DNA from: Nitrospirota bacterium
GTDB taxonomy: Bacteria > Nitrospirota > UBA9217
Assembly (NCBI GenBank): GCA_963663225.1
Contig: OY760142.1
Coordinates: 800,001-864,000, forward strand
Length of the DNA: 64,000 bases
Direction: 5' to 3'
The position numbers and the translations under genes are program-made. Below are positions 1 through 64,000 of this stretch, piece after piece; within the stretch, counting starts at the first letter, position 1, and each line of letters starts with the position of its first letter. The notes under the pieces were generated by a model. The model was not told the origin of the DNA, did no database searches, and was given only the letters and a program-made list of their open reading frames with translations.

Positions 1-369
1 GCTTGTCTACGGTATGTGGGGCACCGTGAATGGTGCAGGACTCGCTCTGCTCACCATGCTGGCAGCGTCTGTGCTGCTCGGCGTGGCATTGGGAATACGG
101 TATCATGCGCGGGGATGGTGCTCTCTTTGCCCGGTAGGAACTCTGGCCAATGCATGTTCGCTCAACAGGCATCATCTGCGGATTGATATATCCTGTCGAA
201 GCTGCGGTGTGTGCGAACTGTATGCGGGATGATGGTATGCCCCATGCAATTAAACCCCGCACAATACCGCAGGTATGGTGAAATGCGGGATGATGACTGC
301 ATACACTGCATGTGTTGTGCCTTCGTCTGCCCGCAAAAGGCGATTGCCCCCCGCAAACAACGGAGCTGA
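1..369 (+). pseudogene. 4Fe-4S-binding membrane protein (polyferredoxin/NapH-like), 5'-truncated by the window and frameshifted
   Basis: Frame is open from the window start with WCSLCPVG and CRSCGVCEL and stops at TGA 230-232. The continuation VCPMQLNP...[17 protein letters not shown] lies in another frame and ends at TGA 367-369. Deleting 221-234 (14 nt) restores CxxCxxCxxxCP. Confidence 0.7.
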
Positions 370-419
370 TGCTGCATTGCTCGGAACTCAAAACCTTTCT
401 TTTTCGAAAAGGAGACCGC

Positions 420-1010
420 ATGCCGAGAAAGGCGAAAATCGAACGAAGAACAAAGGAAACGCAGATAAAAATCGACCTGAACCTGGATGGCACCGGCATC
501 TACAACATAAAAACATCGGTGCCGTTCATGGACCACATGTTCTCGCATGTAGCCAAACATGGCTTTTTCGATCTCACGGTAAAGGCAACGGGTGATACCG
601 AAATCGACGACCATCACACGGTCGAGGACCTGGGCATTGCCTTCGGCCAAACCCTTAAAAAGGCCCTGGGCGACAGTAAAGGCATCAGGCGGTATGGAGA
701 GGCAACGGTCCCCATGGATGAAACACTGGCCCAGGTGGTGATGGATTTATCAGGCAGGCCTTTTCTCGTGTACGAGGTGGAACTGCCGAAAAAATACAAG
801 CTCAAAGAGTTTGATCCTGGACTCGCTGAGGATTTCTTTCAGTCTGTGGTGAATCATGCCGGAATGAATCTTCACATCCGCCTCCTGTACGGACGGGACG
901 TACACCATATGCTCGAAGGAATCTTCAAGGCCTTCGGGCGCGCTCTTGACCAGGCAACGGCTCTCGATCCCCGGATCAAGGGCATTCTCTCGACAAAAGG
1001 AAAAATTTAA
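420..1010 (+). CDS. hisB: imidazoleglycerol-phosphate dehydratase
   Basis: [16 protein letters not shown] and [15 protein letters not shown] motifs; GGAG RBS before ATG 420. Confidence 0.97.
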
Positions 1011-1104
1011 GTTCTGCTTACCACGGAGACCGTATAGGAAAGAACGGAGTGTTTTCGTTGCGCCACTCGTCTGATACGCTTTTCGTGACGGAGACGTTTA
1101 TAGC

Positions 1105-1722
1105 ATGATAGCAATTATTGATTACGGCATGGGGAATTTGCGAAGCGTGCAAAAAGGATTTGAACGCGTGGGATGCGAAGCCCTGGTGACCAGGGATGCA
1201 AAAACCATCCTGAATGCCGACAAGGTTGTGCTGCCCGGAGTGGGCGCATTTCCCGATTGCATGAGAAATCTGGAACAATATGGACTCGTCGAACCGGTCC
1301 ACAAAACCATCAGCGCCGGAAAGCCCTTTCTCGGCATCTGCCTGGGCCTTCAGCTGCTCTTTACCGAAAGCGAGGAATTCGGACTGTCAAAAGGGCTGGG
1401 CATCATCAAAGGCAGAGTGATCCGTTTTCAGGGACCGGCATTCACGGACCTTAAGGTGCCGCACATGGGATGGAATTCCCTTTCCATCAAACGAAAGGCC
1501 CCGGCGCTTCAGGATGTTCCGGACAAGAGCAACGTGTATTTCGTCCATTCCTTTTACGTAGTACCGGAGGACCCGGACATTATTGCCACAACAACAACGT
1601 ATGGCGTAGAATTTGTTTCAAGCATCTGGAAAGACAATATCTATGCAACGCAGTTTCACCCGGAGAAAAGCCAGGCGCTGGGGCTGTCTATCCTGAAACA
1701 TTTCGGACTGCAAAAAAGCTGA
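1105..1722 (+). CDS. hisH: imidazole glycerol phosphate synthase, glutaminase subunit
   Basis: IIDYGMGNL, GICLGLQ, PHMGWN, QFHPEKS. Confidence 0.97.
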   Translation: MIAIIDYGMGNLRSVQKGFERVGCEALVTRDAKTILNADKVVLPGVGAFPDCMRNLEQYGLVEPVHKTISAGKPFLGICLGLQLLFTESEEFGLSKGLGIIKGRVIRFQGPAFTDLKVPHMGWNSLSIKRKAPALQDVPDKSNVYFVHSFYVVPEDPDIIATTTTYGVEFVSSIWKDNIYATQFHPEKSQALGLSILKHFGLQKS

Positions 1723-1796
1723 TTCAGTCCGCAGAGGTACGGAAGGCTCTTCACTGAACCATCCTCTGCATCAACCATCATACAAAGGACAACTCT

Positions 1797-2543
1797 ATGC
1801 TGATCATTCCGGCAATCGATTTAAAAGACGGTAAATGCGTCCGCCTCCAGCAGGGGCTCATGGACAAGGCGACAATTTATTCCGATGATCCCGCCGCCAC
1901 GGCGCACCACTGGGAATCACAGGGAGCTGAACTGCTGCATGTCGTGGACCTGGACGGCGCCTTTGCGGGTGTTTCCAGGAATCTCGCAGCCATCAAGGCA
2001 ATCCGGAGCGCCGTCACAATGACAATTGAAGTCGGCGGCGGAATTCGGGACATCGCCGCGATAGACACGCTGGCATCCATCGGGATCAACCGCATCATCC
2101 TCGGGACCGCCGCAATCGAGAACCCTGCGTTCGTCCGCGAAGCATGCAAAAAGTTTCCGGGAAAGATTATCGTCGGTATCGATGCAAAGGACGGTATGGT
2201 TGCGATCAAAGGCTGGGCCGAAGTGACCAGTATGCAGGCCGTGGATCTGGCGATGCAAATGCAGGAAGCCGGGGCCACTGCCATTATCTACACGGACATA
2301 AAGCGGGACGGGATGTTGTCCGGCCCGAACATCACGGCCACGAAAACTCTGGCGGACGCCCTGCATATCCCGGTCATCGCATCGGGCGGCGTGTCGACAA
2401 TGCAGGACATTCAGGATATCCTGGCCGCACGACACTCCGGAATCAGCGGCGTGATAACCGGCAAGGCGATTTATAACGGCTCCCTCAATTTGAGGGAAGC
2501 TATTACCTTTGTCAAGCTGAACGACAACCTCTGCGCAAGGTAA
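1797..2543 (+). CDS. hisA: ProFAR isomerase
   Basis: [37 protein letters not shown]. Confidence 0.97.
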
Positions 2544-2593
2544 CGATACGCTCTTTTTTCAACACTGATGTGAAAGGACAGCAGGACCTCGTT

Positions 2594-3448
2594 ATGTTAA
2601 CCAAAAGAATCATCCCGTGCCTCGACGTGAAGGCCGGACGAGTAGTCAAGGGCGTAAGCTTTCTGAATCTGCGCGACGCGGGCGATCCGGTGGAAATCGC
2701 CAAAATTTACGATGAACAAGGCGCGGATGAGCTGACGTTTCTGGACATTACCGCATCCCATGAAGAACGCGGCATTATTCTTGATGTCGTCCGCCGCACC
2801 GCGGAACAGGTCTTCATGCCACTTACGGTGGGCGGCGGCATAAAAACGATCGACGACATCAGAAATCTGCTGCTCGCCGGCTGCGATAAGGTTTCCATCA
2901 ATACCTCGGCGGTCCATGATCCGGAATTCATCAAAAACGCATCCCTGCGTTTTGGCAGCCAGTGCATTGTTGTTGCCATTGACGCGAAACGGGTGGTCGC
3001 GTATTCACAGGACTTCAAGCCTCCGCTCACCTGGGCAGGCGATCCGAAATATAAATCCCTTTTCCTCGGCCATTCCGAGCTTCCACGCCAATCCATGTTG
3101 CAATGGGAAGTCTATACTCACGGGGGCAGAAATCCGATGGGAATCGATGCGGTTGCGTGGGCAAAAAAGATGGAAGAGTACGGCGCGGGAGAAATTCTAC
3201 TCACCAGTATGGACCAGGACGGTCAGAAAACCGGCTATGATCTTGAACTGACGCGAACAATCGCTGAAGCAGTTTCCATTCCGGTCATAGCGTCCGGCGG
3301 CGTTGGGAACCTTGAACACATCTATGAAGGGTTTGCCAGGGGAAAAGCAGACGCGGCACTGGCAGCGTCCATCTTTCATTTCCGGGAATTCACCATCAGG
3401 CAGGCAAAAGAGTATTTGCAGGAGCGGGGCGTGCCGGTGAGGCTGTAA
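2594..3448 (+). CDS. hisF: imidazole glycerol phosphate synthase, cyclase subunit, with an internal insertion
   Basis: [39 protein letters not shown]. Confidence 0.96.
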
Positions 3449-3503
3449 GGGCAGGCTGCTGAAGCAGGGTCACGCCATCTGGGACCGTTTGCGATGGTCA
3501 GGG

Positions 3504-3893
3504 TCAGAAATACTTTTCTCCAAGAAAGTGCAGCGTTGTCTTGATAAGCTCCGCCATGTTCACCGGCTTGGTCAGATAGCCGTTCGCGCCGAGTGACAGC
3601 CCCACATTCCGATCATTGCTCTCCCCCTTCGTCGTGATAATCACAATGGGAACATCACTCTTGAGCCTAGTGCGGACCTGCCGGATCAGTTCCGCGCCAT
3701 CCATTTCAGGCATGACCATGTCCGTCAGGACCAAGTCGAACCGATTGCTTTCAAGCTTCGCAAGCGCGTCCTGTCCATTCACCGCCTCGGTAGTCTTGAC
3801 GCCGAGCATCCGTCTCAGGTTTATCACGAGGAGCATTCGCATGATCGTGGAGTCATCCACGATCAGAACAGCTTTATCGCTCAGATTAAACAT
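3504..3893 (-). CDS. single-domain response regulator (CheY-like)
   Basis: LIVDDS, LTDMVMPEMDG, YLTKP receiver motifs. Confidence 0.9.
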   Translation of the reverse strand: MFNLSDKAVLIVDDSTIMRMLLVINLRRMLGVKTTEAVNGQDALAKLESNRFDLVLTDMVMPEMDGAELIRQVRTRLKSDVPIVIITTKGESNDRNVGLSLGANGYLTKPVNMAELIKTTLHFLGEKYF

Positions 3894-3925
3894 AGAAAGC
3901 CTTCGTGGGTCGGAGGATTGCGATA

Positions 3926-3967
3926 AAAATCAGAAGGCGGGATGGCCCACCCCGCCTTCGTGATTTT
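3926..3967. terminator. GC-rich hairpin (possible terminator after adk)
   Basis: aaaatca-gaaggcggg-N9-cccgccttc-g-tgatttt inverted repeat. Confidence 0.5.
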
Positions 3968-4053
3968 CACGCCGAAGCAAAATTAGTGCCCGTTACCGGC
4001 CGATGTACACGCATCATGGATTCCCTCACGATTACAGTCCGGCTCCGTTTTGC

Positions 4054-4707
4054 CTACTGCCTCGCGGCAACGCCGTTCTGAATCGTTTTTGCGATTGTTT
4101 CCGTGTTCGTCTCTCGCACAGCCAGCAGCATGTTTTTTTTCTCATAGTACCCGATCAAGGGGGATGTCTTCTCATTGTAGACATCCAGACGCTTTGTAAT
4201 CGCTTCTACCGTTTCATCTGCGCGCTGAATCACCGGGCTGCCGCATTTCCGGCAGGTGTCGTTCGGTCCCGGAGGATTGCTTTTTACGTTATAAATTTCC
4301 TGGCACGAAGGATTCGAACAAGTCCTGCGTGTCGTCAGCCGGTCGAGGATCACTTCGCGCGGCACGTCAAGGTTTACCGCCAGATCGAGCCTGATGTTCA
4401 GTTTTTTCAGCAGAGCATCAAGCGCCTCCGCCTGTGGAATGGTTCTGGGAAATCCATCGAGCAGAAATCCCTTCTCTACGTCCTTTTCCCGAAGCCTCTG
4501 CTCCATAATTCCCATGATAAGCGAGTCAGGAACGAGGTCTCCCCGGTCAATATAACCTTGGGCTTCCTTGCCGAGCGGGGTCCCGGCCTTTACCGCACCA
4601 CGAAGAATATCTCCGGTAGATATCTGCACGGAACCGTCCAGTCTCGTCAAAACTTTTGCCACCGTACCTTTTCCTGCGCCCGGGGCGCCTAACAAAATAA
4701 TTCTCAT
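4054..4707 (-). CDS. adk: adenylate kinase with Cys4 zinc LID
   Basis: GAPGAGKGT, STGDILR, LDGFPRT, QRADE; LID CSNPSC...CRKC. Confidence 0.97.
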   Translation of the reverse strand: MRIILLGAPGAGKGTVAKVLTRLDGSVQISTGDILRGAVKAGTPLGKEAQGYIDRGDLVPDSLIMGIMEQRLREKDVEKGFLLDGFPRTIPQAEALDALLKKLNIRLDLAVNLDVPREVILDRLTTRRTCSNPSCQEIYNVKSNPPGPNDTCRKCGSPVIQRADETVEAITKRLDVYNEKTSPLIGYYEKKNMLLAVRETNTETIAKTIQNGVAARQ

Positions 4708-4852
4708 CCAACAGCCTCCTCACCTGCAAATGCAAAATATTTTTTTTATTATCATATGAACGGGAGGGGAAATCAAGAAAAAAGTCGCTGGAGAACGGAA
4801 CAAGAATTGTAGCGCTGGGACGGTATGCATCGGAAAAGCTTTTCTTTTTGTT

Positions 4853-5866
4853 TCACAGCAGCGGAAAATGACAGGCAACCTGGTGTGCATCAGTTATGTC
4901 GCGGAGTCGCGGTTCGCTTGCGGGATCCGCGCAGATTTCAGGCCTGCCCTTAGACTCATAAACCGGGCACCGGGGCGCGAACCGGCATCCGGTGAGTGGC
5001 CGTTCAAAATCGAACACACCCCAGTTTTTTCCCTGTGCCGGCGGGAAAGCACGGGTAGCTTCTTTGCTCTGTTTTTCAACAAGAGAAGACCACAGCACAC
5101 GCGTATACGGATGGCAGGGTTTGCCTGCGACGCGGCCGGTGAGGCCCATCTCCACGATCTTTCCCAGATACATGACCCCGACTTTGTGGCTGACAAGTTC
5201 GACCACGCGCAGATCGTGCGAAATGAACAGATAGGAAAGATGCAGCTGTTTCTGAAGGTCCCGAAGCAGATTGACAACCTGCGCCTGGATCGACACATCA
5301 AGAGCGCTCGTGGGTTCGTCGGCGACGATCATCCGCGCCCCCACGGACAGGACACGCGCAACTCCTACGCGCCGTTTTTCACCGCCGGAAAGCTCGTGCG
5401 GGAAATTCGAAAGCTTGCTCTTTTTTAGATTCACCTGCTCGAGCAGTTCACTGATGCGCCTGTCCAGTTCAGCACCGCCCGCCTGGTGATGAAGCGTAAT
5501 GGCTTCTTTCAGAATGTCGCGAATGCGCATCTTGGGATTCAGCGCCGCATCCAGGTCCTGAAAGATCATCTGCATTTGTCCCCGCAGTTGACGGACTTCT
5601 TCATGCGGCATCTGGGTGATATCCCTGCCGTCAAAAATGATACGGCCCGCCGTAGCCGGTGTGAGTCTCAGAATGGTCCTGCCGATCGTGGTTTTTCCAC
5701 AGCCGGACTCTCCTACAAGCCCCATTGTTTCATTTTCCTTAAGATAAAAGCTGACCCCGTCCACAGCAGGAATGGACGGCATATTTTCTTTCAGAACAGA
5801 AAAAAAGCCTTTATGATGGGCAAAATGCTTTTTCAGGTCGATGACTTCAAGAATTGTTTTTGTCAT
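4853..5866 (-). CDS. peptide/nickel ABC transporter ATPase (OppF/DppF-like)
   Basis: GESGCGKT, LSGGEKRR, VADEPTSALD, C-terminal GCRFAPRC...VACH. Confidence 0.92.
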   Translation of the reverse strand: MTKTILEVIDLKKHFAHHKGFFSVLKENMPSIPAVDGVSFYLKENETMGLVGESGCGKTTIGRTILRLTPATAGRIIFDGRDITQMPHEEVRQLRGQMQMIFQDLDAALNPKMRIRDILKEAITLHHQAGGAELDRRISELLEQVNLKKSKLSNFPHELSGGEKRRVGVARVLSVGARMIVADEPTSALDVSIQAQVVNLLRDLQKQLHLSYLFISHDLRVVELVSHKVGVMYLGKIVEMGLTGRVAGKPCHPYTRVLWSSLVEKQSKEATRAFPPAQGKNWGVFDFERPLTGCRFAPRCPVYESKGRPEICADPASEPRLRDITDAHQVACHFPLL

Positions 5867-5949
5867 GATATCGTCTTCCCGGATGAACAGCGCAGCATCT
5901 CAAGGAAAGAAATCACCTCTGCCTCTGCCAGCGCACGCCCCGATGTCGC

Positions 5950-7065
5950 TCAGCACGCGACTTCTTGAAAATACAACCAGCACCGTACCCGGTGACCGGG
6001 TGAGATTTCCCGCAGTTCCGGTTCGCTCATCATGCAACGTTCTTTGACCGAAGACGTCATGCGTGCGCACCGTCCATAGAACCGGCAGCCTTGCGGGATA
6101 TTGATGGTATCAAGAACATCGCCTTCAATCGCCTGCAGCCGCCCTTGTTCGCTCATATGCTCTCCGGAGGGAACGGAAGCGAGGAGCGCCTGAGTGTACG
6201 GATGCTTTGACGAAAATGAAGGGGCAAGCACGTCTCCGGCAGGACCGGACTCGACAACCGTCCCTCCATACATGACCGCAACGCTGTCTGAAAGCCGCGC
6301 AATAACGCTGATGTCATGGCTGATGAGCATGGTCGTTATTCCTAATTCCGCTTTGAGTTCCGCCAGCAGATCAACGATCTTGGACTGGATCGTGGCGTCC
6401 AGCCCTGTCGTGGGTTCGTCAGCAATCAATAGCGCCGGTTCGCAGGCAAGCGCCATGGCAATCATGGCACGCTGGCACATGCCTCCCGAAAGGCCAAAGG
6501 GATAGTTGTCAAAGCGGAGGCAGGGAGAGTCTATCTTCACCCGTTCAAGCCAGTACAGCGTCCGTTCCTTCGCTTCTTTTCCGTTTTTCAAGGCCGTGTG
6601 CAAAAGGATAGATTCCGCGATCTGCTTTCCTACCGGTGTGAATGGATTCAGCGAGGACTTGGGGTTCTGAAAAATCATGGCGATTTCCTTGCCGCGTATC
6701 ATGTGCATGGAACGCTCAACGTTCTTGTTCCACCCTCTGTGGTCCTTGCTCACGGTCATGATTTTGTCATTATTTTTCGTGAGCGTAACGTAGCCGGCAA
6801 GGTCCTGAAGCAGGTTCTTCCGGATGTCGCGAGCTTTGAAGCCGATCTTGCCGCTGATTACCCCCGGCCCCGCGCTGATCAAGCCCATGACGGACAGCGC
6901 TGTTATGCTCTTGCCGCTGCCGCTCTCTCCCACCACGCCGAGCGTTTCACCCGGGGCAATTTCCAAACTCACACCGTCTACGGACCTGACAAATGCCCTT
7001 TTGCTGCGCGAGTAAAAATAGGTGCGCAGGTCTTCTATTTTGAGAAGCGGAGAGGCGCTCGTCAT
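5950..7065 (-). CDS. peptide/nickel ABC transporter ATPase (OppD/DppD-like)
   Basis: GESGSGKS, LSGGMCQR, IADEPTTGLD, GCRFYGRC; ATG 7065 overlaps the permease stop (ATGA). Confidence 0.92.
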   Translation of the reverse strand: MTSASPLLKIEDLRTYFYSRSKRAFVRSVDGVSLEIAPGETLGVVGESGSGKSITALSVMGLISAGPGVISGKIGFKARDIRKNLLQDLAGYVTLTKNNDKIMTVSKDHRGWNKNVERSMHMIRGKEIAMIFQNPKSSLNPFTPVGKQIAESILLHTALKNGKEAKERTLYWLERVKIDSPCLRFDNYPFGLSGGMCQRAMIAMALACEPALLIADEPTTGLDATIQSKIVDLLAELKAELGITTMLISHDISVIARLSDSVAVMYGGTVVESGPAGDVLAPSFSSKHPYTQALLASVPSGEHMSEQGRLQAIEGDVLDTINIPQGCRFYGRCARMTSSVKERCMMSEPELREISPGHRVRCWLYFQEVAC

Positions 7066-7958
7066 GTTCCCCTCTTTTTGCCCTCGAGCATGTTGTTCAA
7101 ACCGTCGCCGAGCAGATGAAATCCGAGAATGGTGAATAAAATCGCGAGCGCGGGGGCCGTGGAGGGCCAGAACTTCCCCTGCATAAAATAATTTGCTCCG
7201 GCCTGCACCATGTTCCCCCATGACGGTGCAGGCTCCTGCACGCCGAATCCGAGATAGCTGAGGGAGGTCTCCATTAAAATCGCCTCGCCCATGCCCAGGG
7301 TCGCCTGGATAATCAAAATCGTCCGGCAGTTATGCCATAGAATGTGTTTCAGAATAATTGTCCTAAGCGGCAGCCCCAGCGCGGTGTCGGCTTCGATAAA
7401 GTTTTTTTGTTTCAGAAAAAGGATTTTGCCTTTGACAAGCGATGCAACAACCGGCACGTTCGTAAGTCCTACCACGATCATGATGTAGTAAATGTTCGGT
7501 TTGAACGCCGCAATTACCAGCAGAATCAACACGAGACGGGGAAAAGAATCCACCAGATTGATGAAGTAGGTTATGATGGTGTCGACAGCTCCACGGCGAT
7601 ATCCTGCAAGCACGCCAAACACGGTACCGAGCAGCAGCGCGATAAAAACCGCAAGCAGGCCCGGCAGAAAATACGCCTGAATGCCCACGATCATGCGCGA
7701 AAGAATGTCGCGTCCCAAAAAATCCGTGCCCAGCACATGCCCCCCGACGCCCGGCGGCGCCATCATAAGGGCAAGATCAATGTCATTCGGATCATACGGC
7801 AGAAGATGAAGAGATCCCAGAACATAAGAACCCAGGACAACGATGATGATGAACAGGCCGTACGCTACGTATGCGAGGTCAACGGGCTCCGCTCTTTTCC
7901 AGAACGGCAGGTCCGAAAATTCGCTGATTTCGCCGGATATTTGGGAATATGTTTTCAT
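7062..7958 (-). CDS. peptide ABC transporter permease (OppC-like)
   Basis: HVLGTDFLGRD, ETSLSYLGFG, PSWG, LLGDGL. Confidence 0.92.
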   Translation of the reverse strand: MKTYSQISGEISEFSDLPFWKRAEPVDLAYVAYGLFIIIVVLGSYVLGSLHLLPYDPNDIDLALMMAPPGVGGHVLGTDFLGRDILSRMIVGIQAYFLPGLLAVFIALLLGTVFGVLAGYRRGAVDTIITYFINLVDSFPRLVLILLVIAAFKPNIYYIMIVVGLTNVPVVASLVKGKILFLKQKNFIEADTALGLPLRTIILKHILWHNCRTILIIQATLGMGEAILMETSLSYLGFGVQEPAPSWGNMVQAGANYFMQGKFWPSTAPALAILFTILGFHLLGDGLNNMLEGKKRGT

Positions 7959-8035
7959 ACGAGTCAATTCTAGCTATTCAAAAAAAGTGTGCACTTTTTT
8001 TTACAGCCAGGTCATTTTTACAGGTATCCGGGTCG

Positions 8036-9001
8036 TCATTCTTTCGATGCCCGCGGATTTACCGCCACATAAACCAGCCGCTGAAACAAGCCTCCCAGAC
8101 GCACGAAAATGGCTGCCAGAATCGCAATGCCCATGATGACAGGATAGTCGCGGTCCTGTGCGGCCTGCCACGCCATTCTCCCCATGCCCGGCCAGTTAAA
8201 CACCTGTTCGACGATAACGGCACCGCCGAGAATAAAAGGAATTTTGGAAGCAATGATCTCGGTGACCGGAATAAGCAGGCCTTCCTTGAAAAAATGCTTC
8301 CATACCGCCGCGCCTTTTGCCTTGGCCGTGCGGAGGTAGTCTTCTGCCAGAACCCGTTCCATCTCAGCACGTAAAAAACGGATTACTTCGCTTATCGTGC
8401 CGTTGCCGACGCCGAGAACAAAAATCGGCAGCAGCAGATAAAGCCATTTGAAATGCTGCGGCGTACTCGAAAATCCGAAGGCAAGCGGAAACAGCCCCAG
8501 TTTGTGCATGAAAAAATAGATGACGATATACCCAAGCCAGAATACCGGAATTGCGGAAACAATATAGGCAGCCATCGTGAGGGGCCAGGAAATTTTTGTT
8601 GTTCCGCGCATGGCAGAGTAAACCGCAATGGGCGCTGCGATCAAGAGCGTAACGAGCAGGGAGCCGAGAGTAAGAACAAGCGTGTTCCATCCGACGCGCA
8701 GCACCTCGGAAAGCACCGGCAGGCCTGTCCGGATGGATGTTCCGAAATTGCCGTGCAGCATTTCCATGAACCAGGAAAAATACTGCGCATACCACGATTT
8801 CGGAACTCCTAACGCTTCACGCACACCCGCGCGCGCCTCCGCTGAGTAAAGCTGTCCTTCGAGGAGAAGACTAAACGGGTCTCCCGGAGAAAGATACAGA
8901 ATGATAAAAACCACAAAACTCACCCCAAGGAGCAGGACCGCTGTAATCGCCAGCTCTTTTGACAGCACAAGGGCTATAGGCCGGACCGCTGATAGCTTCA
9001 T
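8036..9001 (-). CDS. peptide ABC transporter permease (OppB-like)
   Basis: PGDP, GNFGTS, DYLRTAKAKG, EQVFNWPGMG, RDYP. Confidence 0.92.
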   Translation of the reverse strand: MKLSAVRPIALVLSKELAITAVLLLGVSFVVFIILYLSPGDPFSLLLEGQLYSAEARAGVREALGVPKSWYAQYFSWFMEMLHGNFGTSIRTGLPVLSEVLRVGWNTLVLTLGSLLVTLLIAAPIAVYSAMRGTTKISWPLTMAAYIVSAIPVFWLGYIVIYFFMHKLGLFPLAFGFSSTPQHFKWLYLLLPIFVLGVGNGTISEVIRFLRAEMERVLAEDYLRTAKAKGAAVWKHFFKEGLLIPVTEIIASKIPFILGGAVIVEQVFNWPGMGRMAWQAAQDRDYPVIMGIAILAAIFVRLGGLFQRLVYVAVNPRASKE

Positions 9002-9081
9002 GCTTTTCTATGCTCCTTACGCCTCCACTAAATCAGATCATGGTTCTTTCTCTCAAACCTGCCGAGACGGCACCGGCTAAT

Positions 9082-9180
9082 CAGTACTGATCATCCTCCT
9101 TTGTATATGCCGGGAAAGGGTTGTGCCCTCTCTTCAGTGCGAAGAGAGGGCACAGGGGGAGGGAGGATGAAGCCGTACTG
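9082..9180. repeat. nested inverted repeat (long stem-loop) between the SBP and permease genes
   Basis: Perfect 14-bp stem 9122-9135/9141-9154, flanked by tcatcctcc/ggaggatga (9091-9099/9162-9170) and cagtac/gtactg (9082-9087/9175-9180). Confidence 0.8.
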
Positions 9181-9199
9181 CAAGTTCTCTGTATAAAAT

Positions 9200-10816
9200 C
9201 TACTTCTGGTCCTTTTCCGCAATAAACCATTCATCCGCAAAGGAGAAAAACTTGTACGGGTGTATGGCAACATGCCGCACCTTATTGTGGTACGCCGCAT
9301 AATTCGTAAGCGTCCAGAGGAAGGTATAGGTGTTTTCGTCGGCAAGAATGGAATGAAGCCGCCGGTTGATCGTCCTCCGCTTCTCATGATCGAGGGTAAG
9401 TTTGCTCTCGTTGATCAGGCCGTCAACCTCCGGATTGGAGTACCCGATGAAATTGTTTTTCCACGGGCCAATTTCTCCGGAATGGAACAGCGACGAGATG
9501 TCCGCGGAATCATCAAAAACCCAGGAAGCAAAAACAATGTCGAAGTCATGCTCCAGGAACACGTCCTCCTTCCATGCCTGCCATTCCTTGAATCCCACCT
9601 GGACATCAACGCCGATGTTTTTAAGGTAATTTCTGAAGGCAAGCACTACCCGTTTCACTGCTTCGCTCTCTTTCTCAATCGGGACTTTCAGCGTCAAGAC
9701 AAGTTTTTTCCCGTCTTTCTGCATGATCCCGTCCGGACCGGGAGCAAACCCTGCTTCCCGGAGAAGCGATTTCGCCTTTTCAGGATTGAAGGGAAACGGC
9801 TGTACTTCAAGGTTGTATGCCCAGCTGCCGGGCGCAAAGGGACCGGAAATGATTGTCCCCTGGCCGTTGAAAAATGAATCGAGCATTTCCTGCCTGTTCA
9901 CTGCATACGTAAAGGCCTGCCGGACGCGTTTGTCCGCGAGCAGTTGGTTCCGGACATTGTAGCCGAAAAACGAATACGAAAGCGCATTGTACGGTTGCAG
10001 AACAAAACGCTTATCGCCCTGTACCTCGGGAATATCGCGGGGATTCACCAGTACGATCATGTCGATGGCATTGAACATGAGGGCCTGGGTCATGATATTC
10101 TGGTCCGCAAACGGCTTTGCAATAAACTTGTCGAGGTGCGGCCGTCCCTTGAAATAATTGTCGTTCGCCACAAGTATGATTTCCCGGTCCGGCGTAATGT
10201 TCTTGAGAATATACGGCCCGGTGCCGATAGGGTGCTGGACAAAGGGGTCTTCCCTCGTGAGGAAAACAGGGTTGGCCGGTCCATGCCGGGGTATTATTTT
10301 GAAGCTGAATTTGGCAAGCGCATTCAGGATCGGCCGCTTCAGAGTAAAACGGACCGTGTAATCATCCAGCTTTTCGACGGTATCGATGAACTCATACCGG
10401 ACCTTGAGCGGCGTGATGGTCCTCGGATGCATCATGATTTTATAGGTAAAAATCACGTCGTCCGCGCTGAACGCTCTTGGCTCTTCTCCATCGCGTGCAT
10501 GCCAGGTCACTCCTTTCCGGAGAGCAAAAGTATAGGTGCGTCCGTCTTTTGACTGTTCCCACCGTTCGGCAAGCTCCGGGACAATTTCCTGTTTTTCATT
10601 GATGCCGACCAGACCGTTGAAAACCAGCTCGGTGATGCGCAAGGAAATCATTTCATTGCTCGTGACGGGATCAAGTGTGGCAGGCCGCCCGTATTCACCG
10701 TAGCTCAGCATGCCGCCATCAGGCCTGTTGTCTTTTTTACGAGCTGCGTCTGCAAATGGCGCAGCCACAAGAGACACCACAACCAGCAAAAGCACAACAA
10801 TAGGAATTCTTTTCAT
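9200..10816 (-). CDS. periplasmic substrate-binding protein, family 5 (OppA/DppA/AppA-like)
   Basis: Signal peptide MKRIPIVV...ADA; TLDP, PELAERWE, PIGTGPY, NYFKG, YSNPEVD motifs; AGGAGG RBS. Confidence 0.93.
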   Translation of the reverse strand: MKRIPIVVLLLVVVSLVAAPFADAARKKDNRPDGGMLSYGEYGRPATLDPVTSNEMISLRITELVFNGLVGINEKQEIVPELAERWEQSKDGRTYTFALRKGVTWHARDGEEPRAFSADDVIFTYKIMMHPRTITPLKVRYEFIDTVEKLDDYTVRFTLKRPILNALAKFSFKIIPRHGPANPVFLTREDPFVQHPIGTGPYILKNITPDREIILVANDNYFKGRPHLDKFIAKPFADQNIMTQALMFNAIDMIVLVNPRDIPEVQGDKRFVLQPYNALSYSFFGYNVRNQLLADKRVRQAFTYAVNRQEMLDSFFNGQGTIISGPFAPGSWAYNLEVQPFPFNPEKAKSLLREAGFAPGPDGIMQKDGKKLVLTLKVPIEKESEAVKRVVLAFRNYLKNIGVDVQVGFKEWQAWKEDVFLEHDFDIVFASWVFDDSADISSLFHSGEIGPWKNNFIGYSNPEVDGLINESKLTLDHEKRRTINRRLHSILADENTYTFLWTLTNYAAYHNKVRHVAIHPYKFFSFADEWFIAEKDQK

Positions 10817-10888
10817 AGGTCCTCCTTGCCATATCCGGGTTTGCAACGCATGTGATGTGTGCGGCCGCAAACCAAAATCCGTTCTGCG

Positions 10889-12376
10889 TTAAAAAATTTT
10901 TACATCTCCTGCGCTCTGCTGTTCTATTGCATATACACCCTGCATTGCTTCCTGTATCTGCCGGACGGCGGGAAACTGTTTGCTCATCTCGAAATAAATC
11001 TCGATTGCCTCTGAAAATTTTTTGCTCCGGTAATACAGTCCGGCCAGATCCGCAAGCATCAGCGGGTCGTTCGACTCAATCTTGTTCTTGTTGCTTTTAT
11101 CCCTGCCCATTTCCATGGAGAACAAAGCCTTTCCCCGGTTTTTCTTCGCAAGAGCGTATCTGCCGAGCCCGAAGTGCAGGATGGAAAACTTTTTGCCCTG
11201 ACCGGCCGCGGCGATGGATTCCGCGCGCTTCGAAACTGCACCGCATTCTGCTTTTGCCCGCGCACAGGCAAACAGTATCTCTCCCAGAAGGTCCGGGTCT
11301 GCCGGCTGCTTCTGCGAAAGACCGGTCCATACCTTCAATGCTCCGGCCTGATTGCCTTGCAGATATTCATGCGCCGCCTGCTGTGCCCGTATCCGGTCCT
11401 TATAATGCTGCGACATGCGCGAGGTAGCGATAAAAGATGCTGCAACCTCAGCCGACTGTTCTTCGCTCCCTGCAAAAGAATACGCGGCGGCAAGATAGTA
11501 TTCAGCCGCGTCTTTTACCGCTCCGTTGGCGGCGGCTTTTTCGAGCGAAGCTATGCTTGCCTGGCCATAGAGAACCGACATGGCATCGAGAAGTCCGGGA
11601 TCGTAAAAAAAGAGGACTTTCAATTTTCCGAGCACCTCTTTGTGAGAAGGCTCCTTTCCATCAACGCGTCTGAGCAGTGCAAGCCCCTTGTCGATCAGTC
11701 CTGCTTCGTTGTAAACAGACAGACAGTTCTTCACCATCCGGACCAGCGCCGGTTTCCCGGTTTTCTTTACGTCTGCAAGGCTGCCGTCGCACAAGGCAAC
11801 GGGGTCTTTCTCTGCAAAGTTAATTCTGCTGTACGCTGCGGCAAGCTCGGACCGTACTTCCGGGGAGGCGGAATCTATGCCGTTCCAGATGCGCTCCGCT
11901 TCCTGCCCGTTGTCGTTCAGGTAATGGCAGAGGCCCAGATTCACTTCAGCGATCGAACGATGCAACTGACTGATTTTTTTGTCGGCAATGAATCGTTCCA
12001 GAAAGGACACAGCATCAGCAGGTTTTTCCGACTCGATAAGCAGCTGCCCTCTATACAGGTCCGCGAAGCGGCTTCTGGCCGACCCTTTTGACGCGGACAG
12101 TTTTTTGAGATAATCCTGCGTCGCGGCAAGCGATTCTTCGTAGAACGCCCGGTACAGTTCGGCGTTTTTCAGGTAGATCATGCCGAGGGTCAGGTTCGCC
12201 GCCCCCTGCCGGGACGGATCAAGTGAAGTAATCTCTGTTCGAAGATTCAAAGCTGCGTCTTCATAATGCCGCTGTTCATAAAGCTTCATCGCACGCGCAA
12301 CTGCGTCGTCGGCGGCGGCAGGTACGGCTGACGGAATGCTCAGAAAGAGTATGATGGAAAAAAGAATTCGCTTCAT
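10889..12376 (-). CDS. exported TPR-repeat protein
   Basis: Sec signal peptide; helical A/L/Y/G-patterned repeats (ANLTLGMIYLK, AEVNLGLCHYL, AEYYLAAAY, LADLAGLYY). Confidence 0.75.
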   Translation of the reverse strand: MKRILFSIILFLSIPSAVPAAADDAVARAMKLYEQRHYEDAALNLRTEITSLDPSRQGAANLTLGMIYLKNAELYRAFYEESLAATQDYLKKLSASKGSARSRFADLYRGQLLIESEKPADAVSFLERFIADKKISQLHRSIAEVNLGLCHYLNDNGQEAERIWNGIDSASPEVRSELAAAYSRINFAEKDPVALCDGSLADVKKTGKPALVRMVKNCLSVYNEAGLIDKGLALLRRVDGKEPSHKEVLGKLKVLFFYDPGLLDAMSVLYGQASIASLEKAAANGAVKDAAEYYLAAAYSFAGSEEQSAEVAASFIATSRMSQHYKDRIRAQQAAHEYLQGNQAGALKVWTGLSQKQPADPDLLGEILFACARAKAECGAVSKRAESIAAAGQGKKFSILHFGLGRYALAKKNRGKALFSMEMGRDKSNKNKIESNDPLMLADLAGLYYRSKKFSEAIEIYFEMSKQFPAVRQIQEAMQGVYAIEQQSAGDVKIF

Positions 12377-12412
12377 CGGATGTCCTTGCCAAACGGTGCA
12401 GATTTTTCACCG

Positions 12413-13729
12413 TTATTGCTTCAGTTTCATGAGAAAAATCTGGTCCCATTGATTGACCTGGGCGCGATATGCTATCACGCCGTCTGAAGAGCAGGTGATA
12501 TCATGGTTCATTTTGGTGCCCGTTTTTACCAGACGGCTCGTCTTCTCTTTGATGTTCACGATATAGATGGGATTGAATCCGACCCGGTCGTTTTTTACGT
12601 ATACAATTTGCGCGCTGTCAGGCATCCACGCGGGCCCGCGTTCCACGTCAGGAATAATGTCCTGGGCGACCACTTTTGCGGCAAGCCCGTCTCCTGCAGG
12701 AGAATCTGACCCGTCGGCAGCAATAACCATCAGGGACCATATCTTGGGGTCTCCGGCAGGATTGACATTTGAGTAAAACGCTATCTTCTTCCCGTCAGGC
12801 GACCACATCGGCCGCAAGTCGTCGTAGGTCCACGTGGTGAGCGCTTTCAGCGTCTCAACAGGTTTGGTCACGTCGCCGATCAGATAGATGTCATGGTTTT
12901 CATTGCTGCCGTGCATCACAGCGATTCTTTTTCCGTCCGGGGACCATTGCGGGTAGAGATACGGTTTTCCTCCCCTGGTCAGCCGTGTCAGCCCGCGGGT
13001 TGCGGTATCCAGAAGATACACATCGCCCTTGCCGGTTCTGCCTGATACGAAAACGATTGAATCAGCAACCGGCGACCAGTGCGCATGGCCGTTTTTCTCC
13101 TTGTGATTGGTAAGCCGGGTTGTTGTCGCCGTCGGCATGCTGCTGATGTCCTTCAAATAAAGATCGTAATTCCCCTCGCCGCCGTTGCTCATAAAAACAA
13201 CACGGTTTCCCTGCGGAGACCACGAAAGACCTGCGTTATAACTCACTTCCTCATAGACACCTGGGAAAAAGAACTTTTCTTCCCTGCGGTTTTCGGATAG
13301 CTGGAAATAAAGGGTCTGAACTATTGATCCGTCGGGACGGGCGATAATAATCTCTTTTTTATCGCCGCTGCTCCGTTCAAACGCAATCAGGGTTCCCTGC
13401 CGGGACCATACCGGATTTGAATCATTTCTCCCTGTTTCAATCTGAACAAGCGGTTTCACAAAAAGCGGTTCAATAATTGCGTTCGTGCGTTCTTCCGTGT
13501 TATCCCCTGTCGCTGTAGGGCGGGACTCAACAGCAGAATCCGGGCCCAACCGCGCCGCATCTTCGACGTCCTGGTCTTCCGCCTCCTGCTCAGTGAATTC
13601 GGTTTCCGATGGAGCTGCCGGCAGGTCTCCGCCGGCGACCGCCCGTAAGCCTCCCAGAAGAAACATCACCGCAAACAAAAGACAATGGTATCGGGTTGCT
13701 GTTTTCACCAAAGCGTCTCCCGCAATCAA
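12413..13729 (-). CDS. TolB-like beta-propeller (PD40 repeats), exported
   Basis: Repeated PxWSPDGxxIAF motifs (PVWSRQG, SWSPQG, HWSPVAD, PQWSPDG, PMWSPDG, PAWMPDS); hydrophobic signal segment then acidic linker; start uncertain. Confidence 0.85.
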   Translation of the reverse strand: MIAGDALVKTATRYHCLLFAVMFLLGGLRAVAGGDLPAAPSETEFTEQEAEDQDVEDAARLGPDSAVESRPTATGDNTEERTNAIIEPLFVKPLVQIETGRNDSNPVWSRQGTLIAFERSSGDKKEIIIARPDGSIVQTLYFQLSENRREEKFFFPGVYEEVSYNAGLSWSPQGNRVVFMSNGGEGNYDLYLKDISSMPTATTTRLTNHKEKNGHAHWSPVADSIVFVSGRTGKGDVYLLDTATRGLTRLTRGGKPYLYPQWSPDGKRIAVMHGSNENHDIYLIGDVTKPVETLKALTTWTYDDLRPMWSPDGKKIAFYSNVNPAGDPKIWSLMVIAADGSDSPAGDGLAAKVVAQDIIPDVERGPAWMPDSAQIVYVKNDRVGFNPIYIVNIKEKTSRLVKTGTKMNHDITCSSDGVIAYRAQVNQWDQIFLMKLKQ

Positions 13730-16296
13730 AGATTTTTAATCTGCTCCCAATATTTCTGCGCCGTATCCCGGCTTTGCTCGAACGTACTGTTTCCCTCCAG
13801 CTTTTTCGGGAAAAAGTCAAAGTACTCCCGCCAGGCAAGGTTAGCACTGTTCAGCAACGCCGGTTTCCGGGTCATCAGATAGAGTTTGTGGTATGACAGC
13901 GCAAGATAGTAATAGGTATCATGCACGGCCTCGTCATACTGGATATTCGGAAAAAATCTTGTGTTCTGTTTTGCCGTCTGAAGATGCTGGATCGCTTTTC
14001 CGAAGGCCTGTGCCGCTGCATCCCTATTGGTTTGAACGAGCCCGCTTCCCTTTTCATAGTACGCGTGTCCCAGGTTCGTGTAAGTCACCGCATACTGTTT
14101 ATACAGAAGTTCCCGGTTCTCGGGCAGTGAAAGCACATTTTCAAATTCACGGATCGCGCCATCGTAATCACCTTTCTGATCGAGGTAAATCTGTGCCAGG
14201 CGGCTGTGGGCCTGGGAATAATCCGGATGCCCTTTTTCCGTGCTCTGGTAAGCACGGACCGCCCCCTCCACATCACCCTTTTGTTCCGCCCGCTCGCCGA
14301 TCTTCAGGTAATCTTTTTGCAAAACAATCCGCCGGTCACCTGTCCTGTTTTCTTCTTTTTGGGCAAACTCGATGATCTCTTCCCAATCACGGTAATCACC
14401 ACCGGCAGAAATTCTGACCGTATGGAATCCGAGTCCCACAAGTTTTCCTGCGCTGAGAGGCGTGGTACCGATTTTTTCTCCGTCAATGTATACGTCCGCG
14501 GAAGACGGCTGGGACTCTACTTTGAACAGCGAATTGTTCACCTGTAGAACATATTCTTTCAAATCCTTGTTCTTTTCTATTTTGACCTGGCCCTTGATCT
14601 GCTGATAACCATGCCGGTACAGAATAATATCGTATTTTTTCCCCACGCGGATCGGGATCTCTGCTCTGCCGTCAGCACCCGTGGAGCCAACCCATTCCTC
14701 ATTCAGGTAAACGTTCACACCACCCAGAGGGGCCACATCCGGAGAAACACCGCCTTTGGCAGACAGAACAAAGTAATTCTGCGCCGCTTCCTGCTCTTCC
14801 CGGTAAATGCGCCTGACCACCCGGTCTCCAATGGCAATTTTTTCATCTTTTCTCAGGTCCTCAACTTCAACCCAGGCCCCCGAGTCTTCCGCCTTCTTTA
14901 CTCTGATCTTTCCGATATCACGATAGCTCGATATCTTGCCGCTTTCATCAAACCGGGGGGTCATGAGCGAAAATTCCATCCCCCTGCTGATCCGGTAGCC
15001 CTGTTTTCCAAGATTGATGCGATAGCGGTCTTCTTCCTTCGACAGCACAGTCCCTTCAAAGGGAAACCGCTCCATGATATTCGTTGCGATCTCTTTCGCC
15101 GCGCCATTGATATCACCGGCACCTGATGCCCTGTTCAGCTGACTCAGAATCAATTTTCCCCCGGATGTATAAAACTTCGTTTCTATGAGAAACCCTTTGT
15201 CATCCTTTGCCACACTGCCCATGATAATCATGTCAACGGTTCTGCGAAGCGGAGTGTCGCGCCATCCCTTTGTAGTCGCTTTTTCGATCCCAAGTTTTGC
15301 CTGTTTCATTTCAGTCTGCAGTGTTTTCGTCGGCACTTCTCTAAAACAGGCGTTTTTGAATATCTGATTTGCCACGGAATGCTCCGTCTGCACAAGAATA
15401 TCTTTCATATCCGCTCCGGGAGTATTGCCTACAAAGCGGTAGATCCCGGCCCTGATCGGCTTGGGCTTCGTCGGGTAGAAATAGCGCGGGAGAGCCACCT
15501 CGCCTTCGAGCGTAATGCTCCCCTTCCAAGTGGCGGGAATATATCCGGGCGCGGACATCTGAATCTGGGCTTTCTTGCCGGGTTCTCCATTATATGTATA
15601 TACAAGGACTCCCTTGGAATCCGTACTGCCTGCGGACTTGTTGTCAATGCTGACGGCAACGCCGGGGATGCCGCTCGACAGCCCATACTCCTCCATCAGC
15701 GCGCTGATGGTAACCTGAACGCGCCTGGCAAGTGCCACTTCAAGCCTCTGGCCCGGCTCTGTTCTGCTTGTTTTGCGCCAGGTGGAATATCCCGACTTCG
15801 AAACCGTGATGTCCAATCCTGCTTTCGGCATTTCCTTATACTCGTAGATGAACTCACCTTTTGCGTCCGTTTTTCCCTGTTCCTTTCCTGATGCCGCAAC
15901 GGCTGCATCCTTCACGGGCGCGCCTTTTTCCGTAACAACGATCGTAATGTATCGCGTGGCTTCGAGATCTGCGTCAAAGGAATATTTGTCTACGGTCCCT
16001 TCTTTGGGCAGTTTCATAAGAAACGTGGTTTTCCAGGGCTTGACCCGGTATCCGGGCATTTCCTTGACCACGGCTACTTCTACTTCGGCCCCCGGTTTCT
16101 TTTTTATTATTTTGGAAAAATTACCGTTCGAATCGGCAAGACCTTCTTCCTTGCCGTCGACAGTTATTCTTGCTTGCGCCGCAGGCTGGCCGTCCAGACG
16201 GGCCTTTACCTGCAGATCGAGCTTTTCCCCGGCGCAGCCGAACAGCAGAACTGACGCCATAATAATTAGGCTTGAGCAAATAATGCGTTTTGCCAT
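13726..16296 (-). CDS. large multidomain lipoprotein (Ig/prealbumin-like repeats, CsgG/FlgT-like module, PEGA, TPR)
   Basis: Lipobox LLFG|C; repeated GxTDxxGxF beta modules; PEGA motif VESQPSSADVYIDGEKIGTTP; C-terminal TPRs. Confidence 0.8.
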   Translation of the reverse strand: MAKRIICSSLIIMASVLLFGCAGEKLDLQVKARLDGQPAAQARITVDGKEEGLADSNGNFSKIIKKKPGAEVEVAVVKEMPGYRVKPWKTTFLMKLPKEGTVDKYSFDADLEATRYITIVVTEKGAPVKDAAVAASGKEQGKTDAKGEFIYEYKEMPKAGLDITVSKSGYSTWRKTSRTEPGQRLEVALARRVQVTISALMEEYGLSSGIPGVAVSIDNKSAGSTDSKGVLVYTYNGEPGKKAQIQMSAPGYIPATWKGSITLEGEVALPRYFYPTKPKPIRAGIYRFVGNTPGADMKDILVQTEHSVANQIFKNACFREVPTKTLQTEMKQAKLGIEKATTKGWRDTPLRRTVDMIIMGSVAKDDKGFLIETKFYTSGGKLILSQLNRASGAGDINGAAKEIATNIMERFPFEGTVLSKEEDRYRINLGKQGYRISRGMEFSLMTPRFDESGKISSYRDIGKIRVKKAEDSGAWVEVEDLRKDEKIAIGDRVVRRIYREEQEAAQNYFVLSAKGGVSPDVAPLGGVNVYLNEEWVGSTGADGRAEIPIRVGKKYDIILYRHGYQQIKGQVKIEKNKDLKEYVLQVNNSLFKVESQPSSADVYIDGEKIGTTPLSAGKLVGLGFHTVRISAGGDYRDWEEIIEFAQKEENRTGDRRIVLQKDYLKIGERAEQKGDVEGAVRAYQSTEKGHPDYSQAHSRLAQIYLDQKGDYDGAIREFENVLSLPENRELLYKQYAVTYTNLGHAYYEKGSGLVQTNRDAAAQAFGKAIQHLQTAKQNTRFFPNIQYDEAVHDTYYYLALSYHKLYLMTRKPALLNSANLAWREYFDFFPKKLEGNSTFEQSRDTAQKYWEQIKNL

Positions 16297-16409
16297 AATC
16301 AGAGACCTCCTTGAAAACCACCGGATACGCTCGGCATTCGTCTTGCGAAAAAACTATCGCGTTCTATCAAAGTACCTGCGTTAAGCAGAAAACATGTGAA
16401 AAAGGCTGC

Positions 16410-16859
16410 TTACATCGTTGGGGGCTGGATGTTTACCTCGCCGGGATTTACAATTTTGTCTTCATCGGATTTTGAACCTTCTATGCTTTTCCGTTTCCCT
16501 TCAGCGATTTTCTTTATTTTAAATTCCACCTTCTTGCCGCCGAATCTTCCTACTTCCACGGACCGTGTTTCAGTCATATAGCCGATCCTGCTCGCTTCCA
16601 CCTTGTATACTCCCGGAATAATAAAGTCCTTCAGAGACTCAAACTTGCCTTCTGCGTCCACGACAACGGCCTGCGATGCCTTTTCGAGCGTGGTCGTGGT
16701 GTTGATCATGTTCACAACAGATCCCTGCGGACTTTCCTTGGCAGGAGGAATAGGTTGCAGGTTTGCGTCCACAAGCTCGACCGTTCCATATATTTTCGGT
16801 GCACAGGCACCCAGCGTGATCCCCAGAACCGCCAGTAAAATATACTTTGTGCATTTCAT
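16410..16859 (-). CDS. small lipoprotein with carboxypeptidase-regulatory-like (prealbumin) domain
   Basis: Lipobox TLGA|C; VDAEGKF...PGVYKVEASRIGY motif; AGGAGG RBS. Confidence 0.8.
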   Translation of the reverse strand: MKCTKYILLAVLGITLGACAPKIYGTVELVDANLQPIPPAKESPQGSVVNMINTTTTLEKASQAVVVDAEGKFESLKDFIIPGVYKVEASRIGYMTETRSVEVGRFGGKKVEFKIKKIAEGKRKSIEGSKSDEDKIVNPGEVNIQPPTM

Positions 16860-16936
16860 ATTCCCGCCTCCTCCTGACCCGTGCGTAAGATTCATTCTTT
16901 GATTCTAATACCGAAGCAACTTGCTGCCGCAATCGC

Positions 16937-16979
16937 AAAAAAAAAACCGCCAAAGAGAACAGATTATGTTCTTTGGCGG
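16937..16979 (-). terminator. intrinsic terminator forming the riboswitch expression platform
   Basis: Minus strand CCGCCAAAG-AACAUAAUCUGUUCU-CUUUGGCGG followed by U10; its 5' arm overlaps the aptamer P1 3' strand. Confidence 0.9.
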
Positions 16980-17107
16980 CTCGACTAGCATATAAAACAA
17001 TTACTGCGACTCTGCTGATGCTTTTGGTGTACGACAAGTCGCCGGTGTTTTAGTTAGCTTCGTGGCTCTGCGCCCTCCGGTTTCCCGGGGTTTGCTCTGA
17101 GCAAAGA
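16970..17107 (-). ncRNA. GEMM-I (c-di-GMP-I class) riboswitch, A20 variant, predicted 3',3'-cGAMP sensor
   Basis: Minus strand UCUUUG-CUCAG-A-GCAAACC-CCGG-GAAA-CCGG-AGGGCGC-AGAGCCACGAAGCUAA...AUGCUAGUCGAGCCGC-CAAAGA. Shows P1, P2 with GAAA tetraloop, CUAA/AUG receptor in P3, A47, C92 and A at position 20 (nt 17096). Confidence 0.88.
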
Positions 17108-17148
17108 CGTATTATTTATGAATCGTGTTTCTACGTCCAATTTATTGC

Positions 17149-17177
17149 AATCTAACATGTCATCTGTCCCTTGTCAA
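17149..17177 (-). promoter_or_regulatory. sigma70 promoter of the riboswitch-led operon
   Basis: TTGACA-17 bp-TAGATT with TG extension, about 40 nt upstream of the aptamer. Confidence 0.75.
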
Positions 17178-17361
17178 GAAAATGGATAAACATTATTTTT
17201 GTTAGCCAGCCCGGTGATGCACTTTTAATTCCAAAACGTTTTCAACTGTGTGACCGGGCTCACAAAACAGACATTTTTTCTCCTCCGAAAGCAATAATTT
17301 TTTATGAGGAACCTTTTTCACCTTTGTTCCGCATCAGGCAGCTGGACCATAATAAATGTTT

Positions 17362-17389
17362 TTGACACAAATACAGAATCTGATAGAAT
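17362..17389 (+). promoter_or_regulatory. sigma70 promoter of the K+ channel gene
   Basis: TTGACA-16 bp-TAGAAT with TG extension. Confidence 0.65.
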
Positions 17390-17444
17390 AAAGCACTTTT
17401 GTTTTCCGGTGCCGCAAGGAAACAAAACACGCCACAAAAAACTT

Positions 17445-18512
17445 ATGAACCCTGTAAATCAGCTGAAAATTTCACTGGTCGTTCTCCTCGCTCTCGTCTC
17501 TCTCGGCACAGCAGGATATATGTTTATTGAGTCGTGGTATTTCCTTGACGCCCTTTACATGACGGTCATCACGCTCGCCACCGTAGGGTTTAAAGAAGTC
17601 CATGATCTGAGTGATGCGGGAAAAATCTTCACCATATTGCTGATCGTTTTCGGAGTGTCCGTCATCGGCTTCGCCTTAAGCAAGCTCGCCCAGATCATGT
17701 TTGAAGGACAGCTCCAGCGTTTTATCGGGAGGAAAAAATTGGAAAAATCCATAGACAGTCTGACCGGTCATTACATCGTTTGCGGCTACGGAAGAATCGG
17801 ATCCCTTATTTGTAAAGAGTTCGCCGCCAAACCTATTCCTTTCGTCGTTGTGGAAAACGATCCTATCGTCCTTGATAAGCTTGAAACGGACTCCCATCTT
17901 TTTCTCCGCGGCGATGCTACGGAAGATGAAGTCCTTCTCCAGGCTGGAATTAAACGTGCAAAAGGCCTGGTATCGGTGGTCAACTCAGATACGGAAAACG
18001 TTTACATTACCCTTACCGCACGCGGGCTCAATCCGGATCTTTATATTCTTGCGCGTTCCAGTGAAACAGGCTCGGACATAAAACTCAAGCGGGCGGGAGC
18101 GAGCAAAGTCATTTCACCGTATCACATCGGCGGCAACCGCATGGCCCAGGCCATTCTGAGACCAAACGTAGTTGACTTCATCGAGATAGCCACCGGCCGG
18201 GACCATATTGATCTGCAGATGGAGGAAATACTGATACCACAGCAGTCCCCGTTCGCGGGCCAAAACCTGCTGCAGGCCGGTCTCCGCAAAGAAACCGGCG
18301 TTATCATCGTCGGCATAAAAAAAGCAACCGGGAAAATGGTTTTTAATCCCGACTCAACTACCCTCCTTGAACCCGGTGATACGCTCATCGTTCTCGGTCC
18401 GCCGGCATCAATAGCAAAGCTCGAAAACCTTTTTTCCAGCAATGCTTCAAAAGAAAAGGTCCCGGCGATCAAGAAACAGCGTCAAAAAATTGAGAAACGA
18501 AAGCCCGTGTAA
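17445..18512 (+). CDS. 2-TM potassium channel with RCK (TrkA-N/TrkA-C) domains
   Basis: DALYMTVITLATVGFKE pore region; IVCGYGRIG Rossmann motif; GDAT; VFNPD TrkA-C. Confidence 0.9.
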   Translation: MNPVNQLKISLVVLLALVSLGTAGYMFIESWYFLDALYMTVITLATVGFKEVHDLSDAGKIFTILLIVFGVSVIGFALSKLAQIMFEGQLQRFIGRKKLEKSIDSLTGHYIVCGYGRIGSLICKEFAAKPIPFVVVENDPIVLDKLETDSHLFLRGDATEDEVLLQAGIKRAKGLVSVVNSDTENVYITLTARGLNPDLYILARSSETGSDIKLKRAGASKVISPYHIGGNRMAQAILRPNVVDFIEIATGRDHIDLQMEEILIPQQSPFAGQNLLQAGLRKETGVIIVGIKKATGKMVFNPDSTTLLEPGDTLIVLGPPASIAKLENLFSSNASKEKVPAIKKQRQKIEKRKPV

Positions 18513-18679
18513 AAAACGGCGTACCGTGAGTGGAGCCCCTCCGGCAGGAGCCGGGGGATTCCTTGTCGCTGGGATTGAGTGTTCTTTATGGAAGCAAAGC
18601 AGCCCGGAAGAACAGCGGGCAGTGCCGGAAAACTTTTTTATGTAGAAATATCCCACCGCGCCTGCCGCGCCTTTTTGCC

Positions 18680-18707
18680 TTGACATTTGTCAGCCGTCCC
18701 CTATAAT
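18680..18707 (+). promoter_or_regulatory. consensus sigma70 promoter of gmhA
   Basis: TTGACA-16 bp-TATAAT. Confidence 0.8.
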
Positions 18708-18740
18708 AACCACCGTCTCAAATTTCAGGCGGAATTCACC

Positions 18741-19322
18741 ATGAAAGATGCAATAACGAAGATCTTTGAAGAGAGCGCCCAGCTCAAAATCAAGTTCGTC
18801 CGCGAAAACGTCGATAAGATCATCGACGTTGTGCAGCTGATTGCACAGGCGTTCCGGGAAGGGAAAAAGGTCATTCTGTTCGGCAACGGTGGAAGCGCCA
18901 CTGATGCGTCACATATTGCCGCGGAATTCGTGAACCGCTTCCTGCTGGAGCGGCCGCCGCTCCCCGCAATCGCTCTGAATACGGACGTCGCCGTTCTCAC
19001 CAGCATCAGCAACGACTACGACTACTCTCAGGTATTTTCCAAACAGCTTGCGGCCCTCGGCCATGAAGGCGATGTGGTGATCGGCATCAGCACGAGCGGG
19101 AACTCCCCCAATGTCCTCAAGGCACTGGAAGTAGCGCAAAAGAACGGCCTGAAAAGCGTCGTGCTGACCGGCGGCACGGGCGGCAAGCTTGCAAACATAG
19201 CGGATTACACCTTCATCGTTCCTTCCAAAGTTACGGCGCGGATCCAGGAAACGCATATCACGCTCGGCCACGCCATCTGCCAGATGGTGGATGAAGCGCT
19301 GTTCGGCAATCTGCGGCGGTAG
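18741..19322 (+). CDS. gmhA: D-sedoheptulose-7-phosphate isomerase
   Basis: GNGGSATDASH, ISTSGNSPN, TARIQETH. Confidence 0.95.
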   Translation: MKDAITKIFEESAQLKIKFVRENVDKIIDVVQLIAQAFREGKKVILFGNGGSATDASHIAAEFVNRFLLERPPLPAIALNTDVAVLTSISNDYDYSQVFSKQLAALGHEGDVVIGISTSGNSPNVLKALEVAQKNGLKSVVLTGGTGGKLANIADYTFIVPSKVTARIQETHITLGHAICQMVDEALFGNLRR

Positions 19323-19328
19323 ACGGAC

Positions 19329-20258
19329 ATGAAAAAAATAGACCCTTCCAAAGTAAAAACCTATTCGCTGAAAGGCCGTGCCAGCAAAGTAACGATTGAT
19401 GATTTTTCCAAGCCCTATCAGAAGGGCGGCACCTTCCGCGATTTTCTCTCTTCTCTGCCGGACATCCTGGCTTCCAAACATTTCAAAGACGTTGCTGCGG
19501 CAATCGTTCAAGCCCGGAAGAACAACCGTCCGGTCATGCTCGGGATGGGCGCACATTCGATTAAAGTAGGATTGAGCCCGGTGATCATCAACCTTATGGA
19601 GCGCAATATCATTACCAGCCTCTCGCTGAACGGCGCCGGAATCATCCATGATTTCGAACTTGCGTTCATCGGCCAAACGTCCGAGGACGTTGACAAGGAA
19701 ATTCTCTCAGGCGCGTTCGGCATGGCGGAGGAAACCGGCAGCCTTCTGAACCGGGCAATCCGCTCGGCAGGCGCCGGCGAAGGAATCGGCGCGGCCATCG
19801 GCAAAATGATTCACCAGAGTGATTTCCCGCATAAGGACAAAAGCCTCCTGGCCACCGGACATCGTCTGGGCGTTCCGGTGACCGTGCATGTCGCCATCGG
19901 CACCGACATCATCCATATGCATCCGTCTTTTGACGGGAAGGCGACAGGCGAAGCGTCCCACAGGGATTTCCTCACCTTTTGTTCCCTCGTTGCGGATCTG
20001 GACGGTGGAGTTTATATCAATCTCGGGTCTGCCGTGCTTCTCCCTGAAGTTTTTCTGAAAGCGGTGACCCTTGCCAGAAATCTCGGCCATTCCCTCAGCC
20101 GTTTCACAACGGTAAACATGGATTTTATGCAGCACTACCGTCCGAACACCAATGTCGTTCGGCGCCCCACACAGGGAGGCGGCAAAGGCTATTCGCTCAC
20201 CGGTCATCACGAAATCATGCTTCCCCTGCTTGCAGCCGCAATCATCGAACAGCTGTAG
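19329..20258 (+). CDS. uncharacterised deoxyhypusine-synthase-like fold protein
   Basis: LGMGAHSIKVG, NGAGIIHDFE, GTDIIHMHP, GSAVLLPEVFLK, GHHEIM; 6 bp after gmhA. Confidence 0.6.
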   Translation: MKKIDPSKVKTYSLKGRASKVTIDDFSKPYQKGGTFRDFLSSLPDILASKHFKDVAAAIVQARKNNRPVMLGMGAHSIKVGLSPVIINLMERNIITSLSLNGAGIIHDFELAFIGQTSEDVDKEILSGAFGMAEETGSLLNRAIRSAGAGEGIGAAIGKMIHQSDFPHKDKSLLATGHRLGVPVTVHVAIGTDIIHMHPSFDGKATGEASHRDFLTFCSLVADLDGGVYINLGSAVLLPEVFLKAVTLARNLGHSLSRFTTVNMDFMQHYRPNTNVVRRPTQGGGKGYSLTGHHEIMLPLLAAAIIEQL

Positions 20259-20310
20259 GGTTCACCCCGCTTCTACCCGGCACAAACCCGTTCAAAACTG
20301 TCGTTTTTTT

Positions 20311-20339
20311 TTGCCAATAGTTTTAAAATAGTTTATAGT
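20311..20339 (+). promoter_or_regulatory. sigma70 promoter of icd
   Basis: TTGCCA-17 bp-TATAGT. Confidence 0.6.
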
Positions 20340-20408
20340 AACGATCATTTTCGTGACAGCCACGTGTTCCTGATACGGACACGCAGTCACTAGCATCAGG
20401 GAGGAATT

Positions 20409-21623
20409 ATGGCTGCAAAAATAAAGGTGAAACATCCCGTTGTCGAAATGGACGGAGATGAAATGACGAGGATAATCTGGCAGATGATCAAAGACAGACT
20501 TATTCTGCCGTTCCTCGATATTGACCTGAAATATTTTGACCTCGGAATAAAACACCGGGACGACACGGACGATGCCGTCACCAAAGAAGCCGCGCTCGCC
20601 ATAAAAGAATATGGCGTCGGCGTAAAATGCGCGACCATAACCCCGAACGCAGGCCGCGTGGCGGAGTATAACCTCAAAAAAATGTGGGCAAGCCCGAACG
20701 CGACCATCCGGTCCATTCTTGACGGAACAGTGTTCAGAAAACCGATTATCATGAAAAACATCCCGACCGGGGTGAAATCATGGCAGAAGCCGATCGTGAT
20801 AGGCCGTCACGCATATGGAGATATTTATAAGAGCACCGAATATGTCGTTCCCGGAGCAGGCACCGCGGAACTGGTCTTCACCCCTGCGAACGGCGGCGAA
20901 AAAAAGACCCTGACAATCCACCGGTTCGAAGGTCCCGGTGTGGTCATGGGAACGCATAACACCGAAAAATCCATCAGAAGTTTTGCGAAAGCGTGCATCC
21001 AGTATGCCGTTTCGTCAAAAGTAGATCTCTGGTTCGCCACAAAAGACACTGTTTCAAAGCTGTACCACGGCTTTTTCAGAGACATCTTCACGGAAGAAGT
21101 TGCCGGGGCAAAACACCAGTTCGAACAGGCGGGCATCGGATATCACTACTTCCTGATTGACGACGCGGTAGCGCAGATCGTAAAGTCGCAAGGCGGCATG
21201 CTCTGGGCCTGCATGAACTACGACGGCGATGTTATGTCGGATATGGTCGCAACCGGATTCGGGAGTCTCGGCCTCATGACATCGGTCCTCGTGTCTCCCG
21301 AGGGGAAATTCGAGTATGAAGCAGCGCACGGCACGGTGACGAGGCATTATTATCAGCACCTTAAGGGCAATCCGACTTCCACCAACTCTATCGCCTCAAT
21401 CTTCGCCTGGACGGGGGCTCTTGCAAAACGGGGCGAGCTCGACGCCACACCGGACGTCGTCGCCTTTGCAAATACTCTTGAACGGATCATCATTGAAACC
21501 GTCGAAGGCGGCATCATGACAAAAGACCTGACGGCAATTGCACAGCCGCCCGTGTCGCGTCCTGCCCAGACCGGCGAGTTTATCGATGTTGTTGCCGAAC
21601 GGCTTAAAAAGCACCTCAGTTGA
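20409..21623 (+). CDS. icd: NADP-dependent isocitrate dehydrogenase (type II, eukaryote-like)
   Basis: [42 protein letters not shown]. Confidence 0.95.
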
Positions 21624-21635
21624 AAGGAGTAGTAC

Positions 21636-23972
21636 ATGGTAGTGCTGTTAAACAAGGGAGTTTATCTTTTACGCGGCGCCGTTGTCGTTGAACAGACGGA
21701 AAGCCTGAACATTCAGGAAATAAACAACCATTTAAAAAATGCACAATACGCTCCGCTGCCGGACCAGGCAATCAGCAGAGAGATGGCCCGAGCCGGCACG
21801 ATCGCATATCAGATTATAAGCGCCCATAACACTTCGGGCGATGGAAACAGCCTGAAGCTGCGCTTTGACGCGCTTGCATCGCATGACATTACCTATGTGG
21901 GAATAGTCCAAACGGCGCGAGCCAGCGGCCTTAAGGAATTTCCCATGCCTTACGCGCTGACAAATTGTCATAACAGCCTGTGTGCTGTGGGCGGAACCAT
22001 CAATGAAGACGACCATATATTCGGTCTTTCCGCAGCGCGGAAGTATGGCGGTATTTTCGTTCCGGCTCATCAGGCGGTCATTCATCAGTATGTCCGGGAA
22101 ATGATGACAGGCTGTGGAAACATGATCCTCGGTTCGGACAGCCATACCCGTTATGGCGCCCTCGGAACCATGGGCATCGGCGAAGGCGGCCCGGAAATCG
22201 TCAAGCAGCTCCTCAGAAAAACATACGATGTCTCGAAACCCGACGTAATCGCAGTTTACCTGGAAGGAAAACCGGCCCCCGGCGTCGGGCCCCAGGATGT
22301 TGCCCTGGCCATCATTAAAGCCGTTTTTAAAAATTCCTTCGTGAACAATAAAATTATGGAATTCGTCGGGCCTGGAATCGCCAATCTCACGGTTGATTTC
22401 AGAAACGGCATTGATGTCATGACCACGGAAACGACCTGCCTGTCATCGATCTGGATCACCGACGAAAACGTGGAAGAATATTATCGGATACATGGACGTC
22501 CCGGCGCATATCGCAAACTGTCCCCGGGCGACGTGAGCTACTATGATGGACTGATCAGACTGGACTTGAGCAAAGTGGAGCCGATGATTGCGCTGCCTTT
22601 CCATCCCAGCAATGCCTGGACCATCGCGGAAGTGAACCGCCATCCGAAGGAAATTCTTGCGGAAGTCGAAGCAGAAGGCCAAAAACAATTGGAAAGCGCC
22701 GCGCTGAAATTCCGGCTGACGGACAAAATCATCGACGGACGTCTGAAAGTCGATCAGGGCGTGGTTGCAGGCTGCGCAGGAGGTACCTTTGAAAATATTG
22801 CCGCCATGGCGGAAATGCTGCATAACAAATCCGTCGGCGCTGGAGATTTTTCCCTCAACGTCTATCCGGCAAGCCAGCCGATATACCTTGACTTGATCAG
22901 GAACGGGTCTATCGAAAAATTAATGACTGCGGGAACAGCTATAAAAACTGCCTTCTGCGGGCCGTGTTTTGGCGCGGGTGACACTCCTGCAAACCAGGGA
23001 CTCAGCATCCGCCATGTCACCAGAAACTTCCCCAACAGGGAGGGCTCCAAACCTTCCGGCGGCCAGATTGCTTCGGTTGCGCTGATGGACGCCCGGTCCA
23101 TAGCCGCAACCACCCTGAACAACGGCTTCCTGACCCCGGCCACTGAGTTTGACGCCCCCGCGGCACCGGCTTATTTTTTCAACGCGCAGGTGTATGAAAA
23201 CCGGGTATATCAGGGCGCGGGAAAGCCGATGCCTCAGGAAGAGTTGAAGTTCGGTCCGAACATTGCGGACTGGCCGAAAATGCTGCCTCTTTCTGAAAAC
23301 CTGCTGCTCAAACTGATCACGGTCATTCATGATCCGATCACCACAACTGATGAACTGATACCTTCCGGTGAGACATCCTCCTACCGGTCCAATCCGATCA
23401 AGCTTGCGGAATTCACACTGTCGCGCAAAGACCCCTCGTACGTTGCGAAAGCAAAATTCGTCCAGGAGCTGGAGTTCTCAAGACGAAAAGCGGTTGAAGG
23501 CGGCGAACTTCCGGATGCATTGAAGGCTGTCTGCACACAGGCATGCGAGGAATGCCGTACCCCCGAGGAGTTGCAGCGTTTCATTGGCAAAACCGGCCTG
23601 GGAAGCGTGATATTCGCAGTCAAACCGGGTGACGGTTCCGCCCGGGAACAGGCGGCCTCCTGCCAGAAAGTCCTCGGAGGGCAGGCGAATATTGCCATTG
23701 AATACGCCACCAAGCGGTACCGCAGCAATCTCATCAACTGGGGCATGCTGCCGTTCACGATAAAAGCGGACGCACAATCCTTACTGTTGCTCGATGCTTA
23801 TATTTACCTTCCCGGCATCCGCAAGGCTGTGCTCAATAAAGAGGATGCAATTGCAGCTTTTGTCATAAGCGGTGGAAGCAGAACTCCGATAGAACTGCAC
23901 CTGCGGAATCTCAGCCAGGATGACCGTGATATCATTTTAGCCGGATGCCTGATCAACTACTACGCCAAATAA
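21636..23972 (+). CDS. aconitase-family hydratase (YbhJ-like)
   Basis: SHDITY, TNCHNS, GSDSHT, GCAGG, FCGPCFG (three Fe-S Cys), [13 protein letters not shown]. Confidence 0.88.
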
Positions 23973-24020
23973 GAAAACCTCCGGCTTCATGGCGCGGCGC
24001 AGGCATAAGGAACGCAATCC

Positions 24021-24920
24021 ATGATCCTTAAACAAGGCACTTTATGGGATCAACTTTCGAGAGTCACCGAGCGTGCTATTGCCGCGGGCGCGCTTCTGCC
24101 TGTCCCCACGGAATACTCTTTTATCGAAGACAGTGGAATCCGCTTCCTTGTCAGAGTGCTGGCAGGCCTGGCGCAGAAACATGACGCCTGGAAAAAACAG
24201 ATTGCAGCATCCGAGACGGGGAAAACCACAAACCCGTTTCTTCCGCCTGAAAAAGAGCTTACCGTCGCAGACATTTCCGATACGCACGTAGCCGTCCTGA
24301 ACAAATTCAATGTGGTGAGACACCATCTGCTGATCATCACCAGGCAGTTCGAAGATCAGGAATCACTTCTGACGCCTGCAGACTTCGAAGCCTTCTGCCT
24401 GTGCATGGCCGAATTCAACGGTCTGGGGTTCTATAACGGCGGCAGAGCGGGGGGCGCAAGCCAGCGGCACAAACATCTTCAGATAATACCGCTTCCTCTT
24501 GCTCCTGCGGGTCCGGCCATCCCTGTCGAACCGCTGTTTCCCCAAACACCGCCTTATGAACTCAGCACCGTTCCCGTCTTTTCCTTCCTGCACTCGTTTG
24601 TACGATTGGACCGGAGACTCGCGCTGTCTCCGGTTGAAGCAGCTAAAAAAATATTCTCGCTTTACAATATCATGCTGTCCAGCGTCGGCATGACAATCTC
24701 TTCAGCAGACAGTCCCGTCCGCCAATCCATGCCATACTGTTTTCTTGCAACGCGCGACTGGATGCTGCTTGTACCGCGGTCCAGGGAATCGTTTGGAGAT
24801 ATTTCTTTAAATTCGCTGGCCTATGCAGGTTCTTTGTTCGTTCAGAGTGAACACGTGCTTGAAACACTGAAAAGCTGCGGTCCCCTGAACGCGCTGCGCA
24901 GCGTTGCCATGCCAAAGTAA
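24021..24920 (+). CDS. ATP adenylyltransferase / Ap4A phosphorylase-like
   Basis: NPFLP, LNKFNV, FYNGG..GASQRHKHLQ (HxHxQ), VPRS, NSLAYAG. Confidence 0.85.
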   Translation: MILKQGTLWDQLSRVTERAIAAGALLPVPTEYSFIEDSGIRFLVRVLAGLAQKHDAWKKQIAASETGKTTNPFLPPEKELTVADISDTHVAVLNKFNVVRHHLLIITRQFEDQESLLTPADFEAFCLCMAEFNGLGFYNGGRAGGASQRHKHLQIIPLPLAPAGPAIPVEPLFPQTPPYELSTVPVFSFLHSFVRLDRRLALSPVEAAKKIFSLYNIMLSSVGMTISSADSPVRQSMPYCFLATRDWMLLVPRSRESFGDISLNSLAYAGSLFVQSEHVLETLKSCGPLNALRSVAMPK

Positions 24921-25097
24921 ATATTGCAATATTTCTGTTTCCGACTTCTCCAGAAATTCCGTCCGTCTCTCATTCCGTCCTCTGACGCTTCCTCCTTCAT
25001 ATGTTGTGATATCATGAAACAAGGAACTGAGGATGCCGCTGATATATTTCATCCAGCGGATGTTATTCATACTACATTCGTACCAAGGAGATTTCCC

Positions 25098-25547
25098 ATG
25101 GACACGATGAAAATTTCGAGTACCGCATTTAACCAGAAAGGGCATGTTCCCGAAAAGTACACCTGCGACGGCGCCGATATTAATCCTCCCCTGAAAATAG
25201 AAAATGTCCCCGCAGGAACAAAGTCACTGGCGCTGATCGTTGACGATCCGGACGCTCCTGCAGGCACCTGGGTGCATTGGGTTGTGTGGAACATCGACCC
25301 GTCCACCCGGGAAATCAAAGAAAATTCCGTTCCAGAAGGCGCTTCTCAGGGCATGACGGATTTTCGAAGGCAGACCTACGGCGGCCCCTGTCCTCCGTCG
25401 GGCACGCACCGCTACTTTTTCAAGCTGTACGCACTCGACTCGCTGCTCACCCCCGGCCCGTGCGCAACAAAAACTGCAGTGGAAAACGCCATGAAGGGCC
25501 GCATCCTCGCCCAGGCTGAACTGATCGGGCTGTATGCACGAAAGTAG
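25098..25547 (+). CDS. YbhB/YbcL (PEBP/RKIP-like) protein
   Basis: YTCDG, DPDAP, HWVVWNI, YGGPCPP, HRYFF. Confidence 0.92.
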   Translation: MDTMKISSTAFNQKGHVPEKYTCDGADINPPLKIENVPAGTKSLALIVDDPDAPAGTWVHWVVWNIDPSTREIKENSVPEGASQGMTDFRRQTYGGPCPPSGTHRYFFKLYALDSLLTPGPCATKTAVENAMKGRILAQAELIGLYARK

Positions 25548-25657
25548 CGCCCGATGCTGCAATGTTCCCGGGGGACAGGCTTCTGTTTTTCCGGTGGAAT
25601 CCGCAGCACAAAAAAATATTTTTGTGGACAAGGCGTCGGCGGTTTCCCTGTTTTTGC

Positions 25658-25686
25658 TTGACAAAAAACACACGTTCCTGTAGATT
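25658..25686 (+). promoter_or_regulatory. sigma70 promoter of atpBE
   Basis: TTGACA-17 bp-TAGATT. Confidence 0.7.
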
Positions 25687-25733
25687 TTTAGAAATCTCAT
25701 CAGCTATTCCCTTCATTTTCAGGAGCGTGCATT

Positions 25734-26414
25734 ATGAAAGAAGCACCGTTACTTCTCCCCGAACTGCATAACATACCTGCATATGTGACCTATACCTGGC
25801 TGGCCATGGCCATTCTCATCGGTCTCGCGCTTATTGCTCGTTTCACCCTCAAGCGGGATGCTGCGCCGACCGGCATTCAGAACTTTTTTGAAACAATCGT
25901 CGACGGCCTCGAAAATTACGTCGTGGACAACATGGGCCCCGAAGGCAGGCCTTTTTTGTCGCTGATCGGCACCCTGTTCCTGTTCATCCTCGTGTGCAAC
26001 CTGATGGGCCTGATACCGGGATTCGAATCACCGACGGCAAATATCAACACCACGCTGCCGATGGCGATCATCGCGGTGGTCCTGACCCATGTCGTAGGCC
26101 TTAAAAAATGGAGATTTGCCTACATCAAGCATTTTCTCGGCCCCATGTGGGCAATGGCCTGGCTTATGTTTCCGATTGAGCTGATCAGCCATCTTGCCCG
26201 CATCGTTTCGCTCTCGTTCCGTCTTTTCGGCAACATGGTGGCGAAACATCTGCTGCTGCTGGTGCTTTTCTTCCTCTGCCCGTATTTGCTGCAGGTTCCC
26301 ATCCTCGGCCTCGGCTTGCTGGTCGCCTTTGTGCAGGCCGGTGTGTTTGCACTCCTTACCATGCTCTATATAGCGGGTTCTCTGGAAGAGGCTCATCTGG
26401 GAGCCCAGCACTAA
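25734..26414 (+). CDS. atpB: F0 ATP synthase subunit a
   Basis: NLMGLIPG, PTANIN, SLSFRLFGN (essential Arg), QAGVFALL. Confidence 0.95.
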   Translation: MKEAPLLLPELHNIPAYVTYTWLAMAILIGLALIARFTLKRDAAPTGIQNFFETIVDGLENYVVDNMGPEGRPFLSLIGTLFLFILVCNLMGLIPGFESPTANINTTLPMAIIAVVLTHVVGLKKWRFAYIKHFLGPMWAMAWLMFPIELISHLARIVSLSFRLFGNMVAKHLLLLVLFFLCPYLLQVPILGLGLLVAFVQAGVFALLTMLYIAGSLEEAHLGAQH

Positions 26415-26525
26415 GATATACTTGACCCCGGCCGGCGAACTCCCGCAAGGGACCGTCCGGGAGGTTGCACCCCGGTGATATCCGGTAAACATTGATGCAA
26501 GTTTTAAAGAAAGGAGACGGAGCGC

Positions 26526-26888
26526 ATGAAAAAAATTACCGCAATCCTCATGCTGGCCTTCATCCTGATGCTCGCCGCCACTGCAGCATTCGCAGCAGCC
26601 GAGGCAGCCCCCGAAGCGGCAAAGCCGACCGATGCATCGCACCTGCAGTTCTATGCATATGTTGAGCTTGCCTGCGCCATTGGTATCGGCATTGCTGCTG
26701 CCGGCGCCGGCGCCGGTATGGGTCATGCCGTCAGCGGTGCAGTTCAGGGTATCGCACGCAACCCGCAAACGATGGGGAAAATCATGACCACGATGATCCT
26801 GGGTCTGGCGTTGATCGAATCGCAGGTGATCTACACCCTGGTCATCATCTTCATCTTCCTCTACAACAACCCGTTCAAAGTTGTCTGA
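26526..26888 (+). CDS. atpE: F0 ATP synthase subunit c with signal-like N-terminal extension
   Basis: GxGxG glycine stretch, IARNP loop, ALIES carboxylate. Confidence 0.93.
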   Translation: MKKITAILMLAFILMLAATAAFAAAEAAPEAAKPTDASHLQFYAYVELACAIGIGIAAAGAGAGMGHAVSGAVQGIARNPQTMGKIMTTMILGLALIESQVIYTLVIIFIFLYNNPFKVV

Positions 26889-26926
26889 TTCAGCGAAAAC
26901 GGGCACCAGCTGTACAAAACGAACAG

Positions 26927-26955
26927 AAACGGGCGGCCACCTGGCCGCCCGTTTT
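26927..26955 (+). terminator. intrinsic terminator after atpE
   Basis: aaacgggcggcca-cc-tggccgcccgttt followed by T-rich tail. Confidence 0.8.
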
Positions 26956-26971
26956 GTTTGGAGATGTTTCC

Positions 26972-28174
26972 ATGAGTGAAACGTTGCAGGACAGATCTTT
27001 CACGCTCTTCTGGGGTGCGCGCGCATCCACTGCCGTTGCTTTTCAGATGTTGAGCGTTGCCGTGGGCTGGCAGATATATGCTCTTACCAACAGCGCGCTC
27101 TATCTCGGACTCGTGGGACTCGCGCAGTTTCTGCCGATGTTTCTGCTGTCTCTCGTAGCGGGGCATGTGGCAGACCGCTATGACCGGCGTGCGGTCACGC
27201 GCATCTGCCAGCTGGTCCAGGGACTTGCGGCCGGAATGCTTGCCTGGGGAAGCTTCTCCAACTGGCTGACGGAAACATCCATCCTGGCATTGGTGTTTAT
27301 TATCGGTGCCTCGCGCGCCTTCGAGGGTCCCACGATGCAGGCATTGCTGCCGAAGCTGGTCCCTTCCCATCTCATACCCAAGGCTGTTGCGTGGTCCTCC
27401 TCGGCGTTTCAAACCGCCACCATCCTCGGCCCCGCGCTCGGTGGATTTCTGTATGCTGCCGGCCCCGCTACAGTCTATACCTGCGCCTGCATACTCTTTT
27501 TGACCGCCAGCACATTTGTGGCCATGATCCGCATGAAAATTCTACCGACGCCGCAGGAACCGATAAGCCTCGCATCCCTGTTTGCAGGAATCACGTTTAT
27601 TAAAAGCCGTCCCGTGGTACTCGGCGCGATATCCATGGATATGTTTGCTGTTCTTCTTGGCGGTGCAACCGCCTTGCTGCCGATTTACGCCCGCGACATT
27701 CTCATGACCGGTCCATGGGGATTGGGACTGCTGCGCTCAGCCCCGGCAATCGGCGCATTAACCATGTCCATGTTTCTGGCCCGCCATCCTCTGAAACAGC
27801 GCGTCGGGAGAACCATGTTTTTCGCGGTCGCGGTCTACGGGATCGCCACCATGATCTTTGCCGTGTCCACCTCGTTCGTCCTTTCTCTTGCTTCTCTGAT
27901 CATACTCGGTTCCGCAGACGTGATCAGCGTTGTCATCCGCCAATCGCTGGTGCAGATCGGGACTCCTGATGAGATGCGCGGAAGGGTCAGTGCGGTCAAC
28001 TCCATGTTCATCGGTACGTCAAACCAGCTCGGGGAGTTCGAATCCGGGATCACGGCAGCATGGTTCGGCGTTGTGCCGTCTGTTCTGATCGGAGGAATCG
28101 GCACCCTTCTTATCGTCATCCTCTGGATACGTTTTTTTCCTCAGCTTCTCCATACCGACACTCTCGGTCGCTGA
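26972..28174 (+). CDS. MFS transporter (MFS_3/EntS-like exporter)
   Basis: About 12 hydrophobic segments; GHVADRYDRR motif A; PDEMRGRV. Confidence 0.9.
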   Translation: MSETLQDRSFTLFWGARASTAVAFQMLSVAVGWQIYALTNSALYLGLVGLAQFLPMFLLSLVAGHVADRYDRRAVTRICQLVQGLAAGMLAWGSFSNWLTETSILALVFIIGASRAFEGPTMQALLPKLVPSHLIPKAVAWSSSAFQTATILGPALGGFLYAAGPATVYTCACILFLTASTFVAMIRMKILPTPQEPISLASLFAGITFIKSRPVVLGAISMDMFAVLLGGATALLPIYARDILMTGPWGLGLLRSAPAIGALTMSMFLARHPLKQRVGRTMFFAVAVYGIATMIFAVSTSFVLSLASLIILGSADVISVVIRQSLVQIGTPDEMRGRVSAVNSMFIGTSNQLGEFESGITAAWFGVVPSVLIGGIGTLLIVILWIRFFPQLLHTDTLGR

Positions 28175-28229
28175 AACCCGCACACAGCAGTCGGATTCAC
28201 TTCATTACTCGGAAAAAACCGGTTTTCTT

Positions 28230-28258
28230 TTGATTAAACGCCTGATTTGATATATAAT
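28230..28258 (+). promoter_or_regulatory. sigma70 promoter of gltX
   Basis: TTGATT-17 bp-TATAAT. Confidence 0.65.
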
Positions 28259-28305
28259 GCCTCCCTGCTGTTAATTCGATTGTCGCACAAGGAGTATGTT
28301 GACCC

Positions 28306-29724
28306 ATGAGCACCTCAGAAAATGTCCGCGTTCGTTTTGCGCCGAGCCCCACCGGAGCCCTGCATATCGGCGGCGTAAGGACCGCCCTTTTTAACTGGCT
28401 TTTCGCGCGCCATTTCGGCGGAAAATTCATCCTCAGAATAGAAGACACGGACCAGACCCGATCTACGGATGAATCCATCAGGATCATCCTCGACGGCATG
28501 ACATGGCTCGGTCTTGACTGGGATGAAGGCCCGTTCCGCCAAACTGAACGCCGGGACATCTACCGGGCGCACGTGGACAAGCTGCTCAAAGAGAACAAGG
28601 CGTATTATTGCTACTGCACTCCGGAGGAGCTGGAAGCCAGAAGAAAGGAAGCCCTGGCCGCGGGCAGACCGCCGAAATACGATAGAAAATGCCGCGCGCT
28701 GACGGCACCCGTTCCGGGCAGGACCCCTGCGGTCCGCTTTCTGTCGTCCGATGAAGGACAGACCGTGGTGCATGATCTGATCCGCGGCGACGTGACCTTT
28801 GAAAACCAGCAGCTCGATGATCTCATCATCCAGCGCTCGGACGGGCTTCCCACGTATAACTTTGCCGTTGTGGTTGACGACGTGACCATGAACATCACGC
28901 ATGTGATCCGTGGAGACGACCACCTGAACAACACACCGCGCCAGATCCAGCTGTACCAGGCGTTCGGATATGAGCCGCCGAAATTCGCACACCTGCCCAT
29001 GATCCTGGGCTCTGACAAGACCAAACTTTCCAAGCGGCACGGGGCGACTGCGGTCACCGAATACGTGGACCTCGGATATCTGCCGGAGGCCCTGGTGAAC
29101 TATTTGGCCCGGCTTGGCTGGTCTTCCGGCGACCAGGAAATCTTTACCCGGAAGGAACTGATAGAAAAATTCACACTCGAAAGCGTGGGCAAAGCCCCCT
29201 CCGTGTTTAATCAGGAAAAATGCGTGTGGCTCAACCATCACTATATCCAGCAGGCTGATCCTGCACGGCTTGCAGAGCTCGTGCTCGACCTTCTCAAGAA
29301 AGACGGAGTGGTGTCCGGGGACAAAGAGCCGGATATCGCATGGTGGAAAAAACTTGTCGGTATTCTGACGGAACGCAGCCACACCCTCGTTGAAATGAAA
29401 CAGGCTGCGATCCCGTTCATCGCGGATGAAATTCAAATGGACGAAAAGGCAAAAGCAAAGCACCTGACCCCGGACGTGATACCGCTCCTGTCAGACCTGC
29501 TCACAAAACTCAGGTCTACGGACCCTTTTATACACGATGAACTCGAAAAAATATTCACTTCCTTTGTTGCTGAAAAAAGCATAAAGCTCGGGAAAATCGC
29601 CCAGCCGGTGCGCGTGGCCCTCACCGGCGGTACGGTCAGCCCCGGCATTTACGAAGTGCTTGAAGTGATGGGCAAGGACAAATCCATCAGAAGAATTGAG
29701 TATGCCATTCATAAAGCCGGCTGA
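28306..29724 (+). CDS. gltX: glutamate--tRNA ligase
   Basis: RFAPSPTG, HIGG, RIEDTD, KLSKRH. Confidence 0.97.
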   Translation: MSTSENVRVRFAPSPTGALHIGGVRTALFNWLFARHFGGKFILRIEDTDQTRSTDESIRIILDGMTWLGLDWDEGPFRQTERRDIYRAHVDKLLKENKAYYCYCTPEELEARRKEALAAGRPPKYDRKCRALTAPVPGRTPAVRFLSSDEGQTVVHDLIRGDVTFENQQLDDLIIQRSDGLPTYNFAVVVDDVTMNITHVIRGDDHLNNTPRQIQLYQAFGYEPPKFAHLPMILGSDKTKLSKRHGATAVTEYVDLGYLPEALVNYLARLGWSSGDQEIFTRKELIEKFTLESVGKAPSVFNQEKCVWLNHHYIQQADPARLAELVLDLLKKDGVVSGDKEPDIAWWKKLVGILTERSHTLVEMKQAAIPFIADEIQMDEKAKAKHLTPDVIPLLSDLLTKLRSTDPFIHDELEKIFTSFVAEKSIKLGKIAQPVRVALTGGTVSPGIYEVLEVMGKDKSIRRIEYAIHKAG

Positions 29725-29759
29725 CGGAATGTGGCTGCTGCAAAACCGGAAAGAGAACC

Positions 29760-30230
29760 ATGCAGTTGTGTACTGAAAAAAAACTGACGCTTGCTGGTGC
29801 GGAAAAGCTGTTCGAATGCGAGCTGAAACATCTAAGCAACGGTTTCGGTGTTCTGAAGTATGTCATTCAGCGGAATAATGTCATCAGCGGCATCAAAATC
29901 AGCCCCGGCGACATCACCTACGGTCTCTATTGGACGGACAGGCCGTACACGCTGTATGTCTGGATCGTAAACAGAGGAAAAGACCGTGCATACTACTTCA
30001 ATATAGCGGATCGGGTATCCCTGCATCCCAACGAATTCATCTGGCGTGATCTGGTCATTGACATCGTAATCGATCCCGGGCAGCGGGTGCACACGCTCGA
30101 CCGGGATGAACTGCCCGCTGACCTGGACCCGGATTTGTCCCGCTATATCCAAAACACGGAAGCTCTTATCCTGCGGAATTATCCGGCCATTATCAGGGAA
30201 GCAGAAGACATCGTAAGAACCATCTCCTGA
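29760..30230 (+). CDS. DUF402-family protein, copy 1
   Basis: YYFNIAD...WRDLVIDI...LDRDEL pattern. Confidence 0.7.
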   Translation: MQLCTEKKLTLAGAEKLFECELKHLSNGFGVLKYVIQRNNVISGIKISPGDITYGLYWTDRPYTLYVWIVNRGKDRAYYFNIADRVSLHPNEFIWRDLVIDIVIDPGQRVHTLDRDELPADLDPDLSRYIQNTEALILRNYPAIIREAEDIVRTIS

Positions 30231-30293
30231 AAATATGCACTACGGATCCGGCCGGCACCGCGGCAGTAAACGTTAAAAAGCATAGATGCCATT

Positions 30294-31235
30294 ATGAATT
30301 CGCATCCTTCAAACGAAAAGCGCACGCCCCCGAAAAAATTCACTTACCGAATTCTTGCATCCGCTGCGGTAATAAATGCACGCGTATCACAGGCCCTTTT
30401 TCGCGCCATTGCCGCGCTGGGCGATGTTTTGATCGGCGTCCTGGAAACATCGCTCGATACCCGGGAAAAAGAGCATCTGACGCTGCGCCTCTATAACACG
30501 GCGTCTGAACAGTATGCGGCTTCGGGAGGATTATTCCCATGGGAAGCGTCATGGTACAGCAGGGTTTTGCCGCCTCCGCCTGCAAGGATACTGGTCACGG
30601 CGGCAGGCAGCGGCCGCGAAGCTGCGGCACTGATACATTCAGGCTACGCTGTCGACGCTGCCGAACCTGTTGACAAATTCACCGCGGAATGTGCCGGACT
30701 GCGGGGCATCGGAGATTTTTTCAAAGCAGACCACGACGACATCGTCGAGGGTTTTCTGCACGGAACGGGACCGGCTGCCGCACTCCGGGGCCGGACATAC
30801 GATGCCGTAATCATCGGCTGGGGCAGTTTCGCCCACATCATCGATCCGGAAAAACGCAGGCAGCTTCTTGATGCCTGTCATGCCCTGGCCCCACGAGGCC
30901 CCATCCTGCTCAGCTTTTTTGCCGATACCGTCCAGATCAATCAGGAAACACGGCCGATCCGGTTTGGCCGCGCGACAGGCCGATTGCTCGCCCGCTTGAG
31001 AAAAGTTTCTCCGGCACTCAATGCCAATGATCTGTTTCTCTGGCATGCCGGGTTTCTGCACCGTTATACGGAAGAAGAGCTGGTCGGGTTTGCGAATCCT
31101 CTGGGTCGCAGCGTAACGTTTTCAGCAGACCCTTATGGCCACGCAACATTCCTGCCGAAGGAAATGACCCCGGAAGAACGCACGCAGCAAAACGCAAATT
31201 TTCTTCGCGATCTTCGGCGTCTGTGCAATCTTTAA
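30294..31235 (+). CDS. putative class I SAM-dependent methyltransferase
   Basis: RILVTAAGSGRE (motif I variant), YDAVIIGWGSFAHI, LAPRGPILLS. Confidence 0.65.
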   Translation: MNSHPSNEKRTPPKKFTYRILASAAVINARVSQALFRAIAALGDVLIGVLETSLDTREKEHLTLRLYNTASEQYAASGGLFPWEASWYSRVLPPPPARILVTAAGSGREAAALIHSGYAVDAAEPVDKFTAECAGLRGIGDFFKADHDDIVEGFLHGTGPAAALRGRTYDAVIIGWGSFAHIIDPEKRRQLLDACHALAPRGPILLSFFADTVQINQETRPIRFGRATGRLLARLRKVSPALNANDLFLWHAGFLHRYTEEELVGFANPLGRSVTFSADPYGHATFLPKEMTPEERTQQNANFLRDLRRLCNL

Positions 31236-31244
31236 ATACGTATC

Positions 31245-31724
31245 ATGGCTCTTTGCACTGAAAAAAAGATCCTCCTCACCGGTGAAATTCAAACCTATTC
31301 CTGCGACCTGCTTTATTGCTCAAAAAAATTCGGTATACTGAAGCATATCATCGAACGTTGTTACAATATCGACGGCCTGCAACTGAATCCCGGTGACATC
31401 ACGCATGCCCTCTATTGGACGGACAGGCCATATACACTGTACGTCTGGCAAATGGACCGGGGAAAACGTGCCTACTATTTTAATATTGCGGACAGCATAA
31501 CGTTGCATCCGGCCGAATTCATCTGGCGCGATCTGGTGATCGACATATTGATCGATCCTGACGGGCATCTGCATGTTCTTGACGAAACGGAATTACCGGC
31601 AGATCTGGGATCCGAATTGCAGCATTCGATTGCAATCGCGAAAGAGCTCATTCTCCGCAACCATGATGCTGTCGCGCGCGAGGCGGATGCACTGCTTGTG
31701 AAGTTCGCTTCTCTCGACTCTTAA
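31245..31724 (+). CDS. DUF402-family protein, copy 2
   Basis: Paralog of 29760-30230 (LYWTDRPYTLYVW, YYFNIAD, EFIWRDLVIDI identical). Confidence 0.7.
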   Translation: MALCTEKKILLTGEIQTYSCDLLYCSKKFGILKHIIERCYNIDGLQLNPGDITHALYWTDRPYTLYVWQMDRGKRAYYFNIADSITLHPAEFIWRDLVIDILIDPDGHLHVLDETELPADLGSELQHSIAIAKELILRNHDAVAREADALLVKFASLDS

Positions 31725-31815
31725 TCATCAGATTGTTCCCTACTCCGGCATCAGCGCCCCTAAATGATTCCGTTTTCCGATTGTAAAACACCCCTGTTTG
31801 CGATACAATATTTTT

Positions 31816-32088
31816 GTGCGTCTAGACCTGTTTCTGAAAATAAGCAGGCTGGTAAAGCGCCGTGCGGTTGCCAGAAGCCTGTGTGACGCAGGTCGGGTGA
31901 TCGTGAACGGCCATGAATCAAAGCCCGGCAAAGAACTCAGGCAGGGCGACGTTATCGAAATTCTGTTCAATGCAAAACGGGTGGAACTGGAAGTTCTTTC
32001 CTTGCCTCTTTCACCAAAAAACACCAATACGGACGTCCCGTATCGGATTATTGCTGAAAAAACCATCCCTCAGGAAAACACGGTATGA
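31816..32088 (+). CDS. S4-domain RNA-binding protein (RqcP/Hsp15-like)
   Basis: RLDLFLKISRLVKRR...GRVIVNG..SKPG..L..GD. Confidence 0.85.
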   Translation: MRLDLFLKISRLVKRRAVARSLCDAGRVIVNGHESKPGKELRQGDVIEILFNAKRVELEVLSLPLSPKNTNTDVPYRIIAEKTIPQENTV

Positions 32089-33107
32089 ATAAAACTCCTC
32101 TTATAGCCATAACCATGGGTGACCCCGCCGGAATCGGCCCCGAGATCATCGCAAAGGCAATCGCCAGCAAAAAGCTCTCGACGACATGCAGACCGTTTAT
32201 TATCGGCGACGCGGGAATCATGGAAAAAGTGGTCCACGATTTGCTGCTCACCGTTCCTGTCCGAAGCATAAAGTCCCCGAAAGAGACGGACCCGGACAAG
32301 GGTGCACTGGACATCCTCGATTGCAAAAACATAAATATCAGCCACCATGCCTGGGGAACTCCTGACAAATCCTCGGGAACTGCCGTCGTGGAGTATATTA
32401 AAAAAGCAGTCGGCCTGTGCATGAAGCATGAAGCAGACGCGATTGTTACTGCGCCGATCAACAAGGAAATTATGAACGCCGCGGGCCATCGTTTTGCGGG
32501 TCATACCGAACTGCTCGCCCATCTCACCGGCACCAAGGATTTCGGCATGCTGTTTGTGGGCGGCGGCCTGCGGGTAATTCTCGTCACCATTCATGTCGCG
32601 CTCCGGGACGTACCCCAGCACGTCAGCACCGCAAAGGTCCTGAAGACCCTCCGGCTTGCCCATGCATCCATGAAATATTTCGGCATAGACAACCCGCGCA
32701 TCGGCGTCGCCGCGCTAAACCCTCATGCCGGAGAAGGACGGCTGTTCGGGTCGGAGGAATGGGACGACATTCTGCCCGCGGTGATTAAGGCGAGAAAAGA
32801 AGGCATTCATGCAAGCGACCCCATTCCCGCCGACACGCTGTTTTATAAAGCACGAAACAACCAATATGACATCGTGGTGGCAATGTATCACGACCAGGGC
32901 CTCGCTCCGCTCAAGATGCTTGCATTCGGCAATGCGGTGAACGTCACAGTAGGGCTTCCTATCATCAGAACTTCGGTGGACCACGGAACCGCGTACGATA
33001 TCGCAGGAAGAGGCTGCGCAAACCCCGAGAGCCTGCTGGAAGCAGCGGCACTCGCGGCTCAGATGGCACAGTACAAGCGCCGTCCCTCCGCAAAGGAGCA
33101 CATGTGA
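32085..33107 (+). CDS. pdxA: 4-hydroxythreonine-4-phosphate dehydrogenase
   Basis: TMGDPAGIGPE, GHTE, LNPHAGE, MYHDQG, RTSVDHGT. Confidence 0.95.
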   Translation: MNKTPLIAITMGDPAGIGPEIIAKAIASKKLSTTCRPFIIGDAGIMEKVVHDLLLTVPVRSIKSPKETDPDKGALDILDCKNINISHHAWGTPDKSSGTAVVEYIKKAVGLCMKHEADAIVTAPINKEIMNAAGHRFAGHTELLAHLTGTKDFGMLFVGGGLRVILVTIHVALRDVPQHVSTAKVLKTLRLAHASMKYFGIDNPRIGVAALNPHAGEGRLFGSEEWDDILPAVIKARKEGIHASDPIPADTLFYKARNNQYDIVVAMYHDQGLAPLKMLAFGNAVNVTVGLPIIRTSVDHGTAYDIAGRGCANPESLLEAAALAAQMAQYKRRPSAKEHM

Positions 33108-34177
33108 AAAGCACACCCCCGGCTCCGTTCATAACGCGCACGCATATCGTTGTAATAACTTTTTTCGCGACGTTCATTTTTTTGCTCTATCAAATGCTGT
33201 GCCTCCTCGCGCCTTTTTCGTCCGCGCTGCTTTGGGCGGCCATCCTGGCGCTGGCCCTGCACCCGCTTCATGATCGGGTGCTCCGGTTTCTGAAAGGCAG
33301 AGCAGGACTGGCCGCCTCTGTCATGACATTCGCTGCAGTGCTGCTCATTGTGGTCCCGGCCGTCGTGCTGCTGACGTTGTGCGCGTCACAGGCCGTCGCG
33401 CTCTACGACTGGGCATCAAGCGGCATACAGTCGAGCAAACTCATCGAGTTGTGGAACAGTTTTTCCTCAATGCTTTCTGAAAAGTTTCTTTCCCACCCTT
33501 CTCTTGCAACCATCGACATCAACGGCATCGCCATAAAAAGCATCGGAGAGCTCTCTTCCGCCCTTGCGGGCCAGATCGGCCCTTTGATGAAAAACACCCT
33601 GGTTCTCGCCGTGAACCTTGCGATCATGCTGATTTCCCTTTTTTTCTTTTTCCGAAATGGGGAAAACTACTATCACGCGGTTATGGATCTCCTGCCCTTC
33701 ACCGCCGAACAGAAGCACACGGTCGCCCGGAAGCTGCACGATACGTTTGCGGCTGTCATAAACGGGGTGTTCCTTATCGCGCTACTGCAGGGATTTCTTA
33801 CCGGAATCGGGTTTGCACTGTTCCAGGTGCCCCTGGCGGTGCTGTGGGGATTCGTTGCTGCATTGCTTGCCCTGCTTCCCGTCGGAGGAGCCGCGATCGT
33901 CTGGATTCCGGGCGTGGTCTTTCTGTTCCTGAAGGGCATGACGTTGCAAGCGGTGCTGCTTTCAATCTGGGGGCTGCTGATCGTCAGCATGGCAGATAAT
34001 GTTTTGAAGCCGCTCATCATCGGACGCAAAGCAAACATCCCGACGTTCGTCCTCTTCCTGTCCCTGCTTGGCGGACTTCAGGTATACGGAGTGCTGGGTT
34101 TGTTGTTCGGCCCCCTCGTGGTCACACTCCTTATGGCTTTCATTGATATATACCGTGCGGAATACATAAACCAATAA
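33104..34177 (+). CDS. AI-2E family transporter
   Basis: Hydrophobic pattern; DNVLKP, LGGLQVYGVLGLLFGP. Confidence 0.88.
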   Translation: MKSTPPAPFITRTHIVVITFFATFIFLLYQMLCLLAPFSSALLWAAILALALHPLHDRVLRFLKGRAGLAASVMTFAAVLLIVVPAVVLLTLCASQAVALYDWASSGIQSSKLIELWNSFSSMLSEKFLSHPSLATIDINGIAIKSIGELSSALAGQIGPLMKNTLVLAVNLAIMLISLFFFFRNGENYYHAVMDLLPFTAEQKHTVARKLHDTFAAVINGVFLIALLQGFLTGIGFALFQVPLAVLWGFVAALLALLPVGGAAIVWIPGVVFLFLKGMTLQAVLLSIWGLLIVSMADNVLKPLIIGRKANIPTFVLFLSLLGGLQVYGVLGLLFGPLVVTLLMAFIDIYRAEYINQ

Positions 34178-34325
34178 CAGCAGAATCGCTGCGACACATT
34201 ATGCGTTGAAGACGCCGGAACACTCCGGTTTTGCAAGAGTCACGGCTCTTCTCAGCCGATGCGGGCTCCGTATATTCGGCGCATCTGCAGCAGACTTTTT
34301 ATTTTATCCGGAGGAATGGTCGTAT

Positions 34326-35009
34326 ATGGAAGATCTCGCAAAATCAGAGCCCTGGCGTGTATTCAGAATCATGGCTGAACTGGTGGAGGGTTTCGAAGCC
34401 CTGAATAATATCGGGCCTGCCGTCGCCATATTCGGAAGCGCGCGCAGCGAACCGGGTTCACTCTGCTATAACAACTGCCTGCAGGTGGCTGAGCGCCTCG
34501 CGAAAGACGGGTTCTCCATTATTTCAGGGGGAGGGCCCGGCATCATGGAAGCTGCGAACAAAGGGGCCCGAAACGGCGGCGGTACGTCCGTCGGCCTGAA
34601 CATAGAACTACCCCAGGAGCAGATGCCGAACCAGTTCCAGAATGTGCATCTGGAATTTCGATATTTCTTTGTACGCAAGCTCATGTTTGTAAAATATGCA
34701 GTGGGATATGTTATTTTCCCGGGCGGGCTCGGCACGCTGGACGAGCTTTTTGAAGCAATCACGCTCATCCAGACAAAAAAAATCCGCAGTTTTCCGGTGG
34801 TTCTGGTCGGCAGGTCCTACTGGCAGGGATTGCTTGAATGGTTGAACAAAACCGCGCTTGCCGCTGGCAACCTCAATAAGGAAGACATTGACCTCATGCA
34901 TGTTGTTGACGAGCCGGAAGAAATATGCGCCATCATAAACAAACGCTACAAAGACCGCGTGGGCGGCTTCCATATGGACAGGAGAGACAAAACCAGGAAG
35001 GGGGTCTGA
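34326..35009 (+). CDS. LOG-family (TIGR00730-type) nucleotide monophosphate nucleosidase
   Basis: IFGSAR, GGGPGIMEA, YFFVRK, PGGLGTLDE; GGAGG RBS. Confidence 0.9.
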   Translation: MEDLAKSEPWRVFRIMAELVEGFEALNNIGPAVAIFGSARSEPGSLCYNNCLQVAERLAKDGFSIISGGGPGIMEAANKGARNGGGTSVGLNIELPQEQMPNQFQNVHLEFRYFFVRKLMFVKYAVGYVIFPGGLGTLDELFEAITLIQTKKIRSFPVVLVGRSYWQGLLEWLNKTALAAGNLNKEDIDLMHVVDEPEEICAIINKRYKDRVGGFHMDRRDKTRKGV

Positions 35010-35014
35010 CGCTT

Positions 35015-35746
35015 TTATTTTTTTTCTTTTGTGCGATCACGTTCAGCTCGTGTCTTGATCAGGTGGGCGGCCCGCAGGTTGCGGAACCATTGTTCGATAT
35101 TTTTGCGGTAAATCATTGTAAGAAGAATCAGGAAAATGCTGATGCCTACAAGGGAAAAGAGCGCTATATACTGTTTGTTGCGGAAAAAAGCCCCGCCCAG
35201 GGTAAGCATCACCGTACCGAGCAACCGTCCCATGGTTGAAATGAGCAGAAACGAAATATGCCCCATGTGGCCGAGTCCAAGCAGATAGCACAGATAATCC
35301 TTGGGAAACCCCGGAATAATAAATAGCAGCAAAGCAAGAAACAGGCCTTTGTGCTTCATCACATAGTCATACTGCTGCATGGTTTCCGGGCTGACAATGG
35401 ACTCCACCAGCGGCCTGCCGACAATTTTGGCAAGGGTAAACGCGATCCAGGAGCCGAGCGTGAGCCCGATGGTCGAATACACTATTCCCCAGAACGTTCC
35501 GAAAAGCATGCCGCCCACAAAACCGGTCATTTCACCCGGGATGGGGGCAAACACCACCTGCAGTGCCTGCAGACCGACAAAAATGCAGACCGCATTCGTC
35601 CGGTGTTTTTCGATAAAATCAAGAAGGCGCTGCTTGTCCAGAAAAAGGTCGAGCCAACCGAAAACGTACATGAGGACAATGATCCCCACAAACGCCACGA
35701 GGAACACGAGAAAATTGATGATCGTTTTTTTCCCCAGTTTAATCAT
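35015..35746 (-). CDS. DedA/VTT (TVP38/TMEM64) membrane protein
   Basis: APIPGE, IPGFPKD, GRLLG. Confidence 0.88.
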   Translation of the reverse strand: MIKLGKKTIINFLVFLVAFVGIIVLMYVFGWLDLFLDKQRLLDFIEKHRTNAVCIFVGLQALQVVFAPIPGEMTGFVGGMLFGTFWGIVYSTIGLTLGSWIAFTLAKIVGRPLVESIVSPETMQQYDYVMKHKGLFLALLLFIIPGFPKDYLCYLLGLGHMGHISFLLISTMGRLLGTVMLTLGGAFFRNKQYIALFSLVGISIFLILLTMIYRKNIEQWFRNLRAAHLIKTRAERDRTKEKK

Positions 35747-35766
35747 AACCCCGGAAAGAACATCTG

Positions 35767-36054
35767 CTATTTTTTGAACAGATCATCAAGCGATTTGCGC
35801 GCCTGCTCAACTGTAGTATTGGATATTTCACTGATACCGGTTTCCGCAAATACGAAGTAATTGCAGAAGTTGGCTTTTGCTTTTTCCTTAACACTTTCCG
35901 CTACCGGCTCATTGCAGCGCTTCGGTGCGGTACGGTCATAAAATCTGCAATTCAGGCAGCAGTGGATGTCGGCTTTACAGAGGGGGCATACATCCCTTCT
36001 GCCGACGCTGCGGTCCAGAGACAGGCTTTTTTTGCAGGAATGGCATGTTTTCAC
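35767..36054 (-). CDS. small Cys-rich putative zinc-binding protein
   Basis: CxxC-CxxC-HCCxxC-C-C pattern; GTG start. Confidence 0.7.
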   Translation of the reverse strand: MKTCHSCKKSLSLDRSVGRRDVCPLCKADIHCCLNCRFYDRTAPKRCNEPVAESVKEKAKANFCNYFVFAETGISEISNTTVEQARKSLDDLFKK

Positions 36055-36279
36055 TGATCTATAATAACGTATTGACCTAAATTACACAAGCGCAAAAAAT
36101 TGCTTTTCAGGCGCATTATTCCTTGCTTTTCACGCTTTTGCCGCATGCTTTTTTCACTTCCCCGGTTCTCCATTTTTATGCTATAGTAAATTCGATGCAC
36201 CGGACAACGGATCGTACATCATAACGGATGTAGGATTCATGTCTTTCGCACCATTATCCACACTGACGGGGGAATTCGT

Positions 36280-36657
36280 ATGACAAAACGTATTTATGTG
36301 GAAAACCTTCCACCTGATATTACCGCAGACCGCCTGAAAGGCATCTTCGACCAGATCGGCGAAGTCCAGTCTGTCAGAATAAAAACAGACTACCTGACCA
36401 TTCGACCGAAGTGTTCCGGAGTTGTCGATATGGCATTGGAAGTGGATGCTTATCGGGCAGTCAACTGTTTTGAAGGAGCGACCCTCAAAAACGGAAAAAT
36501 CCACTTGAAAGAGGAAGATCCGCTGTGGGAAAAAGCACGTCATATGCTCACTGATATCGCGGAAGGTTATGAACGGGTCAGTAGCAAAATTGCCAAGGAA
36601 ATAAAGGAAATCGAACACAAAATCGAGGATAAAATCGAGGAAATCAAAAAACATTGA
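36280..36657 (+). CDS. RRM RNA-binding protein with charged C-terminal tail
   Basis: IYVENLP (RNP2), degenerate RNP1 CSGVVDM; K/E/I-rich tail. Confidence 0.75.
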   Translation: MTKRIYVENLPPDITADRLKGIFDQIGEVQSVRIKTDYLTIRPKCSGVVDMALEVDAYRAVNCFEGATLKNGKIHLKEEDPLWEKARHMLTDIAEGYERVSSKIAKEIKEIEHKIEDKIEEIKKH

Positions 36658-36702
36658 GGGAGATGGAGGGCTCCGTTTCATCAATCGGAATTCATGTTGC
36701 GC

Positions 36703-36736
36703 AAAGACCCATGCCGTTCTTCTGGCATGGGTCTTT
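36703..36736. terminator. bidirectional terminator between convergent genes
   Basis: aaagacccatgcc-N8-ggcatgggtcttt, 13-bp stem. Confidence 0.75.
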
Positions 36737-36776
36737 TAATTCATGGAACCTATCTCCGGACTGACTTCCTGACTGG

Positions 36777-38543
36777 TTATTTCACAAACTGCGCGGCATT
36801 CTCACCCACAATTCTTCCGAACACGATTGTCTGCGATATGGAGTTTCCGCCCAACCGGTTTGCACCATGCACTCCACCGGTCCCTTCTCCTGCAGCATAC
36901 AGCCCGGAAATGGGTTTCCCGTCTTTTGCCATTACCTGTGCGGCGGCATTGACTTTCAGGCCGCCCATCGTGTAGTGTACGCCCGGCATGACTTCAATGG
37001 CGTAGTATCCCGGCGTCCTGAGAGCCATAGGCATATCGGGCCGTTTGAAAGCAGCGTCATTTTTATCGTCGACCGCCTTGTTGTACATGGTTATTGTTGT
37101 TTCAAGTTCCGACGCGGAAATTTTTGTTTTTGCTGCAAGATCTGCAATCGTATCGCCTGTTATAACCAGGTTCAGATGAAAATAGCCTTCGATCTGCCTG
37201 AGGCTCTTGCGGATGCCTTCATCAAACACGAGAAACGCCGTTTTGCCGGTCTGGTTCAGAATGGCTGCGGAAGCCGCGTCCCGCGTGGTAATTTCGTTCA
37301 CAAATCGTTTTCCCTCTCGGTTCACAAGAATCGCACCGTTCCCGCGCACCGCTTCGGTTATCAGGATGCGGCTTCCTGCCGCGACCGTGGGATGGATCTG
37401 TATTTCCTTCATGTCAATAAGATATCCGCCCGCGCCAGATCCAAGGTCCATGCCGTCGCCCGTCGCTCCCGGCTGATTGGAACTTGTCATACCTTTAAAT
37501 GACGGCTGGTAATAGGCAACTCTGGCGGGATTCGCAGAAAATCCTCCGGTGGCGATGATGACGGCTTTGGCGGAAATCTTGTAAAGTTTGCTGTGTTTTC
37601 CTTCCACCAGCACACCGACCACGCGTCCCTTTTTGTCTTCGAGAATCTTTACGACCCTGCTGTTGACCCGGACGTCGATTTTGCGTGCTTCCGCGTTTCT
37701 CTTGAGTACCTGGGTGATATGCGCGCCGACTGCCGCTCCGCCGCTCGGCCTGTGGGCCCTTGCCACGCTCGCGCCACCCAGACGTCCCACGTCGCTCAGG
37801 TCCGCGCCGAGAGACGTGAGCCAGTCAACAGCGGAGGCGGAATTCTTTGCAAGGATTCCGACCAGTTCCGGATCGTTGATATTTTTGCCGCCTTTCATGG
37901 TATCCTGATACATGAGTTCCACCGAATCTTTTATGCCTTTTTCTTTCTGAAACCGGGTTTCCGCAGCGTTCATCCCACCCGCGGCAAGCTGGCTGTTGCC
38001 CCCGGTGATGGGCATTTTTTCGAGCAAAATTACTTTTGCCCCCTTGTCATGGGCGGTGATTGCGGCAGTAAGGCCGGTCGCCCCTGCTCCGATGATCACA
38101 ATGTCGGTTTTCTCAGTCCTGATTTTTGTGGGCACATTCTTTACTTCGGGCAGCGACGTCGAGGGAAGCCTGGCCGCAACCGCGCCTGACGGTATTTTTA
38201 AATCAAAATTATGGCAATTCAGACAATATGTCCAGGATGCCGCATGCCCGTAGTGGCAGGAAGTGCAGCTCATGTCTCCCAGATGGGATTTGTGCGGATT
38301 TATTTCATGGTTCGACTTCTCCGCCACCTTCGCAAGCGTGCCATGACACTGCACGCACTGGACATTGACAGCTGTTTCGTTGTCATCAACGGCCATTTTA
38401 GCGCCATGGCACGCGGCGCAATTGACGCCCTTGGCCTTGTGCGCACCGGCCAAAAAAGCATCATTGGGCGCAGCCCAGAGCGTTGAACCTGATCCCAGAA
38501 GAATTGTAACCAGCAGTGCCACCATAAACTTTATTGTTTTCAT
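36777..38543 (-). CDS. periplasmic tetraheme flavocytochrome c (FccA-type fumarate reductase)
   Basis: Signal peptide; four CxxCH; GAGATG FAD motif; QIHPT, TEAVRG, TRD, HYTMGG, NRLGGN. Confidence 0.9.
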   Translation of the reverse strand: MKTIKFMVALLVTILLGSGSTLWAAPNDAFLAGAHKAKGVNCAACHGAKMAVDDNETAVNVQCVQCHGTLAKVAEKSNHEINPHKSHLGDMSCTSCHYGHAASWTYCLNCHNFDLKIPSGAVAARLPSTSLPEVKNVPTKIRTEKTDIVIIGAGATGLTAAITAHDKGAKVILLEKMPITGGNSQLAAGGMNAAETRFQKEKGIKDSVELMYQDTMKGGKNINDPELVGILAKNSASAVDWLTSLGADLSDVGRLGGASVARAHRPSGGAAVGAHITQVLKRNAEARKIDVRVNSRVVKILEDKKGRVVGVLVEGKHSKLYKISAKAVIIATGGFSANPARVAYYQPSFKGMTSSNQPGATGDGMDLGSGAGGYLIDMKEIQIHPTVAAGSRILITEAVRGNGAILVNREGKRFVNEITTRDAASAAILNQTGKTAFLVFDEGIRKSLRQIEGYFHLNLVITGDTIADLAAKTKISASELETTITMYNKAVDDKNDAAFKRPDMPMALRTPGYYAIEVMPGVHYTMGGLKVNAAAQVMAKDGKPISGLYAAGEGTGGVHGANRLGGNSISQTIVFGRIVGENAAQFVK

Positions 38544-38661
38544 GCCGTACCTCCTTTTTTGGATATGAGGTTTTTGATGACTGACATTCTTGTGTCGGCG
38601 CCAGGAAAGCGGGCTGTTTTTACTGCGTAACCTCTTTCAGAATATTTGTGTTTGAAACCGA

Positions 38662-39210
38662 TCAGAAATCAGCACATATTTGTTCAACAGACCGCACTGC
38701 CGCGAACAAGCCGTTCAAGGATGAAAGGAAGGCAGTCTGCACATTCTCTGCTGAAACCGTTTTGTTGCCGAACGACAGTGCTTTTGTCGCGCACGCGTCG
38801 GAAGCGAGAATACAATGAAACCCCAGATCAGCGGCAGCTCGCACGGTCGTATCAACACACATATGGGTCATCATTCCCGCAATCACAAGCCGGTCGATCT
38901 GGATCTGCCGCAGGTGGGCAAGCAGGGGCGTCTCCCGGAAGCTGTTCGGATATTTTTTCTGGAATATAGGCTCCGCGTCTATCGGTGAAACACATCGGTG
39001 AATCTGCACGCCGGGTGTGTCCGGCAGGAAGAAGGTTGCGCCCGGTCGTATGGAAATGTGTTGAATATGAATGACCGGCAAGGCAGCACGCCGAAAGGCT
39101 TGAAGCAACTCTCCTGCTTTTGCGCCTGCCTCAGGACTTCCGTCCAGTTCCATCGCACCACCAGGAAAGTAATCATTTTGAATATCGATAAGAAGAAGGG
39201 ACTGTTTCAT
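38662..39210 (-). CDS. isochorismatase-family cysteine hydrolase
   Basis: IDIQNDYF, K..PNSF, GMMTHMCV. Confidence 0.9.
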   Translation of the reverse strand: MKQSLLLIDIQNDYFPGGAMELDGSPEAGAKAGELLQAFRRAALPVIHIQHISIRPGATFFLPDTPGVQIHRCVSPIDAEPIFQKKYPNSFRETPLLAHLRQIQIDRLVIAGMMTHMCVDTTVRAAADLGFHCILASDACATKALSFGNKTVSAENVQTAFLSSLNGLFAAVRSVEQICADF

Positions 39211-39302
39211 CAAAACCTCTCTTCATGAAATACGCTGTCTTTCTCTGTGAGGACACGGGCATATTCAGTCTGGTTGCGCGTGCTCGCAGAGTAATACCTG
39301 TT

Positions 39303-39725
39303 TTATTTGCTGGCATTCTGTTCAGCCATGATTGCCTTGGCCAGCCACGATCGCAGATCTTCCGGACGTATCGGCGTTCTGGACAGAATATGACCGCGCA
39401 CCGGACCGCTGGCCACACTGGACAGCACAACACTTATCATCCGCGCCATGCCGTAGCAAACATCATTCGGTGCATAGGCAACCGATCCAATGACCCCCCG
39501 CTCCATCCACTGTTGATAAATACTGAGCATCTGCTGCGCAGACTGGTAGCTGACAGCGACGTCCTTTGTTTCGCTCAAATCGATGTATTCTATGGTCTCT
39601 TTTAAATCGTGAGGCAGCTCTAAGACGTTCCTGCCATACTGCAAAACGTCATCAAGTGAAACGACTTCGCTGCCTTTTGCGAGCAGAATTTTCAGGATCG
39701 GGTCAAAATGATACTGAATCGGCAT
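39303..39725 (-). CDS. hypothetical protein (possible STAS/SEC14-like)
   Basis: 140-aa ORF with GGAG RBS; DLS and YGMARM motifs. Confidence 0.55.
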   Translation of the reverse strand: MPIQYHFDPILKILLAKGSEVVSLDDVLQYGRNVLELPHDLKETIEYIDLSETKDVAVSYQSAQQMLSIYQQWMERGVIGSVAYAPNDVCYGMARMISVVLSSVASGPVRGHILSRTPIRPEDLRSWLAKAIMAEQNASK

Positions 39726-39784
39726 ATTAAGTCACTCCGTATTCATCGGCATAGAGAAAAGGAAACAGGCTGCCTACTTCTCAA

Positions 39785-40114
39785 CTATTTTCTGATCATG
39801 ACAAGGACCATCTTGAATTTCGTGTTCGCTTGTAATGCATGCGGTTTGTTTGCGGGCATAATGATCATTTCGCCTTCACAAACCTTGTGCGTTTTCCCGT
39901 CTATCGTTATGTCCGCAGTGCCGTCAATGATCTGGACAAGCGCGTCAAACGGGGCTGTATGTTCACTCAGCCCCTGACCTGATTCGAATGCAAACATCGT
40001 AACCGTTCCAACGCTTTTGTCTATGATTGTTCGGCTGACAACCGAGCCTGTCTGGTACGCAACCAGGTCTTTCATATTCAGGACAATACCAGTAAGATCA
40101 CTCGTATTCTGCAT
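39785..40114 (-). CDS. cupin-domain protein
   Basis: GQGLSEHTAPFDA, MPANKPHAL. Confidence 0.9.
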   Translation of the reverse strand: MQNTSDLTGIVLNMKDLVAYQTGSVVSRTIIDKSVGTVTMFAFESGQGLSEHTAPFDALVQIIDGTADITIDGKTHKVCEGEMIIMPANKPHALQANTKFKMVLVMIRK

Positions 40115-40180
40115 TCGGAATCTCCTTTCTATTCTCTAGAAGCGCCCTCGAGTTTCTGGTTATGTTTTCCTACTGTTTTT

Positions 40181-40630
40181 TCATCCACTCTTGTACCCAG
40201 GGATCAGCAAAGGTTTGCAGGGATAAATCAGGCTCACGAGCAGACCGTTGACTCCGAACTCAACGAAACCTCCCAAATACCATTTGATTGCCAGCATTCC
40301 CGGTATGGGATACAGCACATATTGGTTGAGGTCTACCAGCAGCAGCGCCAGAACGCTGAAGCAAACGCCGTAAAGCATGCCTTCGATGACGGTTCCCCTT
40401 CTTGCCGCTAATCGATAACCGGCAACAAAAAAGCAGGAAATGCCGAACACACCAAGAATGGAGAGCCACATTTTATCCGACATGTCCGGTCGATATAAAT
40501 GCTGTATTTCCTGATCTGCACCCTGCAGCAGCACGAGATGATAGAATATGCCCCAGATCATTGTAAAGGCGGACACTGCGAGAATGGCTGACACGGCCCG
40601 CCGGACATTCAGTATGCTCAGAAAAGCCAT
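40181..40630 (-). CDS. four-TM membrane protein of unknown function
   Basis: Four hydrophobic segments. Confidence 0.6.
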   Translation of the reverse strand: MAFLSILNVRRAVSAILAVSAFTMIWGIFYHLVLLQGADQEIQHLYRPDMSDKMWLSILGVFGISCFFVAGYRLAARRGTVIEGMLYGVCFSVLALLLVDLNQYVLYPIPGMLAIKWYLGGFVEFGVNGLLVSLIYPCKPLLIPGYKSG

Positions 40631-40764
40631 GGATCACCGGTATGAAGGATTTGAGGAATATGCTAGATACGTTACCACAAAAAACGTCCCGTTGTCACGA
40701 AAATTGGAGGGATGCAAAACAATACGGGGGCAGGATTTCGCCATTTTGTATTCTGTTGCTGCTA

Positions 40765-40800
40765 CAAAAAAACCCCTGCCGAATTGCTCCGGCAGGGGTT
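40765..40800 (-). terminator. intrinsic terminator ending the C1 cluster
   Basis: Minus strand aacccctgccg-gagcaatt-cggcaggggtt + U-tract directly after fhs. Confidence 0.85.
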
Positions 40801-40825
40801 GGCGACATACTTAATGAAATCTTAT

Positions 40826-42589
40826 TTAAAACACTCCCTTAACCTTCCCCGTTTCCACATCAACATCCACGCGGCGATATGCCGGGTCTGATGCAGTGCC
40901 GGGCATAAGCGTGATGGCGCCAGCGACAGGAACCACGAAGCCTGCTCCCTTGAAGGTCAGAATGTCTCTGATCCGGAGCCTCCAGCCTTTAGGCACTCCT
41001 TTCAGGTTCGGATTGTCCGTGAGCGAGAGATGGGTCTTTACCATGCAGGTGCCCATCTTGGCAAGCTCGGGATCGGCCTCCATTTTTTTGGCCTTGGCCT
41101 CTGCCTCGGGCGTGTAGTCCACACCGTCCGCGCCGTACACTTCTTTTGCGATCAGTTCAATGCGCTGGCGGAGCGGGGTGGTAAGCTCGTACAGGTACTT
41201 GAAGTCGTTCTTCTCATTGCACGCGTCAACGACCGCGTCCGCGAATTCCAAAGCGCCGTCGCCGCCTTTTTCCCAGTGGCGCGACAGGGCGACGCGGGCG
41301 CCGGCTGCTTCGGCAACGCGCCGGACCGTCTTGATTTCGTTCTCGGTGTCCGTGTAAAAAGCGTTGATGCAGACCACCGGATTGATGCCGGCCTTCTTCA
41401 CCGTCTTGATGTGATGGATCAGATTTTCGCAGCCTTTTTCCACCCATCCCACGTTCTCTCCCTTGTATTCATCCGGGACCGGCTTGCCCGGCACCGGAAT
41501 CGGCGCCCCGCCGTGGCACTTAAGCGCACGGATGGTGGCCACGACCACTGCCGCGTGCGGCTTGAGGCCTGACATGCGGCACTTGAGGTTCCAGAATTTT
41601 TCGAATCCGATGTCCGCGGCAAAACCTGATTCGGTGATTACATAGTCGCCGAGTTTGAGCGCCACCCGGTCCGCGATAATGGATGATTGGCCAATGGCGA
41701 TGTTCGCGAAGGGCCCCGCGTGCACGAACACGGGCTGTCCCTCGATGGTCTGGAGCAGGTTCGGATTCAGTGCCTCCACCATCCAGGCGGTCATGGCGCC
41801 GTCCACGCCGAGGTCAGCTGTAGTGACCGGCGTTCCGTCCTTGCTGTACGCCACCACGATCCTGCCCATGCGCTCGCGCATGTCTTTAAGATCCTTGGCA
41901 ACCGCAAGAATGGCCATGACTTCCGACGACACGGCAATGGCGAAGCCGGATTTCATCATGAACCCGTTGGATTTGCCGCCCATGCCGATGACAATCTCCC
42001 GGAGCGACTGCGCGCAGAAGTCGATGATCCACTTCATCTCGACATTGTGCGGGTCGATGTTCAGACGTTTCAGTTTTCTTTTTGCGAGCTGCTCATCCGT
42101 GTAGTTGAATTCGTGCTGCATGCGAGACGTCAGCGCGACCATGGCGAGGTTGTGCGCATTCATGATGGCGTTGATATCCCCGGTAAGGCCGAGGGAAAAC
42201 GGCGTGAGCGGAATGACCTGCGACAGACCGCCTCCCGCCGCGGAGCCCTTGATGTTCATGGTGGGGCCGCCGGAAGGCTGGCGAATCGTGGCGATCACGT
42301 TCTTTCCGCGCTTGCCCAGGCCCTGCGCCAGGCCGATGGTCGAAGTGGATTTCCCTTCGCCGAGAGGCGTCGGCGTGATTGCCGTTACGTCGATGTACTT
42401 GCCGTCCGGTTTGCCTTCAAAGCGTTTCAGCACGCTTTTGAAATCCACCTTTGCGATGAAATGACCGTGCGGCAGAAGTTCCTCTGTTTTCAGTCCCATC
42501 TTCTCCGCAATCTCCGAAATGGGTTTCATTCGTGTTTCAGCGTCTTCTGCAATTTCCCAATCTGCATGATTTTTTGGATCCAGTGCCAT
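40826..42589 (-). CDS. fhs: formate--tetrahydrofolate ligase
   Basis: [33 protein letters not shown]. Confidence 0.97.
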
Positions 42590-42655
42590 TCAGCATCCCC
42601 CCTTTAAAAGTTTGTTCAAACTGTTTGGATTGCGTGCATATCAATCAGTAAAATC

Positions 42656-45346
42656 TCATGCAATACGCTCAATACGTACCGCCGAAACTTTGAACTCCGG
42701 TATTTTACAAACAGGATCAAGCGCCGTATTGCTCGTCAGCACATTCGCGGCAGCCTCCTTGAAATGAAACGGAATGAACACGACGCCGCTGCCTGTTCTG
42801 TTGCTGATCCTGGCCTTTACCTGAATGGAACCGCGGCGTGAGGACACCTTCACCGGCATGCCCTCGCTGATGGAAAGAGCGGCCGCATCTTCGGAATTGA
42901 TCTCGATGTATGCCTCAGGGGCAACCCGGTCAATCGGCTTTACTTTTCTCGTCATCGTGCCGGTATGATATTGAAACAGCATTCTTCCGGTCGTGAGAAT
43001 GAACGGGTATTCCTTGTCAGGCTGCTCCACGGACGGTTTGTATGTCACGGTGGTAAACCTGCCTTTTCCTCGCGGAAAACCATCCTCAAATAGATGGGCG
43101 GTTCCGGGGTGGTCAGGCGTAGGACAGGGCCATTGCAGTCCGCCTTTGTCAATCCTGCCGTACGTCATGCCGGCAAGAGCGGTCCACGCTCTGGCGATTT
43201 CATTGAATACGTCCTCAGTGTGGTGATATAGCATGGCGCAACCCATGCGTTGTCCGAGCTGCATGATGATACGGGAATCCTTCATGGCCTGGCCCGGCGG
43301 GTTCACCGCCTGCCGGACGCGCTGTACGCGCCGCTCTGTATTGGTAAACGTGCCGGACTTCTCCGCAAAAACCGCGGCAGGCAGAACCACGTCCGCGAGC
43401 GCCGCTGTTTCCGTCATGAAGATGTCCTGGACCACGAGAAACTCAAGTGCCTTGAGCGCTTTCACGGTGTGTGCAACATCAGGGTCGCTCACGACCGGGT
43501 TTTCACCCATGATGTACATCGCCTTGAGCGCGCCTCTCTCCGCGGCAACAAGCATATCGGGAGCCGTCATTCCTTCCCTGTCGGAAAGCCCGGCCTGCCA
43601 GAGTGTTTCGAATTTCTCCCTGGTTGCGGGATCGGTCACGCGCTGGTATCCGGGATAGGTGTTCGGAATGCATCCCATGTCCGTGGCCCCCTGCACATTA
43701 TTCTGGCCCCGCAGCGGATTTACCCCTCCGCCTTCCCTGCCAAGGTTTCCCGTCAAGAGCGCGAGGTTTGCAACCGAAAATACGTTGTCCGTGCCGTGCG
43801 AATGCTGGGTGATGCCCATGGTGTAATAGATTCCGGCCTTGTCCGCTTCCGCATACATGCGGGCGGCTCTTATGATCGTATCTTTCGGGACACCGGTTAT
43901 TTTTTCAGCCCACTCAGGTGTGTATCCGTTGAGATTGTTTTTGAACGTCGCATCGAACCCTTCGGTCCTGGACGCGATAAAATCGAGGTCGGCCAATTCT
44001 TCCTGCAGAATCACCTGCATCATCGCGTTCAAAAGAGCGACGTCTGTTCCTGGCCGGTGCTGCATCCATATGTCCGCAAACCGCACAAGCGGAACCTTCC
44101 GCGGGTCAGCTATGATCAGCTTCGAGCCGTTCTTTTTTGCCTTGATCATCCTGAGAGCTATGATGGGGTGGTTTTCCTTGGTGTTCGAACCGATGACAAA
44201 CAGCACGTCGGTGTTCTCAATCTCCGCAATGGAATTTGTCATTGCGCCAGAACCGAATACTGTGGCCAGACCGGCCACCGTTGCGCTGTGTCAGTACCGG
44301 GCGCAGTGGTCCACGTTGTTCGTGCCGACCGCAGCGCGCATGAATTTCTGGAAGAGATAGTTTTCTTCATTGGTACACCGCGCGGAGCTGAGCCCCCCGA
44401 TTGAATCAGGACCATGTTCCTTCCGTATTGCGGTAAGCCTTTCCGCTGTGTACTGAAGCGCTTCGTCCCATGAAACTTTGACAAAGACGCCGTTTTTTCT
44501 GATGAGCGGCGTGGTGAGACGCTCGGGGCTCTGGATGAAGCTGCTGCCGAACCTTCCCTTTACGCAGAGCCATCCTTCGTTCACCGTGTCCGGGCGTGAC
44601 GCCACGCGCACCACGGTGTTTCTGATTACGTGCAGGGTAAGGTTGCATCCGCACCCGCAGTACGGGCAAACTGTGTCGATCAACCGAACGTCTTTCAACC
44701 GCCCCCTGCCGAGTGATTCTTTGCCGGTCAGCGCGCCGGTCGGGCAGACGCTCACGCACTGGCCGCAGAACTCGCATTCGAGCCCTTTTCCTCCGGGCGT
44801 CGAGACCCTGGCATGAAAACCGCGGAAGGCGAAATCGATCGCGCTTACTCCCTGCACCTGATTGCACGCACGCACGCATTTGCCGCACAGGATGCACTTC
44901 TCCATGTCCCAGTCGATGAAGGGATTTTCATTTTTTTCAGAAGCGGATTTTTTTTCGCCGGAAAAGCGGCTTGTCTTCAGATTGTAAAAATAAAACAATT
45001 CCTGCAGGGTGCAGTCGCCCGCCTTTTCGCACAGCATGCAGTCGTTCGGATGACCGGCAAGAATCAGTTCAAGAATGGTTCGGCGCAGGCGCTCTATCTC
45101 GTCGTTCGAAGTTTCAATCTCCATGCCGTCCGCCGCGGGCGTCGTGCAGGCGGTTACCAGTTTCGGCATGCCCTTGATCTGGACAAGGCAGAGCCTGCAT
45201 CCGCCGTAGGGTTCCAGCCGCTGGTCGTCGCAGAGCGTGGGAATGTACATGCCATTCCTGCGCGCCGCTTCGAGGATTGTGGTCCCCTTTGGCACGCTCA
45301 CCTGTTTTCCGTCAATCGCGAGTGCAATCATGTTCTGTTGTGTCAT
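42656..45346 (-). CDS. fdhA: selenocysteine formate dehydrogenase alpha subunit with N-terminal NuoG-like Fe-S domain
   Basis: ORFs 44291-45391 and 42656-44278 are in one frame separated only by TGA in DHCARY-U-HSATVAGL; [2Fe-2S] and several [4Fe-4S] motifs; CPYCGCGC; LRGQNNVQG. Confidence 0.93.
44262..44278 (-). promoter_or_regulatory. bacterial SECIS element
   Basis: GUGGCC-GGUCU-GGCCAC hairpin starting about 12 nt after UGA, same layout as the E. coli fdhF SECIS. Confidence 0.85.
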
Positions 45347-45412
45347 GGTTCGTGAAGTATGCGGATGTTTTGCTGGAGTATTTTCTGCCAACGCTGCCGC
45401 GAATTTCGGAAA

Positions 45413-47593
45413 TCAGAACATCGGCTCCATGGCGAGCGCGGGATGGTTCTTTTCCGTAAGAAACACCATCAGGGCATCAATATCTTCAGCCGCGGTTTCG
45501 TCGGCGATTCTGTCCATGAGGTCGGGCACACCCTCTTCTTCGGCCCTTTGTTTAAACTGCTCGGCAAACGTCTCTTTCAAATTTTTGGTCATCCAGACAA
45601 TGCGCTTGAAGCCGCCGTCTGCCTGAAGAAACTTTTTGCTCAGCAAAAAGAACCGCCCCACCCCCATGAAGCCGGGTGTCTGGACGCCCCCGCCCACCAT
45701 GCCTGCCAGCGCGGAAAACTTCATGCCGATGGGGGTCATGCCCGCATGACCGCGGTGCACCACCATCACGCCGTTCGCCTCCGGCACGATTGCGACAATG
45801 CATTCAAAGCACCCGCAGGACGTCATGGGATTGTCCATGATGGTGTAGGCGTTGAAGGTTTCAAGCGCCTGGTGGGACGCGTGGAAAAGGTAATCGTCCA
45901 CGCCCTTCCAGCGGCCTTTTTTTGCGTCAAGCGTTTCGATCTTTTTAATGGGCTGGTTTGCTCCGTTCGGATCTATCTCATACGCGGCCCTGGCGTCCAG
46001 CCAGTTGTACGCGCCGCACAGGCCCAGCCGCTCCGGCGTCACAATGCAGACATGGTTCGGCGCAAAGCTCTGGCACAGAAGGCAGGAATAGAACGTGTCA
46101 ACGGACTCATCCGTCATGGCTGCAAGCCGCACGTCCCGCTCAACGTACGCTTTCTGTGCGTCCGCGAGCAGCTTCCGGATGTCGGCGTCGTCGATGCAAA
46201 GAGTTACCTGCACCTTGTCCACGATATTGGCGAACTTGTGCTTGATCTGGGTCGTGAGAATATCCCCAAGATGCCTCAACTGGAAGCCGTCCTGCAGTGC
46301 GTTTTTGCTGATTCGCAACCAGTTCTGGTCCCGCTGGCCCATGTGCCAGATGCCCTGGGCTTCATTGATGAAGTAATGGATCTTCCGTTCGAGCACCGGC
46401 TCGAAGTCCTTCTGCATCTTCTTGCCCGCGACTTCCACCACAATGCCGAGCGGCATCTGTCCGCCCTGCCGGTACCGGTCCTCGGCGCCGGCCCCCGCAA
46501 TAATGACCTTGCCGTCTTCAACCGTCCCGAGTTCCGCGGTCCGGAGCCATTCAAAGGAGGGCGTGCGCTGGCCCCCGAATTCGACATGCGTGTCTTCCTT
46601 GCGGACGCGTTCGCCTTCAAAGGCGGGACCGAACGCGACCGGAATCGGGGGTTTTGATACGGTTATTTTGAGGCCGCGCACTTCAAGGCACCGGTCCACG
46701 ATTTTGGCGGAATCAAGCTCCTTCTCGATAGCCTCGTTGGCGGTAATGCCGGGAAGTTTGAGCACGGGGACATCCGTATTGCACACGACGGGAAACCCCA
46801 TGTTGATCGCGCCCGCGCCGGTGGCGATGATCGTTTCGTTCACCGGGCCGAGCACCATGACAAAAGCGAACACTTTTTCCCTGCAGTACTTCAGAATGTT
46901 TGCCCTGTCTCCGCCTTTCAGTCCGCCGAACGTGAGGCTCGCCCGCGCGGCCCAATTGATGGCATACACGGCATGCTCCACGTCGGGACCGAGAGGAACA
47001 AGGCGGGTGTCCAGTCCGAGCTGGACCCCTTTCCGTAGCAGCTGCTTGGTCATGCTGTCGCCGTTCACATTCCCGCACAGGATGGTCAGCATGTTTTTCT
47101 GCTGCAGATCGCGGGCGATCCTGACGGCCTGATCGTCGTCATCGGCAGCGCCCACGATGCACGCAAACCCGGGCATGGAGCCGTCCACAAGCTGGACGCC
47201 GAGATGCCGCAGAACGGTGTCCGAGATGAAGCCGTTGTAAGCAGGCCCGATTGCGTCGTCCTTCACGGGTTCCAGGCCATAGAGGCCGCGGAGAGCCATG
47301 ATCATCTCCTGTGCGAAGAGCGTCGCCATGCCCGCGTCCAGCACCCCTGCCATCGTGTTTTCCTTGGGGACCAGCGGTTTTACATGCCGCTCAAGAACGG
47401 TCTTCATGTCGCCCGCGGTCCTCACCTCAAACCCGGTCATGGAGAACAGGAGCGGGAGGAAGTAGGCCGTGTCCGGAAATTCAACCGCGCAATCCGCACC
47501 TTTTTCACGAACGGCCTTCTGAACAAGATCGTCGGCCTGCTGCAGATAATGATGCAGGCCCTGCATGGCGCCTGCAATAATGACTTCCGACAT
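45413..47593 (-). CDS. acsB: acetyl-CoA synthase (A-cluster subunit)
   Basis: FPDTAYFLP, CLLCQSFAPNHVC, GLCGA, PMTSCGCFE. Confidence 0.95.
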   Translation of the reverse strand: MSEVIIAGAMQGLHHYLQQADDLVQKAVREKGADCAVEFPDTAYFLPLLFSMTGFEVRTAGDMKTVLERHVKPLVPKENTMAGVLDAGMATLFAQEMIMALRGLYGLEPVKDDAIGPAYNGFISDTVLRHLGVQLVDGSMPGFACIVGAADDDDQAVRIARDLQQKNMLTILCGNVNGDSMTKQLLRKGVQLGLDTRLVPLGPDVEHAVYAINWAARASLTFGGLKGGDRANILKYCREKVFAFVMVLGPVNETIIATGAGAINMGFPVVCNTDVPVLKLPGITANEAIEKELDSAKIVDRCLEVRGLKITVSKPPIPVAFGPAFEGERVRKEDTHVEFGGQRTPSFEWLRTAELGTVEDGKVIIAGAGAEDRYRQGGQMPLGIVVEVAGKKMQKDFEPVLERKIHYFINEAQGIWHMGQRDQNWLRISKNALQDGFQLRHLGDILTTQIKHKFANIVDKVQVTLCIDDADIRKLLADAQKAYVERDVRLAAMTDESVDTFYSCLLCQSFAPNHVCIVTPERLGLCGAYNWLDARAAYEIDPNGANQPIKKIETLDAKKGRWKGVDDYLFHASHQALETFNAYTIMDNPMTSCGCFECIVAIVPEANGVMVVHRGHAGMTPIGMKFSALAGMVGGGVQTPGFMGVGRFFLLSKKFLQADGGFKRIVWMTKNLKETFAEQFKQRAEEEGVPDLMDRIADETAAEDIDALMVFLTEKNHPALAMEPMF

Positions 47594-47626
47594 GAACAAC
47601 CCCTGAATAGCGTGAATGATTTTTGG

Positions 47627-48967
47627 CTATGCCCGCGCCTTTAAAAAACCCGGCAGTTGGTTTGCCTCGCGCGGTCCGACAATGATCTTCCAGCCCGGCA
47701 GTTTTTCCTCAAGCGCACCCGAAATAATCGCGACATATCCGGGAATGATCAGCTCCCGGTGGCTGATGTTTTTCTCGGCCCCGCTTTCAACGATAAACTG
47801 CGCGATTTTGCTGGCCGTGAATTTTCCGGCGGCCCACGCCGTCAACACCGACATGCCTTCATTATCCATGATGGCAAGCCAGGACGGCACCTTGCTGTTC
47901 TCGATTTCTCCGCGGACGATAAAATACGTGAGTGAAAAGTTGGTGGTGACGATAAGCGGGGATTTTTCCCCGGCATCGCCCACTTTGTAAATGTTCTGCG
48001 CAACCTGCATCGGCACCTGAGGGTCCGTGTAGATGTTCTGACGGAGCGACAGCAGGGCCAGCATTTTCCATTTTTCGACGCTGTCAAGCACGATGAGGGA
48101 GGCGTATTTCATGATACCGATGGCCGCGGCCATTGCCCCGGCGAGAGTGCTTTCCTCCCGTGCGAAACTGATTATCGGATAACCGAGCGATTTGAAGTTC
48201 TTTTTGATCGCCGCACGGCGGATGATCGTATAGTGCTGCACCATGTCCCCGGCAGTGCGCGCGCCCGAGTCGAGGACCAAATCTTCAATGCCGAGTCCCT
48301 TCATTTTTTCCGAAAGCGCGGCAAGGGCATCAAGCCCGTCAGCCGACACGACGAGCGGCGCTTTTTTCTCCTTCGCGATCCTGGCCATTGCTTCCGCATT
48401 TCCGGCTGTGGCTGCGTAGAGCAGCGGCCGTTTGTCCGCGCAGTGGGCCAGGCCCGCTTCAATCGTCGCGGGGTCCTTGCTCATAAGAACAAGAGGAATG
48501 TCCGGCGCCGTGGTGGCAACCTGCTTTACCACGGAAGCGAAGGCCGCGCTGTCACCGCCTTCGTCCGATATTGCGATCGCTTCCACCCGCAGCTTCTGGC
48601 CGACCCGGTCAATCTCCGATGCCTTGACCGCTTCGATTTTTGCCGCCGCGGCATCGCCCGCTTCGGAAGCCTTGATCGCTACGGCAAGCACGCAGGGGTT
48701 GTAAAATTTTTTTTCATGCCTGAACAGGCATATCTCGTCGCCCGCCTTCACCGCCTTCGCGCCCGCGCCGATGGCAACGGACCGGATCGGCGGCGCTGCC
48801 GCTTCGCCCAGGATTTTTTTCGCCTCTTCAGAAGCGTCCGGACAGGCATCAAGGTTTGCCTGCTTGGCGGCAAGCTTCATGGCAAACGCCAGGCAGGTGG
48901 GATGACCGCATTTTTTGCAGTTGGATTTCGGCAATAATTTGAAAATTTCGATACCCGAAAGCGCCAT
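47627..48967 (-). CDS. acsC: corrinoid Fe-S protein, large subunit
   Basis: LPKSNCKKCGHPTCLAFA...CP, IYTDPQ, TTNFSLTYF, SVLTAWAAGKF. Confidence 0.95.
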   Translation of the reverse strand: MALSGIEIFKLLPKSNCKKCGHPTCLAFAMKLAAKQANLDACPDASEEAKKILGEAAAPPIRSVAIGAGAKAVKAGDEICLFRHEKKFYNPCVLAVAIKASEAGDAAAAKIEAVKASEIDRVGQKLRVEAIAISDEGGDSAAFASVVKQVATTAPDIPLVLMSKDPATIEAGLAHCADKRPLLYAATAGNAEAMARIAKEKKAPLVVSADGLDALAALSEKMKGLGIEDLVLDSGARTAGDMVQHYTIIRRAAIKKNFKSLGYPIISFAREESTLAGAMAAAIGIMKYASLIVLDSVEKWKMLALLSLRQNIYTDPQVPMQVAQNIYKVGDAGEKSPLIVTTNFSLTYFIVRGEIENSKVPSWLAIMDNEGMSVLTAWAAGKFTASKIAQFIVESGAEKNISHRELIIPGYVAIISGALEEKLPGWKIIVGPREANQLPGFLKARA

Positions 48968-48991
48968 GTCACGTTCCTTTCAGAGAAAAGC

Positions 48992-49933
48992 TTAACCCAG
49001 CAATTCTGCTATTGTTTCTTTTGTTTTTATCACAGCGCCCGGATGGCGCATGATCAGCAGATCGGCGCCCGAGACCAGCATGGCCGAGGCAGTGACCGCC
49101 TCCCACGCAAGCGCCCGGTCCTCAAGGGCTCCCCACTCCGCGGCTTCGGATTCCGGCGCAATGGTTTCCTTGACCTTCCAAACCTGCTCACCGATATCGC
49201 AGACAATGGGCGTCTGCATCATCTGGTCATTCTGCAGGAGCGCGGCCAGGCGGATACGCTCCATAACGCTGTAGGTATACTCAAGGCCGTACCCGAGCGC
49301 CGACGACATCGGGTCGATGATGATCCGCTCCCTGTCGAGTCCCATCTGCGTCAGCAGGATGTTGAGCTGTTTTGCCAGGTTCACATCGAGCTGGCTCATG
49401 GCGATCAGCTTATGGTCGTTTGCCATCGCTGCCGCGGCCACGGTCTTATAGTTCTCTTCAACCGCCTTGCCGATCGCGCAGTTTTTGCCGCGCGTGGCCG
49501 CTGCAGCAGCCTGGAGCACCTGGCCGTCTTTTTCCGCGTGGCCGCTGCCGAGAAGAATCAGGGGAATGTCGATGGCCGCAGCCACTTCGCCTGCAATCCG
49601 GGCGGCGTCCTCCGCACTCCTGTTCTGCTGGTCCGGGTGCGTGCCCATGAGCCTGAGCGCCACCATGTCCGCCCCGTTCTGCTGGCAGAATTTCGCCCAC
49701 TGCACCGGCGAAGACGCCGCGACGCCGATTGCCTTTTTCACCGTCTCAGGCCAGTCTGCGGGAGCGCTGTCCGTGATCTCCATCGCCAGGGCGGGTTTGT
49801 TCGGAAACGATCCTTCGAACCTCAGGAAGGGAAGCGCCGTCGCCCCGCCGATAGTCACCGCTTGTGCGCCGGTCCCGATCTGCACAGTATATATTTTCCC
49901 GGTATAGTTCTCTTTCGGAACGGTCAATGCCAT
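48992..49933 (-). CDS. acsD: corrinoid Fe-S protein, small subunit
   Basis: DVNLAKQLN, LGYGLEYTYSVMERIR, MRHP. Confidence 0.95.
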   Translation of the reverse strand: MALTVPKENYTGKIYTVQIGTGAQAVTIGGATALPFLRFEGSFPNKPALAMEITDSAPADWPETVKKAIGVAASSPVQWAKFCQQNGADMVALRLMGTHPDQQNRSAEDAARIAGEVAAAIDIPLILLGSGHAEKDGQVLQAAAAATRGKNCAIGKAVEENYKTVAAAAMANDHKLIAMSQLDVNLAKQLNILLTQMGLDRERIIIDPMSSALGYGLEYTYSVMERIRLAALLQNDQMMQTPIVCDIGEQVWKVKETIAPESEAAEWGALEDRALAWEAVTASAMLVSGADLLIMRHPGAVIKTKETIAELLG

Positions 49934-50042
49934 GAATGCCTCCGTGTTGATTTGTCACGCGGGCCGTCACTTCGTTTTCGACGGCACTATTTTTTCACGC
50001 CTCCGTGCGGGACGCGCGATCCATTTTATCTCCGGTATTCCG

Positions 50043-50834
50043 CTATTCCATGTCCAGATAAGAGTGGGCGTACATGGTTTTGCCCATGATCATCTCCACT
50101 GTTTTTGCGGTGTCCATCATATCCTTGTCAAGCGGATCAATGATGGCCGCCGTAAGTCCCGCTTCGATAAGCAGGGCGAAAAAATTGCGGTTGATGATGG
50201 GGCGCACCTGCTTCGGGGCACCGTTCGAGACATTGGAAAGACCCACCAGGCTTTTCATCGGAGGGTCGTTCAGGTCCTTGAACATGCGGACGGCGCGGAT
50301 CGCCTGCCAGGCCTGGTCCTGCATGGAGCATATCTGGAGGATGAGGGGATCCAGAAAAATGTTCTCGAGCGGCATGCCGTATTCCATGGCGCGCGCCATG
50401 ATCTCGGAGGCGATAACACACCGGTCTTCCGCGTCCGCGGGCAGTCCTCCCTTGCCGAGCGTGAGCGCGATGACGCTGGTGTTGTATTTCGCAGCCAGTT
50501 CCATCATCGGAAATTTTTCGGGTTCGTTTGATGTGGAGTTCACGATGGGGAGTCCCCACTGGTTGTTATGCGCCTTGATGCCGGCCTCCATGGCCTTCAC
50601 GTTCGTCGTATCGAGGCACAGAGGCTTTTGCACGACTTCCTGCACTACTTTCACGGACCAGTCCATGAGTTCCGGGCCGTTTTCCTCCGCGGGACCGATC
50701 GAGACGTCGATGTAATTGGCCCCCGCGTTTGCCTGGGCAACAGCAAGGTCCTGCAGCGGTCTGGCATCGCGGTTCGTCATCGCCTCGCGCACTTTTTTCG
50801 CCATGACGCTGATTTTTTCTCCAATTATGATCAT
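50043..50834 (-). CDS. acsE: methyl-THF:corrinoid Fe-S protein methyltransferase
   Basis: IIGEKI, LCLDT, VNST, LDPL, GLSNVSNG pterin-binding motifs. Confidence 0.93.
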   Translation of the reverse strand: MIIIGEKISVMAKKVREAMTNRDARPLQDLAVAQANAGANYIDVSIGPAEENGPELMDWSVKVVQEVVQKPLCLDTTNVKAMEAGIKAHNNQWGLPIVNSTSNEPEKFPMMELAAKYNTSVIALTLGKGGLPADAEDRCVIASEIMARAMEYGMPLENIFLDPLILQICSMQDQAWQAIRAVRMFKDLNDPPMKSLVGLSNVSNGAPKQVRPIINRNFFALLIEAGLTAAIIDPLDKDMMDTAKTVEMIMGKTMYAHSYLDME

Positions 50835-50878
50835 GCCGGAAATCTCCTTTTTTCTGAACGCACGCTTTGCGCGCGCCG

Positions 50879-51811
50879 TTAATCCGTCGTGTCTATCGCC
50901 TTCAGCAGCTTCTCTATTGTTTCCGGCGTCAGACTTCCCTTGTCTCTCGCCACATCGATGGTATGCTGCGCCAATGAGCAGTACAGATCAAGCAGCTCCG
51001 GCGCCCTCTTCCGCATGGCGTCCACGTGGTCGCGAACGGTTTCCACATCACCGCGGGCGATCGGGCCGGTAAGCGCCGCGGAAACTCCCACGGCCTCTAT
51101 GTTCGCGAGCGTTCCTTTGATAAGCGGGAGCACGGCCTTGAGGGCCTCCTGTTTCTCCGCTCCCAGCGTCTGATAGAACTTGAGACCATAGTCCACCAGC
51201 GCGACGAAGTAATTGGACACGGCCACCGCGCCCGCGTGGTACAGCGCTGTCGAACTTCTATCGGGGCTCCAGTTCGGCATGCTCAGTTCAATGCCGCCTA
51301 ATGCTTTCACGATAGCTGCCGCCGCGTCACGCGCTTCCGTATCCGCTTCGATCCTGAAATAGGACCCCGGAATATTCAGGATGCCGAGTTCCCTGCTCGG
51401 AATCGACTGGAGCGGATGAACTACCGCGCGAAACGCACCAACCAGCCGCGCAGACTGCAGCAGATCAAGAGAATGGGCGCCGGATGTGTGCACAACCAGC
51501 GAACCCGGCTTTAAACCGTTCTTCCGGGAAATAGCCGTACACAGGTCGTTGATCGCATCATCCGGAGCGGTCAGGAAAACCACCTCTGCCATCGACGCGG
51601 CCTGCACTGCGTCGGTCATCGGCGTTCCGGAGCCGATAAAACGGGAGGCCCGTTCCGCGGACGCCATTGTGCGCGCCGTGACCGCGGTCACGGCATACCC
51701 TTTCTGCTTGAGCAGAAATCCCACTGCGCTGCCGGTGCGGCCGGCGCCAATGATTGCAACGGTTTTTTTTACGGCGGGTGTGCTTCCGTCAGCAGCTTTG
51801 CGTTTCATCAT
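50879..51811 (-). CDS. Rossmann-like + DUF2520 protein (PanG-like ketopantoate reductase candidate)
   Basis: IIGAGRTG, HTSGA, HPLQS, YHAGAV..SN, LTGPIARGD. Confidence 0.8.
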   Translation of the reverse strand: MMKRKAADGSTPAVKKTVAIIGAGRTGSAVGFLLKQKGYAVTAVTARTMASAERASRFIGSGTPMTDAVQAASMAEVVFLTAPDDAINDLCTAISRKNGLKPGSLVVHTSGAHSLDLLQSARLVGAFRAVVHPLQSIPSRELGILNIPGSYFRIEADTEARDAAAAIVKALGGIELSMPNWSPDRSSTALYHAGAVAVSNYFVALVDYGLKFYQTLGAEKQEALKAVLPLIKGTLANIEAVGVSAALTGPIARGDVETVRDHVDAMRKRAPELLDLYCSLAQHTIDVARDKGSLTPETIEKLLKAIDTTD

Positions 51812-52578
51812 GGAACCAGCCTGTTCAGTATCGCAAAATAACTCATGAGCGCCGTTGAAGCGGAAGGGAGCTGAATGAGCGGTTTCCCCTGCAAATCATA
51901 CTCGAAAATCAGCGGGTCTTCCGGCACAAACCCTGCGAATTCCATTCCCTGCCGGTTGATCAGCTGCAGCAGCTTTTGTTTTTCCTCTTCGCCATCCGGC
52001 GCCCGATTGACAATCAGCACCGTCCGCTTTACGCGCAGTGCAAGCTCTTCGGTGAGTCCGTGAATGCGGCCGCCGGTCATGATCCCCCGGGCGGTGGGGT
52101 CGCTCACGACAATCAGCAGGTCCGTGTCCCGTGTCGTCCGCCGCGACAAGTGCTCCAGCCCGGCCTCGTTGTCCATCACTGTGTAGGAATACGAATCCGC
52201 AAGTCTGTCCGTGTACTTGCGGATAATATTGTTCGCGGCGCAATAGCAGCCCGGCCCTTCGGGCCTGCCCATCACAAGAAGATCGAAGCCCTGCGATTCG
52301 ACAAGCGCCTGCTGGATCTGATAATCAAAAAGCTGCTCCATGCTCATCCCGCCGGGGCGGGGAGCCGTTGACCTGACCGCCTGCAACGAATCTTCGCGGA
52401 GCGCTCCCACGGTGGCATGCACGGTCACCCCGAGCACTTCATGAAGATTCGCGTTCGCGTCCGCGTCGACGGCGAGCACCGGACCCTGTTTTTTTTCCGT
52501 CAAGTAACGGACGGTGAGACCGCAGAGGCTGGTTTTTCCCGTTCCGCCCTTGCCTGCAACCGCTATTGAAAAACCCAT
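51808..52578 (-). CDS. cooC: CooC/AcsF nickel-insertion ATPase
   Basis: GKGGTGKT, DADANANL, GPGCYC, DNEAGLEHLSR. Confidence 0.92.
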   Translation of the reverse strand: MGFSIAVAGKGGTGKTSLCGLTVRYLTEKKQGPVLAVDADANANLHEVLGVTVHATVGALREDSLQAVRSTAPRPGGMSMEQLFDYQIQQALVESQGFDLLVMGRPEGPGCYCAANNIIRKYTDRLADSYSYTVMDNEAGLEHLSRRTTRDTDLLIVVSDPTARGIMTGGRIHGLTEELALRVKRTVLIVNRAPDGEEEKQKLLQLINRQGMEFAGFVPEDPLIFEYDLQGKPLIQLPSASTALMSYFAILNRLVP

Positions 52579-52677
52579 TCCCGCCTCGGATCATTCCCGC
52601 CGCTGAGATTGCAAAAGCGTCCGGGGAAGAAGTGAACACATCAACACCGCACGCTCCACGCATGCACGCGGGAAAAC

Positions 52678-53406
52678 TTACCGCTTTACACCATATTTTT
52701 TCCGGACCTCGTCGATCTTGCCGCAGGTCATCGTTCCCTCCGGACAGGCGGCAGCGAGGCAGCCGGGGCCGGCTTTGGCAAAAATAGTCGGCGCAATCCC
52801 TTTTACGATTGCGAGCATGCGTTCGGACATGCCCCGTATTTCCCACTGGGCCCGGTTGCAGCACCGCACGCGGAAAAAATGCAGAAGCTCCCGCGCGTTC
52901 ATGGTGATGATGATTTTAGTCTCTGCCGCGTTCGGCAGAAGATACCTCGCGTCCTGCTGGCCGGACTCACCTTTGTATCCGAGTTCTTCAAGGCGTTTCA
53001 GGACCTTTGTGTAATTGCTCTGGGCCTCGGCCATGCATTTTTCGAACTCCCGTGTCAGGTCCGGGTCTTTCTTGATGCTCGGGGGGACGATATAATCAAA
53101 CTGGTCCGCTTTTACATACCGCTGGCTCTGCTGGGAGTATGATGCCACCCGGTGGCGCACCAGCTGGTGCGTGCAGGCCCGTGAGATCCCTTCGATGCCG
53201 AAGGTAAACGATATATGCTCCACCGGCGAAAGATGGCCGATGGACGCCAGCCGCTCCACAAACGTCGCCTGGTCCTTTGCTTCGATTTTTTCCTTCAGCT
53301 CTTCCACCCCGGCAGGACTGTAGCAGAGCTTTGCGGCCATGGCCACGACTTCCTCAGGTTCCGGCGTATGTCTCAGAAGAACTACGTGCAGTGCTGTTTC
53401 CGGCAT
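52678..53406 (-). CDS. thyX: flavin-dependent thymidylate synthase
   Basis: GHLSPVEH, HQLVRHRVASYSQQSQRY, ARYLLP, AQWEIR. Confidence 0.96.
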   Translation of the reverse strand: MPETALHVVLLRHTPEPEEVVAMAAKLCYSPAGVEELKEKIEAKDQATFVERLASIGHLSPVEHISFTFGIEGISRACTHQLVRHRVASYSQQSQRYVKADQFDYIVPPSIKKDPDLTREFEKCMAEAQSNYTKVLKRLEELGYKGESGQQDARYLLPNAAETKIIITMNARELLHFFRVRCCNRAQWEIRGMSERMLAIVKGIAPTIFAKAGPGCLAAACPEGTMTCGKIDEVRKKYGVKR

Positions 53407-53445
53407 CGATTTTCACCCGTTTCCCCGTTTTTTTCGTATTCCGCG

Positions 53446-53477
53446 CTATATATAACAGAATTTTTTTGATGAAGCAA
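53446..53477 (-). promoter_or_regulatory. possible internal promoter before thyX
   Basis: TTGCTT-17 bp-TATATA with TG extension in the AT-rich gap. Confidence 0.4.
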
Positions 53478-53480
53478 TTG

Positions 53481-54281
53481 CTATTTGAACGACTGCTCTT
53501 CAGACGGAAATTTTCCGCTTTCCACGTCCTGTTTGTATTCCTGCACCGCTTTCAGCGACTGGTCTTTCAGCCGGGCGTACTGCTTTACGAATTTCGGGGT
53601 GAACCGGTCGAACATTCCCAGAATATCGTGCAGTACAAGGACCTGTCCGTCGCAGTCCGGTCCGGCGCCGATGCCGATGGTCGGGATGTGCAGAGTTTCC
53701 GTTATTTCTTTCGCCAGAGAGGACGGCATCGCTTCCAGCACGACGGAGAATGCGCCCGCGTCCTGGACCGCCCGCGCATCAGCCAGTATCTTTTCCCGCG
53801 TCGCTTGGTCTTTGCCCTGGACCTTGAATCCCCCCAGGACATGGACGGCCTGCGGCGTAAGCCCAATATGAGCGACCACCGGAATGCCCGCATCCACGAT
53901 TGCCCGGATCGCGCCGGCCACCGCTGAACCGCCTTCAAGCTTCACGGCTTCCGCGCCTGCTTCTTTGAGAAACCTTCCGGCATTCCTGACCGCTTCTTCA
54001 ATGCCTGCCTGGTATGAAAGAAACGGCAGATCACCCACGACCATGGAGGACCGGGCCGCGCGCGACACCAGTTTTGTATGGTAGAGCATTTCCTCCATCG
54101 TGACCGGAAGGGTGCTCCCCAGCCCCTGCACCACCATGCCGAGGGAATCTCCCACAAGAATAACGTCGATACCGGCCTGGTCGACGATCTGGGCCGTCGG
54201 AAAATCGTACGCCGTGAGCATCGTGATTTTTTTCGCCTCGGCTTTTTTCTTATACAAATCGAGGACTGTGATCTTTGCCAT
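53481..54281 (-). CDS. panB: ketopantoate hydroxymethyltransferase
   Basis: MLTAYD, LVGDSLG, KLEGG, HIGLTPQ, IGIGAG..CDGQVLV. Confidence 0.97.
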
Positions 54282-54369
54282 GTTTTTCCTCCCTGACTGC
54301 AGTAAATGAGCTCGTTTCTATGCCTCCGGGTGACGGCAATATCTACCATAGTATAGCGTATTCGGGGCT

Positions 54370-55356
54370 TTATCGTCCGCCCGGCGCATGTTCCGGCCGT
54401 GGATACAGGCCCGCATCCTTGACAATCTTTTCAATGGCTGTCTCCCATTCAATGGCCTGAATATGGACGCCTCTGATGCCGGGGATTTCGAGCGCCTGAT
54501 GAATCAGTTCCACGGCAATCCTGATGCCTTCTTCTTCCTGCAACTGCTTTGCCTTCTGCTTGTCGCCGCCGGCTGCTTCCTTGACCCTGTTCATACGGTC
54601 CATCAATGATTGCGGGACCGTGACACCCGCCACGGACGTGTCCATGTACTTCAGCATCAAGGCGCTCTTCGGCACGATAATGCCGGCAAGAATGGCCGTC
54701 TGTTCATGGATGCCGAGGTTCCGCGCTTTTTCCATCTGCGATTTGAAAAGCTCCATGTCGTAAATGCCCTGGGTCTGAATGAAGTCTGCTCCCGCGTCGG
54801 CTTTTTTCTTCAGATTATAGGGCCGGAAGTCCATGGGATCTCCCAACGGCGTCCAGGTTGCGCCTATAAAAAATTTGGGCGGAGTCTCGATCGCATCACC
54901 GCCCTGCTGCAGACCTTCGTCGCGCATCTTTTTGAGGATACCGACGAGCTGGACGGTGTCCACGTCGTACACATTCTTCGCGCCCGGATGCCCCTTCATT
55001 TTTCCCGCGGCCCCGAATTTCTGATGGTCTCCGGCGATGCACAGACAGTTCTTGAGTCCGAGGGCCGCCGCGCCCAGAAGATCGGCCTGCATGGCAATGC
55101 GGTTTCTGTCGCGGCAGGTCATCTGCATGACCGGCTCAAGTCCTTCCCGATGGGCAAGGACGGCCGCGGCGATGCTCGACATGCGCACAACGGCTGTCTG
55201 ACAGTCGGTGATATTCGCGGCGTCGCAAAACCCCTTCAGGAGATGCGCCTTGCGGACGACCTCGTCCGGAGAAGCGCTCAGGGGAGGTCCAAGTTCTGCG
55301 GTCACCGCGGGTTTCCCGCTTTTGATGATCCGTTCGAGATTGCTGCCTGACTTCAT
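54370..55356 (-). CDS. metF: methylenetetrahydrofolate reductase, catalytic subunit
   Basis: ELGPP, NITDCQ, QMTCRDRNR, GD, FIQTQ. Confidence 0.93.
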   Translation of the reverse strand: MKSGSNLERIIKSGKPAVTAELGPPLSASPDEVVRKAHLLKGFCDAANITDCQTAVVRMSSIAAAVLAHREGLEPVMQMTCRDRNRIAMQADLLGAAALGLKNCLCIAGDHQKFGAAGKMKGHPGAKNVYDVDTVQLVGILKKMRDEGLQQGGDAIETPPKFFIGATWTPLGDPMDFRPYNLKKKADAGADFIQTQGIYDMELFKSQMEKARNLGIHEQTAILAGIIVPKSALMLKYMDTSVAGVTVPQSLMDRMNRVKEAAGGDKQKAKQLQEEEGIRIAVELIHQALEIPGIRGVHIQAIEWETAIEKIVKDAGLYPRPEHAPGGR

Positions 55357-56066
55357 TGTTTCCCGCTTTCCCCGTTTTTCATCACGGCTTGTTCCGTTGC
55401 TGCGGCAATGTGATCGAGCACGATCCTGCGGGGACCGCCGTGGCCGGCCGAGGACCAGTCTTTCGGAGGCTGAATCTCGATAAGTTTTTCGAGCTTCCCG
55501 AGTTTCTTCATGCGCTCCACGATCAGGTACCAGGCGCAGTCCGTTTCAGGCCCGACCTCGCATTTTCCCTTATGGGTCCCGCCGCAGGGGCCGTTCAGAA
55601 GCGACTTCGAGCAGCGCGCGACGGGACAGATGCCGCCGGTAAGATGCAGGACACAGTTGCCGCAGCCCCCGCACGCTTCCATGAAAACTCCGGTCTGGGG
55701 CACAGCACCATAAAATACCGTGTTCAGACCCGGATAGACCGGGACCGTGCCGAGCATATCGGACAACAGATTGACACCCGCGCCGCAGGCCAGGGACAGC
55801 ACCAGTTCATGCCCGTTCAGTTTCTCGGCATTGGGCAGTATAAACTCTTGTTCGCACTGCCGTTCGCACGCTCCATGCTCCACCGTCATTTCCCCGCCTT
55901 CCTGCACGGACTTCATGCGGATGAGCGAGGCAAGAATTTCTGCCTCTTTTGCGCCTCCCGCATGGCACACTGCGACACAGGTATTGCATCCGAAGACCAT
56001 GATTTTGCGGTACGGCTTTATCATTTCCCATATTTCTGCAATTGGTTTCTGCACACCGACTATCAT
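55353..56066 (-). CDS. metV: MTHFR Fe-S subunit MetV
   Basis: GCNTC, ACGAG, CGGCGNC..GGICPVARCSKSLLNGPCGG...C; overlaps the metF start. Confidence 0.9.
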   Translation of the reverse strand: MIVGVQKPIAEIWEMIKPYRKIMVFGCNTCVAVCHAGGAKEAEILASLIRMKSVQEGGEMTVEHGACERQCEQEFILPNAEKLNGHELVLSLACGAGVNLLSDMLGTVPVYPGLNTVFYGAVPQTGVFMEACGGCGNCVLHLTGGICPVARCSKSLLNGPCGGTHKGKCEVGPETDCAWYLIVERMKKLGKLEKLIEIQPPKDWSSAGHGGPRRIVLDHIAAATEQAVMKNGESGKQ

Positions 56067-56082
56067 TGTATTGCAGCCCTCT

Positions 56083-56562
56083 TCATTTCGTTTTTTTTTC
56101 TTTCGCAATCCGCAGGGGAGACGGTCCGAGCTTTTTGATCCGCTCCGTAAAGTCAGCGCAGATGGAGGCCCATCGGGGTCCCTGGGAGGCGGAAAGATTG
56201 TACATCTCCAGTCTGGCAGGATCGATGCCGATACCGGCCAGGAGTTTCTGAAGATGCTTCACCCGTTTTGCGGCGTTGATGTTTCCTTCAAGGAAATGGC
56301 ATTGTCCTTCAAGGCAGCCTGCCACAAAAACGCCGTCCACTCCCCGCTCGAATGCCCTCAGGATATAAACATGGTCCAGCTTCCCGGTGCAGGGCATGCG
56401 GATGATCTTGACAGCGGGTGGATACGTCAGCCGCATGACTCCCGCCAAATCGGCCGCCGCAAACGCGCAGTAGTGGCATGCAAAAGCAAGAACGTCCGGC
56501 TTGAAGTCCGCTCGAATTTCGCGCGGCTTCTCTATGGACGAAACCGCATCTGTTTGTGACAT
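56083..56562 (-). CDS. mvhD: MvhD/FlpD [2Fe-2S] subunit
   Basis: FACHYCAF, MPCTG, GCLEGQCHF. Confidence 0.92.
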   Translation of the reverse strand: MSQTDAVSSIEKPREIRADFKPDVLAFACHYCAFAAADLAGVMRLTYPPAVKIIRMPCTGKLDHVYILRAFERGVDGVFVAGCLEGQCHFLEGNINAAKRVKHLQKLLAGIGIDPARLEMYNLSASQGPRWASICADFTERIKKLGPSPLRIAKEKKTK

Positions 56563-56617
56563 GCTAAAATCTGCCGGCAAGAAATATCTTCCTTTTCCCT
56601 GTATGAAACAGCGTTCG

Positions 56618-59600
56618 TTACCCGTTCCCTTCGCATTCCACTGCTGCATCAACCATGGCAAGCATCTGTTCGTCCCTGAAGCCGTTCACCTGGAACGCTT
56701 TTGCCGGGCACACGCCCGCGCACAGACCACAGCCCTGGCACATGACTTCGTTGTGGCTGACTCTGCCTTCTTCGTCGATATACGGCGAGCCGAAAGGGCA
56801 GATCCTGAGGCAGCTCAGACAGGACATGCAGAGCTCACGCGTGTGTTTCGCGATAAGCCCTGAGACCGCAAGCGTTTCATGCGAGAGCACGGTACCCGCC
56901 CGGCCTGCCGCGGCAAGGGCCTGGCTGATGGTTTCATCGAAGTTCTTGGGAGCGTGCGCCAGCCCCGCCACAAAAAGTCCTTCACTCCCGAGATCAACCG
57001 GCCGCAGCTTCATATGCGATTCCAGAAAATATCCGTCTGCAGTGCGCGTAATCTTGTAGGTGCGTCCGGATTTTTCAGCGGACGGATGGGGCCGGAGCCC
57101 CGTTGACAGCACGAGCCAGCCGGCATCCATACTCACTTCCCTGTTCAGCACAGGATCCCTGACCGTAACGAGCAGTCCGTTCCCCGCCTTCTGTACTGCG
57201 GGTTTTTTGTCCGCTTCATATCGGACAAACAGCACGCCCATATCGCGTGCTTGTGCATAGTAATCCTCGCGCAGTCCGTATGCCCGCATTTCGCGGTACA
57301 GAACGACAACCTGGACCTTCGGGTTTCTTTCCTTGAGCTTTATCGCGTTCTTCAGCGCGTCCTGGCAGCAAACGCGCGAGCAGTACTGCGCGGGCTCTTC
57401 ACGCGAGCCGACACATTGAATCATCACATACCGCTGGCCTGATTCCGGCTGGAGACCGTCATGGATTCTCTTCTCCAGTTCCCGCTGGGTGATGACACGG
57501 CTGTTCTTTCCATAGCAGTATTCCGTTGGTTGATATTCAACGCCGCCGGTGGCGATCACGACGGTCCCATGCTGGAACGTCGAACCGTCCGTGAGCAGGG
57601 TCTTGAAGTTGCCCACAAAACCTTCGGTTTTCTTCACCTCGACGCCGGTGTGGACTGCAATGCGGGGGTGCGACATCACCCGGATTGTCTGCGACCGCAG
57701 GAAGCGTTGGACATCGCTTCCGTCCTGGGTGTAGTATAAACTTCGCGCGAGGCCTCCCAGTTCCTTTTCCTGTTCCACAAGGTGAACGCCGAATCCCTGA
57801 TCGGCGAGGGACAGCGCCGTTGTCATGCCCGCGATTCCGCCGCCCACGACAAGGCACGCGGGCACAACGTTCACGGTCTCGGTTTTGACCGGCTGCAGCA
57901 GCCTCACCTTGGCAACCATCATGTTCACGAGCCGGACCGCTTTTTCAGTCGCCTCTTCCTTCCGGTCCATGTGGCACCAGGAGCACTGCTCCCGGATGTC
58001 CGCAAGTTCGAACAGATACGCGTTCAAACCCGCTTCGCGGATTGTGTCCTGAAAAATCTGGGTGTGCGTGCGCGGCGTGCATGACGCGACCAGCACGCGG
58101 TTGATTTCCTTTTCACGGATCAGCTGTTTGATCTTCTCCTGGTTGTCCTGTGAACATGAATACAGAAGATTCTCCGCGTGAACAACGCCGGGAAGGTGCT
58201 CCACTTCCTGCACCACCTTTTTCACATCAACCGTACCCGCGATGTTGAAACCGCACGAGCAGACAAAGACCCCAAGCCGCGGTTCCTCGCCTGCAACATC
58301 CTTCTCGGGAGGGAGCTCTTTCTGAATAGTCTCGCTCCACCGCGATTCGCCCAGCAGGGCCATTGTCTGTCCCGCCACGGCACTGCCCTGCATCACCGTG
58401 TCGGGGATGTCCTTGGGCCCCTGATAGATACCGGTGACAAAAACACCGGGGCGGTTCGTATCAACCGGGGCGAACGTTGTTGTTTTGGGGAAGCGGTGAC
58501 TGTTCAGTTCAATTCCGCAAATTTCCGCGAGCGGCGCTGCGCTCTTTCCGGGCTCCAAACCGATTGAAAGAACGACCAGGTCGAATACTTCATCAACCAG
58601 CGAGCCGTCTTCCCTGACAAAGCGCAGCAGAAGATCACCGGTCTCTGCTTCCTCACGCACGGCTGACACCATGGATCGCACATACCGCACGCCGTATTCA
58701 TTCTTTGCCCGCTCCACATATCGGTCAAAATCCTTTCCATACGACCGCATGTCCATATAAAAAACCGAGGGCTCGATCCGCTGGTCGTGCTCTCTGGCAA
58801 TGACGGCCTGCTTCGTAGCGTACATGCAACAAACCGATGAGCACCACGGGTTCGCGTTGTGCGGGTCCCGTGAACCGACGCACTGCAGCCAGGCGATCCT
58901 GATCGGATGCTTTCCATCTCCCGGCCTCCTGATCTCGCCTTTGTACGGACCCGATGCGGAGAGGATGCGTTCGAACTGGAGGGACGTGACCACATTGGGC
59001 CATCGCCCGAAACCCAGTTCCCCGCGTACTGCGGGGTTATACGGTTCAAGCCCGGGGGCGAGAATGACCGCGCCGACATTCAGCGCGATCTCTTCCGCGG
59101 CAACCATCTCATGGTTGATTGCCTTTGCCTGGCACGCAGACACACACAGCATGCACTCGCTGCAACCGGCGCAGCTCAGGCAGCGGGAAGCCTCTGCGAC
59201 TGCGTCTTCCTCGCTGTATCCTCGCACGATCTCTTTAAAATTGCCTTCGCGTTCCGCAGCAGAAAGCATTGGCACGCGCCTGCGGCGGGCTTTCTTCAGG
59301 CCGGTCAAATCCTTGACCGCTTTCACCCGCTCCGCAATCTTTACCCGATTTACCGGAGGATTGGTTCCTCTCAGAAAATGGTCGATTGATTCCGCGGCCC
59401 GTGCTCCTGATGCAATCGCCTCGATTATGGTCGACGGACCTGAAACGGAATCTCCACCCGCAAACACCCCTTCTACATTGGTTCTGCACGTGGCGGGGTC
59501 GGTTTTGATTCTGCCGCCGGGCAGCACGTCGAGCGTCTCTATGCCCTTTTTAAAGGAAGCATCAACACTCAGTCCCACAGCAAAAATGGCGGTGTCTGCT

Positions 59601-61051
59601 TCAAAAAAATTCAGTGCGCACTCGTCGTACTGCGGATTAAAGCGTTTGTTCTCATCAAAAACCGAGGTGCAGCGCTTAACGTCGATTCCGGAGATCCTGC
59701 CTGCCTCCGTTCTGATTCCGCTTATGCCCCAGGAGTTATCGATGATGACGCCTTCCTCGCGCGCCTGTTCGAGTTCCCATCCGTGAGCAGGCATCTCATC
59801 GCACGTTTCGAGACACACGATTCTGACCGTTTTAGCGCCGAGTCTTTTTGCCGTGAGCGCCGCATCAACAGCCACATTGCCGCCGCCGATAACGACAACC
59901 TTGCTTCCCGCTCCGGCTTTTTCGCCTAAGGCCGCCCTGCGCAAAAAATCGAGACAATCATATATTCCGTGCGGGTTGTCATTTTCTATCGGGAGTGTTG
60001 CGGCCTTCTGCGTTCCCACGGCAAGAAACACGGCCTTGTATCCCTGCCGCTTCAAATCGTCCACGTTGAAATCGCGACCCAGCTCCTGGTTATAGCTGAT
60101 ATCAATGCCGTGTGCCAGGATGGCGTCAATCTCTTTCCGCACCACATCCTTCGGCAGCCGGTACTCAGGAATGGCAAGGCTGAGCATGCCGCCCGCCACC
60201 GGCATTTTCTCGAAGACCGTGACCCGGTATCCTTTGAGCGCGAGGTCCCGGGCGCAGGTCATGCCTGCCGGACCGCTTCCGATTACGGCAACCTTCTCAA
60301 GCTTTTCTTCGGGCAGTTCAGGTTTTTTGAATCCTCCCTGGCTGTCTTCCCAGTCCGTCAGAAACCGCTTTAAATGGCAGATCGCAACAGGTTCATCCAG
60401 CTCATTTCTCCGGCACCCCTCTTCGCAGGGATGGGCGCAGACCCGTCCGCAGACGGCCGGAAACGGATTGTTTCTCCTGACCACTTCGAGGGCCTCGCCA
60501 AATCTGCCGCGGGCGATGAGCGCCACGTACGCATGGGCGTTTACTTCTGCGGGACATTCAATCCGGCACGGGGAAACTCCGTCCTTGTCGATGGCGACAG
60601 CACCGGGCACTGCCTGCGCATATCTGCGGCTGATGGCCGTGCATTTTACCAGATCCTGGTTGAATTCGCTGGAAACGGCCACCGGACACTTCTGGACGCA
60701 GTCCTCGCAGCCGGTGCATTTTTTGAGATCAACATACCGCGCCTTTTTGCGGATTGTGGCGGTAAAGTCTCCGGCCTCCCCCGCAAGGCTGATCAGTTCA
60801 GAGCAGGAATGAATATCGATGTTCAGGTGCCTGCCCACGTCCACCATTTTGGGTGAAATCATGCACATGGCACAGTCGCCCGTGGGGAAGGTCTTGTCGA
60901 GCATGGACATGATCCCGCCGATGGAGGACTCCTTCTGCACCAGGTGCACTTTGAGCCCGCTCTCCGCGAGGTCCAGAGATGCCTGCATCCCGCCGATGCC
61001 GCCGCCCACGACCAAGACAGATCCGCGTCTTGTAGGTTTTGCTTCGCTCAC
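56618..61051 (-). CDS. hdrA: large heterodisulfide reductase A (HdrL-type) with inserted GltD/NfnB-like NAD(P)H module
   Basis: LDKTFPTGDC, QCVGSR..CSSVCC twice; inserted CRIECP...CGRVCAHPCE, GSGPAG and GGGNVA motifs; C-terminal ferredoxin. Confidence 0.92.
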   Translation of the reverse strand: MSEAKPTRRGSVLVVGGGIGGMQASLDLAESGLKVHLVQKESSIGGIMSMLDKTFPTGDCAMCMISPKMVDVGRHLNIDIHSCSELISLAGEAGDFTATIRKKARYVDLKKCTGCEDCVQKCPVAVSSEFNQDLVKCTAISRRYAQAVPGAVAIDKDGVSPCRIECPAEVNAHAYVALIARGRFGEALEVVRRNNPFPAVCGRVCAHPCEEGCRRNELDEPVAICHLKRFLTDWEDSQGGFKKPELPEEKLEKVAVIGSGPAGMTCARDLALKGYRVTVFEKMPVAGGMLSLAIPEYRLPKDVVRKEIDAILAHGIDISYNQELGRDFNVDDLKRQGYKAVFLAVGTQKAATLPIENDNPHGIYDCLDFLRRAALGEKAGAGSKVVVIGGGNVAVDAALTAKRLGAKTVRIVCLETCDEMPAHGWELEQAREEGVIIDNSWGISGIRTEAGRISGIDVKRCTSVFDENKRFNPQYDECALNFFEADTAIFAVGLSVDASFKKGIETLDVLPGGRIKTDPATCRTNVEGVFAGGDSVSGPSTIIEAIASGARAAESIDHFLRGTNPPVNRVKIAERVKAVKDLTGLKKARRRRVPMLSAAEREGNFKEIVRGYSEEDAVAEASRCLSCAGCSECMLCVSACQAKAINHEMVAAEEIALNVGAVILAPGLEPYNPAVRGELGFGRWPNVVTSLQFERILSASGPYKGEIRRPGDGKHPIRIAWLQCVGSRDPHNANPWCSSVCCMYATKQAVIAREHDQRIEPSVFYMDMRSYGKDFDRYVERAKNEYGVRYVRSMVSAVREEAETGDLLLRFVREDGSLVDEVFDLVVLSIGLEPGKSAAPLAEICGIELNSHRFPKTTTFAPVDTNRPGVFVTGIYQGPKDIPDTVMQGSAVAGQTMALLGESRWSETIQKELPPEKDVAGEEPRLGVFVCSCGFNIAGTVDVKKVVQEVEHLPGVVHAENLLYSCSQDNQEKIKQLIREKEINRVLVASCTPRTHTQIFQDTIREAGLNAYLFELADIREQCSWCHMDRKEEATEKAVRLVNMMVAKVRLLQPVKTETVNVVPACLVVGGGIAGMTTALSLADQGFGVHLVEQEKELGGLARSLYYTQDGSDVQRFLRSQTIRVMSHPRIAVHTGVEVKKTEGFVGNFKTLLTDGSTFQHGTVVIATGGVEYQPTEYCYGKNSRVITQRELEKRIHDGLQPESGQRYVMIQCVGSREEPAQYCSRVCCQDALKNAIKLKERNPKVQVVVLYREMRAYGLREDYYAQARDMGVLFVRYEADKKPAVQKAGNGLLVTVRDPVLNREVSMDAGWLVLSTGLRPHPSAEKSGRTYKITRTADGYFLESHMKLRPVDLGSEGLFVAGLAHAPKNFDETISQALAAAGRAGTVLSHETLAVSGLIAKHTRELCMSCLSCLRICPFGSPYIDEEGRVSHNEVMCQGCGLCAGVCPAKAFQVNGFRDEQMLAMVDAAVECEGNG

Positions 61052-61101
61052 GCAACAATCCCCTGCATTATTCTTGAACGGAACTTATGATGACGGCAAA
61101 A

Positions 61102-61989
61102 TCATTCATTCAGCAACTCCATTGCGTCCACGATATGCCGGTCCACCTGCATCTCCACGAGATCAATTCCCAGAGATGCTCCGATCAACTCCGTTATGAA
61201 GTAAACCGGCAGTCTCTTTTCCAGTCCGTACTTCGCATTGATTTCATCCTGATACGCATCCATGTTGAGCTGGCAAAGCGGACAGGAAGTGACCAGACAG
61301 TTCGCCCCGCGTGCGGCCGCGTCCTTCAGTATCCCGAACATCAGGAGCAGCGATTGTTCCTTATCGTTAAAAGCCGCGGACGCGCCGCAGCAATCCGTCT
61401 TGCAGTTCCAGTCTATCGGTTCCGCGCCCGTTGCGTCACAGACAATCTCCATTGCCTGAGGGTTTTCCACGGAATCGGCCACATCCATATCGCACGGGAA
61501 CCGGGACAGAAGGCAGCCGTAATAACAGGCCGGTCTGAGGCTGGAAAGCTTTCTGACCACCTTTGTTTGAAAATCGCGCGTGTCCACCTTTGGGAGCAGG
61601 ACTTCAAGAATATTCGATACCTTGATTGAATCGGCAACTTTACGGACAAGCCCGGCATTGATGGTTTCCCTGAGTGCTGCATCAGACTGGAGCAGCTTCC
61701 GGGCCGCCATCGTCCTGCTGTAGCAGGAAGAGCAGGGAATGACGAGCTCCGGCAGCCCCGTGGCGTCGGCAATCCCAAGGTTTCTTGCCGGCAACGCCGC
61801 GGCGAGAAAATCGTCTGTCTTGCCCGCGGACGACGTCCCGCAGCAGTTCCAGTCTTCGATTTCCCGGAGTTCTATCCCAAGCCGTCTGAACACGAGTCTG
61901 CACTGGACGTCATACAACTTTGAGGACGCGCGCAGCGAACAGCCCGGATAATACGCGATTTCCCGTATGTTGCTTTGCTCGGATTTCAT
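61102..61989 (-). CDS. hdrB: heterodisulfide reductase B-like CCG protein
   Basis: YYPGC..WNCCG..CSSC and YYGC..DCCG..CPLC. Confidence 0.92.
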   Translation of the reverse strand: MKSEQSNIREIAYYPGCSLRASSKLYDVQCRLVFRRLGIELREIEDWNCCGTSSAGKTDDFLAAALPARNLGIADATGLPELVIPCSSCYSRTMAARKLLQSDAALRETINAGLVRKVADSIKVSNILEVLLPKVDTRDFQTKVVRKLSSLRPACYYGCLLSRFPCDMDVADSVENPQAMEIVCDATGAEPIDWNCKTDCCGASAAFNDKEQSLLLMFGILKDAAARGANCLVTSCPLCQLNMDAYQDEINAKYGLEKRLPVYFITELIGASLGIDLVEMQVDRHIVDAMELLNE

Positions 61990-61998
61990 CAATGTTTT

Positions 61999-62637
61999 TT
62001 AACGAATTGTTCTTTGGGTTTCTGCAGCATTGTTTTTTTTGGCCTGTCTTGCTTTTACAAACAATGCTTTTATTTCGGACCGTCTTTTGATTGCAGCCAC
62101 GCCCATGTGCACTCTCTTTTTTTTCAGCAATGCCACGCCGAGCCGCACCTGGCCAAGCAGATCATCAAAAACTGCCCGGAACCTGCCTCCGGCCAATTCT
62201 CTTGACGCAACTCTGGCCTGATAAGCGGCCATGCCTTCGATTTCGTGAAACCGCCCCCGCCGCTTGAGCGCCGCCAGAAAAGCATCGTGAAAATCCGTAA
62301 TATTGGGCAGCGGGAGTTTCAATCCGGCCTCCCGTGCCATCTGCTTCAGCGTCTCGGCAATACGTGCCGTCTGGATCGCGTTCGGACATCTGGTCCCGCA
62401 CGTATAACAGGCGATGCACTTCACGATCAGAGGATCACGCAAGGCCGCGTCCTTGTCCTCAAGCAGGATAGTCCTGATCAGTCTGTCCGGCGCTGCCCCG
62501 TTTTCTCCTCCCACCGGGCATCCCGCTGCGCACCGCCGGCACTGGTAGCACGCCGTCAGGTTCTGTCCCGAGCGCTCGGCGACTGCTTCCGTCAAGAAAC
62601 AGTTTGTCCCGGCTTCAGGGAATATATGTGAAGACAT
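61999..62637 (-). CDS. hdrC: heterodisulfide reductase C-like 2x[4Fe-4S] protein
   Basis: CYQCRRCAAGCP and CIACYTCGTRCP; AGGAG RBS. Confidence 0.9.
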   Translation of the reverse strand: MSSHIFPEAGTNCFLTEAVAERSGQNLTACYQCRRCAAGCPVGGENGAAPDRLIRTILLEDKDAALRDPLIVKCIACYTCGTRCPNAIQTARIAETLKQMAREAGLKLPLPNITDFHDAFLAALKRRGRFHEIEGMAAYQARVASRELAGGRFRAVFDDLLGQVRLGVALLKKKRVHMGVAAIKRRSEIKALFVKARQAKKNNAAETQRTIR

Positions 62638-62748
62638 CGGCAAGACTCCTTGCTCTTTTTGGGTTATGCCCTCGGAAAAAACGATGATGAGCCCTTGTGA
62701 AACGGGGAAAATTGGTGACAACATTCTCTCGCACAGCGGCACGCGATT

Positions 62749-63312
62749 TTACGGTTTTTGCTTTAACAGCTCCAGCATTTCCAGCCGGGTGGACTCCTTG
62801 GAGCGGAACACGCCGCGGACCGCCGATGTTACAACATGTGACCCCGGTTTTTTCACGCCGCGCATGCTCATGCACAAATGCTCGGCGTCGATCACCGCCA
62901 TGGCGCCTTTGGGCTTCAAATGGGCGACAATCAGGTCCGCCAGCTGGGCCGTCAAACGTTCCTGCACCTGGGGCCGTTTGGCAAGTATCTCCAGGGCTCG
63001 CGCGAGAGCGCTGATACCGACAATCTTTCCCGCGCCGGGAATGTATGCGACGTGCGCCTTTCCGATAAAAGGAAGAAAATGATGCTCGCAGACCGAGTAG
63101 AAGGGAATGTCGCGGATGATGATCATCTCGTCGTGGTTTTCGCCGGTCATGGGCTTCAGCAACTCATCGGTGTTCGCGGAAATGCCGGAAAAAATCTCCG
63201 CATACATCTCGGCCACGCGCGCGGGAGTGTCCTTCAACCCGGGGCGGGTCGGGTCTTCTCCAATGCCTTCCAGAATGAGCCGTACGCCTTTTTCGATCTT
63301 GCTTCTGTCCAT
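62749..63312 (-). CDS. folE: GTP cyclohydrolase I
   Basis: [29 protein letters not shown]. Confidence 0.96.
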
Positions 63313-63349
63313 GTATTTTTGCGAACCCCTTAAAACAGTCTGGCGAAAT

Positions 63350-63928
63350 TCAGGGAAACACTGTCTGGTCCCCTGCCTGTTTCACGGTGATAATCCTCTT
63401 CTCGGTTACAATTTTTCGCACCGGACAATCATGCGAATCCACGGGAATCCGCGGCAGTATCTGCACTTCAAACGCCAGTCCGATTGACAGTCCCTGATAC
63501 CGGGCGAGAACCCGGTCATAGAACCCGGCACCGTGTCCCAACCGGTTGCCCTGTTCATCAAACGCAAGAGCCGGCACAATCATGATATCCACGGTTTCGA
63601 GGGCGACAGGGTTGTTCCGGACCGGCTCCGGAATGCCCCACACCCCCGGGGAAACATCCTTTTCCAGGTCCCTGATTTCAAACAGCGCCAGGTCCCTGCC
63701 CTTGACCTTCGGCAGCACGACACGCTTGCCCGCGGCCAGGGCTTTCCGTATCATCGGGATGGTGTCAACCTCGCTCCGGAACGACGCAAAGAACATGACG
63801 GTTGACGATCTGATAAACTCCGGCAAACCAAACAACCGGTTCTCGATTTCCCGGCTTCCCGCCTGCCGCTCTTCCCGCGGCAGCCCATCCCGCGCCTCGG
63901 TTGCCTGTTTTCGTAGTGATGCTTTCAC
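63350..63928 (-). CDS. ygfA: 5-formyltetrahydrofolate cyclo-ligase
   Basis: [32 protein letters not shown]; GTG start after AGGAG. Confidence 0.92.
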
Positions 63929-64000
63929 AGACGCTCCTGAGACCAAAAGCCCGATTATAATAGCATGGTACCGGGCAACATTCCACTTAATTTTTTTATA

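Follow-up and report, generated by a model that had tools for sequence, protein, structure and literature searches.

A periplasmic TPR protein that binds a substrate-binding protein (SBP) has been described for the TPAT system of Treponema pallidum (TatT, TatPT and TatQM), in which, according to the account in that report, the cleft of the SBP faces the TPR protein, and the latter has been proposed to supply the SBP with cargo from the side of the outer membrane (PMC5812351). On the regulatory side, replacement of G20 by A is reported to define the cGAMP-binding GEMM-Ib riboswitches, and G20A variants are described there as able to bind both cGAMP and c-di-GMP (PMC6140456). The leader of pgcA has been described as a terminator-based ON switch (PMC6456294). 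Here we report on a gene cassette that is located in a stretch of 64,000 nucleotides from a Nitrospirota bacterium (contig OY760142.1, positions 800,001 to 864,000; referred to as the window) and in which a peptide-type ABC importer is combined with four scaffold proteins of the envelope. As no described counterpart was found, the cassette looks like an unstudied envelope machine.

Organization of the gene cassette

The cassette spans positions 17177..4853 on the minus strand of the window. A promoter-like site comes first, followed by a GEMM-I riboswitch that a terminator overlaps and then by nine co-oriented genes (Table 1). According to the ORF calls and to Pfam and NCBIfam, these encode two lipoproteins (g1 and g2), a TolB-like propeller (g3), a TPR solenoid (g4), a family-5 SBP (g5), two permeases (g6 and g7) and two ATPases (g8 and g9). 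Both the layout and the protein types had been proposed earlier from the letters of the DNA (the sequence-only reading) and proved correct, as did two overlapping junctions: the stop codon of g2 overlaps the TTG start codon of g3 by 4 nt, and an overlap of the same size is read from the sequence for the g7 stop and the g8 start, if g8 begins at the ATG at 7065. The promoter-like site lies ~40 nt upstream of the aptamer, the 3' end of which is overlapped by the 5' arm of the terminator. The first gene product carries a lipobox, matches CarboxypepD_reg weakly (Pfam) and forms one Ig-like sandwich; its homologues are mostly 149 aa long. The hairpin in the spacer behind the SBP gene may serve mRNA stability or attenuation. 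In agreement with the sequence-only reading, neither Pfam nor NCBIfam revealed a porin or TonB-receptor family in the nine proteins, and among the nine genes a cargo-related enzyme or an outer-membrane entry route was likewise not found with these models. The neighbours of the cassette are adk, a gene for a K+ channel and unrelated genes.

Table 1. Features of the cassette, with positions counted from the first letter of the window and listed in the direction of transcription.
Feature	Position	Strand	Details
Promoter, sigma-70-like	17177..17149	-	TTGACA-17-TAGATT with TG extension, 10/12 matches; consensus match only
GEMM-I (c-di-GMP-I, RF01051) aptamer	17106..16972	-	48.5 bits vs gathering 35; model positions 1-87 of 87
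Intrinsic terminator	16981..16937	-	12-bp stem 16981..16947, then ten T 16946..16937
g1, small lipoprotein	16859..16410	-	149 aa from ATG behind GGAGGAGG; ORF open from 16895
g2, lipoprotein	16296..13726	-	856 aa; lipobox, CarboxypepD_reg, PEGA, TPR (Pfam)
g3, exported PD40 beta-propeller, TolB-like paralogue	13729..12413	-	PD40 repeats; Pfam and NCBIfam
g4, exported all-alpha TPR solenoid	12376..10889	-	Weak TPR matches (Pfam); model
g5, periplasmic family-5 SBP	10816..9200	-	SBP_bac_5 E 1e-87; 538 aa from ATG at 10816; ORF open from 10870
Hairpin, 14-bp, without U run	9154..9122	-	In 198-nt spacer after SBP gene
g6, OppB/DppB-type permease	9001..8036	-	BPD_transp_1; Pfam and NCBIfam
g7, OppC/DppC-type permease	7967..7062	-	BPD_transp_1; Pfam and NCBIfam
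g8, OppD/DppD-type ATPase	7065..5950	-	ABC_tran and C-terminal oligo_HPY; likely start 7065, ORF open from 7221
g9, OppF/DppF-type ATPase	5866..4853	-	ABC_tran and C-terminal oligo_HPY

Distribution and conservation

The cassette is real, and uncultured bacteria from several phyla retain it intact. All nine genes occur in the order seen in the window in 41 of 78 related loci, and the remaining loci end at a contig edge, save two with an insertion. Since the same order recurs in 78 independent loci without a single violation, the arrangement is far beyond chance. When the count is restricted to loci with contig room for the gene in question, g1 is present in 64/64, g2 in 78/78, g3 in 77/77, g4 in 68/68, g5 in 61/61, g6 in 57/57, g7 in 51/53, g8 in 49/49 and g9 in 47/47 cases, with median intergenic gaps of 19-95 nt. 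Separate occurrence of the accessory and the ABC genes in other genomes had been named as an outcome that would speak against a joint system; across the 78 loci they always co-occur where there is room. The most widely shared flanking gene family is common to at most eight loci, so the cassette appears self-contained.

The labels of the host metagenome-assembled genomes comprise Nitrospirota, Thermodesulfobacteriota, Rokubacteria, Burkholderiales, Acidiferrobacterales and others. This spread is genuine, because the GC content of g2 (0.46 to 0.69 over the loci) follows that of the host and the taxon labels cluster on the g2 tree (8 changes vs a shuffled mean of 31.9). Occurrence is patchy, with 50 of 301 genomes of the phylum containing the cassette. 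For an ABC system, the order of conservation is inverted: median identity is highest for the SBP (80%), followed by the permeases (75 and 78%), the ATPases (67 and 73%) and the accessory proteins (g1 65%, g3 64%, g2 60%, g4 48%).

The importer and its predicted contact with the TPR protein

By sequence, the importer belongs to the Opp/Dpp class and is of the peptide type. The complete gene set of this class (PepT) is present, i.e., a family-5 SBP, two BPD_transp_1 permeases and two oligo_HPY ATPases (Pfam). The solved proteins closest to g5 are AppA (1xoc, E 3e-66) and DppA, while MppA is a weaker match (E 5e-27). The named NCBIfam equivalogs tested (OppA, DppA, NikA, GsiB, SapA and others) all remain below their cut-offs, the best being Opp4A with 220 vs 650, DppA with 172 vs 1005 and NikA with 160 vs 393. 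Over 16 sequences from several phyla, g5 has a mean column identity of 85%, and the stretch from W432 to D436 is invariant. In the alignment, an Asp three residues after the conserved Trp (W-V-F-D) corresponds to D408 of DppA, which follows W405 at the same distance and which we take to be the residue that binds the alpha-amino group of the ligand (D419 in OppA). The g5 clade is isolated: among 1.84 billion representatives, a single full-length one lies at 75%, and the next follow at 50, 45 and 41%.

The model of g4 is of high quality (pLDDT 91, pTM 0.89) and retrieves generic TPR matches only in structure comparison; a solved relative was not found by sequence either, the best hit (E 0.004) being again a generic TPR match. 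When g4 and the SBP were modelled together, as had been suggested for the TPR-SBP pair, a strong complex was predicted, with a median ipSAE of 0.85 vs 0.01 for the best of three controls. In the calibration, 116 of 157 solved complexes and 2 of 215 mismatched pairs attained the mark passed by this pair; these counts apply here only roughly because the alignments for g4 and the SBP were custom-made. Because sequence comparison finds no solved relative for g4, the prediction does not reproduce a memorised structure. The runs share at least 91% of their contacts, the partner has a pLDDT of at least 88, and 15 of the 36 invariant g4 columns fall into the predicted interface (3.8 expected). The list of touching residues includes the g4 tail (residues 482-495) and the cleft motif of the SBP (residues 430-440), which would place the tail at the ligand cleft. 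The tail reads S-A-G-D-V-K-I-F in the window, and the motif S-[AP]-G-D-[VA]-[KR]-[IV]-[NFL] forms the exact C terminus of 60/60 g4 homologues. Being C-terminal, the tail has no free amino terminus and thus cannot bind in the manner of a normal Opp/Dpp ligand.

Folds of the accessory proteins

The large lipoprotein g2 (model pLDDT 83.9) begins with three Ig-like sandwiches (residues 24-272), which are followed by an alpha/beta domain resembling TolB-N (279-413) and by a barrel (414-495). Two PEGA sandwiches come next (508-645), and residues 663-855 form a TPR domain. Residues 279-413 of the model superimpose on TolB (4pwz) with Z 12.4 and an rmsd of 2.7 over 117 aligned residues. Foldseek relates the model to FlgT (3w1e, E 3.9e-9) and to the LPHT ring (8z5n, E 5.3e-9), consistent with the alpha/beta plus barrel fold of FlgT; the TM-scores of these matches are low, since normalisation is to all 856 residues of the model. 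A language-model search placed the middle of g2 near clusters of CsgG, FlgO, FlgT_C and LpoB (0.87-0.92), which we treat as leads only, and the Pfam models of the FlgT, CsgG, FlgO and LpoB families did not match g2. The propeller g3 scores 133.3 bits on the TolB model TIGR02800, below the cut-off of 343.15, and the true TolB of the genome (384 bits) is encoded elsewhere. By the +2 sorting rule of E. coli, which may not hold in Nitrospirota, g1 and g2 would reside in the outer membrane. All four accessory proteins have scaffold-type folds, either soluble or anchored by lipid, and nothing points to a channel; for the capture or channel assembly envisaged earlier, the channel is not supported.

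The riboswitch and links to cyclic dinucleotides

The aptamer contains an insertion of ~50 nt in P2 and has an A at the position of G20 in Vc2 (model position 11). It is conserved in 21 related loci, in which this A (A15 of the window row) is invariant (21/21). Compensatory changes on both sides occur in 9 of the 37 predicted pairs in these 21 sequences, and the consensus stem of the terminator (RNAalifold) is kept in 20/21 relatives. With A in place of G20, the riboswitch may sense 3'3'-cGAMP, c-di-GMP or both. The idea that a GEMM leader is a shared property of the system did not hold: the riboswitch precedes the cassette in 22 of 77 loci, essentially a Nitrospirota-type clade, and other lineages use other leaders. 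Cyclic dinucleotides are linked to the cassette independently of the riboswitch, as a GGDEF cyclase gene is located directly upstream on the same strand in six Nitrospirota loci and in six Burkholderiales-type loci; where cyclase genes adjoin the cassette in relatives, they encode the canonical Asp type. The genome of the window encodes 13 full GGDEF domains, among which no clear Hypr enzyme (Ser/Thr at position 348 together with GGDEF) was found. Twelve have Asp at this position; the remaining one (GAF-GGDEF, L102) has Ser but GGEEF, a combination reported as inactive (PMC6456294).

Discussion

We consider it somewhat better than an even bet that the cassette is one self-contained unit in which an SBP-dependent ABC importer of the Opp/Dpp class works together with a periplasmic scaffold of four proteins, hung from the outer membrane and made up of the lipoproteins g1 and g2, the TolB-like propeller g3 and the TPR solenoid g4. 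In the predicted complex, g4 would clamp the SBP over its ligand cleft and reach the cleft motif with its invariant C-terminal tail, which would make the SBP a subunit held in place and not a freely moving shuttle. Most likely, such an assembly would receive cargo on the outer-membrane side, a peptide-like compound with a free amino terminus, and deliver it by way of the SBP to the importer, in the manner in which the TPR protein TatT would serve the TPAT binding protein. This hand-over is suggested by analogy, since no cargo, outer-membrane entry route or enzyme is encoded. In the lineage of the window, transcription would be gated by the A20-type GEMM-I riboswitch: ligand binding should stabilise a closing helix between CUUUG and CAAAG, keep the terminator from using its 5' arm and thereby switch the operon ON. 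These two segments never vary, and the ON logic thus has no support from covariation. From the interpretation given by the sequence-only reading, the co-occurrence of the genes, the TPR-SBP pair and a composition without known match are retained, whereas the channel and the shared riboswitch are not.

The same predicted contact can be read in another way. The ABC transporter may power an envelope machine or act as its sensor instead of taking up a nutrient, with the SBP as a permanent subunit and the g4 tail as its tethered pseudo-ligand. We hold this to be unlikely, even though conservation peaks on the periplasmic parts, with the SBP ahead of the ATPases as would fit a surface mostly buried in protein contacts, the invariant tail sits exactly at the C terminus and is predicted to touch the cleft motif, and neither a cargo-related enzyme nor an entry route is encoded. 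Tol-Pal-like parts also fit, namely the TolB-N-like domain of g2, the g3 propeller and TPR repeats comparable with those of YbgF (Z 12.3, the level of generic TPR proteins). The retained Asp for the peptide amino terminus speaks in favour of a genuine free ligand, cargo hand-over is served equally well by a docking tail, and no type-I SBP-dependent importer is known to act in this way. Cycling of the ATP-driven importer would, on such a scheme, move or signal through the outer-membrane-tethered scaffold as an ATP-powered analogue of Tol-Pal. That an Opp/Dpp-type ABC transporter came to serve a trans-envelope machine as its ATP-driven motor or sensor, with the SBP clamped by g4 and the g4 tail as pseudo-ligand, and spread between phyla as one cassette, is in our estimation quite unlikely; it would mean a Tol-Pal-like outer-membrane tether powered by ATP instead of the proton-motive force.

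Opp/Mpp importers take up murein tripeptide, a function that also appears in NCBIfam names, and the SBP might accordingly import murein peptides like MppA while the scaffold connects this import with the turnover of peptidoglycan at the outer membrane. The likeness of the g2 middle to TolB-N and FlgT, its leads to CsgG, FlgO and LpoB and the TolB-like nature of g3 are in keeping with such a role in cell-wall or envelope maintenance. We nevertheless regard it as decidedly improbable, given that MppA is a far weaker match than AppA or DppA, that Pfam detects no OmpA-like, LysM, SPOR or other peptidoglycan-binding family in g1-g4, that the genome has its own TolB and that the patchy presence in the phylum is unlike housekeeping.

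It is very unlikely that g1-g4, as a surface or adhesion module, and g5-g9, as an ordinary peptide importer, are independent of each other and merely have an operon and a regulator in common. GEMM riboswitches are often found ahead of surface proteins, the second GEMM-I of the genome precedes genes for a lipoprotein and a large exported protein, and surface proteins commonly contain PEGA and Ig-like domains; against this, the nine genes remain linked wherever a locus leaves room for them, in several phyla and under differing regulators, binding of g4 to the SBP is predicted with clean controls, and the SBP clade is nearly without relatives outside the cassette. Uptake of a metal or metallophore by a Nik, Cnt or Opp2-like nickel/cobalt importer, with the scaffold capturing the chelate, is hardly to be expected, because the best NCBIfam permease names, which include nickel Opp2B (223.7 bits) and Opp2C (196.9 bits), and the NikA-type matches of the SBP (E ~1e-47) all lie under the curated cut-offs, the peptide binders AppA and DppA are closer solved relatives, the Asp for the peptide amino group is conserved and the invariant columns of g1-g4 show no evident metal-binding motif.

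Comparison with known systems

With Tol-Pal (TolB, CpoB/YbgF and Pal), the cassette shares a TolB N-terminal-like domain, a PD40 propeller, TPR modules and small lipoproteins of the outer-membrane type; unlike there, what corresponds to TolB is divided between two proteins, the propeller stays below the TolB cut-off in a genome that has a true TolB elsewhere, and TolQ, TolR, TolA or an OmpA-like Pal were found neither among the nine proteins nor in the flanks. The resemblance of g2 to FlgT, the H-ring and the CsgG-FlgO-LpoB modules, seen in both the fold matches and the language-model clusters, concerns a module that is embedded between Ig-like and TPR domains, and no flagellar, curli or PBP genes were found near the cassette, neither in its flanks in the window nor in those of the related loci. 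The Geobacter GEMM-Ib regulons resemble the cassette in having a GEMM-I aptamer with A for G20 and envelope proteins downstream, and the cassette riboswitch is proposed to be a terminator-based ON switch like the pgcA leader; the differences are an ABC importer instead of cytochromes or pili, a Nitrospirota host and a genome in which no clear Hypr GGDEF was found.

In its SBP, permeases and ATPases, in AppA and DppA as nearest relatives and in the retained counterpart of D408, the cassette resembles Opp/Dpp/App (PepT) importers, from which it differs in lying under every NCBIfam equivalog cut-off, in an isolated SBP clade that is more conserved than the ATPases and in the constant linkage to four envelope proteins. 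In TPAT the SBP cleft faces the TPR protein, and in the cassette g4 is predicted to cover the SBP cleft; unlike TPAT, the cassette has an ATP-driven ABC importer instead of the TRAP-type DctQM, an SBP of family 5 instead of the DctP type, a TPR protein without specific likeness to any solved protein, three further accessory proteins and a predicted contact through a C-terminal tail rather than a pore. A characterised system of this composition was not found in the literature, in line with the sequence-only reading, and NCBIfam and Pfam yielded no family for g1 or g4.

A nine-gene cassette conserved across uncultured bacteria

ORF, Pfam, NCBIfam and Rfam analyses bore out in every particular the observation of the sequence-only reading that nine co-oriented genes, two of their junctions overlapping, lie behind one promoter, riboswitch and terminator; the overlaps, at g2/g3 and g7/g8, measure four bases each. 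That reading had also stated that the operon lacks a TonB receptor or porin, and Pfam and NCBIfam indeed assign none of the nine proteins to such a family.

Features of the cassette (window coordinates)
Feature	Coordinates	Strand	Remarks
Sigma-70-like promoter	17177..17149	minus	TTGACA, 17 nt, TAGATT; consensus match
Aptamer RF01051 (c-di-GMP-I)	17106..16972	minus	full-length, 48.5 bits (gathering 35)
Terminator, 12-bp hairpin, then ten T	16981..16947	minus	3' end of aptamer runs into hairpin
g1, small lipoprotein	16859..16410	minus	start behind GGAGGAGG site gives 149 aa, as in most homologues
g2, lipoprotein, 856 aa	16296..13726	minus	CarboxypepD_reg, PEGA, TPR (Pfam/NCBIfam)
g3, exported PD40 propeller, TolB-like	13729..12413	minus	133 bits, below TolB cut-off of 343
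g4, exported protein	12376..10889	minus	weak TPR matches only; no NCBIfam family
g5, family-5 binding protein (SBP)	10816..9200	minus	E 1e-87
g6, permease	9001..8036	minus	Pfam/NCBIfam
g7, permease	7967..7062	minus	Pfam/NCBIfam
g8, ATPase with oligo_HPY domain	7065..5950	minus	Pfam/NCBIfam
g9, ATPase with oligo_HPY domain	5866..4853	minus	Pfam/NCBIfam

The flanks of the window are unrelated to the cassette, with an adenylate kinase gene downstream and a divergent K+ channel gene upstream. The co-stranded adk (window 4054-4707, minus strand) follows the cassette at a distance of 146 nt and does so only here and in the closest relatives (loci L015, L016 and L018); no terminator-like site was found between g9 and adk, and read-through of the operon transcript into adk is possible. 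The 198-nt spacer after the SBP gene contains a strong hairpin of 14 bp that lacks a U run (window 9122-9154, minus strand), which may stabilize or attenuate the transcript such that SBP is made in excess of permease. The C termini of g8 (about 5950-6100) and g9 (about 4853-5000) carry a four-cysteine pattern in the oligo_HPY region, which we take to be reminiscent of Fe-S-binding OppD/OppF proteins.

Homologues of g2 of equal length number in the hundreds, at 67-79% identity. A scan of one genome per species yielded 78 loci, with at most 10 kb on each side, all from metagenome-assembled genomes, whose record titles name Nitrospirota, Thermodesulfobacteriota or 'delta proteobacterium', Rokubacteria, Burkholderiales or Betaproteobacteria, Acidiferrobacterales, Sulfurifustaceae, Gemmatimonadetes and Geobacteraceae. 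One locus, L052, is from a genome flagged as unpublished and underpins none of the conclusions. Gene presence was tallied from tblastn matches to the nine window proteins. The cassette is complete, in window order and on one strand in 41 of the 78 loci, and the order is violated in none. When only loci with sufficient contig room are counted, g1 is present in 64/64, g2 in 78/78, g3 in 77/77, g4 in 68/68, g5 in 61/61, g6 in 57/57, g7 in 51/53, g8 in 49/49 and g9 in 47/47. The accessory genes (g1-g4) and the ABC genes, whose coupling had been proposed from the sequence, thus occur together wherever the contig leaves room, the sole exception being g7 in L021 and L037, where foreign genes are inserted after g6. 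The cassette is a real and strongly conserved unit. Neighbouring genes are separated by median gaps of 19-95 nt, the figure for g7/g8 being an artefact of the start-codon rule, and no extra conserved neighbour such as a porin emerged, the commonest flanking family occurring in only 8 of the 78 loci.

The g6/g7 junction is an insertion hot spot in L021, L022, L030, L032, L033 and L037, where it houses PIN and Phd toxin-antitoxin genes (L037, L021), extra TPR proteins (L022, L037), a DUF5683-like ORF (L030) or one M24 Xaa-Pro-type peptidase (L032). These inserts differ between loci and do not belong to the system. The cassette of one Burkholderiales bin is immediately preceded by the end of a 23S rRNA gene together with a 5S rRNA gene (L064:1-624). 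Two runs labelled RNA-Seq are probably DNA; they cover, in short contigs, nothing but a relative that is about 95% alike.

The spread across phyla is real rather than a product of mis-binning. The GC content of g2 varies with the host group, between 0.46 and 0.69, and the submitters' phylum labels cluster on the g2 tree (8 changes versus a shuffled mean of 31.9). This tree (maximum likelihood, 66 proteins, quick search, SH-aLRT support only, midpoint root) has three main clades, a Desulfobacterales-type clade, Pseudomonadota plus Rokubacteria, and Nitrospirota, the last enclosing a group labelled Thermodesulfobacteriota. The labels of L028 ('Betaproteobacteria') and L060 ('Enterobacteriaceae') look wrong, as both are placed inside other groups. 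The phylum of the window itself shows a patchy distribution: of 301 genomes, 50 have a g4 match with an E of 1e-20 or better, namely 44 of 63 in family f1, 4 of 6 in f2, 1 of 5 in f13 and none in the other families sampled.

The riboswitch is largely confined to one clade

The sequence-only reading had proposed a search for a shared GEMM leader, which turned up in 22 of 77 loci. A regular expression found the aptamer conserved upstream of g1 in 21 of the 62 loci with enough upstream sequence, and a covariance model built from these recovered the same 21 plus a weak, degenerate copy in L030 (77 loci, L052 being left out). Carriers are the Nitrospirota-type clade and one Geobacteraceae bin, with no others; in a wider genome search, at least 12 genomes had the riboswitch a short distance upstream of the g2 gene. 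According to RNAalifold, the aptamer helices are kept, with compensatory changes in nine pairs, and so is the terminator. An invariant 5' CUUUG, whose invariance gives no covariation, can pair with CAAAG, the 5' arm of the terminator. Given this pairing option, ligand binding should block termination, and we infer that the riboswitch is an ON switch.

Every cassette riboswitch copy has an A at the position of Vc2 G20. According to the accessible part of PMC6140456, the G20 to A change defines cGAMP-binding GEMM-Ib, and G20A variants are able to bind both ligands. The one other GEMM-I of the window's genome (G000:C1:190726-190814, equivalent to L001:1501-1589; 62.4 bits) precedes genes for a small lipoprotein and a large exported protein and likewise has A at the G20 position, so that this Nitrospirota genome has GEMM-I of the A20 type only. 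Counted against cGAMP is the canonical Asp in 12 of the genome's 13 full GGDEF domains. The thirteenth belongs to a GAF-GGDEF protein (L102:847-2052; G000:C1, around 1947956-1948438) with Ser at Hypr position 348 and a GGEEF motif, a pairing described in the available portion of PMC6456294 as absent from natural enzymes and inactive in GacA. This atypical protein was the only candidate for a Hypr GGDEF found in the genome, and the riboswitch ligand may be cGAMP, c-di-GMP or both.

Directly upstream of the cassette and co-stranded with it, a canonical Asp-type Rec-GGDEF gene is present in six riboswitch-bearing Nitrospirota loci (L021, L032, L033, L037, L039, L044) and a canonical Asp-type Rec-GAF-GGDEF gene in six Burkholderiales-type loci (L060, L061, L062, L069, L074, L075). 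The two cyclase-bearing clades are unrelated to each other. The link to cyclic dinucleotides thus occurs twice independently, but the riboswitch is an add-on of one clade.

When RF01051 was searched over 30 genomes of motif-less loci, 10 genomes gave no match at all, and of the remaining 20, the four with loci compared by position (L023, L029, L041, L043) had no match at the operon. An Rfam E-value scan of eight motif-less loci returned rRNA only. The Burkholderiales-type loci L060-L063, L069, L074 and L075, and also L064 and L065, have a GC-rich leader 100-330 nt upstream of g1 that forms nested hairpins with some compensatory changes among closely related sequences; it had no Rfam match at E up to 1 in the two loci scanned (L063, L064) and could be an undescribed regulatory RNA. 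In a 'delta'-labelled subclade (L023, L029, L041, L043, L046), the place of the riboswitch, about 100-130 nt upstream of g1, is taken by a conserved TGGCAC/T-N5-TGCA, which resembles a sigma-54 promoter. A conserved TTGACAAAATTGCAA box lies further upstream in the same five loci.

The binding protein is the best conserved component

ABC importers that depend on an SBP are three-part systems, in which the ATPases are normally best conserved and the SBP usually least. Judged by sequence identity, this order is reversed in the cassette, with the SBP on top. Median identities to the window proteins, two near-identical loci being left out, are 80% for the SBP, 75% and 78% for the permeases g6 and g7, 67% and 73% for the ATPases g8 and g9, and 65%, 60%, 64% and 48% for the accessory proteins g1 to g4. 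Sixteen SBPs from several phyla share a mean column identity of 85%.

A profile-free search with the SBP against 1.84 billion 50%-identity representatives returned one full-length protein at 75% identity, the next ones at 50, 45 and 41% and, below these four, the usual 30-40% crowd. A single close representative followed by a gap indicates that the SBP belongs to an isolated clade, which, within the sampling, does not extend beyond the cassette. A search of metagenome contigs with P0122, a member of the next-nearest clade that is 50% identical to the SBP, yielded a single locus, weak and unrelated. Among solved structures, the oligopeptide binder AppA (1xoc, E 3e-66) and then DppA are closest; D408 of the latter, an Asp three residues after a conserved Trp, aligns with a W-V-F-D stretch that is invariant in the 16 cassette sequences. 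An Asp at this position presumably holds the amino terminus of the bound peptide.

Accessory protein folds and a predicted g4-SBP complex

The model of g2 (mean pLDDT 83.9, 29-row alignment) comprises three Ig-like sandwiches (24-272), an alpha/beta domain (279-413), a barrel (414-495), two PEGA sandwiches (508-645) and TPRs (663-855). Foldseek matched it to FlgT (3w1e, E 3.9e-9), the Vibrio LPHT ring (8z5n, E 5.3e-9) and TolB, and VIA-align superposed the TolB N-terminal domain on residues 279-413 (Z 12.4, rmsd 2.7, 117 residues aligned). In a language-model search, residues 275-500 came near CsgG, FlgO, FlgT_C and LpoB clusters (0.87-0.92), which serve as leads only. A genuine TolB is encoded elsewhere in the window's genome (384 bits), which makes g3 an additional paralogue. 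The model of g4 is a compact all-alpha solenoid (pLDDT 91.1, pTM 0.89, 32 rows) with generic TPR matches (TM about 0.3), no specific fold relative and no sequence relative in the PDB. Pfam and NCBIfam have no family for g1 or g4. None of g1-g4 is an enzyme or a membrane channel, and the capture-or-channel assembly suggested earlier loses its channel part.

A TPR-SBP contact had been put forward from the sequence alone, and modelling of this pair did predict a complex. Mature g4 and mature SBP, the only pair modelled, reached an ipSAE (predicted-interface confidence) of 0.85 as the median of three runs, versus 0.01 for the best of three controls, with author-supplied alignments. Of 157 solved complexes, 116 attain this mark, and so do 2 of 215 mismatched pairs, counts that are rough given our own alignments, and the score is a model confidence, not a measurement. 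Memory of a solved complex is an improbable source of this pass, as no relative of g4 has been solved. The runs have at least 91% of contacts in common, with partner pLDDT of at least 88.

In the model, g4 contributes a beta-hairpin (241-255), a loop (93-102) and, above all, residues 422-495, whereas the SBP contributes both lobes, including residues 430-440 with the ligand-site Trp and Asp. Invariant g4 columns are enriched at the interface (15 of 36 versus 3.8 expected), a figure that is not independent because the model saw the same alignment. Each of the last 14 g4 residues contacts the SBP in the predicted complex, and the same residues are disordered when g4 is modelled alone; the exact C terminus reads S-[AP]-G-D-[VA]-[KR]-[IV]-[NFL] in 60 of 60 homologues. 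From the touching residues rather than from inspected coordinates, we read g4 as capping the SBP cleft with its tail reaching in.

Interpretation and comparison with known systems

On balance, we lean towards an Opp/Dpp-class importer whose SBP would be held by an outer-membrane-tethered scaffold for the uptake of peptide-like cargo and which a cyclic dinucleotide would switch ON in Nitrospirota. The tail of g4 could also be a tethered pseudo-ligand, with the transporter acting as motor or sensor of the scaffold, which we consider improbable. If the g4-SBP prediction is true, the favoured importer would show a way in which diderms, lacking a TonB receptor for the purpose, can wire inner-membrane import to the outer membrane. 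The tail of g4 and the SBP make a simple candidate binding pair that is directly testable, and the A20-type GEMM-I riboswitch in Nitrospirota invites a test of cGAMP signalling beyond the known groups.

The cassette is apparently undescribed. In agreement with the sequence-only reading, which knew of no characterised system of this composition, no published description was found at the level of titles and abstracts of the papers listed; the accessible text of PMC8835794 makes no mention of ABC, peptide, TPR, lipoprotein or TolB. In soil, groundwater and sludge, uncultured members of several phyla have retained intact a nine-gene version of an importer in which, unlike in textbook importers, the SBP is the best conserved part and is predicted to be held by a TPR protein of its own. 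The accessory proteins resemble a re-cut periplasmic half of Tol-Pal, in which g2 has the N-domain of TolB, g3 its propeller, and TPR modules recall CpoB/YbgF; the cassette has neither TolQRA nor an OmpA-like Pal domain. The closest precedent is TPAT, where, according to the available part of PMC5812351, the TPR protein TatT binds the SBP TatPT, whose cleft is aligned to TatT, and is proposed to hand cargo over to it. If the predicted complex is true, the cassette would be the ABC counterpart of this rare arrangement.

Follow-up and report, generated by a model that had tools for sequence, protein, structure and literature searches.

A GEMM-I riboswitch with adenine in place of guanine at position 20 lies on the minus strand of the 64-kb window analyzed here (the whole stretch C1:800001-864000; the genome, 3,255,001 bases long, is a single contig), where it precedes a conserved array of nine genes. 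The element belongs to a known riboswitch class and is found here in an undescribed host lineage, ahead of an unusual regulon. We hold with moderate confidence that it acts as an ON switch whose most likely ligand would be 3',3'-cGAMP, either as the sole signal or with c-di-GMP as a second one.

To our knowledge, nearly all work on cGAMP riboswitches has been done in Geobacter, where cytochromes, pili, and related genes are their targets. In the literature search listings, Hypr GGDEF enzymes and cGAMP riboswitches were tied to Nitrospirota only by incidental co-mention. If cGAMP is indeed sensed by this aptamer, Hypr-cGAMP signalling would reach another phylum-level label and a different regulon.

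Aptamer and its conservation in relatives

The entire window was scanned on both strands against 4227 Rfam families with cmscan. The sole match was to RF01051 (c-di-GMP-I) at 17106..16972 (-), covering model positions 1-87 of 87 with a score of 48.5 bits (E 2e-06), above the gathering score of 35, and the same aptamer was recovered in an RF01051 search of the organism's own genome (E 2.4e-8). A sequence-only reading of this DNA had held that all GEMM-I elements were present and had proposed a search with the c-di-GMP-I covariance model (CM) as a check; the full-length match at the same place agrees with that description. The CM alignment also reproduced the positions it had given for A20 and for the C92 equivalent, as well as the A47 that it had described as kept (Table 1). 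The consensus G of model position 11 is replaced by A, the intercalating adenine A47 is kept, and the C92 equivalent is the first C past the last paired position. Model position 11 corresponds to G20 of Vc2 in the numbering extracted from PMC6140456.

The P2 pair adjoining the ligand is G-C in the window, the same as in the Rfam consensus. Besides A20, the invariants specific to this type of aptamer are the J1/2 sequence CTCAGA and the presence of GCAGAG in place of the consensus GCAAAG. The leader as a whole spans positions 17177-16859 of the minus strand and begins at a promoter-like site, which is a consensus match only. Within P3, the hairpin holds 51 nt in the window versus 3 in the RF01051 model, an insertion that was absent from the sequence-only description. 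The CTAA and TATG strands of P3 are presumably a tetraloop-receptor motif.

Table 1. Positions in the window of the riboswitch leader and of the genes that follow it. CM, covariance model; A2, alignment of 35 related copies.
Feature	Position	Strand	Basis
Promoter-like site TTGACA-17-TAGATT, TG ahead of the -10	17149..17177 (-35 17177-17172, -10 17154-17149)	-	consensus scan, 10/12 matches
P1 5' strand, TCTTTG	17102..17107	-	sequence
J1/2, CTCAGA, last letter A20 (nt 17096)	17096..17101	-	CM alignment
P2: pocket-closing G-C and C-G pairs, AAA bulge, 6-bp stem, GAAA tetraloop (17084-17081)	17070..17095	-	CM alignment
A47 equivalent (A)	17069	-	CM model position 38; invariant in 35-sequence alignment A2
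P3 with receptor-like CTAA/TATG and 51-nt distal insertion	16978..17068	-	CM alignment
J3/1, G-C; nt 16976 is the C92 equivalent	16976..16977	-	CM alignment; invariant in A2
P1 3' strand, CAAAGA, common to aptamer and terminator 5' arm	16970..16975	-	sequence, pair counts
Intrinsic terminator: 5' arm 16979-16970, 3' arm 16956-16947, ten T 16946-16937	16937..16979	-	folding and pair counts
Gene 1: 149-aa lipoprotein, lipobox LGAC, weak CarboxypepD_reg-like match	16410..16859	-	domain search
Gene 2: 856-aa lipoprotein, CarboxypepD_reg, PEGA, and TPR	13726..16296	-	domain search; synteny in 6/6 relatives
Gene 3: 438-aa exported TolB-like PD40 beta-propeller	12413..13729	-	domain search, synteny
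Gene 4: 495-aa exported TPR protein	10889..12376	-	domain search, synteny
Genes 5-9: Opp/Dpp/Nik-type ABC importer	4853..10870	-	domain search, synteny
Gene 5: SBP_bac_5, likely start near residue 19	10870-9200	-	
Permeases of the genes 5-9 block	9001-8036, 7967-7062	-	
ATPases of the genes 5-9 block	7221-5950, 5866-4853	-	

Conservation of the aptamer was followed in alignment A2, whose 35 related copies were picked by a J1/2 pattern containing A20 and not by their helices. The 35/35 occurrence of A20 in A2 is circular for this reason, and the unbiased counts of A20 are only those from two other sets of copies. A20, together with the common core, was present in 12/12 long copies (that of the window and eleven CM-located matches of 123-138 nt in relatives), and A20 was also present in 21/21 operon-linked copies that were found with position 20 left free.

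The helices of the aptamer were paired in 88.1% of the cells of A2, as compared to 30-44% with slid partners. Changes on both sides were seen in 19/32 of the aptamer pairs, and the observed values were reached by 0/500 shuffles. Such both-sided changes included 5/6 pairs of helix 3 in P2 and 8/8 pairs of the basal extension of P3 (helix 5); the GC and CG closing pairs of P2 were invariant in 35/35 copies, and the distal part of P3 varied in sequence and length among orthologs. Also invariant in the 35 copies were the GAAA loop, the CTA of CTAA, the A and the G of TATG, and the equivalents of A47 and C92.

Matches to RF01051 were obtained in 35 of 41 genomes, comprising the own genome and 40 relatives. 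Because the match was recovered in the own-genome search and its helices covary in orthologous copies, it goes beyond what chance would produce. In nine relatives' genomes the riboswitch is followed by a homologue of gene 1; the exceptions are relatives G002, where the contig ends, and G031, a member of another family. For the 856-aa protein, relatives were collected from 78 loci, mostly in MAGs labelled Nitrospirota or Nitrospiraceae, and the same leader lies upstream in 21 of them, as located by the pattern that did not fix position 20. In 18 further operon loci of the 78, with other labels (Thermodesulfobacteriota, Rokubacteria, Burkholderiales, Desulfobacterales, and others), the model scan gave no Rfam match at gathering.

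Proposed competition between P1 and the terminator

The 3' strand of P1 doubles as part of the 5' arm of an intrinsic terminator with a run of ten T, just as the sequence-only reading had claimed for CAAAGA. The C92 equivalent is likewise inside this arm and forms terminator pair 145-189 of the alignment. Folded alone, the hairpin (16979-16947) has an energy of -18.0 kcal/mol (z -6.0), with 0/200 shuffles equally stable, and it is also present in the minimum free energy structure of the entire leader. The minus-strand terminator was absent from the list of a simple terminator scan, which missed it because the stem contains a 2-nt bulge. In A2, 95.4% of the terminator cells were paired, as compared to 38-51% with slid partners.

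The P1 pairs 5-150 to 9-146 were formed in 35/35 copies of A2, and a sixth pair, 4-151, was formed in 18/35. Pair 7-148 changes from UA to CG in three copies and to UG in two. Column 148, which is shared by both structures, covaries with column 7 in P1 and with column 186 in the terminator. Where column 148 is G (five sequences), C stands opposite it in the terminator in 5/5, and in P1 it faces C in three and U, as a wobble pair, in two; a strand obliged to be able to pair with both partners would be expected to vary in this way. A transcriptional ON switch that works by competition between P1 and the terminator, as had been proposed from the sequence, is therefore well supported in silico and by comparison, with mutually exclusive helices that covary in relatives.

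P1 comprises only 5-6 A/U-rich pairs, and the terminator comprises 13 pairs, including five G-C. With so weak a P1 opposite a 13-pair terminator, termination should be the default and ligand binding should lead to readthrough, as judged from structure and conservation. In the ligand-free state, the strand 16979-16970, in which the P3 end is followed by the C92 equivalent and the 3' strand of P1, would pair with 16956-16947, and the resulting hairpin with its ten U would end transcription ~76 nt upstream of the first gene. A ligand bound at the three-way junction would keep C92 and the weak 5-6 bp P1 in the aptamer and block the terminator, and RNA polymerase would then read through into the nine-gene array.

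A similar arrangement is described for the pilM riboswitch of Geobacter metallireducens, a GEMM-Ib ON switch that has a three-helix GEMM-I aptamer like that of the window. In the extracts of PMC9262584 on which we draw, the pilM terminator shares sequence with its aptamer on the 3' side, sequesters the C that pairs with the ligand guanine, and is blocked by the ligand, which is also the wiring proposed for the window. The two systems differ in their targets (pilus assembly genes in pilM, an envelope/ABC array in the window) and in their hosts (Geobacter versus a Nitrospirota-labelled lineage). They also differ in the pair nearest to the pocket, which is U15/G38 in pilM, known here by description only, and G-C in the window.

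The modest score of 48.5 bits, the large P3 insertion, and an aptamer that by itself is no more stable than shuffles (z -0.58, energy model) would fit a decayed or non-regulatory relic whose leader ends in a constitutive terminator or attenuator. Such a relic is very improbable, given that the core nucleotides are invariant and the helices covary across genera, that the same leader and operon are found in nine relatives' genomes plus 21 MAG loci, and that a conserved array of nine genes would be shut off by a terminator that is always active.

Ligand of the aptamer and candidate synthases

In the literature, as far as the sources cited in this section cover it, A20 is necessary and not sufficient for cGAMP selectivity. 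Among the affinities extracted from PMC6140456, Gs1761 has a Kd of 0.53 nM for cGAMP and 660 nM for c-di-GMP, the Vc2 mutant G20A has 120 nM for cGAMP and 53 nM for c-di-GMP, and the natural A20 aptamer Cbe 1-2 has 463 nM for cGAMP and 30 nM for c-di-GMP. The A20 aptamers found in nature span everything from a selectivity of about 1200-fold to a preference for c-di-GMP (PMC6456294, PMC6140456). In Gmet_0970, the single change A20G is reported to flip the selectivity from cGAMP to c-di-GMP (PMC6456294). The pair next to the ligand is C15-G40 in Gs1761 (PMC6274999) and U15/G38 in pilM, and point mutations in lower P2 alter the selectivity between cGAMP and c-di-GMP (PMC9262584).

By the features that can be compared, the pocket in the window looks like a natural counterpart of the bispecific Vc2 G20A, which is the closest of the known aptamers considered. 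In both, the pocket is of the consensus kind (G-C, A47, C92) and only position 20 is changed to A. Vc2 G20A was engineered by mutating a c-di-GMP OFF switch from Vibrio cholerae, whereas the aptamer in the window is natural, has a conserved A, and belongs to a predicted ON switch. Cbe 1-2 of Clostridium beijerinckii, which is known here by description only, is like the window aptamer a natural A20 aptamer from outside Geobacter, and it prefers c-di-GMP.

The solved GEMM-Ib aptamer Gs1761 (pgcA) of G. sulfurreducens shares with the window an adenine at the G20 equivalent (A14), the intercalating adenine (A41), a J1/2 of 6 nt, and a G (G74) directly before the C that pairs with the ligand (C75), as described in parts of PMC6274999 and PMC6140456. 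It differs from the window at the start of P2 (C15-G40 versus G-C) and of P3 (A42-U73 versus G at 17068 and C at 16978), and the long P3 insertion is found in the window and not in Gs1761. A pyrimidine-G pair at the base of P2, similar to those of Gs1761 and pilM, was absent, with G-C in 35/35 copies; the use of this pair as a criterion for GEMM-Ib is our own reading and not a published definition. The G-C pair lowers the odds of strict cGAMP selectivity, and it does not lower the odds that the aptamer responds to cGAMP.

The sequence-only reading had taken A20 as the signature of a cGAMP sensor. Its premise holds, as A20 is present and kept in 12/12 and 21/21 copies; A20 alone, however, is indecisive, as is seen from Vc2 G20A and Cbe 1-2. 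We consider that A20 suggests cGAMP rather than c-di-GMP as the signal, and that a cGAMP assignment that includes bispecific sensing is the best single guess and a reasonably probable one. The combination of A20 with a consensus-type pocket would also offer a test, if cGAMP is sensed, of whether position 20 alone suffices for a physiological response to cGAMP or the lower-P2 pair is required as well.

A search for further A20 aptamers in the genome, which had also been proposed, revealed one more. With 150 of 279 first-look candidates scored, the own genome contains two RF01051 matches. The second, at C1:190726-190814, has A20 and its own terminator and precedes genes for a small lipoprotein and a secreted protein. 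The same site was matched by RF03167 at C1:190727-190815 with 53.6 bits, below the cut-off of 59 bits. No G20 GEMM-I aptamer was found among the 150 of 279 candidates scored, and a search of the own genome found no c-di-GMP-II riboswitch. A crude genome-wide pattern for the GEMM-I core gave 128 loose matches, and inspection by eye left only the two known sites with both a GNRA hairpin and the letters of the junction, a weak indication that the covariance-model search of the genome had overlooked none.

Among 87 CM-located hits, a non-random sample made up of long hits, same-genus hits, and the hits of two hit-rich genomes, 35 have A20 and 52 have G20. When position 20 is A, the next two letters are GC in 27 hits, GT in six, and CC in two; when it is G, they are CC in 36, GC in 12, GT in two, and CT in two. 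The A20 copies followed by CC, in which the P2 pair is flipped to the pyrimidine-G kind given for Gs1761 and pilM, account for 2/18 in relative G007. An assignment of the flipped-pair copies with G20 followed by CC to the c-di-GMP-I-GGC family (RF03167) was rejected, as the three hits in relative G005 that scored best as RF03167 were two with G20 followed by GC and one with G20 followed by CC. The retention of A20 while G20 types coexist in relatives argues that the A is maintained and is not a product of drift.

Enzymes that could supply the ligand were sought among the GGDEF proteins. There were 17 GGDEF matches in the own genome, and the 13 full-length ones have Asp (12) or Ser (one) at the specificity position. 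Judging from the gene content, c-di-GMP should surely be present in the organism, because at least 12 Asp-type GGDEF domains are encoded. A search of the own genome for SMODS/CD-NTase proteins found none.

The main candidate cGAMP synthase is a GAF-GGDEF protein encoded at C1:1947302-1948504, with an ORF of 401 aa and a length of about 380 aa by its database relatives. Its best PDB match (115 bits; next 101) is 6d9m_A, a T4-lysozyme fusion of the Hypr domain of Geobacter GacA, and it has a Tyr and a Ser that align to Tyr304 and Ser348 of GacA (GSU1658/Gmet_1914). Its motif is GGEEF, outside GGDE[F/Y] and in contrast to the GGDEF of GacA. The I-site RxxD, which is REVD in 6d9m, has become RTGSTD through the addition of two residues, and this insertion and the lack of a Rec domain set the candidate apart from GacA, MxGacB, and GSU1937. 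The GAF-GGDEF architecture itself is shared with the Hypr enzyme MxGacB (10.1101/600031).

Orthologues of this protein with 61-99% identity were identified in 23/24 family genomes, the missing one being 63% complete, and the signature of Tyr, Ser, GGEEF, and spacing was present in 23/24 family loci. In the 120 best database clusters, GGEEF was found in 120/120, the Ser in 119 with one Thr, and the Tyr in 119 with one Leu. This strong conservation of the GAF-GGEEF clade argues for function of some kind. The Goldilocks model, as presented in extracts of PMC6456294, considers the combination of Ser and GGEEF inactive; it is also reported as inactive in GacA D374E and WspR mutants, and in the same extracts natural Ser/Thr enzymes are reported with GGDE[F/Y] only. 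The conserved Ser/GGEEF clade is thus a test case for this model and the most interesting by-product of the analysis; if its members are active, the rule would not be general. If they are inactive, the A20 riboswitches would either need the HAMP-GGDDF protein described next as their source of cGAMP or be c-di-GMP sensors.

A second Ser-type candidate, of 466 aa, has a membrane-HAMP-GGDDF organization. By description only, it resembles GSU1937, a HAMP-GGDDF protein with Ser that is reported to contribute to cGAMP production in G. sulfurreducens (PMC8835794). Both Ser-type GGDEFs are candidate cGAMP synthases of a non-canonical kind. They lend plausibility to the earlier proposal, put forward with a suggested search for Hypr-type enzymes, that this organism uses cGAMP signalling, a proposal weakened by the GGEEF motif of the GAF-GGDEF protein, which is called inactive.

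The co-occurrence of A20 aptamers and Ser-type GGDEFs was considered as a discriminating test and rejected. A canonical Ser/GGDEF enzyme was found in 4/4 out-of-family genomes with this riboswitch type, but Ser-type GGDEFs were also found in 6/10 genomes of the same phylum in which no A20 copy of the type was seen. These counts refer to the best 30 loci per search, with five genomes each in the 6/10 set, and leave out loci without a motif match (4/30 and 7/60).

The same aptamer and ON switch might have c-di-GMP as their physiological ligand, with A20 only tuning the affinity to the levels in the cell and cGAMP irrelevant or absent. We regard this as a tentative alternative. Apart from A20, the pocket is that of the Rfam c-di-GMP-I consensus (G-C pair, A47, C92), the affinities of Vc2 G20A (53 nM) and Cbe 1-2 (30 nM) taken from PMC6140456 show that A20 is compatible with c-di-GMP binding, and the genome encodes at least 12 Asp-type GGDEF domains. 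With no G20 GEMM-I or c-di-GMP-II found, the two A20 sites would be the only c-di-GMP riboswitches of the genome, and Ser/GGEEF, the combination found in the main Hypr candidate, is inactive according to PMC6456294. Against c-di-GMP as the physiological ligand stands the A in all unbiased operon-linked copies (12/12, 21/21), even though G20 aptamers exist in the family, as do the presence and strong conservation of Ser-type GGDEF genes. The flip in selectivity of Gmet_0970 by A20G further implies that an A would be costly for a c-di-GMP sensor (PMC6456294).

Another dinucleotide or related signal, such as c-di-AMP, a linear dinucleotide, or an unknown cyclic one, possibly made by the Ser/GGEEF enzyme, is unlikely as the ligand. 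The invariant CTCAGA of J1/2 and the GCAGAG in place of GCAAAG go beyond A20, and the conserved synthase candidate departs from canonical and Hypr GGDEFs alike, which would be in keeping with such a signal. Nothing speaks positively in its favour, however, and the two residues that recognize the G-beta half of the ligand, C92 and A47, are both kept; c-di-AMP is also stated not to bind Gs1761 in a passage of PMC6274999, a simulation paper that cites Ren 2015. Under the preferred reading, the likely ligand 3',3'-cGAMP, acting alone or with c-di-GMP, would be produced by one or both of the Ser-type GGDEF proteins.

Host lineage and downstream gene array

A GSU2086-family gene at 19329-20258 suggested a Geobacter-like host, a setting that was also implied by the sequence-only reading. 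This host was rejected, and the implied setting did not hold: the host reading is based on the relatives of both proteins, the 856-aa one and the GGDEF candidate, and these carry Nitrospirota/Nitrospiraceae labels.

A further-reaching idea, which we put forward as a speculative one, is that this Nitrospirota-labelled family has an entire cGAMP pathway built of non-canonical parts, comprising synthase, sensor, and target array. The GacA-like GAF-GGDEF protein would then be active despite Ser and GGEEF, a naturally occurring counterexample to the Goldilocks model, and the loss of the RxxD I-site may provide an escape from cross-inhibition by c-di-GMP. As for the sensor, a separate A20 subtype would respond to cGAMP in spite of its consensus-type G-C closing pair. 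The target would be an array for the envelope and for peptide/metal uptake, and not genes for extracellular electron transfer.

The earlier description of the target as an importer operon was correct for genes 5-9 of the array and did not extend to the first four genes, which encode exported non-transporters. A signal peptide or lipobox is present on all of the first five proteins. The product of gene 3 was considered as TolB itself, which was rejected with a score of 133 bits versus the TolB equivalog cut-off of 343, and the NCBIfam matches of the importer proteins were all below their equivalog cut-offs.

The order of genes 1-8 is kept in 5/6 relatives, which represent six genera, and gene 9 is kept in the four of those five whose stretch reaches it; the stretch of the sixth relative comes to a contig end within gene 7. 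We infer that the nine genes are cotranscribed. The intergenic gaps range from -4 to about 200 nt, and the longest, which follows the binding-protein gene, contains a hairpin without a U-run.

Candidate synthases in the genome and across the phylum

Alignment of the GAF-GGDEF protein encoded in the genome that contains the window revealed the Tyr/Ser Hypr signature of GacA, a Hypr GGDEF of Geobacter, together with the motif GGEEF. Where GacA carries the I-site REVD, this protein has RTGSTD. The combined signature (Tyr/Ser, GGEEF and the RTGSTD type) was found in all 120 of the best database clusters, at identities of at least 69%, and likewise in 23 of the 24 genomes of the family. Ser/Thr GGDEFs have been stated to have GGDE[F/Y] only (PMC6456294, section 12); at the level of sequence, the combination of Ser with GGEEF in the GAF-GGDEF clade is thus a natural exception to that statement.

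Ser also occupies the specificity position of another protein of this genome, a membrane-HAMP-GGDDF protein of 466 aa, whereas two more GGDDF-type proteins encoded there carry Asp or Asn at that site. By the description in PMC8835794, GSU1937 has the same architecture and motif as the 466-aa protein, and is the second cGAMP-contributing enzyme in G. sulfurreducens.

Outside the family, canonical Ser/GGDEF (Hypr-type) domains were seen at the best-scoring loci of 10 of the 14 same-phylum genomes examined (within G026-G039), and Ser-type GGDEFs, as judged from these domains, seem to be common in the phylum-level group around this organism. For four of the 10 genomes (G026, G027, G030 and G035), even the top match to the GAF-GGDEF candidate within the family concerned fell below orthologue level.

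Coordinates of features in the window (W) and elsewhere in its genome or in relatives' genomes
Feature	Position	Locus	Strand	Remark
GAF-GGDEF protein, Tyr/Ser, GGEEF	C1:1947302-1948504	L012 847-2052; L146
Membrane-HAMP-GGDDF protein, 466 aa	C1:2398430-2398774 region	L016 1306-2706	minus	Ser at specificity position
Ser/GGDEF domains, G026-G039		L191, L198, L202, L208, L228, L235, L255, L257, L263, L267
Second A20 GEMM-I riboswitch	C1:190726-190814	L001 1501-1589	plus	62.4 bits
P1 5' strand/GCAAA pairing	W 17092-17106		minus
Perfect 13-bp inverted repeat, GTGCCCTCTCTTC ... GAAGAGAGGGCAC	W 9125-9160		minus	between binding-protein and first permease genes
Two-TM potassium channel, TrkA-N and TrkA-C domains	W 17304-18512		plus	divergent from riboswitch leader
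Promoter-like site, TTGACA-16-TAGAAT	W 17362-17389			within listed channel ORF

GEMM-I types in this genome and its relatives

The second A20 riboswitch has a CTCTG/CAGAG P1 and a separate terminator of its own, and is followed by genes for a small lipoprotein and then a secreted protein of more than 337 aa.

Other types were found in relatives' genomes. Most GEMM-I matches in G015 and G007 (loci L272-L311, L027 and L028) combined G20 with a flipped closing pair, CC...GG versus the consensus GC...GC (18/25 and 11/18 matches, respectively). Two further copies in G007 had both A20 and the flipped pair, and so resemble Gs1761 in this combination. All three matches in G005, a genome of the same genus (L065-L067), were best assigned to RF03167, the c-di-GMP-I-GGC variant family, with scores of 66-72 bits against a cut-off of 59.

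An energy-only fold of the aptamer without its terminator paired the P1 5' strand with the conserved GCAAA (TTTGCT with AGCAAA, 3-nt loop). This pairing is not kept in copies with the CTCTG variant of P1, and therefore probably arises incidentally from two constraints instead of representing a third state.

Genes downstream of and divergent from the riboswitch

Relatives of the 856-aa PEGA/TPR lipoprotein, with 47-64% identity, occur at loci L103-L145 in MAGs labelled Rokubacteria, Burkholderiales, Acidiferrobacterales, Sulfurifustaceae and Desulfobacterales. The riboswitch was absent from the 18 loci of such relatives scanned, 12 of them within L103-L145. The gene family is widespread; its riboswitch control is lineage-specific.

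The inverted repeat between the importer genes is followed by no U-run, and may act as an intercistronic stabiliser or attenuator that makes mRNA for the binding protein more abundant than that for the membrane components.

The promoter-like site for the potassium channel matches the consensus at 11 of 12 positions and, because it falls inside the listed ORF, the real start of the channel may lie further downstream.
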